Shown here: in pieces, positions 1 to 43,120 of the stretch
Layout of the letters: each line of letters opens with the position of its first letter
How positions within the stretch are numbered: position 1 is the first letter of the stretch
IMG/VR virus record: IMGVR_UViG_3300048911_000054
Reading direction: 5' to 3' (one strand)
DNA from: a virus
Length of the DNA: 43,120 nt
Translations under genes and position numbers: made by a program
The notes under the pieces: model-generated
Seen by the model: only the letters and a program-made list of their open reading frames with translations
Told to the model about the DNA's origin: nothing
The model's database searches: none

Positions 1-127
1 TCGGAAAGCTGTACGTTCAGGCGTGTCAGGTCTTTGTAGATGGCGATGATCCATCGCTTGAACCGGGCGAACGCGCCTTGAAGCTCTGGGTTTGGCGCCT
101 TGCCATCTGCCAAATACGCCTCAAAGC
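1..127. repeat. Terminal direct repeat, exact copy of 42994..43120 (circular-assembly overlap or terminal redundancy)
   Basis: tcggaaagctgtacgttcagg...gccaaatacgcctcaaagc read identically at both window ends, 127 nt. Confidence 0.95.
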
Positions 128-2870
128 CCCGGGCGAACTGTTCGTGCTGCTCAACCTCAAACGGACCTTCTGGCTTGGCCCCGGTCCATTCCCGAATCGC
201 CGCAACGTCCTGCTGCATCTGCAATGGCGCATCTGCATCGGCGGCCAAGTCGGTCACCACCTCAAGGTAAAAGTGCCCGAACTCATGGAGTAGCGTAGAA
301 AGGTCACGGCGCGCGGTCACAGTGATCTGGAACTTGCGCTGCTCTCCGGGCTTGCCGTCGTTGAACGTGATGTAACCGCGCGGTTCACGCGGAGCGCCGG
401 TCTGGTCAAGCTGAACTCCCTGAATTGACTCAGGATCTCGCAATATGGCAAGCACCTGATCATCACTCAGCTCGTTAAGGTTAACGCCAAGCTGGTCAAG
501 GTAGTCCTGAAGCTGCTGAAGGTTGGTGGCTTGGTCACGAAGCGTGGCGTTCTCCTGCTCGCTGCTGAAGGTTGGTTGATCATTCATGTCGCGCTGCACG
601 GCGTCGACGATAAGTTGCGGGCCAACGTCTTCACGGGCCACGCCGGGGAAGTAACCGTTTTCCCACGCACGCATCGCCGCGTCATCCAGGCTCAGGCCGC
701 CATCAGCCTTGACCAGACGATTACGACCAACCTTGCCGACGTTCACATCCAGGGCAGCAAGTTCGCCGCCGGCATCGTTCAAACCGCCGGCATCACGCAA
801 GTATTCGACCAGAGACTTGCCGAACAGATCTCTTGATTGCGGGATGTCACTGGTACGCAGACGACCTATAGCAATCCGCATATCGTCGACAGGGACGCGC
901 TGTATTGCATCAGGGGCCTTGTTGCGTACATCGAGAGGAAAGCGCGCCAGCAGCTCCTGAAGTGGCTTCCCGGTACGGTCAGCAAGAGTGGACATGGCGG
1001 ACAGGTGCAGAGCGGCATATTGCTCGGCGTCAGCACGACGGTATCCAGCCTGCTGAAGCTCGCCCATCATGCCGATGAAAGCGTCGTCACGGGCGTCTGG
1101 CGCTCGATCCAAGGTCTTGGCTAGCTCGTTGATCTGCTCTTCCTGGGCTGCCTGCCATTGAGCAGTTTCCTCAATGCTCATTCCTTCGGCCTGGGTTCTG
1201 ATCGAGTTGGCCAGCGCCGCGTGGTGTTCAGCGAAGGCCGTCAGGTAATCGGCCGTCTTCATGCTCACGGAGCCGCCGCTAGCCGTGGCTTCGGCAAACT
1301 GCTCGGACAGGCCAGGGATTCGTTCCAGCAATGCATCCAGAACTGGCGGCGCACCGTCCTGATTCAACTTGGCCAGGGCCTCTGCCGGGATGCTGATCAT
1401 CTCCAGCGGGGAATCCTTAAGCTGCTCCGTGGCCACTCCGTTGAATGCCTCGGCATCTCGAGAGCGCAGCTTGCTATCCAGCGAAGCTGCGACCATCTCG
1501 TCAAGCGTTGCCTTCCCCTGGCGGGCTTGCCGTGACTGGGCCAGGCCGTCCTTGATCGTGTCGATGATTCGGCCCCCACCGAATGTCGCGACCTCAACCG
1601 AAGACATGCCGGCACCAGCCACGGCTTCCATGAGCACATCGCCGCCACTGATCTTCTGATCGGCTGCGTACTGGCCAGCGGCCTCGGATGCGCCACCGAT
1701 AACGCCCTGAACGGGAAACTGGACTGCAAGGTTGGTGGCTTCTCGCTGAGTAGCGGTGAGCGCCTTCCCGCCAATTGCCTTGGGCACCAAAAGCTTTCCG
1801 GCGAGACCCATGCCAAGAACATCCACCGCCGTAGTGCCAGCGGCCTTACGTGCAGCCCTTACACGGGCATCGTCCATCAGCGCATCATCTTGCAGCGCGG
1901 TCAGTACGGCCTTGGGGTTGGTCAGATCGATCTTGGCTTCGCGCAGGATATCCAGAAGCTTGGCGTTGCCTTCGGTGCCGAACTCCACGACGCCAGCAGC
2001 CAGAGGCCCGCCAAGCGCGCCAGCTACCAGCATCTCAGCAGATCCAACGGCAGACCCAGCGGCAGCTCGCGCCGCATACCCTGGGTTCTCTGCTATGGCC
2101 TGGGCCATTGCCGACGCATCGCCGCCAAGCTCCTGATAACGCAGAGCTCCGGGCTCGACTGGCATCTTGTCCAGGTCAGCCTGCTTTGCAACCACATCGC
2201 TGATGGTCTCTGCCTGGCGACCCAGCAGCCGGTTGCGCATCTCCACCCGGCCTTCCGGCGTCTGCTGCATGTAGTCGAAGCCGAAGCCGGTGGGGTTGTC
2301 ACCGTTGGGATATGGGTTCTCGCCAACCAGCGCCGCACGGGTAATTTCCTGATCGATCGAGTCGAAGGACCGACGTAGACGCTCAAGTCTATCCGCGTAT
2401 CCGATGCCAGCCGCCTGCTTGCCCTGGGTGACTGCCTGCTCAACGGCGCCGAACAACTGCTCGCCAGGTGACTGGTTTTCGAACTTGGTGATCTGCTTCG
2501 CGTACTCGATGCGCGTCAGGTTGTCGATGTCATCCTGGGCCAGCGCAGCGGTCTGACCGTTAGAGAGCGCGGCCGCCGTCTTCGGGTAGCTGTCAAAAAC
2601 CGCCGCGTAACGGTTGTTCTTGAGCAGTTTTTCCATCTGATCCTGTTGGCGGTGAAGCACTTCAGCCGGGATGCCTGAGTACTTCGAAACGGCCGTGGCC
2701 TTGGCGAACTCATCAGGGTTCACCTCGCCGACCACCTCAAGGGTTGACATGAAGTCGTTGCGCTGGCGGTCCTTGGTTTGCTGAATGGCATCAGCCAGCA
2801 TCGAAGGCTGGCTGGGGATGATGTCTTCGCCTTGCTCAGGAAGCAGGCCGGTAGTCGGTACGGTTGCCAT
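1..2870 (-). CDS. N-terminal 956 codons of a 2,062-aa giant internal virion/ejection protein (polyvalent-type), continuing through the junction into 39675..42993
   Basis: ATG at 2870 in a TAATG overlap with the upstream stop. Hand translation (MATVPTTGLLPEQGED...) stays open to nt 1 and ends ...FARGFEAYLADGKAPNPELQGAFAR, the text that opens the tracked 39675..43106 ORF. HEFGH is encoded at nt 273-287. Gly/Ala-rich hydrophobic segments are present. Confidence 0.85.
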   Translation of the reverse strand, partial: MATVPTTGLLPEQGEDIIPSQPSMLADAIQQTKDRQRNDFMSTLEVVGEVNPDEFAKATAVSKYSGIPAEVLHRQQDQMEKLLKNNRYAAVFDSYPKTAAALSNGQTAALAQDDIDNLTRIEYAKQITKFENQSPGEQLFGAVEQAVTQGKQAAGIGYADRLERLRRSFDSIDQEITRAALVGENPYPNGDNPTGFGFDYMQQTPEGRVEMRNRLLGRQAETISDVVAKQADLDKMPVEPGALRYQELGGDASAMAQAIAENPGYAARAAAGSAVGSAEMLVAGALGGPLAAGVVEFGTEGNAKLLDILREAKIDLTNPKAVLTALQDDALMDDARVRAARKAAGTTAVDVLGMGLAGKLLVPKAIGGKALTATQREATNLAVQFPVQGVIGGASEAAGQYAADQKISGGDVLMEAVAGAGMSSVEVATFGGGRIIDTIKDGLAQSRQARQGKATLDEMVAASLDSKLRSRDAEAFNGVATEQLKDSPLEMISIPAEALAKLNQDGAPPVLDALLERIPGLSEQFAEATASGGSVSMKTADYLTAFAEHHAALANSIRTQAEGMSIEETAQWQAAQEEQINELAKTLDRAPDARDDAFIGMMGELQQAGYRRADAEQYAALHLSAMSTLADRTGKPLQELLARFPLDVRNKAPDAIQRVPVDDMRIAIGRLRTSDIPQSRDLFGKSLVEYLRDAGGLNDAGGELAALDVNVGKVGRNRLVKADGGLSLDDAAMRAWENGYFPGVAREDVGPQLIVDAVQRDMNDQPTFSSEQENATLRDQATNLQQLQDYLDQLGVNLNELSDDQVLAILRDPESIQGVQLDQTGAPREPRGYITFNDGKPGEQRKFQITVTARRDLSTLLHEFGHFYLEVVTDLAADADAPLQMQQDVAAIREWTGAKPEGPFEVEQHEQFARGFEAYLADGKAPNPELQGAFARFKRWIIAIYKDLTRLNVQLS

Positions 2871-5011
2871 TATTTGATTTTCACCCCAAGGCCAGAGATT
2901 CGGTTGACGTATGCAGCGATGATATTCGCTTCGCTGGCCTGCTGCCCGCTTGCACGCAATGCGTTGATTATCTCGCGCCTATCACTCGGCGGGATCTTGT
3001 CTATCTTCAACGTGCCTTTGTTCAGGTAGGTATCAGCCAAGTCTTCTGGCTTGGTCTCCCACAGCGCCTGCTCCTTATCGCCAAACAGCATGCCGCCACC
3101 GGTTAACTTGACCTTCAGCAGCAACTGGTTGGCCAGGTCTTCTGTCTCCTGAATGTTTGGCTCGCGGTCGAACTTGACCCGGAATGAGTCCTGACGCTCT
3201 TGCAGCGCGCTGCGGAACTGCTGCTGCTTTTCCAAGTTGCCAGGGGCCTTGGCCTTTGCGTTGTCGCCGGTGATGATTCCGGCCATGGCCATTGCCGTGT
3301 TCACCACTTTCTCTTTCCCAGCGGCTACCTGCTGCGCCGTGCCGTCACCGTTCTGAGCTTTCTGCCAAGCGCCCCGCACGGTGTTGAAGTCGGAATTGCT
3401 CAGATAGGGGCGGATGTCCTTCTCAAGGCCCATGGATGCCAGGCGGTCTGGTGGCATCTGCAAGAACTCCTGCAGCTTGCTGTAATCGGTAGTTGGCTCC
3501 GTACCCTTGCGGCGGTAGTCATCCATGCGCTGGAGCTTTACCAGCTCATCACCGGGCAAGTTGTTGATCAGCTGAGCCGGGATTGTCGAGAAGCCGCCAT
3601 CAAGCACGTACTTGCTGGCCTGGTCGTACAGCGCGTTCGTCTGAGCCTCATAGGCCTTTTTGCGATCATCCAGGTTGTCCATGACGAACTTCTTCAGCTG
3701 CGGATCTTGGATCGTGTTGGCCTGCTGAAGTCCGTCCGCGTACTTCTGCGAGGCCGGAACGGTTGGCGCTGCCTGCGACATGATGTTGGCCGTGTAGTTG
3801 CGCGTCTCCTGGAATGGAATTTTCTGGATGAAATCCTGCGCTGCGGTGCCTCCCTGGCGCGGGTCTGGCAACTGAACCTTGGACGGGTTCTTACCGGTCT
3901 TGTTGGTTCCGTTTATCCAATCCTCAACCATGCCAGGGCCGGCGTTGTAGGCGGCCACTGCCAGGGTTTGGTTGCCATCGAAATGCCCAAGCATCTTGTT
4001 GATGTATGCAGTGCCCAGCGCGGCGTTGTAGTTCGGATCAGTGGCCAGGCGCTCCTTGCTGTACGGAATTCCAAGCTCTCGGGACACTTCCTCGGCAGTC
4101 TCCGGCATGAGCTGCATCACGCCCAGGGCGCCCTTGGGAGACACGGCGTTCTGGTTGCCTGCGCTCTCAGCCTGCATGATCAGCGCCGGCAGCGCGGCGT
4201 GGCCAACTTCTCCCTTGTCCCAAATGTCGGCCGCCATCTTGGTTGCCATCTGCTGCCGTACAGAGGTTCCAAGCAGCTTTTGCGCCTTTATCTGGTCAGC
4301 CGCTGTCATCGTTGCGGCGGACTGGGCGTAGTACTGCTGGGCCTGCAGCGGATCGGAGGTGACAAGACGCTGAATCACGCTGCTCGCTACCTGGCTGTCG
4401 AACTGGCGCTGCTGCTCCAGGATGGCCTCTGGCGCCATGCCTTTACGCATGCCCATCTCGCCAAGCACATACGCACCCTTGCTCCGGTAGAAGGCCACCT
4501 GCTCAGGATCGTTGGCGTACTTGACGGCACCATCCAGCGACGTGGCGATATTGGCCTGGTCTGCTTGGTCGTAAAACGCGTTGCGCTGGGTGTGTTCGTA
4601 GCGGTTCAGTTCACCGCTCAGGCCCAGGCGCTGGTTCTGGACAATCCGCTGAAACTGCTCTTTCTGCCGGGCGTTGGTCAGCCCCATCCCGATCTGTTCC
4701 GCCTGCTTGTCGAACTGCGGCAGAGTCTGATTGGTGATGTCCAGTGCATCCTTACCCTGGCGCGTGTATGCCCCCCCGTTCTGGTTGAACATCAGATCAA
4801 GTCGGTTCTGCGAAAGCTTGGCCTCAGCATCCATCAGAGCGGCGTTGTCGGCTCGTTGCATCTCGCGCTGGGCCAGGTCCGCACCAACCCCAACAACAGT
4901 CTGCTGGAGTTGGTAGCCGGACATGTCAGGGCCGACAGATTGAACCTGAGGGGCCGGCAGAGCCCGGTTCGCAACCCCAGGAAGTTCTTGTGTTGGTACG
5001 GTGATAGCCAT
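2870..5011 (-). CDS. Internal virion protein with soluble lytic transglycosylase (SLT) domain, 713 aa (T7 gp15 position)
   Basis: SLT motifs AESAGNQNAVSPKGALGVMQLMPETA ... AYNAGPGMVEDWI. SD AAGGAGAG precedes the ATG. Confidence 0.85.
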   Translation of the reverse strand: MAITVPTQELPGVANRALPAPQVQSVGPDMSGYQLQQTVVGVGADLAQREMQRADNAALMDAEAKLSQNRLDLMFNQNGGAYTRQGKDALDITNQTLPQFDKQAEQIGMGLTNARQKEQFQRIVQNQRLGLSGELNRYEHTQRNAFYDQADQANIATSLDGAVKYANDPEQVAFYRSKGAYVLGEMGMRKGMAPEAILEQQRQFDSQVASSVIQRLVTSDPLQAQQYYAQSAATMTAADQIKAQKLLGTSVRQQMATKMAADIWDKGEVGHAALPALIMQAESAGNQNAVSPKGALGVMQLMPETAEEVSRELGIPYSKERLATDPNYNAALGTAYINKMLGHFDGNQTLAVAAYNAGPGMVEDWINGTNKTGKNPSKVQLPDPRQGGTAAQDFIQKIPFQETRNYTANIMSQAAPTVPASQKYADGLQQANTIQDPQLKKFVMDNLDDRKKAYEAQTNALYDQASKYVLDGGFSTIPAQLINNLPGDELVKLQRMDDYRRKGTEPTTDYSKLQEFLQMPPDRLASMGLEKDIRPYLSNSDFNTVRGAWQKAQNGDGTAQQVAAGKEKVVNTAMAMAGIITGDNAKAKAPGNLEKQQQFRSALQERQDSFRVKFDREPNIQETEDLANQLLLKVKLTGGGMLFGDKEQALWETKPEDLADTYLNKGTLKIDKIPPSDRREIINALRASGQQASEANIIAAYVNRISGLGVKIK

Positions 5012-5021
5012 TGGTCTCTCC

Positions 5022-5576
5022 TTATGCGTACGCGCTGGTCAAGAAGCTGCCGGACGATGCGCCGAATCCTGAACTGGCGCCGCCGCCACCTCCGAACATG
5101 GATGCGCCGCCGCCACCGAAGAACGAGCCGGCGCCCTTAACAACGCCACCCAAAAGACTGTTCTGCTTTGCATTCTGTCCGGCCAGCACAGTATCTGTGG
5201 CATTCCTGAACCCTTGCATGGCCTGGACTTTAAGGCCGTATGCCTCGCGTGCGGCGTTGTTCTGGATCGTGAGCGCGTCAAGTTCGCCGAGCTGGGCCGT
5301 ATCCTGTTGCAGAACAGAGTTGGTGCCCTCGTCTACCAGGCCACCGTTGGCAGCCATGGCGGTACGCTGGGTACCAATCATCTGACCAGTGCGCAGGCGC
5401 TGAAGGTCGGCGTCATACCGGCCCCGCGATAAAGCATCGTCCGCTGCGTTGTTGGCGTACATCGCGTTTGTACGCATGGTTCTCGCCTGGCTTTGAGCCT
5501 GGGCGTCCTGCGCATTACCTTGTGAAATACCGCCGACCACTGCCAGCGCTACCGGAATCAATGCCATCCAGCACAT
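5022..5576 (-). CDS. Internal virion protein, N-terminal TM helix and Gly-rich tail, 184 aa (T7 gp14 position)
   Basis: MCWMALIPVALAVVGG TM segment, Gln/Ala-rich middle, GGGGASMFGGGGGASSGFG C-terminus. SD GAGAGGTG. Confidence 0.65.
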   Translation of the reverse strand: MCWMALIPVALAVVGGISQGNAQDAQAQSQARTMRTNAMYANNAADDALSRGRYDADLQRLRTGQMIGTQRTAMAANGGLVDEGTNSVLQQDTAQLGELDALTIQNNAAREAYGLKVQAMQGFRNATDTVLAGQNAKQNSLLGGVVKGAGSFFGGGGASMFGGGGGASSGFGASSGSFLTSAYA

Positions 5577-5578
5577 GG

Positions 5579-6052
5579 TTACACCTCTCGTTTAAGTTGG
5601 AATTGAAAGAATGGTAGGCCTTTGGGGCCGTATGGCACAGCCTCGCCGAACTTGAACCCCAGCCATTTCAGCCAGCGAATGGCCTGAGTGTTGCGGGCGT
5701 CGACGTAGTTGATCAGAGTGTCATGCCTGGTCAGCATCTCAAGCACCTCTTCACGGCATACTCGCAGGAACGGCTTGGCGCGCCTGTCCACGTGGATCGT
5801 GCTGATCAGCCAAGGCACGCCGATGGACTGCTGCACGTCATGAACACTGTCGCCGAACACCGCAACAACCTTTCCGCCGACAACGATCTTGCTGGCCTTG
5901 CAGCTGCCGCCGAAGCAAAGGCGCAGGCCATGCTCCATCTCGATGCCAAGCGCTTCTGTGATCTCTTCAAGATCAGCCTGACGCACGATGGCCGCAATCT
6001 CTGCGGCCTCGTCGATACTTACTGGTAACACCTGCGCTTTCTGCTTCATCAC
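5579..6052 (-). CDS. Small virion-module protein with GNAT-like C-terminal signature, 157 aa (T7 gp13 position)
   Basis: ...NYVDARNTQAIRWLKWLGFKF resembles the GNAT beta5-alpha4 region. ATGA overlap with the upstream gene. Confidence 0.5.
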   Translation of the reverse strand: MMKQKAQVLPVSIDEAAEIAAIVRQADLEEITEALGIEMEHGLRLCFGGSCKASKIVVGGKVVAVFGDSVHDVQQSIGVPWLISTIHVDRRAKPFLRVCREEVLEMLTRHDTLINYVDARNTQAIRWLKWLGFKFGEAVPYGPKGLPFFQFQLKREV

Positions 6053-8424
6053 TTTCTCCCCGCCAATGTCAGTTCAGGAATGATAGCGAGAACCGTGATA
6101 GGTAGTGGGTCTAACTGCCTGATGAAAACCTGTCCCTGGCCATCCCAATCGTTCGGAATGTTAATCCGCCCGGCGCCAGAAAGAAGCTCTGTAGGATCGT
6201 TATAGTTTTCGAACTCGCGCTGCTTCAGCTCGTAGAAAGTTTTGCCTTCGCCGGCAGACGCGAATATCCCGCGCGACTCATCCACCACCACAGTTACCGA
6301 CGATACTGTTTTGTGCTTGTCGTTCAATGTCTCCTGGCCTTGGATGTTGATGCGCAGGGTTTCAATGTCACTGACGTAAGGCAGTCCTATGTGGGCCACC
6401 GCAGCGTGGTCTGGAAGGGTTACGGCACCCCCTGATACCACCAGGTTTATTGGCGTCGAATCAGGTCCGTTTTGGCTGACAACATTCCCATCCGCCAGGA
6501 TAGCCACACCTTTCCCCTCGATATGGGAAAGGCCGCCAAAGGTCTTCAGAGCCAGCGCCCAGTTCACGACGGGGACATTACGTAGACCCACAGGCACTAC
6601 GCTTGCAGGCACCACGGACACCACGCCTGGCGAAACGTAGGAGGTCACGTCAAGCCTGAGAATATTTTGCGTCTGCGGATCTCTCATGTGGATTTGCCGG
6701 CCAACGTCTGCCGCGCTGAAACCTGAGCCGGATGAACTGGTTACGTTCATCGGTTCCGGATATTCCCATGTCACGCCACCAGACAGGGTGTAGGTCGTAG
6801 TCCCCTGGTTCCACCCCTGGTAGCTAAGCCCGCAATCCACGAAATACGACTGGGCCACATCACGCTCCTGAGTGCCGCGAATCAGCGGTATCTGGCGAGA
6901 CTGCATTCGCTCAATGTAGCGCCGTGTAACGCCCTGGATGATGCGGCGCACCACCATGTAAACGATGTCGTCAGAGCCCTCGGGGATGCAGGTTATTGAC
7001 TCGACGAAGCCGTCAGTCTCGTGTTGGTGCCAGGCCACAACGTCCTGCTTCTTCATGTAGGTAAGGCCCAGTAGGGCGCCGTCGCCGCGAACAGCCCACA
7101 CAATCGAATCAGGAAGCTTTTGGTAGGTCCATTCGATCACTGGATAGTCACGGAAAAGGTGTGCGCTCCAGATTGTCAGATCGTCACTCGCAAGCCCATC
7201 AGCCTCAAGCGAGTAGTTCAGGGATGAAACGGCCTGGCCACGGCCCTGCAGATACAGAGCGGTGTCGTTCAGTACAAGCGGCGGAACAAAGCCTGAGCCG
7301 TTATAGCTCTGTGGATTGCCATTGATAGTCTTGCCGGTAAATCCCGACGTTGCCCCTGCGATGATCCATTCAGCGCCTGATGTCAGCGTCAAAAGCTGGC
7401 GCAAGGGTAGGTAGTTCAGAATCCTGTTCACCTCGGTGCTGGCCATTGTCCAGGTGATCGCGTCATCATCCTTGCTCGGCGTGGCGTAACCGAAGTTGTT
7501 AAAAACACCGGTTCGACTGAAGTAGCTGGTCTGTGGCCTGTTGAGAGTGCCGCCGTATACCTTTCGCTGTTGGTAGTAGCCAACGGCGCCCGGATAGTTG
7601 CCAGCCCCCACAAACGGATCAAGGCCAGATGGAGGCGTATCAGTCTTTGTCGGCGTGATGTTCACATCGGTGAAGGTCGCGGTAGTTGATCGACCTGTGA
7701 AGCCGTATACGCCAGCACCAGAGTTATCCTTGTAGATGTTGTAATAAGTTGCACCGGAAACTGTTGGCCAAGTCACAGTGGCTTGCAGGACGCTGGCGAA
7801 CACAGTTATGGCGTTTGACGTGACAGGAAGCGATTCCTCTAAAGTGTTTGCATCGTCATATACGGCCGTCACTTGGTACCGCCAGACCTGAGTATTTCCA
7901 GTGCCGCCGGCAGGTGTAGCAGTTGCCGAAGCGGGCGCTGCAATAGATGGCAGATAAGTAGCCTCAGTCAAAGTCCAGTTGTCATTGGCAAAACGCTTAA
8001 GCTCACGCGGACGGTATAGCGTGTGTACGAATGTCATCACGTCAGCTGACTGGGTGAAGTTCAGCTGGGCCAAGTCGGCCAACGTATATGGTGTGACCAG
8101 TTCGAAAGGTTGGCCGATATTTGGGCCGGCGCTGTTCACAACGTACACACCGTTGCGCACGACTCGCATCTTGAGATTGCTGAACACCAATACACAGGCA
8201 TCGCTGATGCTGAACTTGAAGCGGATCAGCCTGACCTGCTCATTGTTTACAGTCTGGTCGACGTAGCGAGTTCCAGGGCGATTGCGGACGCCTCCCTGTG
8301 ACATGACCGTGAAGTTCTTGCAGGTCTTCAGGCTTATCTGGTAACGCTGCAAATCTACCCGTGCGCCAAGGGCTGGAGAGATCTCCCCGCCGCCAAAACT
8401 TGGCTGAATGACAGAGATGCCCAT
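6049..8424 (-). CDS. Tail tubular protein B / nozzle-like protein, 791 aa
   Basis: Start moved to ATG 8424 (MGISVIQPSFGGGEISPAL...), with SD GGAGG, one nt after the stop of the upstream gene. Size and position match T7 gp12. Confidence 0.7.
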   Translation of the reverse strand: MGISVIQPSFGGGEISPALGARVDLQRYQISLKTCKNFTVMSQGGVRNRPGTRYVDQTVNNEQVRLIRFKFSISDACVLVFSNLKMRVVRNGVYVVNSAGPNIGQPFELVTPYTLADLAQLNFTQSADVMTFVHTLYRPRELKRFANDNWTLTEATYLPSIAAPASATATPAGGTGNTQVWRYQVTAVYDDANTLEESLPVTSNAITVFASVLQATVTWPTVSGATYYNIYKDNSGAGVYGFTGRSTTATFTDVNITPTKTDTPPSGLDPFVGAGNYPGAVGYYQQRKVYGGTLNRPQTSYFSRTGVFNNFGYATPSKDDDAITWTMASTEVNRILNYLPLRQLLTLTSGAEWIIAGATSGFTGKTINGNPQSYNGSGFVPPLVLNDTALYLQGRGQAVSSLNYSLEADGLASDDLTIWSAHLFRDYPVIEWTYQKLPDSIVWAVRGDGALLGLTYMKKQDVVAWHQHETDGFVESITCIPEGSDDIVYMVVRRIIQGVTRRYIERMQSRQIPLIRGTQERDVAQSYFVDCGLSYQGWNQGTTTYTLSGGVTWEYPEPMNVTSSSGSGFSAADVGRQIHMRDPQTQNILRLDVTSYVSPGVVSVVPASVVPVGLRNVPVVNWALALKTFGGLSHIEGKGVAILADGNVVSQNGPDSTPINLVVSGGAVTLPDHAAVAHIGLPYVSDIETLRINIQGQETLNDKHKTVSSVTVVVDESRGIFASAGEGKTFYELKQREFENYNDPTELLSGAGRINIPNDWDGQGQVFIRQLDPLPITVLAIIPELTLAGRK

Positions 8425-8425
8425 T

Positions 8426-9067
8426 TCAGTACCTCCAGCCATTCGTGCAGAACGGACCGCCAGACTCTCGTCCCGTGATGTAGTCCACACTTGCGCCAAG
8501 GATATCGCCAGTCGACTCGTTAAGATCCTGCGATGCAGCCAACTGCCAGGCCTGGATGTATCCTGCCATAGCGTTCTGCACAACCGATGTCTGCGCAGTC
8601 ATCGGCACGGCGATCAACTCGGCAAGCTTCCATGACAAAGCCTCAACAAACAAAGGGGGGAATCTGCCGGCGTCGGTGATGCGCACAACGTAAGCCAGCT
8701 CAGCATCCTGCTCATTGGTCCAGATTACCTGTCCACCATCGCCATATCCGGTGTTGAAGTTCTGGCGCTCATGGATAGATTGCGGGCGATATATGCGCCC
8801 GGCCGGCGTCAAGTGCATGGCCTTCAGGCAGTCAGTCGGATACTGGTACTGATAGAGCCAGCCTCGTGGTGGTGTTCCGATCAGCGCCAGCGTGGCGATC
8901 TTGGTTGCGAACTGCCAAGGGAACTGGGCCAGCGCTGTATCACGAGCCAGATCCCAAAACCTGTTGCATACCTGCAGAGCCTTGGAGCGCTCTTCCAGGC
9001 TGGCAACAGTCTCTGAAATCCCGATGTTGCCAAGGGCCATGTTGTAAATCTCGACCTGCGATGTCAT
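8426..9067 (-). CDS. Head-to-tail adaptor / tail tubular protein A-like, 213 aa
   Basis: N-terminus MTSQVEIYNMALGNIGISETVASL is typical of podovirus gp11-like adaptors. It lies immediately upstream of the nozzle gene. Confidence 0.6.
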   Translation of the reverse strand: MTSQVEIYNMALGNIGISETVASLEERSKALQVCNRFWDLARDTALAQFPWQFATKIATLALIGTPPRGWLYQYQYPTDCLKAMHLTPAGRIYRPQSIHERQNFNTGYGDGGQVIWTNEQDAELAYVVRITDAGRFPPLFVEALSWKLAELIAVPMTAQTSVVQNAMAGYIQAWQLAASQDLNESTGDILGASVDYITGRESGGPFCTNGWRY

Positions 9068-9083
9068 AGCAAATCTCCAGATG

Positions 9084-9111
9084 AAAAAAAGGGAACCAAA
9101 AAGGCTCCCTT
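9084..9111 (-). terminator. Intrinsic terminator between the capsid genes and the tail genes
   Basis: Minus-sense AAGGGAGCC-uuuuu-GGUUCCCUU followed by U7. Confidence 0.7.
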
Positions 9112-9131
9112 AAGATTAACGCTTCCTGCGA

Positions 9132-9593
9132 TTACGCGTCCGGCAGGTTGTCGTCCTGCTCTTGAACCTGCGCGGCTTGCTGCGGGCTCAGCGTGGACTT
9201 GGCAGCATCCTGGTTAAGGCGATCAGCTTCGGCCTGAGCCTTAGCCTTGGACTCGCCATTCTTGCCCTTCACGGCTTCGAACAGCTCACCAACGCGGTTG
9301 CCATCAGCATCGATCACTTCGAAGTTGCCAACCGGTACATGGCGCACGGTGAACTGAACGGGCACTGGCGTGAAAGGGGCAGAGGAAGGAACCGAGCCAA
9401 CTTCAGGAACCGGAGCAACCGCTGGCGCCGGAACCTTGCCGGCCTTCTGGTCCTTGGTCAGCTTTGGCGTGCCGTCGGCATTGGCCAGAACCATCCAATT
9501 GCCCGGTTCTTCATCGTCAGGGATTTCAAACCGCTCGCCCGCTTCCCGCAGATGACCGTAGAACCCCAATGCTTTCGCGATAACGAGCGGCAT
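9132..9593 (-). CDS. Hypothetical head-module protein with Pro/Ala-rich linker, 153 aa
   Basis: ORF with a coding-like codon pattern. It sits between the decoration gene and the terminator. Confidence 0.6.
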   Translation of the reverse strand: MPLVIAKALGFYGHLREAGERFEIPDDEEPGNWMVLANADGTPKLTKDQKAGKVPAPAVAPVPEVGSVPSSAPFTPVPVQFTVRHVPVGNFEVIDADGNRVGELFEAVKGKNGESKAKAQAEADRLNQDAAKSTLSPQQAAQVQEQDDNLPDA

Positions 9594-9602
9594 ACGGCCT
9601 CC

Positions 9603-10034
9603 TTACAGGTAGTCAGGGTAGTTGAAGTTGAAGTTCGCACCGTCAACGATGTGAGCCGAAACGACGCCCGCGGTCATAGGGCCGGTGGCGACCGTGTAGT
9701 TCACCCGGGTGTATCGGCGCGTTGGGATCGGGAAGCCAACCCAGAAGCCTTTTCCAGCAGTCAGCTGAGCCAGAGAGAACGGGCCCAGGCTAGCCACGTC
9801 GGCGAAGGTCACGTTATCTGCAGAGTCTTGCAGGGTCGCTTGCAGGGTCGCTGCGCCGGCGGCGGTGAAGGTCTGACTGACGTTGACGAACAGATAAAGC
9901 GGAGTGCCAGCGCCCAGGTCACGACCAATGGCCGGGTTCCTGGTTGCGCCAGCGTCCACAACGTTGGTGCTGACAGCGGTGGCGGTGACTGTCTGCTTGT
10001 CCGAGTACTGCAATTGCTTGTCGAGAATAGTCAT
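9603..10034 (-). CDS. Capsid decoration/cement protein (BPP-1 Bbp16-like by recollection), 143 aa
   Basis: Beta-rich 143-aa ORF directly after the major capsid gene. The family call is from memory. Confidence 0.55.
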   Translation of the reverse strand: MTILDKQLQYSDKQTVTATAVSTNVVDAGATRNPAIGRDLGAGTPLYLFVNVSQTFTAAGAATLQATLQDSADNVTFADVASLGPFSLAQLTAGKGFWVGFPIPTRRYTRVNYTVATGPMTAGVVSAHIVDGANFNFNYPDYL

Positions 10035-10064
10035 TTCACATCTCCTGAATGGGTGACGCGTGGA

Positions 10065-11054
10065 TTAAACCACGCGCGCTTCGGTGTTGAGGATGGCGTC
10101 TACGCGCTTGACCGGGATACCGTCGAAGGTCATGACCTTGCGGCCGGCAACTTCTTCCATGTTCAGCCAGACGTTTGACTTGTTTGCGATCTGGCGGCGC
10201 AGGAACGAACGGATGTTGCGGTTCACGTAGAACACTGCGCGACCCATGCGGGTGTTCGGCAGCAATTCGATGGCCTGGACCATCAGGTCGATCAGGTCGG
10301 CACCGGTGGCCGCGTTCTTGGTCAGCAAAGTGCGATCGATGTTCGCGATACGCACGATGTAGCGCCAGTCACGTACGGTCAGTCCGCAGTACCACAGGAA
10401 GTGAGTGCGGTAGCCTTCATATCGACCACCTGCTGGATCAAACAGAGTTTCCTGCTTGGTTGGCTCTTGCTTCAAGCCGCCAGTGGTACCCTTCGGATAG
10501 ATGCCGTGGATGATCGATTCGTCCCAGCAGATCAGCCAGATCGAGGTGTTGTTGCTGCCTGTGCCGCCGGCGTCGATGATGTTCTGGGCGTTCTCAGCGC
10601 TCAGGCTGTTGAAACGTGGCGCCAGGCCGGTGAAGCGCTCAGGGAACACGGACGAATCACCGTAGATCACGGTAGTGGCCATGTTCTGGGTCATGCCTTC
10701 CAGGAAAGCCTTGGACTCGGACAGCAGGAAAGCTGGCTTGTCGTCGGACATATCCACCAGCGCCTTGTCGACTTCGCTGTACGACTCCAGCATGCCGGTG
10801 CCATCGCGAACTTGCACTGTGGTGGACTTCTCAGGTTGGACGCCATAGTTCAGCAGGCGCCAAGTACCAGTTGGAAGGCCGGAACGAATGGTGGTCTTGT
10901 GGCCTGAGCCATCGTTGGCTGCCATCCAAGGCATGTCATCCAGGATTTCGTTGGTTGCGCCCAGGATCTCGATGATCTTGGCGATTTTGCCGTCGGTGTC
11001 TTTGCGCTTCGCAAGATCCGCCAGCGTGAGGTTGGTAGTAGCGAGTACGGCCAT
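10065..11054 (-). CDS. Major capsid protein (HK97 fold), 329 aa
   Basis: MAVLATTNLTLADLAKRKDTDGKIAKIIE... is a typical capsid N-terminus. It follows the scaffold gene and has SD AGAGGAAG. Confidence 0.8.
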   Translation of the reverse strand: MAVLATTNLTLADLAKRKDTDGKIAKIIEILGATNEILDDMPWMAANDGSGHKTTIRSGLPTGTWRLLNYGVQPEKSTTVQVRDGTGMLESYSEVDKALVDMSDDKPAFLLSESKAFLEGMTQNMATTVIYGDSSVFPERFTGLAPRFNSLSAENAQNIIDAGGTGSNNTSIWLICWDESIIHGIYPKGTTGGLKQEPTKQETLFDPAGGRYEGYRTHFLWYCGLTVRDWRYIVRIANIDRTLLTKNAATGADLIDLMVQAIELLPNTRMGRAVFYVNRNIRSFLRRQIANKSNVWLNMEEVAGRKVMTFDGIPVKRVDAILNTEARVV

Positions 11055-11078
11055 GTTGTGTCTTCCTCTGTGGTTGAG

Positions 11079-11825
11079 TTATTGCTTCGGTGTAAACACG
11101 TCGCCAAACATAACGTCGGCCGCACGTTTGTCCTCTGTTACGGATGCATCAGAGCCTGGGATTACCAGCTTGTCTTCGGAGATGGCCAGGCCTATCTTGT
11201 GCATGCCGCGAATCAGGGCTGGGTTGTTGCCGATGCCTGAGTCGTTGAGCAGTTGACGGAAGTCGTCCCCGAAAAAAGTGGAAATGGCCTTAACGGCCGT
11301 GGAAACAGTTGAGTCGAACTTGGCACCGCCAAGCTCGGGGTCGGTCTTGATCTCGTTGACCCATTTGTCGCTCTGGGCCTTCAGAGCCTGCTCAAGGAAC
11401 TCTGCGCGCCCTGTCTCGCCTGCGGCAGCTGTCTTGGCCTGCAGGTCAACCAGCTTTTGGGCCTGGGCCTGGGTCAATCCAAGCTCCTTGGCCAGCCCGT
11501 TGAACTCAGTGAGCATGGCCTCGTCGACCTGCACGCCTTCTGGAAGCTTGTAGGCCTCGTAGGTCTCAGGCACTTCATTGGCCTTGTCCTCGGCAGTCTC
11601 CCGCGCAAGCTTGGCTTCTGGAGTCTCTGCGTTGTCCTTGGCTGCCTGCTCGGCTTCCAGCTCGCCTACGGTCTTGCTGGAGTTGATGTCGGCCAGCGGG
11701 TCAGTATTGGCCGGCGCAGCATCAGCAGCTGGTGCAGCTTCAGAACCACCGCCGCCCAACAAGCTGTCGCCGCCTTCTTCCGCCAACAAAAAATGGCCAA
11801 GGGCCCTGTGAATAAACATGTTCAT
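11079..11825 (-). CDS. Scaffolding protein, 248 aa
   Basis: Acidic, Ala/Glu/Lys-rich and helical, between portal-associated and capsid genes. Start set at ATG 11825 (the track uses TTG 11831). Confidence 0.7.
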   Translation of the reverse strand: MNMFIHRALGHFLLAEEGGDSLLGGGGSEAAPAADAAPANTDPLADINSSKTVGELEAEQAAKDNAETPEAKLARETAEDKANEVPETYEAYKLPEGVQVDEAMLTEFNGLAKELGLTQAQAQKLVDLQAKTAAAGETGRAEFLEQALKAQSDKWVNEIKTDPELGGAKFDSTVSTAVKAISTFFGDDFRQLLNDSGIGNNPALIRGMHKIGLAISEDKLVIPGSDASVTEDKRAADVMFGDVFTPKQ

Positions 11826-11827
11826 GG

Positions 11828-12139
11828 TCAATTACCCTTCTCGGTTTTCGTCGTGTTCTCGTTGATCATCACCTGATACTTCTCGGGACAATCGGTTTGG
11901 ATCTTGCTGATCAGCATCAGACCCACGTTGCGGCGCCCTTCCATGTATGCCATCTGTGCGTGACTTTCAATCGGCATTGCCTTGAACGCCCCGAACTCTT
12001 GCAACATGAACCATACGAAGCGCCTGCCGCCGTCTGTGGCCATTATGCCCCGAAAGTCATCCGACAGTTGGTGTTCGCGCATTGCGGCCAACCTGCGAGC
12101 TTCCAGGGCCTCCTTGGCCGTCATGCCTTCTGTATTCAT
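11828..12139 (-). CDS. Small conserved head-module protein (Bbp19-like by recollection), 103 aa
   Basis: ATGA-type overlap with the portal stop. Motif FVWFMLQEFG...MAYMEGRRNVGL. Confidence 0.5.
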   Translation of the reverse strand: MNTEGMTAKEALEARRLAAMREHQLSDDFRGIMATDGGRRFVWFMLQEFGAFKAMPIESHAQMAYMEGRRNVGLMLISKIQTDCPEKYQVMINENTTKTEKGN

Positions 12140-13833
12140 TGCTGCACCTGGTTGGCCAGGGTGGTCAGGGCGTTATCGCCACCAGTGTCCGTCTCGGAAA
12201 GCAGTTTAGCGCCTTCCACAACCTGCTGCATTTGGGCCTGCTGCTGGGCCTGCTGCTGTGCTTGAGCGCGCTGATCACGAATCTGGGCCACCTGCTCGTC
12301 AGAATTCAGCATGGTTGGCGGCACGCCGATCGCGCTGAAGTACTCGTTGATGGTCTGGTCGATGTTCAGCTTGTCGGCTGCCTGCGGGAACGACTGGGCC
12401 AGGTTACCAGTGAAGGCCAGAGCCCGCTCAATGGAGCTGACGCCCAATGCTTTCTGCGCCTGAGCCAGGATACTGATGTACTCGACAGCCAGATCCATGC
12501 CCTGGAGTTCCTGCGGAGGTGGCGGCAACACTGGCTTACCAGGCAGTAGCCCCTGCCAGCGTGGCATCGACTGCTCAAGCATCAGCTGGAAGGTGATATC
12601 AATCAGCGGATCCAGCAACTCATCGTTCTGGCGCTCAAGCACTGGGCCCAGCATCAGCATCTTCTCTTCCTTGCGCGTGGCGATCTCGGTCGCGGTACGC
12701 ACGGAGTCCATGTTGCTGATCATCAGGAACAGGTCTTCGTAGAAGGTCGTTTTGATGCGCCGCTCGCTGGACTGGATCTCGCCACGCAGCTGACCAAGCC
12801 AGTTCGGGTCAATGGTGTAGAGCGGGGCGAACTTTGCGCCAACTTGTGAGTCAGGAACCCACGTCACGTCACCAGGGACAATGGACACGCGGTCATTGCG
12901 CATCGAGGCCGGCGCACCCATTGGGGGCTTCACACCCTTCTTGAGCAGTTCCAGCTTGTCGCGTTCCATGATCTGTAGGCTCAGCACCTCACCAATGCAG
13001 AAAGAGCCAGGACCCTTGCCGTATACGTTCTCACCGGTGACCTTCCACCGCGGCGCCATGATCGGGAACTTCTTGAACCCGCTGACCTTCAGGATCTCGT
13101 TGCGCGGGCTGCCCTTCTCCCAGTACACGGACCGATAGGGCATGTTCTTATTGTCCATGCGCCCCGGCTCGCGATCGCTGTTTGGCTCGATGGCATGGCA
13201 TACCTCAACCCAAGCTTCGCTGTTAAGGTCCAACATGTTCTTGACCGTAGCTGACAGCTTGTCCCTGCCGAACTGTTGGGCCATCTGGCGTGGTGTCATG
13301 CTGAAATCGCGATACAGCGTGTCGACCAGCGACCGGTTGGATGTGGCCAGGTAGTAACTGCCGATGGTGAAGTTGTAGAACCTAACCACGGTCTTGTCAT
13401 CAGGGATTGCAGCTATAACGCCGGTACCAAAAACGCCCTGCTCCCCATAGCACGAGGGCAGGACGTTGTAGAGGTTGGACCGGATGAACACTTCCCGCAT
13501 CGCGTTCTGGCAGTACCACAGCCAGTTCTTAACTGGGGCGTATTCAGTCAGCTGCGGATCTGGGGCGGCCAGCTCAAACCACGGACGAGCCGGGCTTGTC
13601 ATGCCTGACTGCATGCCAGCAGCCAGGACGCCAGCGGAGATGGTGGCCGTGTTGTTGATGATGCGCTGATCCCTTCGGCCGCCGTCGTTGACCTCTTCGT
13701 CAGGGAAGCGGCCGGTGTCTGGATCAATGTTGTCGCGCAACACCATCCAGTTCTGGTCCCAAGTCTTGACCCGCTCGTTTCGGAGCTGATCGCGCTTGTT
13801 CTCCAGCTTGTCCCGCAGCTTGTCGTTATCCAT
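12136..13833 (-). CDS. Portal (podovirus head-to-tail connector, T7 gp8-like), 565 aa
   Basis: Size, position downstream of terminase, and an acidic Gln-rich C-terminus. Confidence 0.75.
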   Translation of the reverse strand: MDNDKLRDKLENKRDQLRNERVKTWDQNWMVLRDNIDPDTGRFPDEEVNDGGRRDQRIINNTATISAGVLAAGMQSGMTSPARPWFELAAPDPQLTEYAPVKNWLWYCQNAMREVFIRSNLYNVLPSCYGEQGVFGTGVIAAIPDDKTVVRFYNFTIGSYYLATSNRSLVDTLYRDFSMTPRQMAQQFGRDKLSATVKNMLDLNSEAWVEVCHAIEPNSDREPGRMDNKNMPYRSVYWEKGSPRNEILKVSGFKKFPIMAPRWKVTGENVYGKGPGSFCIGEVLSLQIMERDKLELLKKGVKPPMGAPASMRNDRVSIVPGDVTWVPDSQVGAKFAPLYTIDPNWLGQLRGEIQSSERRIKTTFYEDLFLMISNMDSVRTATEIATRKEEKMLMLGPVLERQNDELLDPLIDITFQLMLEQSMPRWQGLLPGKPVLPPPPQELQGMDLAVEYISILAQAQKALGVSSIERALAFTGNLAQSFPQAADKLNIDQTINEYFSAIGVPPTMLNSDEQVAQIRDQRAQAQQQAQQQAQMQQVVEGAKLLSETDTGGDNALTTLANQVQQ

Positions 13834-13836
13834 GGG

Positions 13837-14136
13837 TTATTGCCCCAGCAGGGTCTTGCCGCCGCTGGTGCTGCCTGCGAGACCGCCGGCGCCAGTGAGG
13901 ATTGTTGAATTCTGCCCAGCCAGTGCCAGCTTGCGTTGGCGCTCAGCCTCGCGTGCAGCTGAAACGTCATCGCCACCCAGGGTTGGCGTGTTGGTAGCCG
14001 TGGTGGCGATGGCTGCCCGATCCAGTGCTGCCTGTTCATTGGCGTTCTTCTGCGCAGCCGCCGCCTTCTCGCCATACACGTCGAGAGGGTCAGGAAGGCC
14101 CAGCGGGTCCATGATCTTGCGGATGTTCTTGCCCAT
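13837..14136 (-). CDS. Hypothetical small protein upstream of portal, 99 aa
   Basis: Tightly packed ORF; Ala/Gly-rich; ends ...GGKTLLGQ. Confidence 0.55.
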   Translation of the reverse strand: MGKNIRKIMDPLGLPDPLDVYGEKAAAAQKNANEQAALDRAAIATTATNTPTLGGDDVSAAREAERQRKLALAGQNSTILTGAGGLAGSTSGGKTLLGQ

Positions 14137-14138
14137 GT

Positions 14139-14561
14139 CTATCTCCAGATGAATGTGAAGTGTGCCGTGTCGGCGGTTGTGCGTACCTTCCTGAACCCGG
14201 CTGCACGCAAGAATACCTGCGCAGCGCGGTCATGGGCAGAGCATGAGGCGTCGGCCACGATGATGCCGGTGTGCTGCATCCACTGCCTGATCTGATTGTG
14301 GGTGATTCTTGCGATATCTGCACCAATACCCTTGCAGGCCTGGCGGTCGATGACGGCGAAGGCGTCAGCCTTGCGCCTGGTGATCGGGATGTAACCAATG
14401 GCGGCCACTGGCACTCCATCCAGGTAGATCGACCGCATGTCGTGGGCATCTCGCTCAGTTATGGCTGCCCAGTCATGGAATGGATCAGGCTCACTGCACG
14501 GGATGCTGGCGAGCTGGCCCCGGCGGTACGGCCCAAGCTCAGGCAAACGGATCGTACTCAT
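14139..14561 (-). CDS. GNAT-like (acetyltransferase-fold) protein between terminase and portal, 140 aa
   Basis: RQACKGIGADIARI (Q/RxxGxG/A-like) and AAQVFLRAAGFRKV signatures. Overlaps the terL 3' end by 23 nt. Confidence 0.5.
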   Translation of the reverse strand: MSTIRLPELGPYRRGQLASIPCSEPDPFHDWAAITERDAHDMRSIYLDGVPVAAIGYIPITRRKADAFAVIDRQACKGIGADIARITHNQIRQWMQHTGIIVADASCSAHDRAAQVFLRAAGFRKVRTTADTAHFTFIWR

Positions 14562-16035
14562 GAACGAGACCTCCAGCGCTGGCGCCTTTGATGTGCTTGG
14601 CCTTCATGACCGGCATTGTGCACGTCAATGCGAGTGCATCACCGTCATCAGGAGAGATGCCCAGGCGCTTCTTCAGCTCGGACTTCTTCTCCAGCATGAT
14701 CTGATCCTTTGCGTTGTGGCCGTATTCGGGGCTGCACAGCTCGCGCTCAAGCGCTGGATCATCCTCGATGGCCAGACCTGCCTTAAGCATCTCGCGCAGG
14801 CGCCACCAGATATAAGTGCGCATGTTGGCGTAGTGACGGTCTGGTGCCTGGTTGGCAAATCCTACGTCAATCACCGTGGTGCCGGGCATGAGACGGCGCA
14901 GCTGGTCCGCGATTGGACCGCCAACACCGGTGGAGTCGACGAACACGGCGTCTGGACGCAGCTCCTGGATAACGGTAACAGCCTTGGCGATGAATAGCGT
15001 GGTGTCTCGTGTCTCGCTGCCTGGGATCTTGATCACGGGGAATGAACGCGCGTCCAGACCACGACGGAAGCGCACCACGTTGTTATCAGCGCCGCCCCGT
15101 GCAATGTCGATGCCGCACACAAGCGCGTCATCCATGCCGTAATAGGGCTCACGGCGCATGGCATCAGCCACCCAGTCAGAAGAGATCAGCTGCAAGTCGG
15201 AAGCCCTCGGGAACATGCCACGGACGCGGACGCGGAAGAAGTCGGAGTCTTCGCCATAGTCCTTGTTCCACTGCTCAATAAGCACCTTGTTGGTCATCTT
15301 GGCCTTGCGGCTGTCGACGGTCTTGTTGTTCCACCGGTGGGCGAAGCGTGTGAAGCAGTCGTGGAAGCGACCACTGTTCCGGGTCGGGTTGCCGAACGCG
15401 AACCAAAAGGGCTCACCGTCAGTCAGGCCACCCTCTGCCACCTCCCATATCTTGTCTGGCACGGCCGAGGCTTCGTCGAACAGATACCAGGGCGACGAGG
15501 TTGCAGCGTGCAGGCCGGCGAACGACTCGCTGTTCTCTTCACGGCAGGTCTGGCCATCCACGCGCCAGGTCTCTTTATGCTCCTTGTGGAACATGTTCAT
15601 GTTGCCCTTGCCGTTGTTGTACTCAAACCAGTGGCCGGTGATGCAGCGTTTCTTCCACTTGCCGAGTTCGCCCCAGGTCTTTGTGCGCAGCTGGTCGCTG
15701 GTGTTGGAGGTGACGACGCCCTTGCTGTGCGGCCTGGTGGACATGATGTAAAGCGTCACCCATGCACTGAAGGCGCTCTTGCCGATACCGTGGCCAGAGC
15801 TGGTGGCCGATCGGTAGGCCTGGACCGGGTTGATCCCGTCGAAGTTGTTGAGGCGTATTGCATGGCCCCACGCCTCAAGCTCCAACCGCTGCCATTCATC
15901 CGGCCCATCGAAGCCTTCCAGCTCGCCAACACCCCATTCAAACGCATACATGACCCAGCCCAGCGGATCATAGAAGAATCGGCCCATGTCCTCAGCCAGG
16001 AGAACGTCGGGGTCAATCCTGCTCTGGGGCTGCAT
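14539..16035 (-). CDS. terL: Terminase large subunit, 498 aa
   Basis: ATPase-like GHGIGKSAFSAW (Walker A-like) and WYLFDEAS (Walker B-like), plus a C-terminal nuclease-like region. Overlaps terS. Confidence 0.85.
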   Translation of the reverse strand: MQPQSRIDPDVLLAEDMGRFFYDPLGWVMYAFEWGVGELEGFDGPDEWQRLELEAWGHAIRLNNFDGINPVQAYRSATSSGHGIGKSAFSAWVTLYIMSTRPHSKGVVTSNTSDQLRTKTWGELGKWKKRCITGHWFEYNNGKGNMNMFHKEHKETWRVDGQTCREENSESFAGLHAATSSPWYLFDEASAVPDKIWEVAEGGLTDGEPFWFAFGNPTRNSGRFHDCFTRFAHRWNNKTVDSRKAKMTNKVLIEQWNKDYGEDSDFFRVRVRGMFPRASDLQLISSDWVADAMRREPYYGMDDALVCGIDIARGGADNNVVRFRRGLDARSFPVIKIPGSETRDTTLFIAKAVTVIQELRPDAVFVDSTGVGGPIADQLRRLMPGTTVIDVGFANQAPDRHYANMRTYIWWRLREMLKAGLAIEDDPALERELCSPEYGHNAKDQIMLEKKSELKKRLGISPDDGDALALTCTMPVMKAKHIKGASAGGLVHEYDPFA

Positions 16036-16459
16036 TCTTGCGCGCTCTCATGATGCGGTCTGTGAGTTCCACGGTGCCGGTGTGCTGGACTTCCTGCTTG
16101 TCGCTCCAGCTGTTGGACTTGCGGTTTTTCAGCCAGAAGATCATTGCGGTCGTATCCGGCGGGTAATAGCGCTCAACTTCTACCTTGGTCAGCTTACCGC
16201 CAACCACCTTGAGTTCCGTCTCAGTGCGCGTGTAACCCATGGCCCTACGGTACAGCGAATCCTCGACGTTCGAGTCTGCAATGGGCTTTGCGACCCTTAT
16301 GGCGGCCAGAAAATCTGGGTATTCAAGCTTCCAGGTCGTGATGGTGCTGACTGAAACGCGAAAAGCTCGAGCCAAGTCTGCGTCCACTGCGCCATTCAGG
16401 CATAGGTTCTTGGCGATCTCTACGTACTCAGCTCTGTATTTGGTTGGTCTACCTGCCAC
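16013..16459 (-). CDS. terS: Terminase small subunit, 148 aa
   Basis: MAGRPTKYRAEYVEIAKNLCLNGAVDADLARAFRVSVSTITTWK is the classic terS HTH N-terminus. Confidence 0.8.
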   Translation of the reverse strand: MAGRPTKYRAEYVEIAKNLCLNGAVDADLARAFRVSVSTITTWKLEYPDFLAAIRVAKPIADSNVEDSLYRRAMGYTRTETELKVVGGKLTKVEVERYYPPDTTAMIFWLKNRKSNSWSDKQEVQHTGTVELTDRIMRARKNAAPEQD

Positions 16460-16475
16460 GGTTATTTACTCCCCT

Positions 16476-16820
16476 TCACTGAAGCCCTAACAGCTTCTTG
16501 ACGATCTCACCAATGACCGGGCCCATGGCAAATATGCCGCTGATGATGCCGCCAATCCACAGCACGCCCTTGATGAATGATTGATTGCGGATGTTCTCAG
16601 ACTTCAGCTCTTGGATGCCGCTGTCGAGTTTGATGCCAATGCCGCGGGAGATCTCTTTGATGGCTGTCATCTCACCCTGGAGCTGACCGGCGATGAACTC
16701 TACCTGCTGCACGCGAGAGGGGAGCCGTTCACTCTCAAGTTGTGAAACGCGGAATTCAAGGTTGTCGTTCATTTGGAATAGCCTCCGTTGGCCCTCGGCC
16801 AGTTCGTTCTCTTCAGACAT
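16476..16820 (-). CDS. Coiled-coil protein with C-terminal TM helix (XhlA/holin-like architecture), 114 aa
   Basis: Start set at ATG 16820 (MSEENELAEG...) with SD GAGGGGA. C-terminal VLWIGGIISGIFAMGPVIG. Confidence 0.6.
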   Translation of the reverse strand: MSEENELAEGQRRLFQMNDNLEFRVSQLESERLPSRVQQVEFIAGQLQGEMTAIKEISRGIGIKLDSGIQELKSENIRNQSFIKGVLWIGGIISGIFAMGPVIGEIVKKLLGLQ

Positions 16821-16857
16821 CGTTATCCCCTCATTGTTTGTGGCCATGGGCCAGATA

Positions 16858-16886
16858 GCAAAAAGCCCGGCATTGCGGCCGGGCTT
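16858..16886 (-). terminator. Strong intrinsic terminator upstream of the packaging/late genes
   Basis: Minus-sense AAGCCCGGC-cgcaau-GCCGGGCUU followed by UUUUU. Confidence 0.75.
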
Positions 16887-16961
16887 GGTGTCTTGTAGCT
16901 GCTGGCAGCGTGACAGAAGGTTCAACGATACCGAAGGGCCATCTGTACAACAAGTGTAGGG

Positions 16962-17171
16962 CTATTCTTCCGGCTCAGTGGTGGCTTCAGGTACCAGTGC
17001 GTCCTGGGCAAGGCGGTCGGCAACCTTGGAAAGGGTCAGGATGCACTTCTGGTATTCCTGGTAGATCGGACCGTCTTGCGGGTATACCGATGCGGCGGTC
17101 ATGGCCTGGGCGATAACGCCAGTGCACTTGATTGCGGCTTCAAGGGAATCAGGGTTGATGATGATGCTCAT
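16962..17171 (-). CDS. Hypothetical acidic protein, 69 aa
   Basis: ATG with SD AGGAG. Lies inside the short unit bounded by two terminators. Confidence 0.55.
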   Translation of the reverse strand: MSIIINPDSLEAAIKCTGVIAQAMTAASVYPQDGPIYQEYQKCILTLSKVADRLAQDALVPEATTEPEE

Positions 17172-17200
17172 GCTGCGCTCCTACGTAAATTGTGGGGGTG

Positions 17201-17329
17201 TCAGCCCTGGCCAAGCTGCGCGATTGCGAATGTGGACGCAAACAGAGCCGTAAAGGTCAGGGGATTCGGGAAGAAACTGATGCCTGCGACGACTGCGGCG
17301 AGAATGGCGAGCTGGATCAGGAAGGTCAT
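17201..17329 (-). CDS. Small hydrophobic (two-TM) protein, 42 aa
   Basis: Start set at ATG 17329 (MTFLIQLAILAAVVAGISFF...) with SD AAGAGG. Confidence 0.45.
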   Translation of the reverse strand: MTFLIQLAILAAVVAGISFFPNPLTFTALFASTFAIAQLGQG

Positions 17330-17360
17330 GCGGAACCTCTTCACGGTTTTTTGAGGCTCA

Positions 17361-17369
17361 ATAATACCA
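17361..17369 (-). promoter_or_regulatory. Candidate extended -10 promoter (TGgTATTAT) of the leader/late unit
   Basis: Minus-sense GTGGTATTAT lies just downstream of the early-left terminator. No good -35. Confidence 0.4.
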
Positions 17370-17376
17370 CAGGCAT

Positions 17377-17411
17377 AAAAAAGCCCCACCGGGTTAGGGC
17401 GGGGCTTTTTT
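17377..17411. terminator. Bidirectional intrinsic terminator ending the early-left operon
   Basis: AAAAAAGCCCCaCC-gggttag-GGcGGGGCTTTTTT, with A/T runs on both sides. Confidence 0.75.
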
Positions 17412-17432
17412 CGGGCCGAGGCCGATCAGTAC

Positions 17433-17741
17433 TTATGCGCTCAGGTTGATGGCGGCAGGCCAATCAGGTACAGCCATCGGTACAGCGCCGATCAGGCCGA
17501 AGTGGTTGCTCAAAGCGATCAGGTTGGACTTGATATGACTGGAACCGGTATCACTACCACTTCGCCACTGAGCCAGTGTCAGCTCATGCTTGGTGTGCTC
17601 GCCACCGTACGGCTGCACGTATGCAACTACGCGGTAGATGCTTTCGCCAAAGCCAACACGCTCGGAAGCGTAGGAGCTAAGCGAACCCAGGCACGTCGCC
17701 AAGGCAAAACCGATAAAACTCAGACAGCGCTTGATCATCAT
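17433..17741 (-). CDS. Secreted or lipid-anchored small protein, 102 aa
   Basis: MMIKRCLSFIGFALATCLGSLSSYA|SE signal peptide. SD GGAGA. Last gene of the early-left operon. Confidence 0.6.
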   Translation of the reverse strand: MMIKRCLSFIGFALATCLGSLSSYASERVGFGESIYRVVAYVQPYGGEHTKHELTLAQWRSGSDTGSSHIKSNLIALSNHFGLIGAVPMAVPDWPAAINLSA

Positions 17742-17897
17742 GTTCAATCTCCATTGCAATGGGATGATTCCGCATCTGCGGGCACTTGGCGTTGGTTGAT
17801 GCTTGCCGGTTACCTTTATCCGGCGCCAGGTGTTTCCACTTGGAGGTGCGTTCCGTTCTGATCCACAGCGTTGTGCTGGTTCACTGCCGGCGTAGCA

Positions 17898-17971
17898 TGG
17901 AGCGGGTAGAGGGAGTCGAACCCTTCTCTGGTCAGCTTGGAAGGCTGCCGGCCCACCTTGGGCTTATCCGC
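17898..17971 (-). tRNA. tRNA-Gly(UCC), non-canonical (A.C mismatches, short D-loop)
   Basis: Reverse complement GCGGATAAGCCCAAGGTGGGCCGGCAGCCTTCCAAGCTGACCAGAGAAGGGTTCGACTCCCTCTACCCGCTCCA. Anticodon loop CU-UCC-AA, T-loop GGTTCGACTCC, encoded CCA. Confidence 0.6.
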
Positions 17972-18021
17972 GAATTTGGTTGCACGCACCTTGTACTCGC
18001 TAGCGGCGTGCCTGCGCTGTT

Positions 18022-18096
18022 TGGCAAACCCCCGTGGATTCGAACCACGTCCGCACGGCTTTGGAGGCCGGCATGCAGCCATTACACCTGGAGCCT
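18022..18096 (-). tRNA. tRNA-Trp(CCA)
   Basis: Reverse complement AGGCTCCAGGTGTAATGGCTGCATGCCGGCCTCCAAAGCCGTGCGGACGTGGTTCGAATCCACGGGGGTTTGCCA. Perfect T-arm CGTGG-TTCGAAT-CCACG, anticodon loop CU-CCA-AA, acceptor stem with three G.U pairs, encoded CCA. Confidence 0.7.
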
Positions 18097-18182
18097 AAAT
18101 AGTTGCCCCATCACTGGGGCGGCAGACCGAGAAGGGAAACCGTGACGAAAACCCTGGCTGCGTGGATGATGTTACGGACCTG

Positions 18183-18659
18183 TCACTTAGTTTGCAATCC
18201 ATGACCGACACGCGCGATGAAGATTGCGTCTGCCACGGCCTGGCCCTTGCCTTTGAGGCCAAGCACCTTCAGCTCAGGGTACAGCTCAATTGCTGCAAGC
18301 CTGGCTGCGTCCTTGTCCTTGCCAATCAACCCGCACACTTTCTTCCAAGCCTGGGGCCGGACCTTTGTGTATGGAATCTCGAGAGCCTGCAGGACGCCCT
18401 CGATAACCCCGCACCCGTGACCGAACGTGAAAGCGTTGGTGGCGCCGTCCGTAGGCATTGGGCCCACATGTTCAACCGTGGCCGTATTGCGCTGGCCCTG
18501 ATACTCGCGCAGAAAGTCTGCGATCTGGCTGCCATCGATCCTGCTGCGCTTATCCGTGTCGGTTTTCAGCGCAGGCATTGGAATGTGCTTGTGCATCGTG
18601 CCGTCGTTGTTGAGGGCTACGATCGAGCCGGTGACGCCTGGGTCTATGCCGAAGATCAT
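18183..18659 (-). CDS. RuvC-like Holliday junction resolvase, 158 aa
   Basis: MIFGIDPGVTGSIVAL... (catalytic Asp motif) and ...AVADAIFIA near the C-terminus. Confidence 0.75.
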   Translation of the reverse strand: MIFGIDPGVTGSIVALNNDGTMHKHIPMPALKTDTDKRSRIDGSQIADFLREYQGQRNTATVEHVGPMPTDGATNAFTFGHGCGVIEGVLQALEIPYTKVRPQAWKKVCGLIGKDKDAARLAAIELYPELKVLGLKGKGQAVADAIFIARVGHGLQTK

Positions 18660-19126
18660 GACTGCTCTCCATTGCCCATGGCTGACAGGATGTCGTGTAG
18701 ATACCCTGTCGCCACACTTGGCTGCTTTCCTGCGGCATCACACAGCTTCTGCACAAAAGCTGTAGCGCTCTGCAGGCGTTCGGCATCCTTGCGCAGCGCC
18801 TCGTTCTCGGCCTTGAGCCGGTCGCGCTCGGCCCGCAGATCATCAGCCAACCTGCCTGAGGCGTCGGCTAGGTGATTGACGCCCCACTGCACCTTATCGA
18901 CCAGTCGCGCGGCGCTCAGGGTCACGGCGTTGTACCCGCCAGTGCCAAGAGTTGACGCTAGGGAGCGCATGCCATCCTCAAATGCCTCGTTCTCGGCGAT
19001 CAGGGCCAGGATCAACTTCGGTTCGCACGCATGCTCAAACTCTCTCCAGCGCGCAAGCATCTGCATGGTTGAGCCTGATCCATGGATAGACCCGGCCAGC
19101 CGCTTCAGTTCGGTGTAGTCGCTCAT
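18656..19126 (-). CDS. Ead/Ea22-like coiled-coil early protein, 156 aa
   Basis: LILALIAENEAFEDGM and RAERDRLKAENEALRKDAERL motifs. Confidence 0.55.
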   Translation of the reverse strand: MSDYTELKRLAGSIHGSGSTMQMLARWREFEHACEPKLILALIAENEAFEDGMRSLASTLGTGGYNAVTLSAARLVDKVQWGVNHLADASGRLADDLRAERDRLKAENEALRKDAERLQSATAFVQKLCDAAGKQPSVATGYLHDILSAMGNGEQS

Positions 19127-19302
19127 CCCATCACCACCATAATTGCCAGCACTACGACACCCATCACGACCGCGCAGCCGGCGGCGAAATGGCCAGTCAG
19201 TCGGATCATGTCACGCCCGGTTACTGCTTGGACCGGCGGATTTCCAGCTAGTCTCCGGATCCACTCTTCTTTAAGGTCGTCTCTGAACTCACGGTTTTCC
19301 AT
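19123..19302 (-). CDS. Small protein with C-terminal TM helix, 59 aa (below the ORF-track cutoff)
   Basis: Hand translation MENREFRDDLKEEWIRRLAGNPP...AAGCAVVMGVVVLAIMVVMG. SD AAGGAG. ATGA overlap with the next gene. Confidence 0.55.
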   Translation of the reverse strand: MENREFRDDLKEEWIRRLAGNPPVQAVTGRDMIRLTGHFAAGCAVVMGVVVLAIMVVMG

Positions 19303-19306
19303 GGTG

Positions 19307-19954
19307 TTACTCCTTTGTGTTGAGGCGTTTCAGCTCGTCGAGGCAGGCGTTCCAGCCTCCCGCATAAATGACTTGATTGCTCTCGCCGTAGTCGTCGGTC
19401 AATCGAACTGGTAACACCGCTACCGGCGCGGGCTGCTCGGCGTAGAGCTTTGTTCCGGTGGGCAATGATTGATCAAGCAAGTGGGCTTTCCTTTCAGTCA
19501 CTGGCACTGGCTGCTGAACACCAGGAATGGAACTTCCAAAAACCAGAAAATGACCGTAGTTGTGCGTCTGCTCTATTACTATCGCCACCGGCTCGCTCTG
19601 GGGCTGGGCGGCTGGTATGGTCCCCTCATCAGTGAGGGTACCATCGGGTTTGGCATCCAGCAGGGCGCGCAGATCTCGCTCAGTTGGCGAGCCAGGTCCG
19701 CGAGCCACCATCGTTGCCGATATCGCTCGTTCCAGCAGCTCACGCGGCACGCCGTCAATCGTTTGGTTGGTGGTCATGGCCTCAGGCCGAGCTAGCTCGG
19801 CGCACTCCTTGAGAATTTCCTCATACAGTCGCGCGCCTTCATCGGAAAGGCCGCTTTCTATCTGCTCGCTAGACGACATTTGCTTTGCCGAAACGCTTAG
19901 CGCATTCATCTCGTCGGCCAGCTTGCACAGCTTTTTGATTGAGCGGTTACTCAT
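19307..19954 (-). CDS. Hypothetical early protein, 215 aa
   Basis: ORF with SD GAGGTGA and a coding-like codon pattern. Confidence 0.6.
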   Translation of the reverse strand: MSNRSIKKLCKLADEMNALSVSAKQMSSSEQIESGLSDEGARLYEEILKECAELARPEAMTTNQTIDGVPRELLERAISATMVARGPGSPTERDLRALLDAKPDGTLTDEGTIPAAQPQSEPVAIVIEQTHNYGHFLVFGSSIPGVQQPVPVTERKAHLLDQSLPTGTKLYAEQPAPVAVLPVRLTDDYGESNQVIYAGGWNACLDELKRLNTKE

Positions 19955-20021
19955 AAATCACCTCAGCAAATCAGTTGAGCCAGTGCCAGCAGGCACCAGC
20001 TGTAGGCGGGGAGTTGGGATT

Positions 20022-20243
20022 TCATGGTGCGACCCATTTGAGCTTTTCAACCACCAGATGCGCGGCAGAATTCTTAGCGCCGCGCACGGTTCTGAAAAAC
20101 CTCGGCAACTCGATAAACTGTTTACCGAAGGTATCGAAGTCGCAGTCCAGGCAATAGAGCGTTGCCTTTCCAGGCTCAACGCACTCAGCTATGTACAGCC
20201 TTGAGCGCCCTGTGGTTGCCTCTAGAATCACGCGCTCACTCAT
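20022..20243 (-). CDS. Hypothetical protein, 73 aa
   Basis: Start set at ATG 20243 (MSERVILEATTG...), overlapping the upstream stop by 8 nt. Confidence 0.5.
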   Translation of the reverse strand: MSERVILEATTGRSRLYIAECVEPGKATLYCLDCDFDTFGKQFIELPRFFRTVRGAKNSAAHLVVEKLKWVAP

Positions 20244-20745
20244 CGCCACCACCCTCTGCCGGCTTGAGTGCGGCGCGGTCGATGCGCTCAATCTCAGCCA
20301 GGATCAGGGCGCCGGCCTTCACCAGCATTCGGCGCGGAGAACCAGGCTTCCACCAGCGTGGATGCCAAGGCCAGTACGAAGGTCTCAGGCAACCTTGAAC
20401 CTGCTGGGCCGGTACCGAGCCCTGTGCATAACCAGCGGCTGCGTATGCAATCTGCCCCAACGAATAATCGTCGTCGTCAACCGGTGATCGATTCTCTACG
20501 TCGATTTGGCGCAGACGCTCAAGATGAACATCACCCAGCGCAGAACCTGGACTCAGCACATCCGCCCGCTCATCCGCTGCGGTCAGTAGCACCTGTAGTG
20601 CGTCACGCTCGGCGGTTACACGGTCGAAGTCGGTGCCGAGGTTGTAGCGGACCGACTCTTCCCAAACATCGTCCTGGCACCATTCGCGCTCAGGATCATC
20701 TGACGGCGATAGGTAAATTACCGAATGCTCTTTCACTTCACTCAT
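20236..20745 (-). CDS. DUF550-type (MazZ-like) dNTP pyrophosphohydrolase family protein, 169 aa
   Basis: C-terminal WPWHPRWWKPGSPRRMLVKAGALILAEIERIDR matches my recollection of the DUF550 signature. Confidence 0.6.
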   Translation of the reverse strand: MSEVKEHSVIYLSPSDDPEREWCQDDVWEESVRYNLGTDFDRVTAERDALQVLLTAADERADVLSPGSALGDVHLERLRQIDVENRSPVDDDDYSLGQIAYAAAGYAQGSVPAQQVQGCLRPSYWPWHPRWWKPGSPRRMLVKAGALILAEIERIDRAALKPAEGGGDE

Positions 20746-21211
20746 GACCCACCTCCCCAGCTTTGGCGCGGGACTGGGCGCAGGCGAGCCAGCCGCCCCA
20801 TGCCGCCTGATGGTATTCCTGGCGATAGCACCCAGCAGAGTCGCGATACAGATCAGGCTCTCCGAATCCAGCTTCTTCCGAAGCTTCGATCATTGAGTCT
20901 TCAAACAGCTGCCGCTCCTTAGCCTCGTCGTAGATGGGTTGCGGCGGGGTTTGGGCGGCTTTCAGTTGACCGCCAATGTCCAGAAGCATCATGCACAGGT
21001 TAGCCACGTCAGCCGCGTATTCGCGTACATCTTCCGGGTTCATGTCTGTCATGGCCTTGGATAGTTTTGAGACGTGATACTCAATCTCGCCCAGCGCCTG
21101 TTCCTCGGTCATCTTCAACCAGCCTTCGCGGTCACCCTTGTGGGAGTTGGCGTTCAGTTCCTTTTCCATCAGCGCCACGAACGGGCGCAGCACTTCAGCG
21201 TATTTGCTCAC
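20738..21211 (-). CDS. MazG-like all-alpha NTP pyrophosphohydrolase domain protein, 157 aa
   Basis: GTG start with SD GAGGA. KELNANSHKGDREGW...EIEYHVSKL...EYAADVANLCMMLLD. Confidence 0.5.
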   Translation of the reverse strand: MSKYAEVLRPFVALMEKELNANSHKGDREGWLKMTEEQALGEIEYHVSKLSKAMTDMNPEDVREYAADVANLCMMLLDIGGQLKAAQTPPQPIYDEAKERQLFEDSMIEASEEAGFGEPDLYRDSAGCYRQEYHQAAWGGWLACAQSRAKAGEVGHE

Positions 21212-21214
21212 GGT

Positions 21215-21391
21215 TTAATCCTCATTCGGTACGGCAGTGCCCCAGGCATCGCACTTTGGGCAATCGCCGTGGCGCGCACGCCAGACGGTTGCATCGGTCT
21301 TGCATTTGCAGTTGCTGCACTCGACTTGCACTGGTTCGTCTGGCGGGTCTTGCAGCGGGCCACCCACATAAACAGCGTTTGTTGGCTTCAT
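21215..21391 (-). CDS. Zinc-ribbon protein, 58 aa (below the ORF-track cutoff)
   Basis: Hand translation MKPTNAVYVGGPLQDPPDEPVQVECSNCKCKTDATVWRARHGDCPKCDAWGTAVPNED (CxxC...CxxC). Confidence 0.55.
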   Translation of the reverse strand: MKPTNAVYVGGPLQDPPDEPVQVECSNCKCKTDATVWRARHGDCPKCDAWGTAVPNED

Positions 21392-21463
21392 CTCACACCG
21401 CCATTGTCATGATGATTACGAGGGCCAGGAGACTGACCATAAGGTCGTACTTCGTCGGGCCTT

Positions 21464-21601
21464 TCACAGCGACACCTTCGCGCGCCACATACCGTTCACG
21501 CGCACCGGCTGACGAACCCACACCACGGAGGCGAAGTCATCGCAGCCGAGGCCAAGAATTGCTTTGATCAATCCGGTGAAGTCTTTTGCGATGATATTCA
21601 T
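21464..21601 (-). CDS. Hypothetical small protein, 45 aa (below the ORF-track cutoff)
   Basis: Hand translation MNIIAKDFTGLIKAILGLGCDDFASVVWVRQPVRVNGMWRAKVSL with a perfect SD GGAGG. Confidence 0.5.
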   Translation of the reverse strand: MNIIAKDFTGLIKAILGLGCDDFASVVWVRQPVRVNGMWRAKVSL

Positions 21602-21622
21602 GGTCGCCTCCAGGGTGGCGGG

Positions 21623-21916
21623 TTAAATGGTGACTGCTCTGATTTCGGCTTCTTTGTCAGAAAGGAGCTTCGTGAACGTTTCCTGCATCCGCGGGCACGG
21701 CTGAAACTTCTGGCAAGCGATGCCTTCGCACGATGGGCCGCGACTCTGTCCGTTCACGTTTTTCTCTGCCGGACACTCGCGGGACTTCATCCAAAAGTGG
21801 CAGTTGCCGCATTTGGGCCGTGCCTCATTTTGAATTCGGGCGCGCTCCCTTTTCAGGTAGGCCAGGTGGCCTGCCTTTCCGAGCGCATCAATGAGCTTGT
21901 CGAATTGCTCGTGCAT
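21623..21916 (-). CDS. Cys-rich (zinc-finger-like) protein, 97 aa
   Basis: CGNCHFWMKSRECP...CEGIACQKFQPC. Confidence 0.55.
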   Translation of the reverse strand: MHEQFDKLIDALGKAGHLAYLKRERARIQNEARPKCGNCHFWMKSRECPAEKNVNGQSRGPSCEGIACQKFQPCPRMQETFTKLLSDKEAEIRAVTI

Positions 21917-21937
21917 GGCGACCTCCAGTTTTTGGGG

Positions 21938-22171
21938 TTAGGCGGAACGGGCGGCCAGCATGGTGTCGGCCATCTGGTAAGCGGTGCCTGCCGCGCATGC
22001 GCCGTCTTCGCCAGTGATAGGCCAGTTGTTAGCAATCATTGCCTGCATGGCCTTGGCCGCGAAGTAGTCGCGCAGGCTCATGCCGAGAAACGCATCAGGG
22101 TTCGAATCTCCGAAGCGAGCTTTTGCAGCCTCGGGAGCCGGGTAGGCGGGGCCGCCATCGTCTTTACTCAT
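21938..22171 (-). CDS. Hypothetical early protein, 77 aa
   Basis: Start set at ATG 22171 (SD GGAGAG). GMSLRDYFAAKAMQAMI is a motif common in small phage proteins. Confidence 0.55.
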   Translation of the reverse strand: MSKDDGGPAYPAPEAAKARFGDSNPDAFLGMSLRDYFAAKAMQAMIANNWPITGEDGACAAGTAYQMADTMLAARSA

Positions 22172-22199
22172 GACTCTCTCCATTCGTTGGTTCGCCCGG

Positions 22200-22517
22200 T
22201 TAGGCGGAAGGTTTCAATTCTGCTGCTGCGACAACCAAGCCCACTGCCGATATCTGCGCCCGGTACGCGCGGTACGTCTGCCAGTCAAGCTGATCGTGCA
22301 TTGCCAGGGCGTCTACGATCCCCTTGGCGCGCTCCAGGAGGCTCCAGGCAATCAGGTTGTACTTGGGGTCTTTGGCGTGGGCCAGAGTTGTGTCGAACAT
22401 CTCCTGGCACTGCGGGTTCATCACCCGGACCTGCGATTCCACTTCCACATGCGGCAGCTGGATCAGCTTCTGATCAAGCCATTCCTCTGCCTTCTCACGT
22501 TTCGATTTCTCGTTCAC
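22200..22517 (-). CDS. First gene of the early-left operon, hypothetical, 105 aa
   Basis: GTG start with SD AGGAGA. No HTH recognised. Confidence 0.55.
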   Translation of the reverse strand: MNEKSKREKAEEWLDQKLIQLPHVEVESQVRVMNPQCQEMFDTTLAHAKDPKYNLIAWSLLERAKGIVDALAMHDQLDWQTYRAYRAQISAVGLVVAAAELKPSA

Positions 22518-22562
22518 GGTTTGGATCTCCTGTGCCTGGCGGCGTGCCTTGGCTTGAGACGA

Positions 22563-22591
22563 ACTGTAGAGCCGAAATATTGCGCTGTCAA
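22563..22591 (-). promoter_or_regulatory. Candidate leftward early promoter PL
   Basis: Minus-sense TTGACA, 17 nt spacer, TACAGT. Confidence 0.55.
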
Positions 22592-22603
22592 ATAAATTAT
22601 TGC

Positions 22604-22632
22604 TTGATTGATTACAATGGTTGCACTACATT
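22604..22632 (+). promoter_or_regulatory. Candidate rightward early promoter PR
   Basis: TTGATT, 17 nt spacer, TACATT, about 30 nt upstream of the Cro-like start. Confidence 0.5.
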
Positions 22633-22638
22633 TGCAAC
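22620..22638. promoter_or_regulatory. Candidate operator, inverted repeat GTTGCA-N7-TGCAAC overlapping the PR -10
   Basis: Perfect 6-bp half-sites read in the sequence. Confidence 0.5.
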
Positions 22639-22661
22639 ACAACCAAACCGGAGTCACAACG

Positions 22662-22865
22662 ATGAATCTTGCAAAATCGATCAAGCGAGCCCTGATCAAC
22701 GCGAACATGACTCAGCGATCGCTGGCAAAAAATCTGAAGACAACGCCGGCGCACATGAGCCGCCTGGCGAATGGTAAAGCTCACATGAATACGCTCGTTC
22801 TCGGGAAGGTTGCATCCTTCTTTGACATGAAGGTCAGCGAGTTTGTAGCGCTAGGGGAGGACTGA
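22662..22865 (+). CDS. Cro/XRE-family HTH regulator, 67 aa
   Basis: MNLAKSIKRALINANMTQRSLAKNLKTTPAHMSRLANGK (HTH). Start at ATG 22662 with SD GGAG. Confidence 0.75.
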   Translation: MNLAKSIKRALINANMTQRSLAKNLKTTPAHMSRLANGKAHMNTLVLGKVASFFDMKVSEFVALGED

Positions 22866-22867
22866 TC

Positions 22868-23098
22868 ATGCCGCTCATTGAAGACATCCACCGCGCCATT
22901 GCAGCGCATGAGATCGCCTGCCCATGCAGCAGGATCAAGCCGACCGTATACCTGGGCGAAGCGCAGATGAGTGCCATAAAGGCGCTGATGTCCATCGTGT
23001 CGACGTATCCAATCGAGAAGAACGAAGTAGGCGGCGACATGTTCATGGGTATGCCCATGGTCCAGGTCAAGTCTGCGGACTACCTGAGGGTCGCCTGA
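22868..23098 (+). CDS. Hypothetical protein, 76 aa
   Basis: Tightly packed ORF in the early-right operon. Confidence 0.5.
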   Translation: MPLIEDIHRAIAAHEIACPCSRIKPTVYLGEAQMSAIKALMSIVSTYPIEKNEVGGDMFMGMPMVQVKSADYLRVA

Positions 23099-23099
23099 C

Positions 23100-23315
23100 A
23101 TGTCCAATAAAAAGCACTTCACCCATAAATGGTCAGCCGGCATCACCGTCGAGGTTACGGAGGGTGGTTATCTTGTGATCACTCAACCTGAAAAGGACGA
23201 TGAACTGCAATTTTTGTTGACCCCGGACCAGTCTTTGCGGCTTGCCAACTACATCAAGGACAACCTTAAGGAGCAGCGCTCCAAATGGGGTTCTGGTGAA
23301 TCAGGAGATAAGTGA
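23100..23315 (+). CDS. Hypothetical protein, 71 aa
   Basis: Tightly packed ORF. Confidence 0.5.
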   Translation: MSNKKHFTHKWSAGITVEVTEGGYLVITQPEKDDELQFLLTPDQSLRLANYIKDNLKEQRSKWGSGESGDK

Positions 23316-23316
23316 C

Positions 23317-24132
23317 ATGGCCGCGCTTCCGTACATGCAACTGTACGTGGCTGATTATTTGGCAGACACGCCGCACCTAACTACGGAAGAGCATGGTGCC
23401 TATTTGTTGCTGCTGTTCAGCTACTGGCAGACTGGGAAACCGTTGCGGGTTGATCGGCTTTCCTCTTCTGCACGTCTTAGCAACGAACGCTGGACGGACG
23501 TTAAGCGAACGTTGAAAGAGTTCTTTAAGGAGGTTGATGGGGTGTGGATTCACCCAAGAGTTGAAAAAGACCTTGAAAAGGTTGCTGCGAAATCAGGAAA
23601 GAACAGCGAAGCCGGTAAGGCATCTGCAGCAGCGAGAGCCCTTGCAAAACAACAACTTGAGGCTTTGGCGTCAGAAGAGAATTCAACGAACGTTACAACG
23701 TCCGTTGAACGAACGCTGAACGAACGCTCAACCACGCGCGATGCTTCAACCATAGAAGATACAGATACAGATACAGATAAAAATCAAAAACCCTTGTCGT
23801 CTGGCGAGCCAAACGACGAAATCAGGAAGTCGAAGCTCAGCTACTCGCAAATCCAAAAGGCCTACAACGACACCTGTGGTCACGTCCTGGCCAAGTGCAT
23901 CGCAATGCCAGAACGTAGGAAGGCAAAAATCAGATCCATGTGCGCACTCGTCGTGAATGACGCTAGGCCGTTCAGAGACTTCGGGATCGAGTTCTGGATT
24001 GCCTACTTCAACGACGCATTGCAGAACCCATGGAACACCGGAAGCAATGACAGGGGCTGGCGAGCAGAGTTCGACTACCTGGTCAACCCTACCAACGCTC
24101 TGAAGATTCTGGAGAAGACCCATGGAGCATGA
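23317..24132 (+). CDS. DUF1376-type replication initiation / helicase-loading protein, 271 aa
   Basis: MAALPYMQLYVADYLADTPHLTTEEHGAYLLLLFSYWQTGKPL (DUF1376 signature). Directly upstream of dnaB, overlapping it. Confidence 0.7.
   Translation: MAALPYMQLYVADYLADTPHLTTEEHGAYLLLLFSYWQTGKPLRVDRLSSSARLSNERWTDVKRTLKEFFKEVDGVWIHPRVEKDLEKVAAKSGKNSEAGKASAAARALAKQQLEALASEENSTNVTTSVERTLNERSTTRDASTIEDTDTDTDKNQKPLSSGEPNDEIRKSKLSYSQIQKAYNDTCGHVLAKCIAMPERRKAKIRSMCALVVNDARPFRDFGIEFWIAYFNDALQNPWNTGSNDRGWRAEFDYLVNPTNALKILEKTHGA
23482..23728. repeat. Five copies of AACGAACG(C/T)T-like iterons, two of them in 11-bp tandem; candidate replication origin inside the initiator gene
   Basis: Copies at 23482, 23504 (AGCGAACGTT), 23685, 23708 and 23719. 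GAACGAACGCT is repeated in tandem at 23707-23728. Confidence 0.45.
23758..23778 (+). repeat. Hexanucleotide microsatellite (GATACA)x3+GAT encoding DTDTDTD
   Basis: gatacagatacagatacagat read directly. Confidence 0.9.
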
Positions 24133-25522
24133 ACGCCCGCTGTATTCAATCGAGGCTGAGCATGGAGTGCTGGGGGCCTTGATGCTGAAACCTGAGTTGG
24201 CCGAGAAGATCGGTTCGTTCCTTCAGCCGATCCACTTCAGCAATGACGACAACGCAACCCTGTACATGATGATCCTTGCAGAGCGTAGCAAGGGCCGTTC
24301 ACCTGACCCCATCACCCTGCACGACTACCGACCTGAATTGCCAAGCGGCGCCATGACCATTGCTTACGCAGCGGACATCCAGCGCAACGTTCCAAGCGCA
24401 GCCAACGGTGTTCGATATGCGAAGGTCATCCATGAGCGCTACAAGGCCCGCCAGCTTCAGGAGGCCGCATTCTCGATCAGCGAGATAGCCACCACCACGG
24501 GCAGCATCGCTGAACAGGTTGCGGCTGCTCAATCTTTGCTGATGAGCCTGGCCGCCGAAGATGACAGGCCAGACGTGGTAACCATGGGCTCCCTGTTGCA
24601 ACCGATTATCGACAGGATCGACAACCACCACGCCCGGGACCGTAACCAGCCCGCGGTGATTGAAGGTGTTCGGTTTGGACTCAAGCCAATTGACGACCTG
24701 ATCAAGAGCATGCGCCCTGGGAACATGGTGGTGGTTGCCGGGCGCCCAGGTACAGGAAAGACCGTGTTGGGTCTCAACGCTGCCGACAACGTGGCCATGG
24801 TCGAGAAGAAGGGCGTTCTGGTGTTCTCGCTGGAAATGGAAGGCAACGAGCTGGCCCGGCGTGCAATGTCGGCAACCAGCGGGGTTCTACAGGACACACT
24901 GGATTGCACGCGCGATACCGTAGACGACGACTGGCCAAAGCTGACATCTGCCGTGGGCGCTCTAGCGAATGCCGATTACCGTCTCTGCGAGAAACCAGGT
25001 TTGCCATTCAGCCGGATCTGTTCCATTGCACGATACCAGCACCGAGTTCAACCGCTGTCGCTGATCGTGATCGATTACATCGGCCTGGTCACGCCAGAGC
25101 CAGGAAGCAAGCTTTTCAACCGAGCCGCAGAGCTTGGAGTTGTATCGAGGGGGATCAAGGCTCTGGCAAAGGAGCTGAAGCTTCCCATAATCGTGCTGGC
25201 GCAACTTAACAGGGGCATTGAGGGCAGAGCCATCAAGACGCCTCAAATGTCCGACCTGCGCGATTGTGGGGACATTGAGCAGGATGCAGACATAATCATA
25301 TTCGCCCACCGGGACGAATCTACGGACGAAGGACGCAACGGCATAACCGATATCTACGTGCCCAAGGTCAGGCACGGCAAGACCGGGCACTGCCAGCTCC
25401 AGTTCCACGGCGAGATCGCGAAGTTCTCGCCAGCGAAAATGAAGTACTACGGCGACACCGAGGAAAAACCAGCAAAAAGGCAAACCACCAGCGACTGGAC
25501 CAAGCGCCAGTCAGGAGAATAA
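24122..25522 (+). CDS. dnaB: Replicative DNA helicase DnaB, 466 aa
   Basis: LYSIEAEHGVLGALML, Walker A GRPGTGKT, LIVIDYIGL, and the arginine-finger region QLNRGIEGR. Confidence 0.9.
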   Translation: MEHERPLYSIEAEHGVLGALMLKPELAEKIGSFLQPIHFSNDDNATLYMMILAERSKGRSPDPITLHDYRPELPSGAMTIAYAADIQRNVPSAANGVRYAKVIHERYKARQLQEAAFSISEIATTTGSIAEQVAAAQSLLMSLAAEDDRPDVVTMGSLLQPIIDRIDNHHARDRNQPAVIEGVRFGLKPIDDLIKSMRPGNMVVVAGRPGTGKTVLGLNAADNVAMVEKKGVLVFSLEMEGNELARRAMSATSGVLQDTLDCTRDTVDDDWPKLTSAVGALANADYRLCEKPGLPFSRICSIARYQHRVQPLSLIVIDYIGLVTPEPGSKLFNRAAELGVVSRGIKALAKELKLPIIVLAQLNRGIEGRAIKTPQMSDLRDCGDIEQDADIIIFAHRDESTDEGRNGITDIYVPKVRHGKTGHCQLQFHGEIAKFSPAKMKYYGDTEEKPAKRQTTSDWTKRQSGE

Positions 25523-25524
25523 CC

Positions 25525-26211
25525 GTGAAAATTGAAATTCTTGAAGGAAAGTCACTGCGTTACGAACTGGTTGGGAGTCGCATCACTTGCGATCCCGCGC
25601 CAACCGACACCGACCAGGATGTTCTTGTGCTGACAACCGCAGAGCTTTGGGATACGTCGCTGGGCGCCGAACTGGGTCTGACCGGTTTCGATAAGGGCGG
25701 CAGCGATTGCGGCAGCCAGGTCGACTACCTTTCGCAAGTACCGCTCAGCTTCCAGTCGTTCACCAAGGACGATCTGAATTTGATCATCACCTTCGATCCT
25801 GAGTTCTTTCGCCGCTTCATGGCTGCAACCGCCGTCGCAAAAAGCCTGAACCTGATGGAAAAGGATGACCGGGTGATGCTGTTCCAGGCTGTCCTGTACG
25901 GCAACGAGCCAATGACCCAAAAGGACTTTGAGATTCCACCACCGCCGGCAGATCACATCAGCGCGTACTGGGTTGAGTCAGAAAACAACGCTGGCTGTGT
26001 CGAGGCCATGAACACGGAGGAAGCCAAAAAGCTTGGCGCTGAAGCACTGAAGGCGGAAATCATCGAATGCAGCAGCCTGCCATATCCCGCGCAGCCTCGA
26101 CTGGTAACGCATACACATGAATCCTGGGGAGTCACCCCGTCGTTTTGCTACAGGCCGAACCAATGCAAGGGCCGCAGTTCCTGCCCTCAGAACTATTCCT
26201 GCACCGAATAA
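25525..26211 (+). CDS. Minimal nucleotidyltransferase-like N-domain fused to a Cys-rich C-terminus, 228 aa
   Basis: GTG start. GSRITCDPAPTDTDQDVLVL (GS...DxD-like), later DDLNLIITFD. C-terminus FCYRPNQCKGRSSCPQNYSC. Confidence 0.4.
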   Translation: MKIEILEGKSLRYELVGSRITCDPAPTDTDQDVLVLTTAELWDTSLGAELGLTGFDKGGSDCGSQVDYLSQVPLSFQSFTKDDLNLIITFDPEFFRRFMAATAVAKSLNLMEKDDRVMLFQAVLYGNEPMTQKDFEIPPPPADHISAYWVESENNAGCVEAMNTEEAKKLGAEALKAEIIECSSLPYPAQPRLVTHTHESWGVTPSFCYRPNQCKGRSSCPQNYSCTE

Positions 26212-26224
26212 ATGGAGAATAACC

Positions 26225-26584
26225 GTGAACACAAAAACCGAAGAAACCAGACACGCGATGTACCAGCACCTGGAGGGTGTGAAGAAGACGATCAAGAAGG
26301 GCTTCAGCCCCCGGGCGAAGATGTCCGACTTTGAGTCGGCGCTTAAGGAACATCTTGAGTCGCTGAGGCAAGACCTGGCATTCATGAAAGCGCAACTTAT
26401 GAACTGCCGCCAGGCCAACACTGACCTGCAGCTGCGCATCCACGCCCTGGAACACGCCGCGCATGTGAATGGCCAGGCCAACCTTGAGGCCGGCGATCAG
26501 CTGCGTGAGGCCCAGGCGCTTATCCAACGCCAGCGCGAATACATCGGCAAGGTCCACGTTGAGGGATTGGGAGTACGAACATGA
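26225..26584 (+). CDS. Coiled-coil protein, 119 aa
   Basis: GTG start preceded by the same GGAGAATAACC context as the previous gene. Confidence 0.5.
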   Translation: MNTKTEETRHAMYQHLEGVKKTIKKGFSPRAKMSDFESALKEHLESLRQDLAFMKAQLMNCRQANTDLQLRIHALEHAAHVNGQANLEAGDQLREAQALIQRQREYIGKVHVEGLGVRT

Positions 26585-26844
26585 GCACTGAGAAAATGCG
26601 AGAAGAATTTGAGGCGTGGGCTCTAGAAGGGTGGGCGGAAGAAAGCCTGTCTAGGTTCACGAATGGGGATTACTGCGGGCATACGCTGAATTTCTGCTGG
26701 CTTGCATGGCAGGCCTCAAGGAAATCAATAGTTATTGACCTTCCTACCGAGTACGACTGCTGTGGAGGGACCACCTCGTATGAAATCCGAGATATGGCAA
26801 TCGAAGCTGTAAAGGAAAAAGGCTTGGGAGTCTCTAATGAATAA
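26581..26844 (+). CDS. Hypothetical protein, 87 aa (paralog of the next gene)
   Basis: EEFEAWA...WLAWQASRKSIVIDLP. Confidence 0.55.
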   Translation: MSTEKMREEFEAWALEGWAEESLSRFTNGDYCGHTLNFCWLAWQASRKSIVIDLPTEYDCCGGTTSYEIRDMAIEAVKEKGLGVSNE

Positions 26845-27118
26845 GCCAATGGACATTCAGTTCGAAGCGTGGGCGCGGAAAATGTCCATGGACCTTGAGT
26901 ATCGAAACATTCCTGGCGTCGGACAATTCTACGAATGCCCACGAACGTTGCTGGCTCTGGAAGCCTGGCAAGCCTCCCGCGCAGCCATTGAGGTGGAGTT
27001 GCCTAAGATTGTCGATAAGGAATGGGAAAACACGCATGCCGAGCGCTCGGCAATGCGCGAAGCAATCGGATGGTGCAAAAAGCGCATCGAGTCACTCGGA
27101 CTGAAGGTGAAGCCATGA
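26837..27118 (+). CDS. Hypothetical protein, 93 aa (paralog of the previous gene)
   Basis: IQFEAWA...LEAWQASRAAIEVELP. Confidence 0.55.
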   Translation: MNKPMDIQFEAWARKMSMDLEYRNIPGVGQFYECPRTLLALEAWQASRAAIEVELPKIVDKEWENTHAERSAMREAIGWCKKRIESLGLKVKP

Positions 27119-27252
27119 CCAAGCGCACCTGGACAATCCGCGTCGACGGATACCGACCTTTTCAAATGGTGCTGCTCGACGGCGCACTCGACCACGCCGG
27201 GGCTCTGCGGGAAGCGCGGGGCATCTGGCCAAATTGTGAGGTTTTTCCATGA
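27115..27252 (+). CDS. Hypothetical small protein, 45 aa
   Basis: ATGA overlaps at both ends. Confidence 0.45.
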   Translation: MTKRTWTIRVDGYRPFQMVLLDGALDHAGALREARGIWPNCEVFP

Positions 27253-27593
27253 GCGCCAACCACGCAAAACACTTCGAAACCCGCAAGGCCTCTGCCGAGG
27301 AAACCGCGCGCTGGCTTCTCCCGGAAGTTCAGCGGGCAGAGGGTCGGGGCTTCGATGAAGTCTCGATCAAGGTCCGAGACATGAAGGAGCTGCTGTCGTA
27401 CATAGAGGCCGTATCTTACCGGGAGCGGGTCGAGTTCTCGGGCAAGCGCCTTGGCTACGCCAACCCTCAGGCCATGCGCGATCTGCTGAGCCGCAAGGTC
27501 GACAAGATCGAGGTTTTCGCCATCCAGTCGAAGTATGCCTGCACCCTGGCCAGCTACACGGACTTGCCGCCGAAGGGAGTTGGTGATGAGTGA
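27249..27593 (+). CDS. Hypothetical protein, 114 aa
   Basis: ATGA coupling; coding-like codon pattern. Confidence 0.55.
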   Translation: MSANHAKHFETRKASAEETARWLLPEVQRAEGRGFDEVSIKVRDMKELLSYIEAVSYRERVEFSGKRLGYANPQAMRDLLSRKVDKIEVFAIQSKYACTLASYTDLPPKGVGDE

Positions 27594-27783
27594 TTACTAC
27601 TGCATCAAGACCAGGCGATTCATCAAGTCGCATTGCTACGCGGGCCATGAGTACACGCCTGAAAATACTGGGGTAGATTCCAGAGGGAACAGGTTCTGCA
27701 AATGCTGCGCACGAACAAACGGGCGCAACCGTCTGCGTAAATTCCGTATCCGAGAAGCTATTGCAAGTGCGGCAGAGTCGTAG
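27586..27783 (+). CDS. Zinc-binding small protein (CxxGH...CxxC), 65 aa
   Basis: MSDYYCIKT...HCYAGHEYTPENTGVDSRGNRFCKCCARTN. Confidence 0.5.
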   Translation: MSDYYCIKTRRFIKSHCYAGHEYTPENTGVDSRGNRFCKCCARTNGRNRLRKFRIREAIASAAES

Positions 27784-27832
27784 CATTATCACTCCCGCCA
27801 AGACCGTCAGACAGTCGAAGCAAGAAGACCAT

Positions 27833-27952
27833 GTGCCGGGGACAAGCCCGTTGTAGCAATGCCTTGTTTCCATCTGTGATCAAGCCTCCCCGGCACTGGT
27901 CGACCACAGATGGGAGTCTGACCAAGGCATTGACTAGAACGGGCTTTTTTTT
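27833..27952 (+). terminator. Complex RNA element: ~100-nt interrupted hairpin plus U8 (terminator) with an upstream 10-nt competitor segment
   Basis: Nested stems: 27844-52/27938-46, 27854-56/27934-36, 27857-66/27923-32, 27870-78/27905-13. T8 tract at 27945-52. 27833-42 (GTGCCGGGGA) is perfectly complementary to apical-loop 27887-96. Confidence 0.65.
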
Positions 27953-27985
27953 GCATTGAATTAAACCAACCGAGAAGGAAGAACC

Positions 27986-28972
27986 ATGAACAGCGCACAA
28001 CGAGCAGTAGTTGCAGCAGCCAAGAAAGACGGGCTTTCCCCGATGGAAGTGGCCGCCGAACTGATGAACCACGATATCACCGAAGTGGTCCTGGGCCTGA
28101 TGCGCAAGCGTGAGGTGGCATTCAACAAGCTGGGCGAGAAGGAGCAGGACGCGGTGATCGCTGAGATCGGCGCCGAACTGAAGAAGATCACCGCCACCGC
28201 TGCCCGCGTCATCAACAGCCAGGGTGTGGAGTGCGTCCAGGCCAAGATGAAGTCCCTGAAGATCGACGGCAAGCTCACCGCCACCATGGTGATCGAAGGC
28301 GACGAGCCAAACCGCCACGTCCTGACAGACAAGACTCACGATAAGTCGGACATCCTGATCGTCCTCTACTCCAACAACTACAACGAGGGCATGAGTGCCC
28401 ACGTCGGCGAAAAGGACCAGAAGCCACTCGATCTTGAAGGCGACGGTAAGCCGGCCGGCAAGAAGTCGGCGCCCAAGGCCAAGGCCGGCACAGAAAAGAA
28501 GATTGAGCTGACTCCGAAGCTTATCGCCGACGGCCGAGACTTCGTTACCATCCAACAGAACGCTAGCATCAAAGGCCTTCAGAATATTTTGCACATTGGC
28601 TATGACAAGGCCGAAGCGCTGCTGAAGCTGTACGAGGGCGAAGGTCTGGTCAAGTTCGTGGGCACTGATCAGAACGGCCAGTACGAGATCGTGCGCGCCG
28701 GAAAGCCACTCACTGATGCTCCAGATGCACTGGTCAATTCTCAACTGTACGGCGAACTGACCTACAGCGAAGTTCAGCAGACCGTGGTGCTGCATGCCAC
28801 GAACTTCGAACTGGCCTGGTTGGTGTCGCGTTTCAAGATCGACGAAGAGCGCGCCAGTCATCTGTGCCTGCAACTGCTGGATGACGGCGTGATTGAAGCC
28901 TTGGCATCCACTGACCTTGACGCAGAACCGCAGTACGAAGTCATCGCCAAGCTGGAAGACCTGACCATCTGA
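27986..28972 (+). CDS. Protein with FtsK-gamma-like winged-helix domain(s), 328 aa
   Basis: DFVTIQQNASIKGLQNILHIGYDKAEALLKLYEGEGLV resembles the FtsK gamma domain (..ASIS.LQR.L.IGYNRAAR..E.ME..G.V). A second, weaker wHTH-like segment: TNFELAWLVSRFKIDEERASHLCLQLLDDGVI. SD GAAGGAAG. Confidence 0.6.
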   Translation: MNSAQRAVVAAAKKDGLSPMEVAAELMNHDITEVVLGLMRKREVAFNKLGEKEQDAVIAEIGAELKKITATAARVINSQGVECVQAKMKSLKIDGKLTATMVIEGDEPNRHVLTDKTHDKSDILIVLYSNNYNEGMSAHVGEKDQKPLDLEGDGKPAGKKSAPKAKAGTEKKIELTPKLIADGRDFVTIQQNASIKGLQNILHIGYDKAEALLKLYEGEGLVKFVGTDQNGQYEIVRAGKPLTDAPDALVNSQLYGELTYSEVQQTVVLHATNFELAWLVSRFKIDEERASHLCLQLLDDGVIEALASTDLDAEPQYEVIAKLEDLTI

Positions 28973-28990
28973 TCCAGCATAGAAACACAA

Positions 28991-29019
28991 AAGCCCCGGC
29001 CGAAACGCTGGGGCTTTTT
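28991..29019 (+). terminator. Intrinsic terminator after the FtsK-gamma-like gene
   Basis: AAGCCCCGGC-cgaaac-GCTGGGGCTT followed by TTTTA. Confidence 0.75.
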
Positions 29020-29098
29020 ATTTGATGGCGAATTGTACTTGCGCTGGGTTGTTGGTGGCTATATGATCATCAAACACAAACCAAATAGGAACCATAAA

Positions 29099-29296
29099 AT
29101 GGCACACGTAGACTCCCGCATTGCACCCAAGTTTGTCGTCCGCTTTGACGATGATCAGCCGCGCGCCGAGGTAGAGAAGGCATCCAAGGAACAGCACATC
29201 TCCATGAACGCCTTCATCCTCCAGGCCATCGACGAGAAGCTGGCGCGCGGCGCACGCATCGACCGCCTGCTGGACGTTGTTGAATTCAAACTCTGA
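29099..29296 (+). CDS. Arc/MetJ-type ribbon-helix-helix protein, 65 aa
   Basis: APKFVVRFDDDQPRAEVEKASKEQHISMNAFILQAIDEKL fits an RHH pattern. Start at ATG 29099 with SD AGGAA. Confidence 0.6.
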   Translation: MAHVDSRIAPKFVVRFDDDQPRAEVEKASKEQHISMNAFILQAIDEKLARGARIDRLLDVVEFKL

Positions 29297-29310
29297 CCAA
29301 GGAAATACCC

Positions 29311-29754
29311 ATGACTACTGAAACCGTGACCTTCAACGTATCCGACTATCTCAGCGAAGATGAGATGAAGAACATCGCCGCTCAAGAATTCCGTGCGGCA
29401 TGCGCAAATTCTTCAAGCAAAAACTTTGAGCGGATTATCAGCAACTCTGCTTACGACCTCGTCGGCGAACTGGTTGACCAGCACTTCGATGGGAAGTTGG
29501 TTGAAGTCCTGAAAGCCAACACGATCAAAGTTATTGAAGGCCTGTCATCCCATACCGTTTTCTCGCCGCCTTCGGCCTGGGACCGCGCTGCAAGCAAAGG
29601 CTTCGAACACCTGCAGTCTCTGCTGGATGAGAACAAGCCAATGATCGAACACCGTTTAAGGTCGATCATCGCCAACTACAACAGCGAAGAGCTGCGTGAA
29701 ATGGTTGAGCGTCAAGTCGGCGAAGCCATCATTGCCAAACTGATCAAGGAATAA
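29311..29754 (+). CDS. Hypothetical acidic helical protein, 147 aa
   Basis: SD AAGGAAA. AT-richer than the neighbouring genes. Confidence 0.55.
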   Translation: MTTETVTFNVSDYLSEDEMKNIAAQEFRAACANSSSKNFERIISNSAYDLVGELVDQHFDGKLVEVLKANTIKVIEGLSSHTVFSPPSAWDRAASKGFEHLQSLLDENKPMIEHRLRSIIANYNSEELREMVERQVGEAIIAKLIKE

Positions 29755-29758
29755 AACC

Positions 29759-30532
29759 GTGAGTAATAGCGAACTGATCCAAACCCCAGAAAACATGCCG
29801 ATCCAGGTCAGCGAATCATCAATGATGATCCAGATGATCCAGCGAGCGGCAGCAGACCCAGCCGTCGACGTGGACAAGATGGAGCGCTTGATGCAGATGC
29901 ATGAGCGCTTTGTTGACCGCAGTGCATCGGCAGCATTCAACGCCGCAATGGTCCGTGCCCAGCGCCGTATTGGGCCGGTGTACCGCTCAAGCTTCAACAG
30001 CCAGACCAACAGCGGCTATGCCAAGCTGGAAGACATCGACAAAAAGATCAGCCCGGAATACACCGACGAGGGTTTTTCTCTGTCGTTCGGTACCGAGGAC
30101 TCTCCGCTTGCAGGCCATCTGCGTGTTGTATGCGATGTGATGCATGAGCAAGGCCATACCAAGCGCTACCACATGGACCTTCCGCTGGACGCCGCGGGCA
30201 TTGCAGGCAAGGTGAACAAGACAGGTGTGCACGCCCACGGCTCGACCAACAGCTATGCCCGTCGCTATCTCACCATGAACATCTTCAACGTGGTCCTGAC
30301 CAACGAAGACAATGACGGCAACAATCAGCCGGTCGATGAACCGTCCATCACCGACTTGCAGATCAAGCAACTGGAGGTACTGATTCCAAAGTGCAGTGAG
30401 AAGGCACGCGGCGCATTCAGGAAACTCTACCCGGACATTGCAGCCATCCCGCGCAGCGCCTTCGACACCGTACTAAACCAGCTGACCACGTCGGCACAGA
30501 AGAACGCCCAGGCGCAGGAAGGTGATGCATGA
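29759..30532 (+). CDS. erf: ERF-family single-strand annealing protein, 257 aa
   Basis: SGYAKLEDIDKKISP and HGSTNSYARRYLTMNIFNVVLTNEDNDGN match ERF signatures. Confidence 0.8.
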   Translation: MSNSELIQTPENMPIQVSESSMMIQMIQRAAADPAVDVDKMERLMQMHERFVDRSASAAFNAAMVRAQRRIGPVYRSSFNSQTNSGYAKLEDIDKKISPEYTDEGFSLSFGTEDSPLAGHLRVVCDVMHEQGHTKRYHMDLPLDAAGIAGKVNKTGVHAHGSTNSYARRYLTMNIFNVVLTNEDNDGNNQPVDEPSITDLQIKQLEVLIPKCSEKARGAFRKLYPDIAAIPRSAFDTVLNQLTTSAQKNAQAQEGDA

Positions 30533-30873
30533 GCGGACATACCCCAGGACCATGGGCGGTCATAAATTCCACCGGCGTTTTCTCTGCTTTAGGCTCTGAT
30601 AGCGGTGACGGCACACAGGCCGATAGCAATGATGGCTGGAATATCTGCGACTGCTCCGTTGGCGTTACCGCTGTTGATGGCGAGTATGTAGAGCTTGGCT
30701 TTGGAGTTCAGAAGGCAAATGCAAGGCTGATCTCAATGTCGCCACAGCTGCTTCTCGCTCTTGTTGATGCAGCCGATATATTCCGTGGTCTTGCAGATGC
30801 GGTGCCTCTTTTGAAAGAACGATCTGAAGCGTATGACCACTTGATCGCAAAGGCCCGAGGTGACTACGAATGA
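30529..30873 (+). CDS. Hypothetical protein with N-terminal HTPGPW motif, 114 aa
   Basis: MSGHTPGPWAV..., a recurrent small phage protein family. Confidence 0.55.
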   Translation: MSGHTPGPWAVINSTGVFSALGSDSGDGTQADSNDGWNICDCSVGVTAVDGEYVELGFGVQKANARLISMSPQLLLALVDAADIFRGLADAVPLLKERSEAYDHLIAKARGDYE

Positions 30874-31493
30874 GCGGCCCTATCTACCTGAACTGCGAGC
30901 AGGGCACTGATGAATGGTTCGCGGCGCGCGCAGGGATTCTCACTGCCTCTGTGATGAGCTGCCTGCTCGTGGACGGCAAACATAAATCCGGGCTCGGGGC
31001 TGGCGCATTCACGCTGATGAACCAGCTGATTGGCGAACGATTCACTGGTGAGGCTGCTGACAAGTTCGAAGGTAACCGTCACACAGAGCGCGGTCATGAG
31101 CTTGAGCCGGTTGCGCGCAAATTCGTCAGCGAGCGCCTGGGCATCGATATCGTGGACTGCGGGATCATCCTCAACCACGGTTGCGGGTACAGCCCGGACG
31201 GCCTTGTAGGCGACGACGGCCTGGTCGAGATCAAGACCAAGCTGCCAAAGCTGCAGGTCGAAGTGATCCTGGGCGGCGTAATCCCTGCTGAACACATGGT
31301 GCAGTGCCAGGTTGGTATCTGGTTAAGCGAGCGCGATCACCTGGACTTCGCCTCGTTCTACCCAGGCATGCCGCTTTTCCACAAGCGGACCTACCGCGAC
31401 GAATCCATGATCGCCACGCTGCAAACCAAAGTCTCGCGCTTCTACGAAATCATGGAAGAGCGCACCCAACAAATCATCGATCTGACGAGCTGA
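30870..31493 (+). CDS. YqaJ-type (lambda Exo-like) recombination exonuclease, 207 aa
   Basis: GTDEWFAARAGILTASVMS, ERGHELEP, SPDGLVGDDGLVEIKT (D..E.K). Confidence 0.8.
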   Translation: MSGPIYLNCEQGTDEWFAARAGILTASVMSCLLVDGKHKSGLGAGAFTLMNQLIGERFTGEAADKFEGNRHTERGHELEPVARKFVSERLGIDIVDCGIILNHGCGYSPDGLVGDDGLVEIKTKLPKLQVEVILGGVIPAEHMVQCQVGIWLSERDHLDFASFYPGMPLFHKRTYRDESMIATLQTKVSRFYEIMEERTQQIIDLTS

Positions 31494-31495
31494 TC

Positions 31496-31912
31496 ATGGA
31501 CTTTCGCCTCGCAACAGAAGCTGATCGTACCCGTCTGATGGGATACATCGCCGGCATGAACATTGAGAAACCGAGCAAGGTATCTATCAACGGCCAGGAT
31601 CGCAGTGTTGAGCAGAACAAAAAGCTGCACGCCTGCCTGAATGACATCGCGACTCAGGTCGAACACGCCGGCATGAAGTGGGATGTGACTGTCTGGAAGC
31701 GGCTTTGTACCGCCGCATGGCTTCGTGAGCGAGGCGCTAGTATCCAGATGATCCCGGCTATCGACGGCAAAGGAATTGACGTGCTGTACGAGCCCACAAG
31801 CAAGCTGAGCATGAAGAAGTGCGCCGAGCTTATCGAATGGGTCCAGGCGTTCGGAGCTGAGCATGATGTGAAGTGGTCACAGACCGATCACTGGAACGGC
31901 CGATACGATTAA
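31496..31912 (+). CDS. ninB: NinB/Orf-family recombination mediator, 138 aa
   Basis: RSVEQNKKLHACLNDIA and CAELIEWVQAFGAEH motifs. Confidence 0.7.
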   Translation: MDFRLATEADRTRLMGYIAGMNIEKPSKVSINGQDRSVEQNKKLHACLNDIATQVEHAGMKWDVTVWKRLCTAAWLRERGASIQMIPAIDGKGIDVLYEPTSKLSMKKCAELIEWVQAFGAEHDVKWSQTDHWNGRYD

Positions 31913-31937
31913 CCAACCAAAGCAACTGGAGAGAGAT

Positions 31938-32012
31938 ATGGAAACCGTGATTGATTGGAGTGATTACGCCGGCTGGAACAAAGCACAGCGTGAAGCTTGG
32001 AGGAAGCTATGA
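31938..32012 (+). CDS. Micro-ORF, 24 aa
   Basis: METVIDWSDYAGWNKAQREAWRKL. SD GGAGAGAG. ATGA overlap with the next gene. Confidence 0.35.
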   Translation: METVIDWSDYAGWNKAQREAWRKL

Positions 32013-32362
32013 GCGAATTCGTAGAATTGAAGACGCAGGACCTGTCGGACGCGGCGCTGGATTGGGCTGTTGGGTATGCGGTGCGCTGGCATGACCCTGA
32101 TAGCCGGGAAGCCTGGGCGCATGACTGGCTTCGCTGCTATTGCCCGTCAACCGACTGGAGCGATGGTGGTCCGCTTATCGAGAAGTACAAGCTCGACATC
32201 GGCGCGCCACTGGAAAACCAGAATGGCCCATGGAATGCAGCCACCGAGTGGAGTCACCCCATGGGCTACAAGGGCGACACCCCGCTGATTTCTGCCTGTC
32301 GAGCCATCGTTGCCTCGGTCCTTGGCGACACCGTGAACGTGCCAAAGGAACTGATGCCATGA
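32009..32362 (+). CDS. DUF2591-family phage protein, 117 aa
   Basis: LSDAALDWAVGYAV...CPSTDWSDGGPLIEKYKL...GDTPLISACRAIVASVLGDTVNVP. Confidence 0.65.
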   Translation: MSEFVELKTQDLSDAALDWAVGYAVRWHDPDSREAWAHDWLRCYCPSTDWSDGGPLIEKYKLDIGAPLENQNGPWNAATEWSHPMGYKGDTPLISACRAIVASVLGDTVNVPKELMP

Positions 32363-32517
32363 CCACGCACCGAATCCAAGACAACACCGGCCGCTGGCAC
32401 CACGTAACAAAGTCCACCAGCAACTTCGGCTCATATTGCGAATGGCACAAGGGAACCCCCAAACGACTTTGGATGCCGGGCCAGTTCAATTCTAAAACCG
32501 TGGAGGTTGTTCGATGA
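32359..32517 (+). CDS. Hypothetical small protein, 52 aa
   Basis: ATGA overlaps at both ends. Confidence 0.45.
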   Translation: MTTHRIQDNTGRWHHVTKSTSNFGSYCEWHKGTPKRLWMPGQFNSKTVEVVR

Positions 32518-32702
32518 GTCGTATCGAAGAACTCCAAGGCCGGCGCTGGGCCTGCGATATGTGCAACGACCGGGCGCGTGATGCGGTCATTGGGAAGGAG
32601 GGCCTGATCCAACTGCTGAAGGGTGGCCTGGTCGATAAGCCAGAAGGCTACAAGAAGGGCGTTCTGGAGATCATTGAGATTGTGCGGAGGGTTGAGCAGT
32701 GA
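32514..32702 (+). CDS. Hypothetical small protein, 62 aa
   Basis: Coupled ORF; CDMC motif. Confidence 0.5.
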   Translation: MSRIEELQGRRWACDMCNDRARDAVIGKEGLIQLLKGGLVDKPEGYKKGVLEIIEIVRRVEQ

Positions 32703-32998
32703 GTAAGCAAGACAAGTTCACCAAAGCGGCGCGCGGCCGGGATTGCCAGGTCAGGCTCGACGGCTGCCCGAACGACACAGAAACCACCGTTCTTGCCCAC
32801 TATCGATTGGCAGGAACATGCGGCGTTGGGATCAAGCCCAAGAATCTGCAAGGTGCCTGGGCCTGCCTGTATTGCCACGATCAAATTGATGGGCGCACCA
32901 AGGCCGGACTGACACGCGACGAGCTGCGCCTCTACCACGCCGAGGGCGTATTCCGCACAATCGATACACTGATCAGTGAAGGGGTATTGAAGCCATGA
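32699..32998 (+). CDS. DUF1364 (YbcO-like) putative nuclease, 99 aa
   Basis: ARGRDCQVRLDGCPNDTETTVLAHYR...ACLYCHDQIDG. Confidence 0.65.
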   Translation: MSKQDKFTKAARGRDCQVRLDGCPNDTETTVLAHYRLAGTCGVGIKPKNLQGAWACLYCHDQIDGRTKAGLTRDELRLYHAEGVFRTIDTLISEGVLKP

Positions 32999-33135
32999 GA
33001 ACCCGACGCTACTCGTTCAACCAACTGATGGACCGGCTGACATCCGGCGTATGGTGCGTGGTCGAAATGAACCACGGCTACGAATTCGTGCAGGTTCTGC
33101 ACCGTGACTATGGAAAAAAGACCGATGGAAAATAA
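32995..33135 (+). CDS. Hypothetical small protein, 46 aa
   Basis: Hand translation MRTRRYSFNQLMDRLTSGVWCVVEMNHGYEFVQVLHRDYGKKTDGK; ATGA overlap upstream. Confidence 0.4.
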   Translation: MRTRRYSFNQLMDRLTSGVWCVVEMNHGYEFVQVLHRDYGKKTDGK

Positions 33136-33376
33136 ACCTGAGATGCCAGAGAAGCTGGAGTTTGAAGCCGTGGCCGTGGCTGATAGTGCATCGACCGGTG
33201 GCCGGCGTAAGGTTCTGAAGAACAAGCAGTTCGGCGTGACGCTGGTTGTTACTTGGGCTCCGCCACACTTGGACATCGGCCTGCAGTCATTCAGCTGCGC
33301 GGCACTCCCACACTGGACCTGGAACAACTACGAAGCCATGCGCAAAACCTACAACGAGAAGGTAGCCACACAATGA
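33125..33376 (+). CDS. Hypothetical protein, ~83 aa (start uncertain: 33104, 33110 or 33125)
   Basis: ORF-track frame 33104..33376; ATG 33125 overlaps the previous stop. Confidence 0.45.
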   Translation: MENKPEMPEKLEFEAVAVADSASTGGRRKVLKNKQFGVTLVVTWAPPHLDIGLQSFSCAALPHWTWNNYEAMRKTYNEKVATQ

Positions 33377-33876
33377 GAATCGACGAGAAAGAACTGGCGC
33401 GATCCATGGAAGATAACCCCGTGCAGACCGTGGCCATGGTGGCCGTGCAGGCGATTGGTGAGCTGTCTGGTGTGCTGGACAAGGCCGGCGCGCACGACGA
33501 AGCCACAGAGGCGCTGGTGATCGGCCTGTGCGCCTGGCTGACGAGCGTGCTGGACGGAAAAGATCCGTCGCCAGGACAAGCCCTGGTCGATGCCGCAGCG
33601 ACAATTGACCGGTCCGTCTTGCAGGAAGTGAGTCGCTGCCAGCACTTCGTTGCCGACCTGAACGAGCGCACACGCAAAGCGGAAAGCGAAGCGCTGGTTA
33701 GCAAGCAATATGCAGGCTGGTACTTGCGGTTGCGGGATGAGTCAGGAGATATAAACGCGTTCGTAAAACGCTGGGGCGCATCAGATCAAGAGCGTGTATT
33801 TGGCGAAGAGCTGGATGCGCATATGGAAGACCTTGACGAGCCAGACCCAGGCAACGACATCGACAAGCCAGAATGA
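33373..33876 (+). CDS. Last early-right gene, hypothetical acidic protein, 167 aa (positional candidate for a late regulator)
   Basis: ATGA overlap upstream, followed by a bidirectional terminator. No recognised motif. Confidence 0.55.
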   Translation: MRIDEKELARSMEDNPVQTVAMVAVQAIGELSGVLDKAGAHDEATEALVIGLCAWLTSVLDGKDPSPGQALVDAAATIDRSVLQEVSRCQHFVADLNERTRKAESEALVSKQYAGWYLRLRDESGDINAFVKRWGASDQERVFGEELDAHMEDLDEPDPGNDIDKPE

Positions 33877-33878
33877 AG

Positions 33879-33901
33879 AAGGGCGCCGCAATGGCGCCCT
33901 T
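33879..33901. terminator. Bidirectional terminator hairpin at the convergence of the early-right and late transcription blocks
   Basis: AAGGGCGCC-gcaat-GGCGCCCTT, 9-bp perfect stem. Confidence 0.65.
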
Positions 33902-33908
33902 CCTGTTT

Positions 33909-34892
33909 CTACAGCAACGTCTCTTGCTGCGTCGTGTTGATGGTTGCCGACGCGGTACCAGTGATAGATCCAGAACGGATGCGGACGTACTTGCCGGCCG
34001 GGATGTACCGGCATAGAGCCCAGTTGTTGCCCTGCACCTGGTTCAAAACTACCGCCAGCGTGATCGTGTTGGTATAGGTCTGCTGGGCTTTGATCGTCCA
34101 GTCTCCAGCCGTGGTGCTATTCGTATCAGCCGTCTCCAAGAACACGCTGGCGGATGATGGGCCGCCGATTGTGGACGTGGTTGAGAACGACCCCTCGTAG
34201 CAGACCTTTGACACCCGGGTCGCGCTAACCTGGAATCCCGTAGCGGTGGTAGTAGTCACCAGCGCGCGACCAGGGGAATCGTTAATGCTGATCGCTTGGA
34301 CCGTCGGCAGTGTTGCCAGCGCACCATCACCCCTGACGTATTGCGCCGCGGTTCCAGCCGGAGTGTTGAACTTCGTGGCCAGCCCCGCAGTGACAGATGC
34401 CGTGGTCGCGTATGAGGCCAGCGTAGACGTTGTGACGCCATCAGTAACCCCATATCCGCCGAGAGTCGTTGGCGTGGCCGTGATGGTGCTCCAGGCTTGC
34501 GTGTGAGACGCGGGAGCGAACGTCGAAGGAATACCCGTCAGAGATCCATAGGCGCCGTTGAACAGAGCAGGCTGACCAGTCAGGTCAGCATAAGCACCAG
34601 TCGTAGCGACCGTGGAAAAGGTCGGCTTGCCGGTGATCGACGCCCAAGCCTGCGGCAATGCCACAAGTGAGCCAGATGAGATGCCAAGACCGCCACCGAC
34701 CAGCCAATGCACCGGAAGGTTGGTGGATCCGTTGTAACCCATGACGGCATTGGCGCCGCCGGCTGGTGCGGTAACAAGGCGCGCGGGAGCAAGGCCAGTG
34801 TCTGTTGCATTGCGCTGAGTCGCGACAATGTCATTTGGTCCGCCAAATGCCAGGGAAGGCAAAAGAATGAGTAATGCGAATAAGCGCTTCAC
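33909..34892 (-). CDS. Tail-fibre-repeat protein with N-terminal signal-peptide-like segment, 327 aa
   Basis: GTG 34892 in a GTGA overlap, SD GAGGG. MKRLFALLILLPSLAFG. Repeats WASITGKPTF / YADLTGQPALF / YGSLTGIPSTF / WSTITATPTTLGGYGVTD. YVRGDG motif, then a beta-rich C-domain. Confidence 0.65.
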   Translation of the reverse strand: MKRLFALLILLPSLAFGGPNDIVATQRNATDTGLAPARLVTAPAGGANAVMGYNGSTNLPVHWLVGGGLGISSGSLVALPQAWASITGKPTFSTVATTGAYADLTGQPALFNGAYGSLTGIPSTFAPASHTQAWSTITATPTTLGGYGVTDGVTTSTLASYATTASVTAGLATKFNTPAGTAAQYVRGDGALATLPTVQAISINDSPGRALVTTTTATGFQVSATRVSKVCYEGSFSTTSTIGGPSSASVFLETADTNSTTAGDWTIKAQQTYTNTITLAVVLNQVQGNNWALCRYIPAGKYVRIRSGSITGTASATINTTQQETLL

Positions 34893-35290
34893 GATGTAAC
34901 CCTCGACCAAATTGTGGGCTGATTGCGGTAGTAGACGTAGTTGTCGCCGGGCGAGAACATCACGTCGGCGTTGTTGACTTGGTTGCTTCCCGCGCTGAAT
35001 GAAACCTGTGCCACCTGACCATCGCTGTTCACGAATACCCGCTGACCCACAACCCCGTCAGCGTTCCCGGGAAGAATCACGTTGACCTGGTTAAGCGACG
35101 CCCCACCAGTCAGCAGATTGAGCGTGATGCTCTGATTGGTTGCCGGTAGCGTGATGGTTTGGCCCTCGTTCACAGACTGGTTCAACACCATCTGAGCCAT
35201 TGCAGAATCCATAGCGTCATCGACCATCGCCTGCACGTCCGTTGGATCAACAAAGCCATTCTGCAAAATCCCTTCATCATGTCTTTTCAT
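34889..35290 (-). CDS. Hypothetical beta-rich protein, 133 aa
   Basis: ORF coupled to the downstream fibre-like gene. Confidence 0.55.
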   Translation of the reverse strand: MKRHDEGILQNGFVDPTDVQAMVDDAMDSAMAQMVLNQSVNEGQTITLPATNQSITLNLLTGGASLNQVNVILPGNADGVVGQRVFVNSDGQVAQVSFSAGSNQVNNADVMFSPGDNYVYYRNQPTIWSRVTS

Positions 35291-35300
35291 GGCTCAGTCC

Positions 35301-35591
35301 TCAGAGCGCAAAGTGAAGTGTGGCTGTTCCGCCTGATACCGCGGTAAGACGGGCGCGCATCAGAGGCCAGTTGGTTTCGAGTGGCCCGCCATCAGTTGCG
35401 TAGGCCGTTCCGCTGGCCTCCAGCGTGGCGATGGTGATCCACCCTTGGCCGTCATGACCCCCTTCAATGATCGCTTCCGCGGAGACCGCCGCAGGGCCTT
35501 GCACAGAGAGCTGAAAAGACGGCTTACTCGCGCCGTTCATGTTCAGAATGAAAGATGTGGTTGGGGTTGCAGAGCTGAAGAACTGCGGCAT
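35301..35591 (-). CDS. Hypothetical beta-rich protein, 96 aa
   Basis: SD AAGGAG; first gene after the post-lysis terminator. Confidence 0.55.
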   Translation of the reverse strand: MPQFFSSATPTTSFILNMNGASKPSFQLSVQGPAAVSAEAIIEGGHDGQGWITIATLEASGTAYATDGGPLETNWPLMRARLTAVSGGTATLHFAL

Positions 35592-35606
35592 GTGAATCTC
35601 CTTGAT

Positions 35607-35631
35607 AAAAAACCCGGTCTATTTGGCCGGG
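35607..35631 (-). terminator. Modest intrinsic terminator overlapping the o-spanin stop
   Basis: Minus-sense CCCGG-(8-nt loop)-CCGGG followed by U6. Confidence 0.5.
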
Positions 35632-35822
35632 CAGTGGCTCTTGTAGAGCCGGTTGTGCGCGGCAAGCTGCACCGCGAGTCCGTCAGCCATCGCATCGCGA
35701 TCGGCCTTGTTCGTGTAGATCGGCTTCACCCAAGCACAGCCCGTATCAATCGGGACGGGAGAACTCCGACAGCTCGCGATCAATATCAGCGCGGGGAGTA
35801 GCAGCAACTTTCTGGTCAACAT
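35619..35822 (-). CDS. o-spanin (Rz1-like lipoprotein), 67 aa
   Basis: Lipobox LILIASC. Overlaps the i-spanin gene in another frame. Confidence 0.7.
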   Translation of the reverse strand: MLTRKLLLLPALILIASCRSSPVPIDTGCAWVKPIYTNKADRDAMADGLAVQLAAHNRLYKSHCPAK

Positions 35823-36000
35823 CGGATCGCTCCTGGACGGCTTTTACCGTCGCCTGGGCCTGGGTTATTTGCTGCTCCTGGTTGGCTTGCTCGGCACCTT
35901 CCTTGCGACCGGTTGACTTGCCCATCTTGTTGCCAGCGATACCACCCAACAGGGCAGCAACAGCGGCGATCACCAGGGCAATTATGGCGCCTAAACTCAT
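35746..36000 (-). CDS. i-spanin (Rz-like), 84 aa
   Basis: N-terminal TM LGAIIALVIAAVAALLGGIAG, then a charged coiled-coil region. Confidence 0.7.
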   Translation of the reverse strand: MSLGAIIALVIAAVAALLGGIAGNKMGKSTGRKEGAEQANQEQQITQAQATVKAVQERSDVDQKVAATPRADIDRELSEFSRPD

Positions 36001-36003
36001 GGC

Positions 36004-36483
36004 TCAATCCTCGATCAGGTTGGTGGCAATACGTGAGGCCCAGCCGCGCCCGAAGGAGGGCCAGGTTTTCAACTCACTCATGAAGCGTAGGCGGTATCCG
36101 TTCAAGCGCTTATCCAGCAGTTGAGGATCCATGGCCTTGATGGCACGCATTGTCAGTGGGCCCAGCCGACCGTCATCAGTTGAGCCAGTGGCGCGCTGCA
36201 GAAACCTGATGGCTTGGCCTGGACCCGAGTTAACCGAGGCGTCAAACACATCGAAGCGCACAACATCAGGAAGCTCATCGGCACGTACGGTATCCCAGTA
36301 CGAAGCTCGATAGATCGACTTGGCCACCGCCAGGGGTAGGTCTCGCATGGCGCCGGAGTATCCATTGGCCCGCGCAACCCGTGCAGTGACCCCGAACATG
36401 GTTTCACCGCCAGGGTCATCAGGATGGTTTGAGTAGCCTCCCTCATGCCCAATCAACTTTTCGAAAGCCTGGTCAAAATTCAT
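36004..36483 (-). CDS. Endolysin, GH108 lysozyme plus PG_binding_3 domain, 159 aa
   Basis: MNFDQAFEKLIGHEGGYSNHPDDPGGETMFGVT (GH108 signature). Start at ATG 36483 in an ATGA overlap with the holin stop. Confidence 0.85.
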   Translation of the reverse strand: MNFDQAFEKLIGHEGGYSNHPDDPGGETMFGVTARVARANGYSGAMRDLPLAVAKSIYRASYWDTVRADELPDVVRFDVFDASVNSGPGQAIRFLQRATGSTDDGRLGPLTMRAIKAMDPQLLDKRLNGYRLRFMSELKTWPSFGRGWASRIATNLIED

Positions 36484-36695
36484 GGCTTTCTCCCAGACAC
36501 AGAGTTTTGGTGGATGTTGGTGGCGATGACGATCACGAAACCGAGCACCCCAACAATCCACTTGTACTGACCCAGAGGGATCAGCTCCTGAAGACTTGGA
36601 AGGGCATCGCGGAGAACCGTCATCGCAGGAAGAGCAAGAGCCAGCCATGTGCTGTATCTGCGCCACCAGCGGCGCCATTGGGGGATAGGTTTCAT
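36480..36695 (-). CDS. Putative holin, two TM segments, 71 aa
   Basis: Start at ATG 36695 with SD GGGAGA. WLALALPAMTVL and WIVGVLGFVIVIATNI. Immediately upstream of the endolysin. Confidence 0.65.
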   Translation of the reverse strand: MKPIPQWRRWWRRYSTWLALALPAMTVLRDALPSLQELIPLGQYKWIVGVLGFVIVIATNIHQNSVSGRKP

Positions 36696-36716
36696 ATATT
36701 TCTCCCGGTAAGAAGG

Positions 36717-36747
36717 CCAGCATCTTTGAAATAACCGAAGATGCTGG
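36717..36747 (-). promoter_or_regulatory. Perfect 10-bp-stem hairpin between the tailspike and holin genes
   Basis: CCAGCATCTT-(11 nt)-AAGATGCTGG. Confidence 0.6.
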
Positions 36748-36759
36748 CCCTGCATGAGG

Positions 36760-39663
36760 TTATGTAAGGATTACACCGCTGATCAGCAAAGTGTTACCTG
36801 CGGCGGCGGGGAACGTGCCGGTGTTAGAATAAATACGCAACTGCGTTCCTGTCGCATAACCGGTCAACCCGGCTCCAGTAGTCTGATTGTTGCCTCCAAC
36901 TGAGCAGTTAACTGCCGCGGTAAATGGAAGGCTCAGCGTCAAATAACCAGACCAATCACCTACCGTGTTAACGGTAACGCTTGCATTGAATGCATACCTA
37001 TTTTTGTCACGGGTCCAATTAAGGGAGACTGCCGACGAAGTACCGGTTCCAGTACCAGGGCCACCAGAACCTCCTACAGATGGAGTCGAAGATCCGATAT
37101 CAACGCCCGCACCGTCATACAAGGCAGAGCCGTTACCATTCGGGCTATTAAGTCTTTGAACACCAGTAAACCCGGCTGGGTAATAGCAATTTCTCAGCGT
37201 GATTGATGATTCAACCGAGGTAGCTGGAACGTTCACATCACCACTGGCGTTGTTATTGATTGCGGTGCCGGACGCCATGAACTTGCTGCCGCTGCCTATG
37301 GTCAGTCCGAAACCAGCAGAGGTACCTGAAACCCAGCATCCATCTGCATGGATCAATCCCTGGTCGCCAATTTCTATACCTGCTCTCACGTTTGCGCCAA
37401 TAGCCATTCGGTCAATACGAGCGCCGCCACCATCAGAATAGACACCAGACAAGGAAGAAAGAAGGCTTACTGAATCGGTCAGGTGCACCTTGCCGCTATC
37501 CAGAATGCGGTAGTTCATGCCGCCGCAGGCAACTGCCATCGGCGCCTCACCATAAACTACAGACCCTGTATCGGTGCGCAGTCCGTCGTTACCGGAACCA
37601 GCCAAACGAATCTCCGTGACCACAGCCGTGCCACCGGCATTTACCAACAAGGCTATGCCACTACCGCCTGTGATTTGGGCTCGGCGAAGATTCGCGATAC
37701 CGCCTTCAAGAACCCAAACACTGTTTTCAAGGTTATTGGTAGATGCGAATTTCCGTGCGTTCAAAAGGCAGCCATGACCGATCATCGCCGCGCGAAGAAA
37801 CCGGGTTGCCCCGACGTTTTGGCCAAACAGAACCGTGCCGCGCAAGCCGTTCTGAGTAACATCTCCAAACGATGTTCCTCCGCTGGACGTCTCGCTAGGA
37901 ATCCGATCCTGAAGCAGAAATCCGATCCCCGTTCCGGATCCAGGCCCTACAACAACCAAATTGTTGACCTCGCGTAGAGATCCGTTCTGATCGAAAACAA
38001 ACCCGTCGTCGCCAACAGCGGTGCCATTCTGCTTCAGCACAGTTTTGATGATTCTGAATTCATCAACCGACACGCCATTGATAGGAGGTTTTACGGTGCT
38101 GCGGTTTCGCACGGCGATGGTACCAGCGCCTACGGCGGTAATCTCATGCACGCCTTCATGCAGGCAGGCGGCCGACTGCAGGATGCTGTAAGAGGTGCCA
38201 GCGGCAAGTGTCACTGGTGCAGCCAAGGTCAAAGAGGTGCCGCTAACCACGGTCAATATCTTTGTCATCACACCATCAGCGAGAAGCACGTCGCCTGGGT
38301 TTGCCTCGGTAGTGAATGCGGTACCAACGCCAGTGACAGTTGCATTTGGAGCGCCCGCGGTGCCAATCGTGCCGGCGTTCGGGCGAGTGATGTAGAACGA
38401 TCGAGATCCGGAGTTGCCGCCATTAGTCCATGCGCCAACGATGGAAGCGCTGGTACCGCCGATAACGTTCAGAACCCGAGTCTGACCTTTGTCCGTGATT
38501 AGGTCGCCACTGTGCATATAGTCCGAAAGTGAACCACTGACAGCACTGAAGGCTACGCTGCCGCCGCCGCCTGCATAGGTCAAGCTTCCAACACTTTGCA
38601 ACAGGGGCGTGTACAGCTCTCCCTTAAGTGGGTAGCTGCGCAGGATGTAGCTCGCCGCATTATCACCGTTCAGGATTGGGAGTGGCCCAACATCGAATAG
38701 CTTGGCGTAGTCACCAACCACCGCACCCGAAGTGCTTGCCACGTTGTATGTGATAGTCCAGTCGCCGGCAACGCCAGTGATTGACGCAACAGACGAGGCC
38801 GTTGTTTCCAGAGGGGTAGGGCCAAGCAACTTGATCAGGGAATTTCTAACCCCAACACGACAAATAGGACCAGCGGCAGTGGCATGAACGCTGGCGCCAA
38901 GATTGATATTCAGCGGCCCTTCAACGCTCACCCGATTGAGGAACGGCAATACGTATGGAGAATCCGCCGAAGAAAGTGACACGTCAGTAACGGTCGCTGG
39001 CACATGAACCATCGCGCCGGAAGCCAAGGCTGCGCGGAGCGTTGCGTAGTCAGACAGACTCACGGTTTCGAGCAGCTTTGCCGAAACGGTAGTAAAAATA
39101 TTCCCAGGCGTCACATGAATTACGTTAACAGAGTTATTGATGGGCCCCTGCCCGGTCGACAGAATTGAGGCCACATAATCAGTTGCCCATTTTCGAGTTG
39201 CGGCATCTTGAGGAAGTAAAGGGTCTCCAACATTGATGATCCTGCTTCCTTTGGCGTCCCATGTAGCCCCGCCAGGAGAAAGCTGTAGTGAATTATTAGC
39301 AACTCCAGAAACCTGCTGAATCAGCATGACGATCCTATCAAAGGCATCTTCATGAATTGCTGGGAAAAATGCACCCTGGTTTCTGATTGATGTCGGCTGC
39401 ACGAGAGGAAGAATACGACTGACCAAGACGTTCTTAACACCGGCAGGCGGAGATACTGAAAAAATTACTTGTCCTCCACCGGGCGCCATAGCCCCTGATA
39501 ACGTGTAGTCAACATTTAAAGTCTGGCCGACTATGCTTCCATCGCTGCCAATCAGGTAAACAAAAATATTTGAGTTATCAAAGAACCTGAAATTGAACGG
39601 GAAATTTTTGTTAGAGCCATCGCCATCGAAATACTGACGATCGAGAGTTGTGGTTACGGTCAT
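36760..39663 (-). CDS. Tailspike / tail fibre with conserved podovirus N-terminal adaptor domain and beta-helix-like body, 967 aa
   Basis: N-terminus DRQYFDGDGSNKNFPFNFRFFDNSNIFVYLIGSDG...VDYTL. Long Gly/Asn/Ser/Thr/Val-rich repetitive body. T7 gp17 position. Confidence 0.75.
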   Translation of the reverse strand: MTVTTTLDRQYFDGDGSNKNFPFNFRFFDNSNIFVYLIGSDGSIVGQTLNVDYTLSGAMAPGGGQVIFSVSPPAGVKNVLVSRILPLVQPTSIRNQGAFFPAIHEDAFDRIVMLIQQVSGVANNSLQLSPGGATWDAKGSRIINVGDPLLPQDAATRKWATDYVASILSTGQGPINNSVNVIHVTPGNIFTTVSAKLLETVSLSDYATLRAALASGAMVHVPATVTDVSLSSADSPYVLPFLNRVSVEGPLNINLGASVHATAAGPICRVGVRNSLIKLLGPTPLETTASSVASITGVAGDWTITYNVASTSGAVVGDYAKLFDVGPLPILNGDNAASYILRSYPLKGELYTPLLQSVGSLTYAGGGGSVAFSAVSGSLSDYMHSGDLITDKGQTRVLNVIGGTSASIVGAWTNGGNSGSRSFYITRPNAGTIGTAGAPNATVTGVGTAFTTEANPGDVLLADGVMTKILTVVSGTSLTLAAPVTLAAGTSYSILQSAACLHEGVHEITAVGAGTIAVRNRSTVKPPINGVSVDEFRIIKTVLKQNGTAVGDDGFVFDQNGSLREVNNLVVVGPGSGTGIGFLLQDRIPSETSSGGTSFGDVTQNGLRGTVLFGQNVGATRFLRAAMIGHGCLLNARKFASTNNLENSVWVLEGGIANLRRAQITGGSGIALLVNAGGTAVVTEIRLAGSGNDGLRTDTGSVVYGEAPMAVACGGMNYRILDSGKVHLTDSVSLLSSLSGVYSDGGGARIDRMAIGANVRAGIEIGDQGLIHADGCWVSGTSAGFGLTIGSGSKFMASGTAINNNASGDVNVPATSVESSITLRNCYYPAGFTGVQRLNSPNGNGSALYDGAGVDIGSSTPSVGGSGGPGTGTGTSSAVSLNWTRDKNRYAFNASVTVNTVGDWSGYLTLSLPFTAAVNCSVGGNNQTTGAGLTGYATGTQLRIYSNTGTFPAAAGNTLLISGVILT

Positions 39664-39674
39664 GCGTATTGCTC

Positions 39675-42600
39675 CTACTTGGGTTCTTTTGGCGGCCCAA
39701 ACATCAGGCCTCGGATGAATTCCAACATATTGTCGTCTTGACGCTCACCACGCTCAACGCTGAATAGGTACTTGATTGTCCGCTTAGGCTGGGCGGTAGG
39801 CAGGCCAAACCCCATGCCGACCACATCCATTGTGGACATCGTTATTTTCTCAGCATCTACATCATCCTGACCTATAGCCGCAGCCAAGCGCGTTGCCGAT
39901 TTAAATACATCGCCGATAGGGGTTGCTCCTGAATAGGCCCACCCGCTTTCCAGGCTGCTCGCCACATCACGAAGCAACGGAACTGCCATCAAAGGATAGG
40001 TTGCCACCTTCAGCGCCGCCCACTTGGCATATGAATCGTCATCCTTTGGGCCTTGACCGGTCATCAAAGGTGCAAGAACAGCCGGCATTGCGATCAGGAA
40101 AATGGTCCTTTCAAATGCGCTCAGATAGTCCTTCACGCCTTGGGCTGTCTTCATGCTATGTACCAGATCGGCCTGGCGGTTATAGAGCAGGTTGAAGTAG
40201 CTGTAGACGATTGTGAGAGCCTTCATAAGTCCATCCTTGCGCTGCACGGCTGCAAGGTCTTTCGGGCCGCCAGACATCTGAGATAAGCGCACGGCGCGGT
40301 CTCCCATTGCCACCGAGGTATCCAACGTTTCGCCGTCGGCCATTCCCTTGTGATACGCGGCAAGCCATGTAGGATAATCAACCATCGACTGGATGATGCT
40401 GATGTGCTTAAAAGCCAGACGTTGAATTACGGCCTTCGGACCGGTACGACCGCTCACGCGCTTCAGAACCTCGCGCATATTGTTGTCCAGGTTGGCGTCA
40501 CGGTTACGCATCTCCCCAGACAGTGACTTCACGAAAGCGATGGTTTTGAATGGCTGGCGTACAAACTCCAGCATGCCCTGCGGCAGATACTTGCGGGCTC
40601 CGAGCTGAGCAAGATGCTCCCAGCTTTGCGAGAAGCCAAGAATCTGCTGAATGCCAGTGGTGGCGCTGAAGCCCATCCAGCCCACGGAAAGGTTGGCGCG
40701 CAAAGTGCTGGATAGGTTGGTCCAAGCATCGATACCTTTCCGGCTGTCCATCACCATGTCATTGGCAACACCCTGTAGCCATGGGTTGAACTGGTTGGCA
40801 ATGTTAACGCCCAGCGTCTCGTTCAGCGCCTGCTTGACCTCCTTGTTGCTGATGATCTTGGCCGCGTCGATGATCGCCTTACGGTGCGTCAAGTCGTGGA
40901 TGACCTGGCCCAAGTGGCTGGCCACAATACTGGTGTCCAACATGATCGGCGCCGCGAAGGAATCAACCCGTGCCTTGGTGTGTCCCTTGGGCGTGGTGGC
41001 CTTGGCATATCCCTGCTCAAACAGGCCGGTGTTGTCGGTAAGGTTGTTGGCAACCTGGGCGTATTCAGGTGAGCTTGTGTCGTACACCAGAGGCCAGTAG
41101 CCGCCGCTGTACTCCCCATATTGAGTGCTGACAGGGGTCGCGACGATCTTGTCTGGCGCAACGCCGTGCAGGTCTTTCTCCAGTTGCTCGATTTGCGGCC
41201 AAAGGCGCTCAACCAGATCCCACTGGCTCTGCGCGAACTCCCAATCATCCTTGTTCATGTTGCGCAGGATCGCGCCCAGCTGGTTTTCGTCCCAGCCGTA
41301 ACCCTTCAGCAGCTTCTCCCGGTTTCCGGCGTTACCGGTGTTCAGGGCGGCGCTGATAATTGCGTTGCGGGTCAGAGACTGGCCGATCTCCGGGATATTG
41401 ATCTGCTCGCGCATTGCCCGCTGGCCGCGCGCATCGATGTACTTGTCGACGTTGGCCATCAGCTGCGTGGTGAACTCTCGGTTCAGATCATCCTTGGCTG
41501 CCTGGGCCTCCACAAACGGTTGCCAGAAAGTGGTGTGCCATGGCCCCTCAATGTCGCCATCGTCCAGCCACTCAACGATTTGTTCCATTTTGAGTAGCGC
41601 TGCAGACATGCTGCTGGCCCAGTCGCCCATGCGTTCCAGTGCTGTCAGCGTGCCTTTATCGATTGGTGGCGCCTTGCGCTTGCCCAGGTTTGCATAAGCC
41701 GCCTTCACCAGCAGATCCTTGGCCTCAGCGAAGTCCTTCAGGCGTTTGTTTGCCAGTAGCTTATTCTTCAGGCCGGCCAGGTGATTCACGTTCTGTACGA
41801 AGTCATTCAACTCGGATAACTGGGCCAGAGACAGATCCTTGTAGTTGACCTTCTGCGAGGTGTTCAGGATGAACTCAGGAACATCCGGCTCATTGCCCTG
41901 CGCCAGCTGGTCGGCGTACCACTGAGCAAACGATACGCGCTTATCCAGATCGCGCAGGCTGACATTGCGGAACTCGTACTGCTCCATGACCGCATCGATC
42001 TGATCCAGGTAGGAGTGCCCGGCCTTGCCCAGCTTCTCCCGGCGCGTCGACTTGTTGAAGTCAGCCATGCGATTTACGATCGAGTCGATTTCGTCGCGGG
42101 CCTTCTTGGCCTCACGCCACAGGTGATAGTTCAGCAACTGTTGCTGCTTTGCCTCATAGGCCGCGGCCAAGTCACCCTTGGCGGCCGCTTCGAAAGCCCG
42201 GCGTCCAGCCTTGCCTTCTGCGCGCTGATACTCGAAAGGCTGGATGTCGCGCACCTTTCGGTTCTGCATGATGCGTTCTGCGGCGGCCTTAAGGACTTGC
42301 TGGCTAGTGATGTTCTTGCGGTTACCCTGCTTGCCCAGTGCATTCAGCTCCTTGAGCAGAACTGCGCCGCGCTTCTCGTTGTGCACAGCGGCCATGGCTT
42401 TCTCAGTCGAGGCGCCATCAGCGCGCGCGCCGTGGCGCTCCATCATGCGGGCCTGGGTCTCTGCAAGGATGGCTTCGCCGCGCGGAGGTGCACCAAGGAT
42501 GGCCTTGATCATCTCGTCGCCGGATTTGAAGCCCAGGATCTGAGCGGAGATGTCCATCGGGATACCGTCTTTGCCATGCATGAACGCCAGCTTGCGCAAT

Positions 42601-43120
42601 ACGGCGGTACCGTACAGATCCTTGATCTCGGACCCCTGCAGCTTGATGTTCTGCTGGGTGCCGTCTGGCATGATCCCTTTGCGCAATGCGCGGATAGCCT
42701 GGTACTCCGGCAGCGTATCCAGCTCTTCTGAGACTTCGGCGGCAATGCGCGCAGACTCTTCGCCCCACCACTTGCTGCGGCGCTGCTCTTCTTCGCGGAT
42801 CACTTGCTGCTCAACCGTGGTCGCGGCTTCGGCGTGGGCCAGGTCAACCTGGTCGCGGTAGGCTGCGAACTCGGTTTCCGTCATGCCAGCCTTGGCCGCG
42901 CTTTCGAACATGGGCATGGCCTGGGTCACGTCCTGGGCTGCGCGGATCTGGTCATCAGTTGCAACGATTCGATCCATCACGCCACGTATCTCATCGGAAA
43001 GCTGTACGTTCAGGCGTGTCAGGTCTTTGTAGATGGCGATGATCCATCGCTTGAACCGGGCGAACGCGCCTTGAAGCTCTGGGTTTGGCGCCTTGCCATC
43101 TGCCAAATACGCCTCAAAGC
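39675..43120 (-). CDS. C-terminal ~1,106 codons of the same giant virion protein (42994..43120 duplicates 1..127)
   Basis: The tracked 1143-aa ORF begins at an internal TTG. It is in frame with 1..2870 across the junction (6189 nt = 2063 codons). It occupies the T7 gp16 position, just upstream of the tailspike. Confidence 0.85.
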   Translation of the reverse strand, partial: FEAYLADGKAPNPELQGAFARFKRWIIAIYKDLTRLNVQLSDEIRGVMDRIVATDDQIRAAQDVTQAMPMFESAAKAGMTETEFAAYRDQVDLAHAEAATTVEQQVIREEEQRRSKWWGEESARIAAEVSEELDTLPEYQAIRALRKGIMPDGTQQNIKLQGSEIKDLYGTAVLRKLAFMHGKDGIPMDISAQILGFKSGDEMIKAILGAPPRGEAILAETQARMMERHGARADGASTEKAMAAVHNEKRGAVLLKELNALGKQGNRKNITSQQVLKAAAERIMQNRKVRDIQPFEYQRAEGKAGRRAFEAAAKGDLAAAYEAKQQQLLNYHLWREAKKARDEIDSIVNRMADFNKSTRREKLGKAGHSYLDQIDAVMEQYEFRNVSLRDLDKRVSFAQWYADQLAQGNEPDVPEFILNTSQKVNYKDLSLAQLSELNDFVQNVNHLAGLKNKLLANKRLKDFAEAKDLLVKAAYANLGKRKAPPIDKGTLTALERMGDWASSMSAALLKMEQIVEWLDDGDIEGPWHTTFWQPFVEAQAAKDDLNREFTTQLMANVDKYIDARGQRAMREQINIPEIGQSLTRNAIISAALNTGNAGNREKLLKGYGWDENQLGAILRNMNKDDWEFAQSQWDLVERLWPQIEQLEKDLHGVAPDKIVATPVSTQYGEYSGGYWPLVYDTSSPEYAQVANNLTDNTGLFEQGYAKATTPKGHTKARVDSFAAPIMLDTSIVASHLGQVIHDLTHRKAIIDAAKIISNKEVKQALNETLGVNIANQFNPWLQGVANDMVMDSRKGIDAWTNLSSTLRANLSVGWMGFSATTGIQQILGFSQSWEHLAQLGARKYLPQGMLEFVRQPFKTIAFVKSLSGEMRNRDANLDNNMREVLKRVSGRTGPKAVIQRLAFKHISIIQSMVDYPTWLAAYHKGMADGETLDTSVAMGDRAVRLSQMSGGPKDLAAVQRKDGLMKALTIVYSYFNLLYNRQADLVHSMKTAQGVKDYLSAFERTIFLIAMPAVLAPLMTGQGPKDDDSYAKWAALKVATYPLMAVPLLRDVASSLESGWAYSGATPIGDVFKSATRLAAAIGQDDVDAEKITMSTMDVVGMGFGLPTAQPKRTIKYLFSVERGERQDDNMLEFIRGLMFGPPKEPK
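42994..43120. repeat. Second copy of the 127-nt terminal repeat
   Basis: Identical to 1..127. Confidence 0.95.

Follow-up and report, generated by a model that had tools for sequence, protein, structure and literature searches.

The window analysed here, a stretch of virus DNA of 43,120 nt, both begins and ends within minus-strand coding sequence, which raises the question of whether its two ends carry parts of one gene and what the product of that gene might do. A first-pass annotation had claimed that a single gene, absent from the ORF track, runs through the junction. The exact identity of the terminal repeats (Table 1) makes the window a 42,993-bp circle; their length of 127 nt would be compatible with a k-mer overlap left by the assembler. 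On the circle, the minus strand carries an open reading frame of 6,189 nt that passes through nt 1 and 42993 in frame and encodes 2,062 aa plus a stop. Its ATG shares nt 2870 with the stop TAA (2872-2870) of the 713-aa ORF upstream, the two together reading TAATG. ORF callers applied to the linear record gave just a 1,143-aa piece of this gene, and the start of that tracked ORF (39675..43106) is, as claimed, an internal TTG (43106-43104), which encodes Leu920 of the full protein. The peptide read across the junction, FARGFEAYLADGKAPNPELQGAFAR, corresponds to aa 912-936.

The same place in the genome of Pseudomonas phage HU1 (AP019415.2), following the gene for a 'structural lysozyme', is occupied by a single 6,189-nt CDS for an unbroken 2,062-aa protein, and end-to-end alignments with the giant protein, at 94-96% identity, were obtained for a dozen or more metagenomic proteins whose length is likewise exactly 2,062 aa. 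The first-pass annotation had named a sequencing or assembly error that creates a stop or frameshift at the junction as grounds for giving up the single gene; the HU1 CDS and the metagenomic proteins are intact there, and because these independent assemblies carry the unbroken gene, a junction artefact is ruled out. That the overlap of the assembly fused two genes, or that the repeat hides a frameshift or stop, is suggested by the passage of the ORF through an assembler-made junction and by the lone 1,143-aa piece called on the linear record, but is scarcely tenable against an exact repeat that keeps the frame, the same uninterrupted CDS in HU1, many independent 2,062-aa homologs aligned without gaps at the junction, and the collinear Bbp10 protein (2,052 aa) of Bordetella phage BPP-1. 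The phage genome in the window is circular and was linearised mid-way through one real 2,062-residue gene. This gene itself is already known; the annotations of HU1, AF and BPP-1 list its product as a hypothetical protein. In linearised circular assemblies ORF callers miss or truncate it, and re-circularising recovers the largest protein of the phage.

Table 1. Positions of the giant gene, its domains and its neighbours in the window.
Feature	Coordinates	Strand	Basis
Terminal direct repeat, copy 1	1..127	none	Identical to 42994-43120; overlap at which the assembly circularises
Terminal direct repeat, copy 2	42994..43120	none	Duplicates nt 1-127
Giant gene, 5' part	1..2870	-	Codons 1-956 and 2 nt of codon 957; ATG 2870-2868; open frame, translation; collinear with HU1 CDS
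Giant gene, 3' part	39675..42993	-	Remainder of codon 957 to codon 2062; stop TAG 39677-39675; continues from nt 1 via the junction
LPD22 domain, aa 46-124	2499..2735	-	Pfam PF18834, E 1.5e-19, 70.5 bits (cut-off 28.6); in 120/120 listed homologs
Gly/Ala-rich long-helix region, aa ~257-430, weakly hydrophobic	1581..2102	-	Composition, Kyte-Doolittle, AF2
Hydrophobic-x-Q site 1, L502-N503-Q504, then D505	1359..1367	-	L502, N503 and Q504 invariant in 20 full-length homologs
Internal module, aa 505-823, between the two hydrophobic-x-Q sites	402..1358	-	Block mapping; no Pfam match
Hydrophobic-x-Q site 2 and cargo hot spot, L821-D822-Q823 / T824, slot empty	402..410	-	Homolog inserts; AF2
Zincin-type metallopeptidase domain, aa ~830-950	21..383	-	H862-E-F-G-H866 (nt 273-287), Q908-HEQFARGFE917 (nt 120-146)
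C-terminal all-alpha scaffold, aa ~961-2062	39678..42983	-	PHROG 9880; AF2 nearly all helix, mean pLDDT 67
Most hydrophobic segment of the giant protein, aa 1913-1939, AFERTIFLIAMPAVLAPLM	40047..40127	-	Kyte-Doolittle peak 1.54
SLT (lytic transglycosylase) virion protein, 713 aa, T7 gp15 position	2870..5011	-	Pfam SLT PF01464, E 3.6e-27; phrog_10475
T7 gp14-like internal virion protein, 184 aa	5022..5576	-	Pfam PF24072, 46.2 bits (cut-off 27); phrog_418
T7 gp13-like internal virion protein, 157 aa	5579..6052	-	Pfam PF11090, 26.3 bits (cut-off 25); phrog_308
Tailspike, 967 aa, downstream neighbour	36760..39663	-	Pfam Phage_T7_tail N-terminal domain; tail PHROGs; ATG 11 nt past giant-gene stop

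Pfam matches give the gene order Phage_T7_Gp13, T7_gp14, SLT protein, giant gene, and spike with a Phage_T7_tail N-terminal domain. The giant gene also lies between the SLT protein and a fibre or spike in HU1, AF, BPP-1 and one further contig (L007). The flanking Pfam matches and the synteny with Bbp10 bear out the 'T7 gp16 position' that had been assigned to the gene, as a position, and the SLT domain is found in the preceding gene, where the first-pass annotation had placed it. Like T7 gp16 and other IVP-D proteins, the giant gene is the last and largest of a gp13-gp14-gp15-gp16 module, and its product is predicted to be all-helical. This product is longer (2,062 aa, compared with 1,318 aa for T7 gp16 and 918 aa for eps15 gp17). 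T7 proper has an N-terminal lytic transglycosylase in gp16, whereas here this domain is in the upstream protein, and Pfam gave no SLT match in the giant protein. T7 gp16 in turn lacks the zincin, LPD22 and cargo slot of the giant-protein family.

Bbp10 was entered as an IVP-D/T7 gp16 homolog of the epsilon15 subgroup by Hardies et al. (2016; PMC4819975, Table 2), who detected the homology with podovirus-only libraries. Using hmmsearch, the giant-protein family gave no match to T7 gp16 or eps15 gp17. Comparisons by hhalign were below significance both for the eps15 gp17 family (probability 0.6% in one comparison and 5.5%, with P 0.007 and 377 collinear columns, in another) and for T7 gp16 (probability 0.8%). 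Since these profile comparisons are below significance, homology to T7 gp16 is taken here from the literature, while the shared position is observed directly. Foldseek searches with both halves of the protein found no PDB structure at E<=0.001, T7 gp15 and gp16 included, and no T7 core protein was among the 50 matches listed for the C-terminal part (74 at E<=10). For T7 gp16 this is a weak negative, because the AF2 prediction is of moderate confidence (two models, mean pLDDT 67 and 72.5, pTM 0.51 and 0.41).

From the N- to the C-terminus, the giant protein consists of LPD22, Gly/Ala-rich helices, the Q504 site, a 320-aa module, the Q823 site with the cargo slot, the HExxH zincin and a helical scaffold of ~1,100 aa. 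AF2 predicts nearly all-helical secondary structure in both halves, and LPD22 and the zincin are its only recognisable domains, with nothing else matched in Pfam and no recognisable effector at the cargo site. Gly and Ala make up 36% of aa 255-445, and AF2 helices are predicted in the Gly/Ala-rich region at 263-311, 329-359, 373-404 and 409-421. The Gly/Ala-rich stretches that had been taken as the mark of a membrane-inserting protein do exist (AAAGSAVGSAEMLVAGALGGPLAAGVVEFG, aa 269-298, nt 1977-2066), but the 19-residue Kyte-Doolittle peaks of 1.25-1.54 are marginal for transmembrane helices and the hydrophobicity is too weak to call transmembrane segments; insertion of the protein into a membrane is plausible. 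This region is the least conserved part in the wider family, being found by sub-HMMs in 21 of 145 distant representatives. Of the same 145, 113 gave a match to aa 505-650 of the internal module and 75 to aa 651-823; phage AF has other sequence in place of the second half of this module (aa ~650-823).

The scaffold was matched by 11,414 protein clusters (50% identity), without exception at the C-terminus of the cluster. In BFVD, Foldseek matched the scaffold 62 times with E<=1e-3; the matched entries are C-terminal parts of very large phage proteins, among them proteins named ART-PolyVal-like, LPD-containing, nuclease and MuF. The scaffold is the part common to the whole superfamily.

Bbp10 (NP_958679), BBI47332.1 of HU1 and gp16 of AF share the position of the giant gene, after the tail-tube, small internal virion and SLT genes and before the fibre or spike. 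They belong to the same size class (2,052, 2,062 and 2,213 aa, respectively) and include LPD22, the HExxH zincin and the C-terminal scaffold. Over 99-100% of the C-terminal part, identity to the giant protein is 96% for HU1 (aa 920-2062), 62% for AF and 30% for Bbp10, the last alignment covering aa 849-2049 of the giant protein in the same synteny. PHROG 9880 matched aa 829-2060 with E=0, and the N-terminal blocks align with the family too. AF differs from the window in having an LPD23 and second-zincin module in place of aa ~650-830, and Bbp10 in a middle part that is largely unalignable. A search of the literature found no experimental studies of the Bbp10, HU1 or AF proteins.

Residues H862, E863, H866, E870 and 909-917 of the zincin are invariant among full-length homologs, and 137 of 141 distant representatives retain HExxH. 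In this region AF2 predicts a beta-hairpin (832-851) followed by helices 857-876, with HExxH, and 906-922, with the Glu. Within the 30%-identity alignment, LSTLLHEFGHFYLEV...EQHEQFARGFEA of the window aligns with LSTFLHESGHFFLEV...HHEQFARGFEA of Bbp10, and the motif is kept. Residues 700-1000 of Bbp10 are a seed of the CLCA_X zincin family (Lenart et al. 2013, PMC3650047), and according to the literature the zincin of the giant protein is of the CLCA_X type, membership being assigned via homology to this seed. CLCA_X zincins are related to the self-cleaving N-terminal metalloprotease of CLCA (PMC3650047). Pfam MPTase-PolyVal gave no match to the zincin region even at E<=10, and Foldseek returned no zincin fold from the PDB at E<=0.001 for the moderate-confidence AF2 model.

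Inserts of 100-940 aa and at least 25 types are present in 84 of the 120 listed close homologs, all at a single site at aa ~822-830. They include GNAT, ART-PolyVal, PBECR1/3/5 (nucleases), LPD3, LPD23 and RadC. The 96% identical protein P0005 is the window protein plus a 112-aa GNAT module located exactly between Q823 and T824; the cassette comprises exactly 336 nt, is in frame, and has a G+C content of 50% compared with ~60% in its flanks. Each cargo module is delimited by an L-x-Q motif. Among 187 L-[NDE]-Q sites in inserts, P4 is R or Q in 71%, and P1' is mostly G, S, T or A. GNAT modules between delimiters (n=33) are of near-constant length (median 113 aa, range 112-138). Among the 91 distant representatives aligned at Q504, 90 have Q in this column (consensus Y-F-Q-S), and of 132 distant representatives, 126 have a hydrophobic-x-Q motif directly upstream of the zincin (95%, against a background of 43%; p 2e-38). 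The hot-spot linker (aa 817-828) has an AF2 pLDDT of <50 and is predicted to be flexible or disordered, whereas L502-N503-Q504 falls where a confidently predicted helix ends and not within a long disordered linker. Judged from its sequence, the window allele is the minimal, cargo-free form of a widespread modular family.

The likeness to polyvalent proteins suggested by the first-pass annotation is strengthened by the LPD22 match and by the ART-PolyVal, PBECR, LPD3, LPD23 and GNAT domains of homologs. LPD22 is among the domains defining polyvalent proteins (Iyer, Burroughs, Anand, de Souza and Aravind 2017), and homologs resemble these proteins in combining such domains, as well as RadC, with a zinc peptidase in one chain. 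Several disparate effectors, typical of polyvalent proteins and found in 84 of the 120 homologs, are lacking in the window allele, which has LPD22 and the zincin only. The peptidase is assigned to the CLCA_X group by way of Bbp10 and gave no Pfam match to the MPTase-PolyVal of polyvalent proteins. Polyvalent proteins were predicted to be delivered with the DNA, their domains then being separated by peptidases (Iyer et al. 2017, PMC5512222). Neither 'linker' nor 'hot spot' occurs in the text of that paper; hence a single insertion site and hydrophobic-x-Q delimiters were not found described there.

The giant protein is fairly likely to be packaged in the virion as the largest internal (ejection) protein of a podophage of the AF/HU1/BPP-1 type, and to be a polyvalent carrier that is cut by its zincin at hydrophobic-x-Q sites. 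We infer packaging, ejection, conduit formation, proteolysis and the choice of protease as follows. The scaffold would take the protein into the capsid core beside the gp13-like, gp14-like and SLT proteins. At infection, the protein would be ejected through the tail and help to form a trans-envelope conduit. The zincin would then cleave after the Gln of the hydrophobic-x-Q sites, releasing N-terminal pieces inside the host and, in other alleles, also freeing effector cassettes (acetyltransferase, ADP-ribosyltransferase, RNase-like and others). Self-cleavage at these sites by the protein's own zincin is probable; the literature searched offered neither proteomics of virions nor N-terminal sequencing for a member of the family.

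The hydrophobic-x-Q motif could instead be a structural domain cap. If so, the protein would be a structural ejection protein only, packaged and ejected intact, with the motifs serving as caps or linkers for folding or in-frame cassette exchange and the zincin acting on a host envelope or defence target. The position of L502-N503-Q504 at a helix end fits this, as does a window allele without recognisable cargo to free. For N4, packaging of the virion RNA polymerase in unprocessed form has been reported, although this giant fusion protein of the virion interior includes a peptidase-like domain; ArdC and TraC1 are likewise transferred unprocessed despite a peptidase domain, and Iyer et al. also treat peptidase domains as effectors themselves (PMC5512222). 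However, the motif flanks every cassette with a protease-like P4-P1' pattern and lies next to the zincin in nearly all distant members, disorder is predicted for the linker at Q823, and GNAT, ART and RNase-like enzymes are so different that they would more plausibly act as free proteins. An uncut protein is accordingly considered rather unlikely, though worth weighing.

Cleavage by another protease, of phage maturation or of the host, with a different role for the HExxH domain, is improbable. T4-type prohead proteases cleave packaged internal proteins at short L/I-x-E motifs, which is a close formal analogue, and the window encodes a PHROG 'protease' family protein (11079-11831, phrog_458). 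The latter, however, has no Pfam protease domain and is acidic, Ala/Glu-rich and scaffold-like. The remaining virion proteins encoded by the window show no enrichment of L-[NDE]-Q, and the zincin and the motif occur together in nearly all family members. To our knowledge, no prohead protease acts on the capsid in the AF/HU1/BPP-1 phage type. The capsid proteins of BPP-1 are uncleaved (PMC3863775).

Relatives in GenBank and RefSeq are named 'crystallin beta/gamma motif-containing protein', 'lysin' or 'lysis protein', but such a function is very improbable, as Pfam gave no lysozyme, SLT or crystallin match anywhere in the protein, the muralytic SLT domain is encoded by the separate upstream gene, and the predicted fold is almost wholly helical.

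While the gene is ordinary, the organisation of its family is informative. Tentatively, the family may be a natural plug-in cargo system, in which one slot accepts in-frame foreign cassettes whose delimiters are cut by the adjacent CLCA_X-type zincin, so that an injected effector string is turned into free proteins. No report of a cleavage site or a responsible protease for polyvalent proteins was found in the literature searched. If the plug-in reading is true, phage polyvalent proteins would have a defined cleavage code for the first time, one that spans >10,000 protein clusters, with the window allele as the empty chassis. The rule is testable, with one slot, hydrophobic-x-Q delimiters, an adjoining invariant zincin, and natural empty and loaded alleles in cultured phages that are near-identical (HU1, AF and BPP-1). 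It would account for the exchange of early-acting anti-host enzymes among podophages and offer a chassis for putting chosen proteins into bacteria.

Other giant internal-virion proteins combine an ejection scaffold with an enzyme acting in the cytoplasm, namely the virion RNA polymerase gp50 of coliphage N4 (PMC4819975) and gp60 of Pseudomonas phage H66 (PMC13434306). Their cargo is fixed (RNA polymerase and methylase, respectively), whereas the slot in the giant-protein family is exchangeable.

The first 127 nt of the window (1-127) are repeated exactly and in direct orientation as the last 127 nt (42994-43120), which indicates that the record represents a circle of 42,993 bp that was opened arbitrarily. 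The terminal duplication looks like a k-mer overlap left by the assembler, and feature counts made on the linear record include this stretch twice. Across the junction, a single frame is open for 6,189 nt, and its ATG overlaps the TAA of the 713-aa ORF upstream. The ORF list of the linear window includes only the 3' piece of this giant gene (39675..43106), called from an internal TTG that is Leu920. In Pseudomonas phage HU1, the closest cultured relative (84% nucleotide identity in the 5' part and 96% amino acid identity in the C part), an unbroken 6,189-nt CDS is annotated at the same place. Furthermore, at least 12 metagenomic proteins, each exactly 2,062 aa long, align end to end at 94–96% identity. 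The unbroken CDS in HU1 and the full-length homologs rule out an artefact of the junction. The giant gene is a single real gene, as had been proposed in the first-pass annotation, and is a further member of a kind already known and annotated.

Annotation of the window with PHROG and Pfam placed all structural genes on the minus strand, in the order major capsid, Bbp16-type cement, tail tube A, tail tube B, gp13-like, gp14-like, SLT, giant gene, and tailspike. The N-terminus of the tailspike matches the T7 tail-fibre adaptor domain. The giant gene therefore lies in a T7-like internal-virion-protein module, and its earlier assignment to the T7 gp16 position is borne out by the gp13-like, gp14-like and SLT genes before it and the tailspike after it. 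Both the order and the size class of the protein recur in phage AF (2,213 aa), HU1 (2,062 aa) and Bordetella phage BPP-1 (Bbp10, 2,052 aa). Given the Bbp16 and Bbp19-like matches, the capsid module is of the BPP-1/epsilon15 type, and the module for the tail and internal proteins has its matches in T7 families. The ORF called for tail tube B shares ~160 nt with that of tail tube A upstream; its real start probably lies further inside, since the PHROG match begins only from residue 54 and HU1 annotates a protein of 791 aa.

Features of the window relevant to the giant gene
Feature	Coordinates (nt)	Strand	Match or annotation
Giant gene, 2,062 aa	ATG 2870-2868, through junction, to TAG 39677-39675	minus	open frame
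SLT protein, 713 aa		minus	PF01464
T7 gp14-like protein		minus	PF24072
T7 gp13-like protein		minus	PF11090
Tail tube B ORF, 844 aa	6049-8583	minus	TTG start; mechanical ORF call
153-aa ORF between cement protein and tail tube A	9132-9593	minus	
Bbp16 match	9603-10034	minus	jellyroll cement protein, PF21190
250-aa ORF	11079-11831	minus	PHROG 458 'protease'; 'endoprotease' in AF and epsilon15
Bbp19-like match	11828-12139	minus	PF25181

LPD22 (aa 46-124) is the sole domain of the giant protein recognised by Pfam. Seven sub-segments searched against Pfam at E ≤ 10 gave only noise, and MPTase-PolyVal was not matched in any of the Pfam searches, these included. Residues 829-2060 match PHROG 9880, a family without assigned function. 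AF2 models of moderate confidence, built from a 53-sequence alignment, are helical nearly throughout (pLDDT 72.5 for aa 1-956 and 67 for aa 920-2062). Residues ~257-430 form long Gly/Ala-rich helices of marginal hydrophobicity; beyond this weak hydrophobicity, nothing supports them as transmembrane segments. Residues 830-950 look like a minimal zincin in the model: a β-hairpin (832-851) is followed by a helix with an H862-E-x-x-H866 motif and a second helix with HEQFARGFE (909-917), both invariant in the homolog alignment. Among the internal stretches of the conserved region, pLDDT falls below 50 only at aa 423-436 and at aa 817-828, directly before the putative zincin. A PDB sequence search with a profile of 20 homologs gave a best E of 1.6, and Foldseek searches of the PDB with both models gave nothing at E ≤ 0.001, whole multi-domain models of moderate confidence being poor queries.

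When 120 homologs were mapped onto the giant protein, all were collinear with it over aa 1-~824 and ~820-2062, and 84 included 100–940 additional residues at one point, Q823/T824. The remainder, including the proteins of the window and HU1, are empty there. The family thus has one cargo slot, and the allele in the window is the form that lacks cargo. At least 25 types of insert were found, with up to four or five modules in tandem; those identified by Pfam are GNAT acetyltransferases, ART-PolyVal, PBECR1, PBECR5, LPD3, and LPD23 with a second zincin. The clearest view of the slot is given by a homolog 96% identical to the window protein (P0005), which is that protein with a GNAT module of 112 aa inserted precisely at the Q823/T824 point (...GVQLDQ/SVTRE...EPRLNQ/TGAPREPRGY...). 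In DNA, the cassette is 336 nt, in frame, with a G+C content of 50% against ~60% in the flanks. In phage AF, gp16 (L002, 11463-18104; protein P0082) has a second HExxH zincin (HEIQH) after LPD23 and upstream of the conserved one, so that two metallopeptidase-like domains occur in some alleles.

The inserts are delimited by a hydrophobic-x-Q motif, and L-[NDE]-Q is present at every module boundary. Across 187 such sites within inserts, 71% have R or Q at P4, and most have G, S, T or A at P1'. The length from delimiter to delimiter is near-constant in 33 GNAT modules (median 113 aa, range 112–138). Two sites are conserved in the window protein: L502-N503-Q504, which is invariant in full-length homologs, and L821-D822-Q823 at the empty slot. 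Of 91 representatives that could be aligned, 90 have Q in the Q504 column (consensus Y-F-Q-S). A hydrophobic-x-Q motif, with mostly L, F or Y at P3, lies no more than 35 residues upstream of the first zincin strand in 126 of 132 representatives (background 43%, p 2e-38). The Gln-ending delimiter is thus conserved, and the invariant zincin region adjoins the slot. This organisation, in which one slot with hydrophobic-x-Q delimiters lies next to a zincin, was not found described and is what the analysis adds at the level of the family. The delimiter pattern also occurs, as R-L-N-Q-D, near the C-terminus (aa 125-129) of the 153-aa ORF, which has no match in PHROG or Pfam; this occurrence may be due to chance.

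A profile built from the last 1,143 aa matched 11,414 clusters (50% identity) at E ≤ 1e-3 and 7,128 at E ≤ 1e-30, and the match to this all-helical scaffold was C-terminal in every case. The best 145 representatives are 848 to 4,200 aa long; 141 include the zincin, with HExxH kept in 137, 74 include LPD22, and only 21 the Gly/Ala helical region. In the best representatives, the N-terminal blocks are separated from the zincin by a stretch of 426 aa in the median and at most 2,257 aa, which is occupied by PBECR3/5, ART-PolyVal, LPD3, RadC/JAB, and modules without assignment. A Foldseek search of BFVD with the scaffold model gave 62 matches at E ≤ 1e-3, which are C-terminal pieces of giant uncultured-phage proteins with names including ART-PolyVal-like, LPD-containing, N-acetyltransferase, nuclease, and MuF C-terminal. 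Hence, zincin and scaffold are common to a very large family. Its largest members (P0197, 4,200 aa; P0196, 3,725 aa; P0290, 3,637 aa) have 1,800–2,250 unassigned residues before the zincin, and in gp16 of Octadecabacter virus OANV1 (L004, 1538-10498; 2,986 aa) some 1,050 additional residues separate the N-terminal blocks from the zincin.

Bbp10 is 30% identical to aa 849-2049 of the window protein, and the LPD22 region could also be aligned. Hardies et al. 2016 (PMC4819975) placed Bbp10 in the epsilon15 subgroup of the homologs of internal virion protein D (T7 gp16). N4 vRNAP and H66 gp60 are their examples of giant internal virion proteins whose ejection-protein scaffold bears an enzyme active in the cytoplasm. 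Residues 700-1000 of Bbp10 were used as a seed for the 'CLCA_X' zincins, a family often found in phages and plasmids (Lenart et al. 2013, PMC3650047). In papers on close relatives, the gene is given as function unknown. Direct HMM and BLAST comparisons of the giant protein with T7 gp13-16 and epsilon15 gp13-17 gave nothing; the best hhalign result, with the epsilon15 gp17 family, is below significance (5.5% probability, P 0.007, 377 collinear columns). All proteins retrieved as T7 gp16 homologs were at least 94% identical, which left no useful alignment. The GenBank labels 'lysin' and 'crystallin motif' on relatives are not supported by Pfam domain searches of the giant protein. The OANV1 gp16 label, 'lysin containing a beta/gamma crystallin motif', follows BPP-1 and appears to have been propagated without domain support.

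The synteny, the place given to Bbp10 in the literature and the framework of polyvalent proteins together suggest that the giant protein is probably packaged and ejected; the overall interpretation in the first-pass annotation is largely right, and its finding correct. A literature search on AF, Ab31, UFJF_PfDIW6, BPP-1, OANV1, Tenacibaculum phage Gundel_1 and Xanthomonas CP2 found no virion proteomics on this protein, nor did the papers searched hold proteomic data on any other family member. The scaffold would contribute to a trans-envelope conduit, and the zincin would cut after the delimiter Gln, releasing the N-terminal pieces and any cassettes. Such zincin-mediated cleavage at hydrophobic-x-Q sites is proposed tentatively. 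Iyer et al. 2017 (PMC5512222), who defined polyvalent proteins and LPD22, the latter considered possibly enzymatic, predicted that zincin peptidases separate domains during deployment, and the organisation found here opens this long-standing prediction to direct testing. A prohead protease was also considered and rejected: L-[NDE]-Q is not enriched in the other virion proteins of the window, and the protein labelled 'protease' by PHROG resembles a scaffold. Cleavage by another phage protease seems unlikely, since the capsid proteins of BPP-1 are uncleaved (PMC3863775) and the only ORF of the window with a 'protease' label is without a protease domain. This 250-aa ORF has no Pfam match; being acidic, Ala/Glu-rich and apparently helical, with a Gly-rich N-terminus, its product resembles a scaffolding protein more than it does a protease.

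Follow-up and report, generated by a model that had tools for sequence, protein, structure and literature searches.

A conserved HExxH module at the cargo junction of a polyvalent protein in the T7 gp16 position of a Pseudomonas podovirus and its possible role in self-processing

An HExxH motif in the middle of a giant protein, encoded among the structural genes of a podovirus, raises the question of whether the motif marks a peptidase and, if so, what that peptidase would cut. The locus lies in a single stretch of viral DNA (43,120 nucleotides; IMG/VR virus record IMGVR_UViG_3300048911_000054), which is referred to at its full length as the window. The source is a Pseudomonas podovirus with Pseudomonas phage HU1 as its closest relative, and the counterpart of the giant protein in the cultivable HU1 has 95.5% identity. 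Because the first 127 nt of the window are the same as the last 127 nt, the open reading frame of the giant protein resumes at 42993 after nt 1. The coding sequence is join(2870..1, 42993..39675) on the minus strand, and its translation gives a product of 2062 aa. The end duplication represents a short terminal repeat or else the overlap of a circular assembly. The ATG of the giant gene shares 1 nt with the stop codon of the upstream gene. The gene and its neighbors are as follows.

1..2870, minus strand: giant coding sequence, part 1 (residues 1-956 plus a portion of codon 957; start codon at 2870-2868)
39675..42993, minus strand: giant coding sequence, part 2 (up to residue 2062 and the stop codon)
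42994..43120, no strand: end duplication, an exact copy of nt 1-127
2870..5011, minus strand: upstream neighbor, a 713-aa protein containing a lytic transglycosylase (SLT) domain; gp15/IVP-C position
5022..5576, minus strand: T7 gp14-like internal virion protein
5579..6052, minus strand: T7 gp13-like internal virion protein
36760..39663, minus strand: downstream neighbor, a 967-aa tail fiber/spike with a T7 tail-fiber N-terminal domain

The structural genes are arranged in the order of portal, scaffold, capsid, tail tube A and B, gp13-like, gp14-like, SLT protein, giant protein, and tail fiber. The giant gene thus occupies the T7 gp16 position, after the gp13-like, gp14-like, and SLT genes and before the fiber gene, in agreement with the first-pass annotation, which had taken its product for an internal virion (ejection) protein. 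From the position of its gene among those for internal virion proteins, the protein may be presumed to be delivered together with the DNA. Over their full length, the C-terminal 1076 aa align with Bbp10 of Bordetella phage BPP-1, a protein that has been listed as IVP-D of the epsilon15 subgroup (PMC4819975, Table 2). The assignment of the giant protein to IVP-D is based on the published HMM-HMM result for Bbp10 (PMC4819975). In direct comparisons of the C-terminal unit, T7 gp16 gave no jackhmmer match and an hhalign P of 0.025 (probability 1.9%), no PDB match was obtained, and the C-terminus of N4 gp50 was not significant by jackhmmer or hhalign. Moreover, T7 gp16 carries a transglycosylase at its own N-terminus and lacks the HExxH module, whereas the SLT domain of this phage is found in a neighboring protein. 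No large RNA polymerase ORF is present among the window ORFs and, unlike T7, the phage lacks a T7-type RNA polymerase. The phage is outside Autographiviridae, and its T7-likeness is confined to the structural gene order (epsilon15/BPP-1 subgroup).

In the minus-strand translation from the ATG at 2870-2868, residues 857-875 of the giant protein read LSTLLHEFGHFYLEVVTDL. The motif is located as follows.

273..287, minus strand: HEFGH, residues 862-866, encoded by CATGAGTTCGGGCAC at nt 287-273; H862, E863, and H866 are invariant

These positions are as originally annotated; the flanks quoted upstream (GYITFNDGKPGEQRKFQITVTARRD) and downstream (EQHEQFARGFEAYLADGKAP) of HEFGH are both found in the translation, and residue 862 of 2062 fits a location in the middle of the protein. 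A chance HExxH in a long protein deserves consideration, as about 1.7% of 20000 shuffled sequences with the composition of the giant protein contain one. The protein itself has one HExxH, compared to ~0.018 expected by chance from composition. However, none of the 151 aligned modules departs from H862, E863, or H866, and HExxH recurs at the equivalent position in BPP-1 Bbp10, two uncultured podoviruses, the Leptolyngbya phage Lbo-JY46, and vir555. This invariance in the 151 homologs and the five distant phage homologs refutes a chance occurrence, which we regard as next to impossible; the lack of conservation that the first-pass annotation had named as a ground for dismissing its reading was not seen. 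E910 and E917 are likewise invariant in the 151 modules, and all five residues remain so when the distant phage versions are added. An exhaustive search for relatives of the module yielded 9423 representative clusters.

Two AlphaFold models, of 194 aa and 125 aa, were made for the module. Together with conservation, they define the following elements.

21..395, minus strand: folded core of the HExxH module, residues 826-950, predicted as a beta-hairpin and four helices (AlphaFold2 and conservation)
318..377, minus strand: beta-hairpin made up of strands 832-837 and 846-851, following the conserved R831-G832 (models and conservation)
240..302, minus strand: HExxH-bearing helix, residues 857-877 (both models)
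105..155, minus strand: later helix, residues 906-922, VEQHEQFARGFEAYLAD (conservation and model)

The 125-aa core was modeled by AlphaFold2 with a pLDDT of 94.4 and a pTM of 0.86. The HExxH helix directly follows the beta-hairpin in both confident models. The invariant residues of the later helix are E910 (nt 143-141), A913, and E917 (nt 122-120). The interval of 128-420 that was first annotated spans only residues 817-915, such that the invariant E917 falls just outside. Among the relatives, HExxH is in every case accompanied, 30-105 residues downstream, by an invariant [H]E-x-x-A-x-G-F-E helix (E-x-[FW]-A-x-G-F-E), and this pairing despite variable spacing is expected for two halves of one site. 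E-x-x-A, carried by the later helix, is reminiscent of NEGFA, which provides the third ligand in M1 gluzincins, and E910 may be the third metal ligand. Two other divisions of the module were considered and rejected. The E-x-F-A-R-G-F-E half does not represent an independent domain, as the apparent half-copies prove to be modules that are split or truncated, or whose upstream HExxH has diverged. LPD1 does not represent the C-terminal half of the module, as short-linker versions (the second copy in P0090 and that in Lbo-JY46) do not match LPD1 yet carry HExxH.

The resemblance to zincins is incomplete. Canonical zincins have a three-stranded sheet and a backing helix, whereas the strands predicted here consist of a two-stranded hairpin only, to which the longer model adds a short bridge at 820-821, and no N-terminal backing helix before the active-site helix was seen in either model. 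Foldseek against PDB placed no solved zincin among the top 50 (best E 0.34 for the 194-aa model and 0.66 for the 125-aa model). Against BFVD, only homologs were matched, with IrrE, SprT, and M34 models at E 1.2-1.8. Pfam searches of the whole protein and the module found no significant zincin (Peptidase_M78 at E 0.2 for the window module), and those of 45 module members remained below the cut-off (best DUF4344 at E 0.0027 and M78 at E 0.0041). For PF18818 MPTase-PolyVal (ArdC-type), the whole protein, the module, and 45 homologs gave no match at E <= 1-5. PDB sequence and profile searches gave nothing significant (FtsH at E 0.78 and Spartan at E 1.1-1.8), and neither did an NCBIfam scan of the module, in which an aKG-HExxH hydroxylase model was sub-threshold (E 0.042). 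When the whole protein and the module were scanned with Pfam, PHROGs, and NCBIfam, the only matches were LPD22 and the unannotated phrog_9880. The profile search against zincin families proposed in the first-pass annotation thus produced no significant Pfam, NCBIfam, or PDB match, and the structure prediction proposed there gave a mixed answer: HExxH is helical within a confident core, but Foldseek retrieves no solved zincin. Its designation of a zincin-type module of polyvalent proteins agrees with the helical HExxH, the hairpin, the invariant later Glu, and LPD22, but not with the outcome of the fold and family searches. We describe the module as a small, predicted zinc-peptidase-like domain with a putative protease fold and activity.

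The module is not a new discovery, and its type has been described by computer analysis before. It matches BPP-1 9529-9996, which corresponds to residues 784-939 of Bbp10 (tblastn E 1e-30), where HESGH at 797 is followed downstream by HHEQFARGFEAYL. Residues 700-1000 of Bbp10 were one of the seeds of the zincin-like CLCA_X family (Lenart 2013, PMC3650047), which is mostly found in phages and prophages, in long proteins without known domains. The link from CLCA_X to CLCA_N, which is treated as a metalloprotease domain, is by profile-profile comparison only (Lenart 2013, PMC3650047). The CLCA_X consensus is HExxHxxxD, with the Asp at +4 proposed as an extra ligand (PMC3650047), whereas HEFGHFYLE of the window has E870 at the corresponding position, +4 after the second His. 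This position is E in 93% of close homologs, D in ctype202, and G in vir555. The CLCA_X description differs from the present one in that it neither places the family in ejection proteins nor mentions the downstream E-x-x-A-x-G-F-E helix (PMC3650047). In addition, MPTase domains adjoining IVP-D-type C-terminal regions have been described for the N4 virion RNA polymerase (PMC5512222; PMC4819975). The first-pass annotation knew of no characterization of such a module in T7-order ejection proteins, and in this it had overlooked both CLCA_X (PMC3650047) and the N4 pairing of MPTase and IVP-D (PMC5512222; PMC4819975).

The MPTase of N4 gp50 is at aa 2130-2448 (PMC5512222), and the C-terminal unit of ~1050-1100 aa, which is needed for encapsidation, has been equated with IVP-D (Hardies 2016, PMC4819975). 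N4 gp50 and the giant protein share the layout of cargo, HExxH module, and C-terminal unit. At the sequence level, the likeness is weak. A homolog search with the N4 MPTase gave one match, and hhalign of the module against the N4 family, comprising 10 Schitoviridae sequences from phage records, gave a non-significant result (P 0.005-0.006 and a probability of 6-7%) over 90 collinear columns with HExxH aligned. The invariant NEFMAW of the N4 family resembles HEQFARGF in the window module, and the strand-2 histidine described for one phage clade of MPTases is absent from the latter. Another comparable protein is gp47 of phi24B, a polyvalent protein of 2811 aa from the virion, in which LPD5, LPD1, and LPD38 are combined with a MuF-C metallopeptidase domain (bioRxiv 10.64898/2026.04.10.717836). 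It is likewise a giant podovirus protein with LPD and metallopeptidase domains, found by virion proteomics and proposed to be an ejection protein. By description, however, it differs in its domain families, its F116/GP4-like structural group, and the proposed action of its peptidase on peptidoglycan.

One domain in the N-terminal part of the giant protein has a family assignment.

2499..2735, minus strand: LPD22 (PF18834), residues 46-124; Pfam E 1.5e-19

HExxH lies at a constant distance from the C-terminus (median 1230 aa, sd 82), whereas the part N-terminal to the module varies from 711 to 2825 aa among relatives. Close relatives have 200-900 aa inserted immediately upstream of the module; in P0010, this insert consists of PBECR5 and ART-PolyVal. 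Among the larger relatives, LPD22 is present in 14 of 15 and ART-PolyVal in 12 of 15, and the other domains upstream of the module include PBECR5 nuclease, Zeta_toxin, LPD1, LPD5, GNAT, and L5_gp82. The cargo half of the window protein contains LPD22, a hydrophobic segment rich in Gly/Ala, and a middle domain. The module thus marks the junction between a variable N-terminal cargo and a constant C-terminal unit of ~1100-1200 aa. Given the variable upstream cargo with LPD22, ART-PolyVal, PBECR5, and others, the giant protein is of the polyvalent kind, and it occupies the T7 gp16 (IVP-D) position. The connection to polyvalent proteins in the sense of Iyer 2017 (PMC5512222), made in the first-pass annotation, therefore stands, with LPD22 in a 2062-aa protein of the late structural operon and effector domains in its relatives.

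Short L-x-Q motifs are found in the linkers of these proteins. Two aligned L-x-Q sites are conserved family-wide, and both have counterparts in the giant protein as candidate processing sites.

1344..1367, minus strand: site A, L502-N-Q-D-G-A-P-P509, aligned with the family-wide [LY][FW]Q[SDT]
387..410, minus strand: site B, L821-D-Q-T-G-A-P-R828, in a segment modeled with low confidence, 10 residues ahead of the first strand

Q823 of site B is kept in 137 of the 151 sequences. The pattern [LFYM][FY]Q was found 307 times against 117 +/- 10 expected, an enrichment to which homologous sites counted in many related proteins contribute much. Relative to HExxH, it occurs 274 times upstream and 38 times downstream, and it brackets the ART-PolyVal and L5_gp82 domains. 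The middle residue shows no covariation between the two L-x-Q sites, and the likeness of the window octapeptides A and B is at the level of chance (28 pairs with at least 5/8 identity vs. 27 in shuffles). For cleavage at the L-x-Q sites by a prohead protease, no support was obtained; no other protease with support was found in the structural module, and the PHROG 'protease' label on 11079-11831 lacks Pfam or PDB support.

We tentatively propose, with somewhat less than even confidence, that the module is a gluzincin-type metal-binding domain that cuts its own ejection polypeptide at the L-x-Q linkers. Human CLCA1 cleaves itself. Autoprocessing has also been proposed for the MPTases of polyvalent proteins (Iyer 2017, PMC5512222). 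Under this proposal, residues ~826-950 would fold into a small metal-binding domain of the gluzincin type, in which zinc would be held by both HExxH histidines and probably E910, with E863 as the catalytic base. This domain would be built into an internal virion protein where the variable cargo meets the constant C-terminal unit, and cleavage would occur in cis or within an oligomer at the conserved L-x-Q linkers, here at Q504 in site A and Q823 in site B. While still in the capsid or once ejected, the N-terminal cargo may thereby be released from the ejection unit at the C-terminus. The freed cargo would comprise LPD22, the Gly/Ala-rich segment, and the middle domain here, and ADP-ribosyltransferase, nuclease, and kinase toxin domains in relatives. 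A more specific version, which we consider rather doubtful, is that the module is a self-processing peptidase for conserved L-x-Q|(S/G/D/T) linkers that bracket every cargo domain, such that free effectors and a channel-forming C-terminal unit would result from one injected polypeptide. If true, this version would amount to a phage-borne 'polyprotein' delivery system that is used by thousands of podovirus lineages.

Other roles of the module deserve consideration. As suggested in the first-pass annotation, it may act in trans, being delivered with the ejection protein to cut a host envelope or defense protein at the start of infection. The conservation of the motif and sites would be equal to that under self-processing; furthermore, the protein is among internal virion proteins, its relatives have clear effector domains, and such a function is one of the possible MPTase roles listed by Iyer 2017 (PMC5512222). 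However, the effector domains of the family are variable and swapped, whereas the module is universal and fixed beside the constant unit, for which a housekeeping role is a better fit, and no defense-related family was matched. The architecture favors cis-processing over a host-directed protease, and we consider action in trans unlikely. An action on the cell wall appears still less probable, at perhaps a slight chance. In that case, the module would cut the peptide stems of peptidoglycan and complement the neighboring SLT transglycosylase during envelope penetration, as proposed for the metallopeptidase domain of phi24B gp47 (bioRxiv 10.64898/2026.04.10.717836). The SLT domain is indeed in the adjacent gene, and ejection proteins often host wall hydrolases, such as M23 in cyanophage A4 gp28 (PMC12002296). 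Nevertheless, the peptidoglycan peptidases known from phages belong to the M23, M15, or CHAP type and are not HExxH gluzincins, and the module has no similarity to M23, M15, or CHAP by Pfam or Foldseek. Such a role would also leave its placement at the boundary between the cargo and the constant unit unexplained.

Alternatively, the module may be a metal-binding or structural element without peptidase activity, or one with other HExxH chemistry, that serves folding, oligomerization, or encapsidation. The fold and family searches, with no zincin retrieved and a weak, sub-threshold match to the aKG-HExxH hydroxylase, are compatible with such a role. In N4, moreover, the MPTase-containing region is required for encapsidation, and the virion RNA polymerase with its comparable MPTase is packaged unprocessed (PMC5512222). 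Against this explanation, E863 is invariant together with both histidines and the two downstream glutamates, whereas the base can usually be lost where zinc has a purely structural role; we judge it to be about as improbable as action in trans.

Self-processing by the module would bear on a group of proteins, the giant podovirus ejection proteins, that are poorly understood, and on a question raised in 2017, namely how polyvalent proteins are converted into active parts after injection. The family is very large and has a candidate protease at a fixed place as well as simple candidate cleavage motifs. Given these features and the cultivable close relative HU1, the idea of autoprocessing is directly testable.

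The window holds an entire phage genome, with the same 127 nt at its start and its end (1-127 and 42994-43120). The record represents either a circularly closed assembly or a genome with a short terminal repeat, with the giant gene lying across the junction. This minus-strand ORF runs from the ATG at 2870 through nt 1, then from 42993 to 39675, and encodes one protein of 2062 aa. Pseudomonas phage HU1, which comes from raw milk, is the closest record, with 84% nucleotide identity across the giant-gene region. The HU1 orthologue carries no annotation beyond 'hypothetical'; it is also 2062 aa long (95.5% identical) and has HEFGH at the same position (862). One tRNA-Trp gene with a CCA anticodon is present in the window (18022-18096, minus strand); HU1 is annotated with tRNA-Asn and tRNA-Thr instead. 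The ORF survey of the genome found no ORF of RNA-polymerase size, and the phage is therefore not a T7-family member in the taxonomic sense. The gene order is as follows:

Portal
11079-11831, minus strand: 250-aa scaffold-like protein, between the portal and capsid genes
GP7-type capsid protein
Tail tube A, then tail tube B
gp13-like protein
gp14-like protein
SLT protein, 713 aa
Giant protein
Tail fibre with a T7 N-terminal domain

[quoted passage not shown] The last 1076 aa of the protein can be aligned from end to end with Bbp10 (Bordetella phage BPP-1), which Hardies et al. (PMC4819975) list as the IVP-D in the epsilon15 subgroup. Our own sequence comparisons detected no similarity to T7 gp16 or the C-terminus of N4 gp50. 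From synteny and the literature, we infer that the giant protein is ejected. Hydrophobic segments at residues 274-299 and 348-366 (approximately nt 1773-2051) lie inside a Gly/Ala-rich stretch (G+A of 34% in residues 260-470), and another is located near the C-terminus (residues 1913-1939, in the second part of the CDS). These segments may be membrane-inserting parts of the ejection protein.

The first-pass annotation drew attention to an HExxH motif in this protein. HEFGH (residues 862-866; nt 287-273, minus strand) and all peptide strings quoted there are found in the translation. That observation is correct, and the motif is far from a chance occurrence. This is the sole HExxH of the protein, and composition predicts 0.018 per protein (at least one in 1.7% of shuffles). 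An exhaustive HMMER search of representative proteins with residues 797-986 gave 9423 matches at E <= 0.001, of which 6809 reach E <= 1e-10; most of the 150 best matches are 2000-4000 aa long. Among 151 aligned modules, H862, E863, H866, E910, E917, G923, P926, W940, Y945, L951, and R965 are invariant. With distant sequences added, H862, E863, H866, E910, A913, E917, G923, P926, and Y945 are still invariant. The module is also found in phages AF and UFJF_PfDIW6, the Xanthomonas CP2 group, and BPP-1, as well as in Caulobacter, Vibrio, Acinetobacter, and cyanobacterial phages. Five distant versions pair HExxH with [H]E-x-[FW]-A-x-G-F-E-x-Y across a spacer of about 30 to 105 aa.

Apparent half-modules were rejected, as on inspection they are split, truncated, or diverged full modules. 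Among the homologous proteins, P0018 has two full modules in tandem about 200 aa apart. In P0049, a full module is accompanied by two truncated first halves, and a second half is separated from a first half by about 400 aa. Both the module and the C-terminal unit also occur in the 125-kb cyanophage genome of Leptolyngbya phage Lbo-JY46 (L005) and in vir555 (L006). The latter record names an archaeal host (Methanomicrobiales), which looks doubtful because T7-like internal virion proteins surround the module gene.

Several features speak for a zincin. In the AlphaFold models, the 125-aa core has a confident fold (pLDDT 94.4, pTM 0.86). HExxH lies on a predicted helix immediately after a beta-hairpin, and the invariant glutamates are on a later helix. 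E910-x-x-A913 resembles the third-ligand motif of M1 gluzincins. The module corresponds to residues 784-939 of Bbp10, whose residues 700-1000 were a seed of the zincin-like family CLCA_X, linked to the CLCA metalloprotease domain via FFAS and HHalign (Lenart et al., 2013, PMC3650047). Other results speak against a zincin. Only two strands are predicted in the module, Foldseek with both models returned no solved zincin, and a BFVD structure search with the module returned homologues only. Searches of Pfam, NCBIfam, and PDB profiles gave no significant match (the weak ones being DUF4344, Peptidase_M78, FtsH, and Spartan), and PF18818 gave none. An hhalign comparison with a 10-sequence family of N4 MPTases, the zincin-like metallopeptidase domains of polyvalent proteins, gave a collinear alignment, though a weak one (P 0.005, probability 6-7%). 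The MPTases of N4-like virion RNA polymerases (phage records L007-L016) have an invariant NEFMAW about 80 aa after HExxH. This motif resembles HEQFARGF of the window ([NH]-E-x-x-A-x-G), although hhalign left the two unpaired. A gluzincin-like metal site in the module is likely; its zincin fold and activity are putative.

HExxH lies at an almost fixed distance from the C-terminus (median 1230 aa, sd 82), whereas the N-terminal part varies in length between 711 and 2825 aa. PHROG 9880 (function unknown) spans residues 829-2060, and the conserved unit therefore starts at the module. LPD22 is present at residues 46-124 and in 14 of 15 larger relatives; ART-PolyVal is present in 12 of these 15, which also include PBECR5, LPD1, LPD5, Zeta_toxin, GNAT, and L5_gp82 domains. 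The closest relatives (P0009, P0010, P0012, and P0013) have 200-900 extra aa ahead of the module, after the position equivalent to window residue ~830. The insert of P0010 comprises a PBECR5 nuclease and an ART-PolyVal ADP-ribosyltransferase and ends 13 residues ahead of the module. The site just before the module appears to be a cargo-insertion hot spot. This family architecture follows the pattern that Iyer et al. (2017, PMC5512222) described for polyvalent proteins, in which the MPTase is the commonest domain and, in the N4 vRNAP, lies directly ahead of the encapsidation domain; linker motifs and T7-type internal proteins are not discussed there.

An L-x-Q about 40 residues ahead of HExxH is conserved (Q823 in 137 of 151 sequences) and lies within a low-confidence linker of the AlphaFold model. 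A second aligned L-x-Q site is near residue 500. In the window, the two linkers, each aligned with a family-wide [LY]xQ site, are:

Residues 502-509, nt 1344-1367, minus strand: candidate linker LNQDGAPP
Residues 821-828, nt 387-410, minus strand: candidate linker LDQTGAPR

These L-[ND]-Q-x-G-A-P linkers are candidate processing sites. Among 135 full-length relatives, [LFYM][FY]Q was observed 307 times against 117 +/- 10 expected, about 2.6-fold with homologous sites counted repeatedly. These motifs are mostly upstream of HExxH (274, versus 38 downstream), and they flank ART-PolyVal and L5_gp82 domains, just beyond the domain edges. As further caveats, co-variation between the two L-x-Q sites was absent, and the octapeptides of the window resemble each other no more than chance would predict. 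No other supported protease was found in the structural module. The 11079-11831 product does match phrog_458, which bears the label 'protease'; neither Pfam nor PDB supports a protease of any kind, and the product is probably a scaffold protein.

The module may process its own protein, which would release the cargo at the N-terminus from the ejection unit at the C-terminus. This explanation is favored because the module keeps a fixed place where cargo and constant unit meet, because it is universal while the cargo is variable, and because linker motifs are present. Alternatively, the module may be a host-directed protease, cleaving an envelope or defence component as the first-pass annotation suggested, or a cell-wall peptidase, a role proposed for phi24B gp47 (bioRxiv 10.64898/2026.04.10.717836). 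The module may also be a non-catalytic metal site, an alternative that gains credibility because the N4 vRNAP is packaged unprocessed (PMC5512222).

Overall, the earlier interpretation is correct in part. The module, with its putative fold and activity, belongs to a kind for which in silico descriptions appeared in 2013 and 2017. Tentatively new here are the fixed boundary position and the L-x-Q linkers; these features make it possible to test autoprocessing.

Follow-up and report, generated by a model that had tools for sequence, protein, structure and literature searches.

A conserved leader RNA with two competing folds, probably a promoter-proximal attenuator, in Pseudomonas phages

The window analysed here is the IMG/VR virus record IMGVR_UViG_3300048911_000054 (43,120 nt), and all coordinates are positions in this stretch unless another locus is named. 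It is related to HU1, AF and UFJF_PfDIW6, which belong to a group of Pseudomonas podoviruses with early genes of lambdoid style and without an RNA polymerase of their own (PMC8951688). The RNA element that is the subject of this work lies on the + strand, 3′ of a gene for a 65-aa zinc-ribbon protein and 5′ of a gene for a 328-aa protein. The genes and sites around it are as follows:

27249–27593: gene of a 114-aa protein, upstream of the RNA element
27586–27783: gene of the 65-aa zinc-ribbon protein, directly upstream of the RNA element
27986–28972, + strand: gene of the 328-aa protein (PHROG 6576; weak FtsK-gamma-like winged helix), the gene proposed to be controlled
28989–29018, + strand: ordinary intrinsic terminator (12-bp) 3′ of the 328-aa gene, closing a one-gene unit
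29040–29068, + strand: promoter-like TTGCGC-17-TATGAT, ahead of an Arc-like gene (start at 29099)

The 65-aa protein matches only the C-terminal part (~166–214) of the phage HNH endonuclease families PHROG 826 and PHROG 1492, so that it amounts to an isolated C-terminal zinc ribbon lacking the nuclease core. The protein is common, with 274 relatives in IMG/VR. The 114-aa protein matched no Pfam or PHROG family. A protein search (23 clusters) showed that many related phages keep it on the upstream side of this boundary, whether or not they carry the element; it was considered as a partner of the RNA element and rejected, because phages without the element carry it too. The adjacent small genes at 26581–26844 and 26837–27118 are paralogues, both belonging to PHROG 343 (unknown function). 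No tRNA or tmRNA was found at the RNA-element locus by a tRNA/tmRNA scan; the window carries a tRNA-Trp (CCA) gene at 18022–18096 (− strand), and the corresponding place in HU1 is occupied by tRNA-Asn and tRNA-Thr.

A first-pass annotation of the window had proposed a nested hairpin ending in a U tract within the gap between the zinc-ribbon gene and the 328-aa gene. The inverted arms are present at the sites given there (27844–56/27934–46, 27857–66/27923–32 and 27870–81/27902–13), and the T8 tract lies where it was placed (27945–52). Folding of the RNA 27820–27965, one of the checks suggested at the time, returned the nested hairpin as the minimum-energy fold at −63.2 kcal/mol, compared with a mean of −39.5 for shuffled sequences (z = −6.18; 0 of 200 shuffles as stable). 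The nested hairpin thus stands, and its apical loop is partly closed in this fold: 27878–82 (GAUCA) pairs with 27897–901 (UGGUC), and 27884–86 (GCC) pairs with 27892–94 (GGC). The resulting structure, referred to here as fold T, consists of the following parts:

27802–27816, + strand: small 5′ hairpin, present in fold T only, with segment 1 (see below) in its loop (constrained fold)
27844–27946, + strand: terminator hairpin (minimum-energy fold; covariation across the family), with stems P1 27844–52/27938–46, P2 27854–56/27934–36, P3 27857–66/27923–32 and P4 27867–77/27906–16, and the apical stems P6 27878–82/27897–901 and P7 27884–86/27892–94
27945–27952, + strand: U8 tract of the predicted intrinsic terminator (a run of 6–8 T after the hairpin in all members)

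Homologous elements were collected by pattern scans of viral and metagenome contigs, from loci anchored on neighbouring proteins, and from Logan contigs reached via the 114-aa protein. This yielded 20 distinct copies, all from Pseudomonas phage contigs or from Pseudomonas phage HU1, whose stem sequences differ while the pairing is kept; the HU1 homologue has different stem sequences and the same fold. P1 (AAGCCCGUU/AACGGGCUU, 27844–52/27938–46) is G+C-rich and runs into U8, and the same arrangement is found in 20 of 20 members. Judged by its sequence, 27844–27952 qualifies as an intrinsic (Rho-independent) terminator, namely a G+C-rich stem abutting a U run.

Fold T, comprising the long hairpin and the small 5′ hairpin, has 45 pairs with 94.4% of cells paired and compensatory changes at 31 of the pairs, as counted on a 20-sequence alignment fitted to this structure, so that the figures lean to their own model. 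None of 500 shuffles scored as high, and sliding the partners by 1–3 columns lowered the values to ≤49% paired and ≤9 compensatory pairs. The small 5′ hairpin shares in this support, with compensatory changes in 5 of the 6 pairs of helices 1–2 of the T model. When a plain MAFFT alignment, not fitted to the structure, was submitted to RNAalifold, the same hairpin was obtained with 26 compensatory pairs. The hairpin pairings are therefore kept and covarying in relatives, a check that had been named in the first-pass annotation. Its view that this is no routine terminator is supported, the hairpin being a structured RNA that is conserved across the family. The strand was assigned from the U-tract, the promoter and the gene orientation, because the reverse complement of 27792–27954 folds as well or better (−74.6 versus −65.7 kcal/mol for the plus strand).

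The leader upstream of the hairpin carries two stretches complementary to the hairpin's loops. One had been recognized from the start: GTGCCGGGGA (27833–42) is perfectly complementary to TCCCCGGCAC (27887–96). This 10-mer forms only part of a longer helix of 15 bp, interrupted by a single bulged U, in which GACCA 27827–31 also pairs with UGGUC 27897–901. The other long-range complement, absent from the first-pass annotation, is GTCAGAC 27806–12 with GTCTGAC 27916–22. In the structure formed by these pairings, fold A, the leader pairs with the internal and apical loops of the terminator and not with its 5′ arm:

27806–27812, + strand: segment 1 (GUCAGAC), 5′ strand of the outer helix of the putative antiterminator, pairing with 27916–22
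27827–27842, + strand: segment 2 (GACCA-U-GUGCCGGGGA), 5′ strand of the inner helix of the putative antiterminator, 15 bp plus one bulge with 27887–901
27887–27901, + strand: loop strand UCCCCGGCACUGGUC, whose partner is segment 2 in fold A but GAUCA/GCC in fold T
27916–27922, + strand: GUCUGAC, partner of segment 1, located within the terminator hairpin, in its internal loop on the 3′ side

The segment-1 helix (7 bp) is 100% paired in the 20 sequences, and 4 of its 7 pairs change on both sides, with three versions in three lineages (GUGGAAC/GUUCCAC, GUCAGAC/GUCUGAC and UUGAGAC/GUCUCAA). Its partner strand is unpaired in fold T and covaries freely. Segment 2 is almost invariant in 19 of 20 members, and HU1 retains only GACCA:UGGUC and GGGG:CCCC; the support for this helix comes from conservation, with almost no covariation, and from one partly degenerate lineage (HU1). 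The loop strand 27887–901 is likewise invariant in 19 of 20 members, as would be expected if the same nucleotides had to serve two different partners. Across the family fold A is 97% paired, counted on 20 sequences in an alignment fitted to fold A and subject to the same leaning as the fold T count, and the RNAalifold consensus on 16 sequences is fold A itself. In three relatives (L123, L126 and L129) the extreme 5′ end also pairs strongly with the 3′ strand of P1/P2, and fold A is the global minimum. This additional pairing is neither conserved nor covarying across the family, and was rejected as a feature of the family or of the window.

Segment 2 also contains an ATG (27831), which opens a 42-codon frame to TGA 27957–59, as had been pointed out. 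In a trp-type attenuator, a ribosome on this frame would choose the fold. An AUG lies inside segment 2 in 14 of 16 copies examined, and the frame in the window crosses the entire hairpin. However, the start codon is missing in HU1 and L083, and in other copies the frame from this AUG has 7, 8, 24, 34, 39+ or 41+ codons, in differing frames. Moreover, no Shine–Dalgarno sequence lies upstream, and the substitutions in the stems are compensatory for pairing and not synonymous. Since the frame is not conserved, the leader-peptide version, and with it the translation-coupled read-through suggested earlier, is rejected; we find it hardly credible.

By these comparisons, the element is a conserved RNA family that is undescribed; switches of this type are well known. 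Rfam gave no match at the gathering score across the whole window, and three local permissive scans (E up to 10) returned chance matches only, to eukaryotic lncRNA, snoRNA and sub-threshold CRISPR-repeat models. Pairing in fold A or fold T accounts for each of the conserved nucleotides, and no sign of a ligand pocket or aptamer was found. Given this full account by pairing and the lack of Rfam matches, a riboswitch is unlikely; a new class is possible. In L126 (6517–6559; also in L123, L125 and L129), the sequence GGAUUGAAAC runs from the last part of segment 2 into the beginning of the terminator stem, with sub-threshold Rfam matches to the CRISPR repeat models DR8, DR9 and DR10 (E 0.2–2.4). 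We take it to resemble the 3′ handle of type I-C repeats, a likeness that is probably due to chance, as the sequence is absent from the window and from most members.

Searches beyond the family gave the following results. Using blastn against phages and plasmids, only HU1 was matched, with the match ending before the element, and there were no plasmid matches. Scanning of GTDB representative genomes gave chance matches in high-GC genomes only and no Pseudomonas prophage copy, the single Pseudomonas match having been read and found not to be a homologue and the others having been judged by host taxa. A covariance model search of ~85 related phage loci returned no further copies.

Folds A and T exclude each other: nucleotides 27892–94 and 27897–901 are used in both, and the helices of A cross every pair of T. 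The competition is direct at UGGUC 27897–901, which pairs with GACCA 27827–31 in A and with GAUCA 27878–82 in T. Two options had been offered for the 10-mer, a pseudoknot or a mutually exclusive structure. As a static form, the pseudoknot is disfavoured by the geometry, since only 1 nt separates the end of segment 2 from the foot of a ~31-bp hairpin and the apical loop would therefore be out of reach while the hairpin stands. The mutually exclusive alternative fared better, in that the leader complement defines a fold excluding T, and each of the two folds has comparative support. Covariation is seen throughout T and in the outer helix of A, indicating that both are maintained by selection.

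Since A can form once 27901 has been transcribed, before the 3′ arm of the terminator exists, the choice between the folds would be made during transcription. Prefix folding of the window gave A as the minimum-energy fold until ~27935, and T from 27940. For nascent RNAs from loop completion to about the U-tract, A was the minimum at every length in 15 of 16 copies; the exception was HU1, in which A is never the nascent minimum. For RNAs cut so as to begin at the predicted start site and finish with the U-run, the energies of A and T lie within 3 kcal/mol of each other in 10 of 20 copies, and within 6 kcal/mol in 15 of 20. At full length, T is more stable than A by ~12 kcal/mol in the window and by ~24 kcal/mol in HU1, and going by these modelled energies the element could act as a nearly constitutive terminator in these two lineages.

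Upstream of the leader, a promoter-like motif is present in the window:

27761–27766, + strand: −35-like hexamer TTGCAA, within the last codons of the upstream zinc-ribbon gene; candidate promoter element
27784–27789, + strand: −10-like hexamer CATTAT; transcript start predicted at ~27796–27797 from the usual ~7-nt distance

The motif TTGNNN-17(18)-NANNNT is found in 20 of 20 copies, with the −10 ending 16–17 nt before segment 1. The −10-like hexamers of other members include TACAGT, CAAGAT, CATATT and CAGGAT, and the upstream genes differ too. On the basis of its conservation, we infer that this motif is a sigma-70-type promoter. A pattern scan of 27700–28000 returned no promoter-like site. 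On the minus strand of the same interval no promoter-like site was found by pattern scan, and no conserved TTG...TAnnnT was seen across members by eye, which is weak negative evidence. As no opposite-strand promoter was seen, a countertranscript of the pT181/pIP501 type is unlikely.

The ATG of the 328-aa gene lies 33 nt from the U-run, with a ribosome-binding site at ~27973–82 and no promoter-like site in between. In 18 of 20 copies a start codon follows 13–36 nt past the U-run, and the other two have none within 45 nt. These distances leave no room for a second promoter, and regulated read-through into the next gene, as proposed in the first-pass annotation, is therefore the most economical reading. 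The terminator is situated as in an attenuator, in the 5′ leader between the promoter-like motif and the first gene, with no other promoter seen.

In the window, as in L083, L124 and others, the element is followed by the 328-aa gene; HU1 has this gene too, with a broken HNH homing-endonuclease gene in between. Recombination genes follow the element in most relatives; the downstream genes other than the 328-aa gene are a YqaJ-type exonuclease and RecT, Erf and an exonuclease, RecT alone, or a small gene. The intervening region of HU1 (L001 4559–5110) contains an HNH/NUMOD-type frame (...NHKNGIRDDNRLENLEWATASENVAHG...) split over several frames; its annotation shows a pair of small hypothetical genes instead, one of which is placed on the wrong strand. 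From its sequence it looks like a decayed homing endonuclease inserted directly after the terminator.

Relatives without the element have a plain terminator and then a plain promoter at the same genome position, and the site is therefore a transcription-unit boundary. L241 (3005–3090) and L249 (~2000–2080), both without the element, have a simple terminator (CCCCGG...CCGGGGTTTTTATTT) and then a strong consensus-like promoter, TTGACA-18-TATGAT in L241 and TTGACG-17-TATACA in L249. After the 328-aa gene of the window the order is also the conventional one of terminator then promoter, unlike that of the RNA element. Because the 328-aa gene ends at an ordinary terminator and a promoter-like site comes next, the element heads a one-gene unit in the window. 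In the element itself the promoter stands ahead of the terminator, which is sensible only if the terminator is conditional.

In a simpler reading, the hairpin is just an unusually long constitutive terminator or insulator, and the complementarity upstream of it is either accidental or works at the level of the DNA. In favour of such a role are the very stable T fold followed by U8 and the reverse strand, which folds equally well. It is difficult to reconcile with the three different covarying versions of the segment-1 helix, with a 15-bp segment-2 helix kept in 19 of 20 copies, with a promoter-like motif at a fixed distance upstream, and with downstream genes that depend on read-through, and we regard it as highly improbable.

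The sequence of promoter, short leader, strong terminator and genes is also that of PR′-tR′, and the element might be a target of processive antitermination, like lambda PR′-6S-tR′ with Q or the HK022 put RNA. Transcription would then stop at U8 by default, and a phage factor or the leader RNA would modify the polymerase to pass this terminator and later ones. Further + strand intrinsic terminators do lie downstream, at 28989–29018 and 33878–33902. However, Q-like or other antiterminator families are absent from the upstream genes (Pfam/PHROG), the 114-aa upstream protein is shared with element-less phages, and the promoter-like site after the next terminator means that processivity is not required. 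Nor does either the Q or the put model need a covarying alternative fold that takes the terminator's own nucleotides. Control of the Q-like or put-like kind is not indicated by the sequence, and we consider processive antitermination very unlikely; nor does any sequence feature speak for the nut-like or protein-mediated control offered in the first-pass annotation.

A stand-alone gene for a trans-acting small RNA was also weighed. Segment 2 (GACCAGAUGCCGGGGA) would be the seed for host or phage mRNAs, the internal complement would modulate access to it, and downstream expression would be leak. The layout resembles that of an Hfq-type small RNA, in which a long terminator hairpin with U8 comes after a 5′ hairpin, a conserved single strand and a purine-rich linker. 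Conservation is highest in segment 2, and fold T is thermodynamically dominant in HU1 and in the window. However, a seed needs neither near-equal A and T energies in most members nor covariation of segment 1, and in the 43-kb window other sites complementary to the loop or to segment 2 occur only at chance level. At none of the loci does the downstream gene have a separate promoter, so that read-through is required and not incidental. We consider a stand-alone small-RNA gene unlikely. Under the terminator/antiterminator reading, a stable ~155-nt terminated RNA is an expected by-product, which may have a function of its own.

Taken as a whole, the evidence favours a promoter-proximal terminator/antiterminator leader that controls the 328-aa gene in the window and, in most relatives, genes of recombination, a reading to which we assign a probability of roughly 60%. 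The leader probably sets the amount of transcription that reaches the next genes. In the proposed mechanism, the sigma-70-type promoter (27761–89) would start an RNA at ~27797, the first ~155 nt of which could adopt the two exclusive folds. In fold T, the 5′ hairpin, the single-stranded segment 2 and the hairpin 27844–27946 abutting U8 would make up an intrinsic terminator, which would release a ~155-nt RNA and keep RNA polymerase out of the 328-aa gene. In fold A, the 5′ leader would zip onto the 3′ half of the hairpin (27827–42 with 27887–901, and 27806–12 with 27916–22), remove UGGUC and GGC from the apical stems, and enclose the 5′ arm of the hairpin in a loop. The terminator could then not zip, and the polymerase would read through. 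Promoter firing, termination by T, antitermination by A and a modulated ratio of the two are all four things that we infer.

The ratio of A to T might be set by polymerase speed or pausing, by a host protein that binds RNA, for instance Hfq, at the purine-rich linker 27813–26, or by the terminated RNA in trans; these are candidates, and neither the sequence, the neighbouring genes nor Rfam points to a particular signal. The last of them would make the terminated ~155-nt RNA its own effector, which would pair in trans with nascent leaders, block A and force termination. The T-folded RNA would expose segment 2 and the UCCCC loop and accumulate from replicating genomes, and the pairing would have to occur in a window of ~1 s before the nascent leader's own partner is transcribed. 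Co-folding of the full RNA with a nascent leader gave only a trivial domain swap and is uninformative on trans action. We treat this feedback as speculative and improbable.

The proposed leader resembles the classical attenuators (riboswitch platforms; the pyrBI and trp leaders; the repC and repR leaders of pT181/pIP501) in having an intrinsic terminator between promoter and first gene, an upstream 'pre-emptor' strand that pairs with part of the terminator, a co-transcriptional decision, and conservation of both folds. Unlike these, it has no aptamer, leader peptide or opposite-strand countertranscript that we could find. Its geometry is also unusual: what the antiterminator strand invades is not the 5′ arm of the terminator hairpin but its apical and internal loops, and exclusion is due in part to shared nucleotides (27892–901) and in part to topology.

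The c4 RNA of P1/P7 is a system comparable to P4 CI RNA immunity. As summarized in PMC4825925 (citing Sabbattini 1995 and Briani 2000), P4 CI is a structured RNA derived from the leader of the operon under its control and is complementary to sites in the same-sense transcript, with the pairing governing premature termination. The element is similar to P4 CI and P1 c4 in that its loop and internal loop are complementary to two upstream sites of the same transcript. It differs from them in that the target does not recur farther along the transcript, close to the ribosome-binding site, or elsewhere in the window, and in that Rfam gave no match; in contrast to P4 CI, its pairing would prevent termination in cis and not cause it.

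IsrK of the Gifsy-1 prophage (Salmonella) comes in two forms with alternative structures, a short terminated RNA and an mRNA made by read-through, of which the former acts on the latter (PMC4825925). Like IsrK, the element would be a phage leader with terminated and read-through forms and alternative structures. However, IsrK controls translation of the downstream ORF and not termination, and there is no similarity in sequence or in Rfam. In lambda PR′-6S RNA-tR′ and in StxS, a promoter and a terminated transcript of 150–200 nt lie directly upstream of an operon that depends on read-through. The element would share this arrangement of a promoter and a short terminated transcript ahead of genes needing read-through. 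In contrast to lambda PR′-tR′, no Q homologue was found here, and the genes under its proposed control are early/middle DNA-metabolism genes and not late genes; the lambda leader, for its part, is not known to have a covarying antiterminator fold.

As these podoviruses have no RNA polymerase of their own, the timing of their genes must use the host polymerase, promoters and terminators. Placed before genes for recombination and DNA handling, a self-contained RNA switch would offer a compact means of controlling timing or dosage, and the element would represent a new portable cis-regulatory RNA family for Pseudomonas. Because both folds have comparative support and the element is short, it is a tractable model for co-transcriptional folding decisions of this loop-invading kind. 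If the feedback in trans were true, it would amount to copy-number-sensing negative feedback by a same-sense RNA, with a pT181-like logic but without a countertranscript. It would be related to P4 CI and IsrK, and would add a new design to antisense-controlled attenuation.
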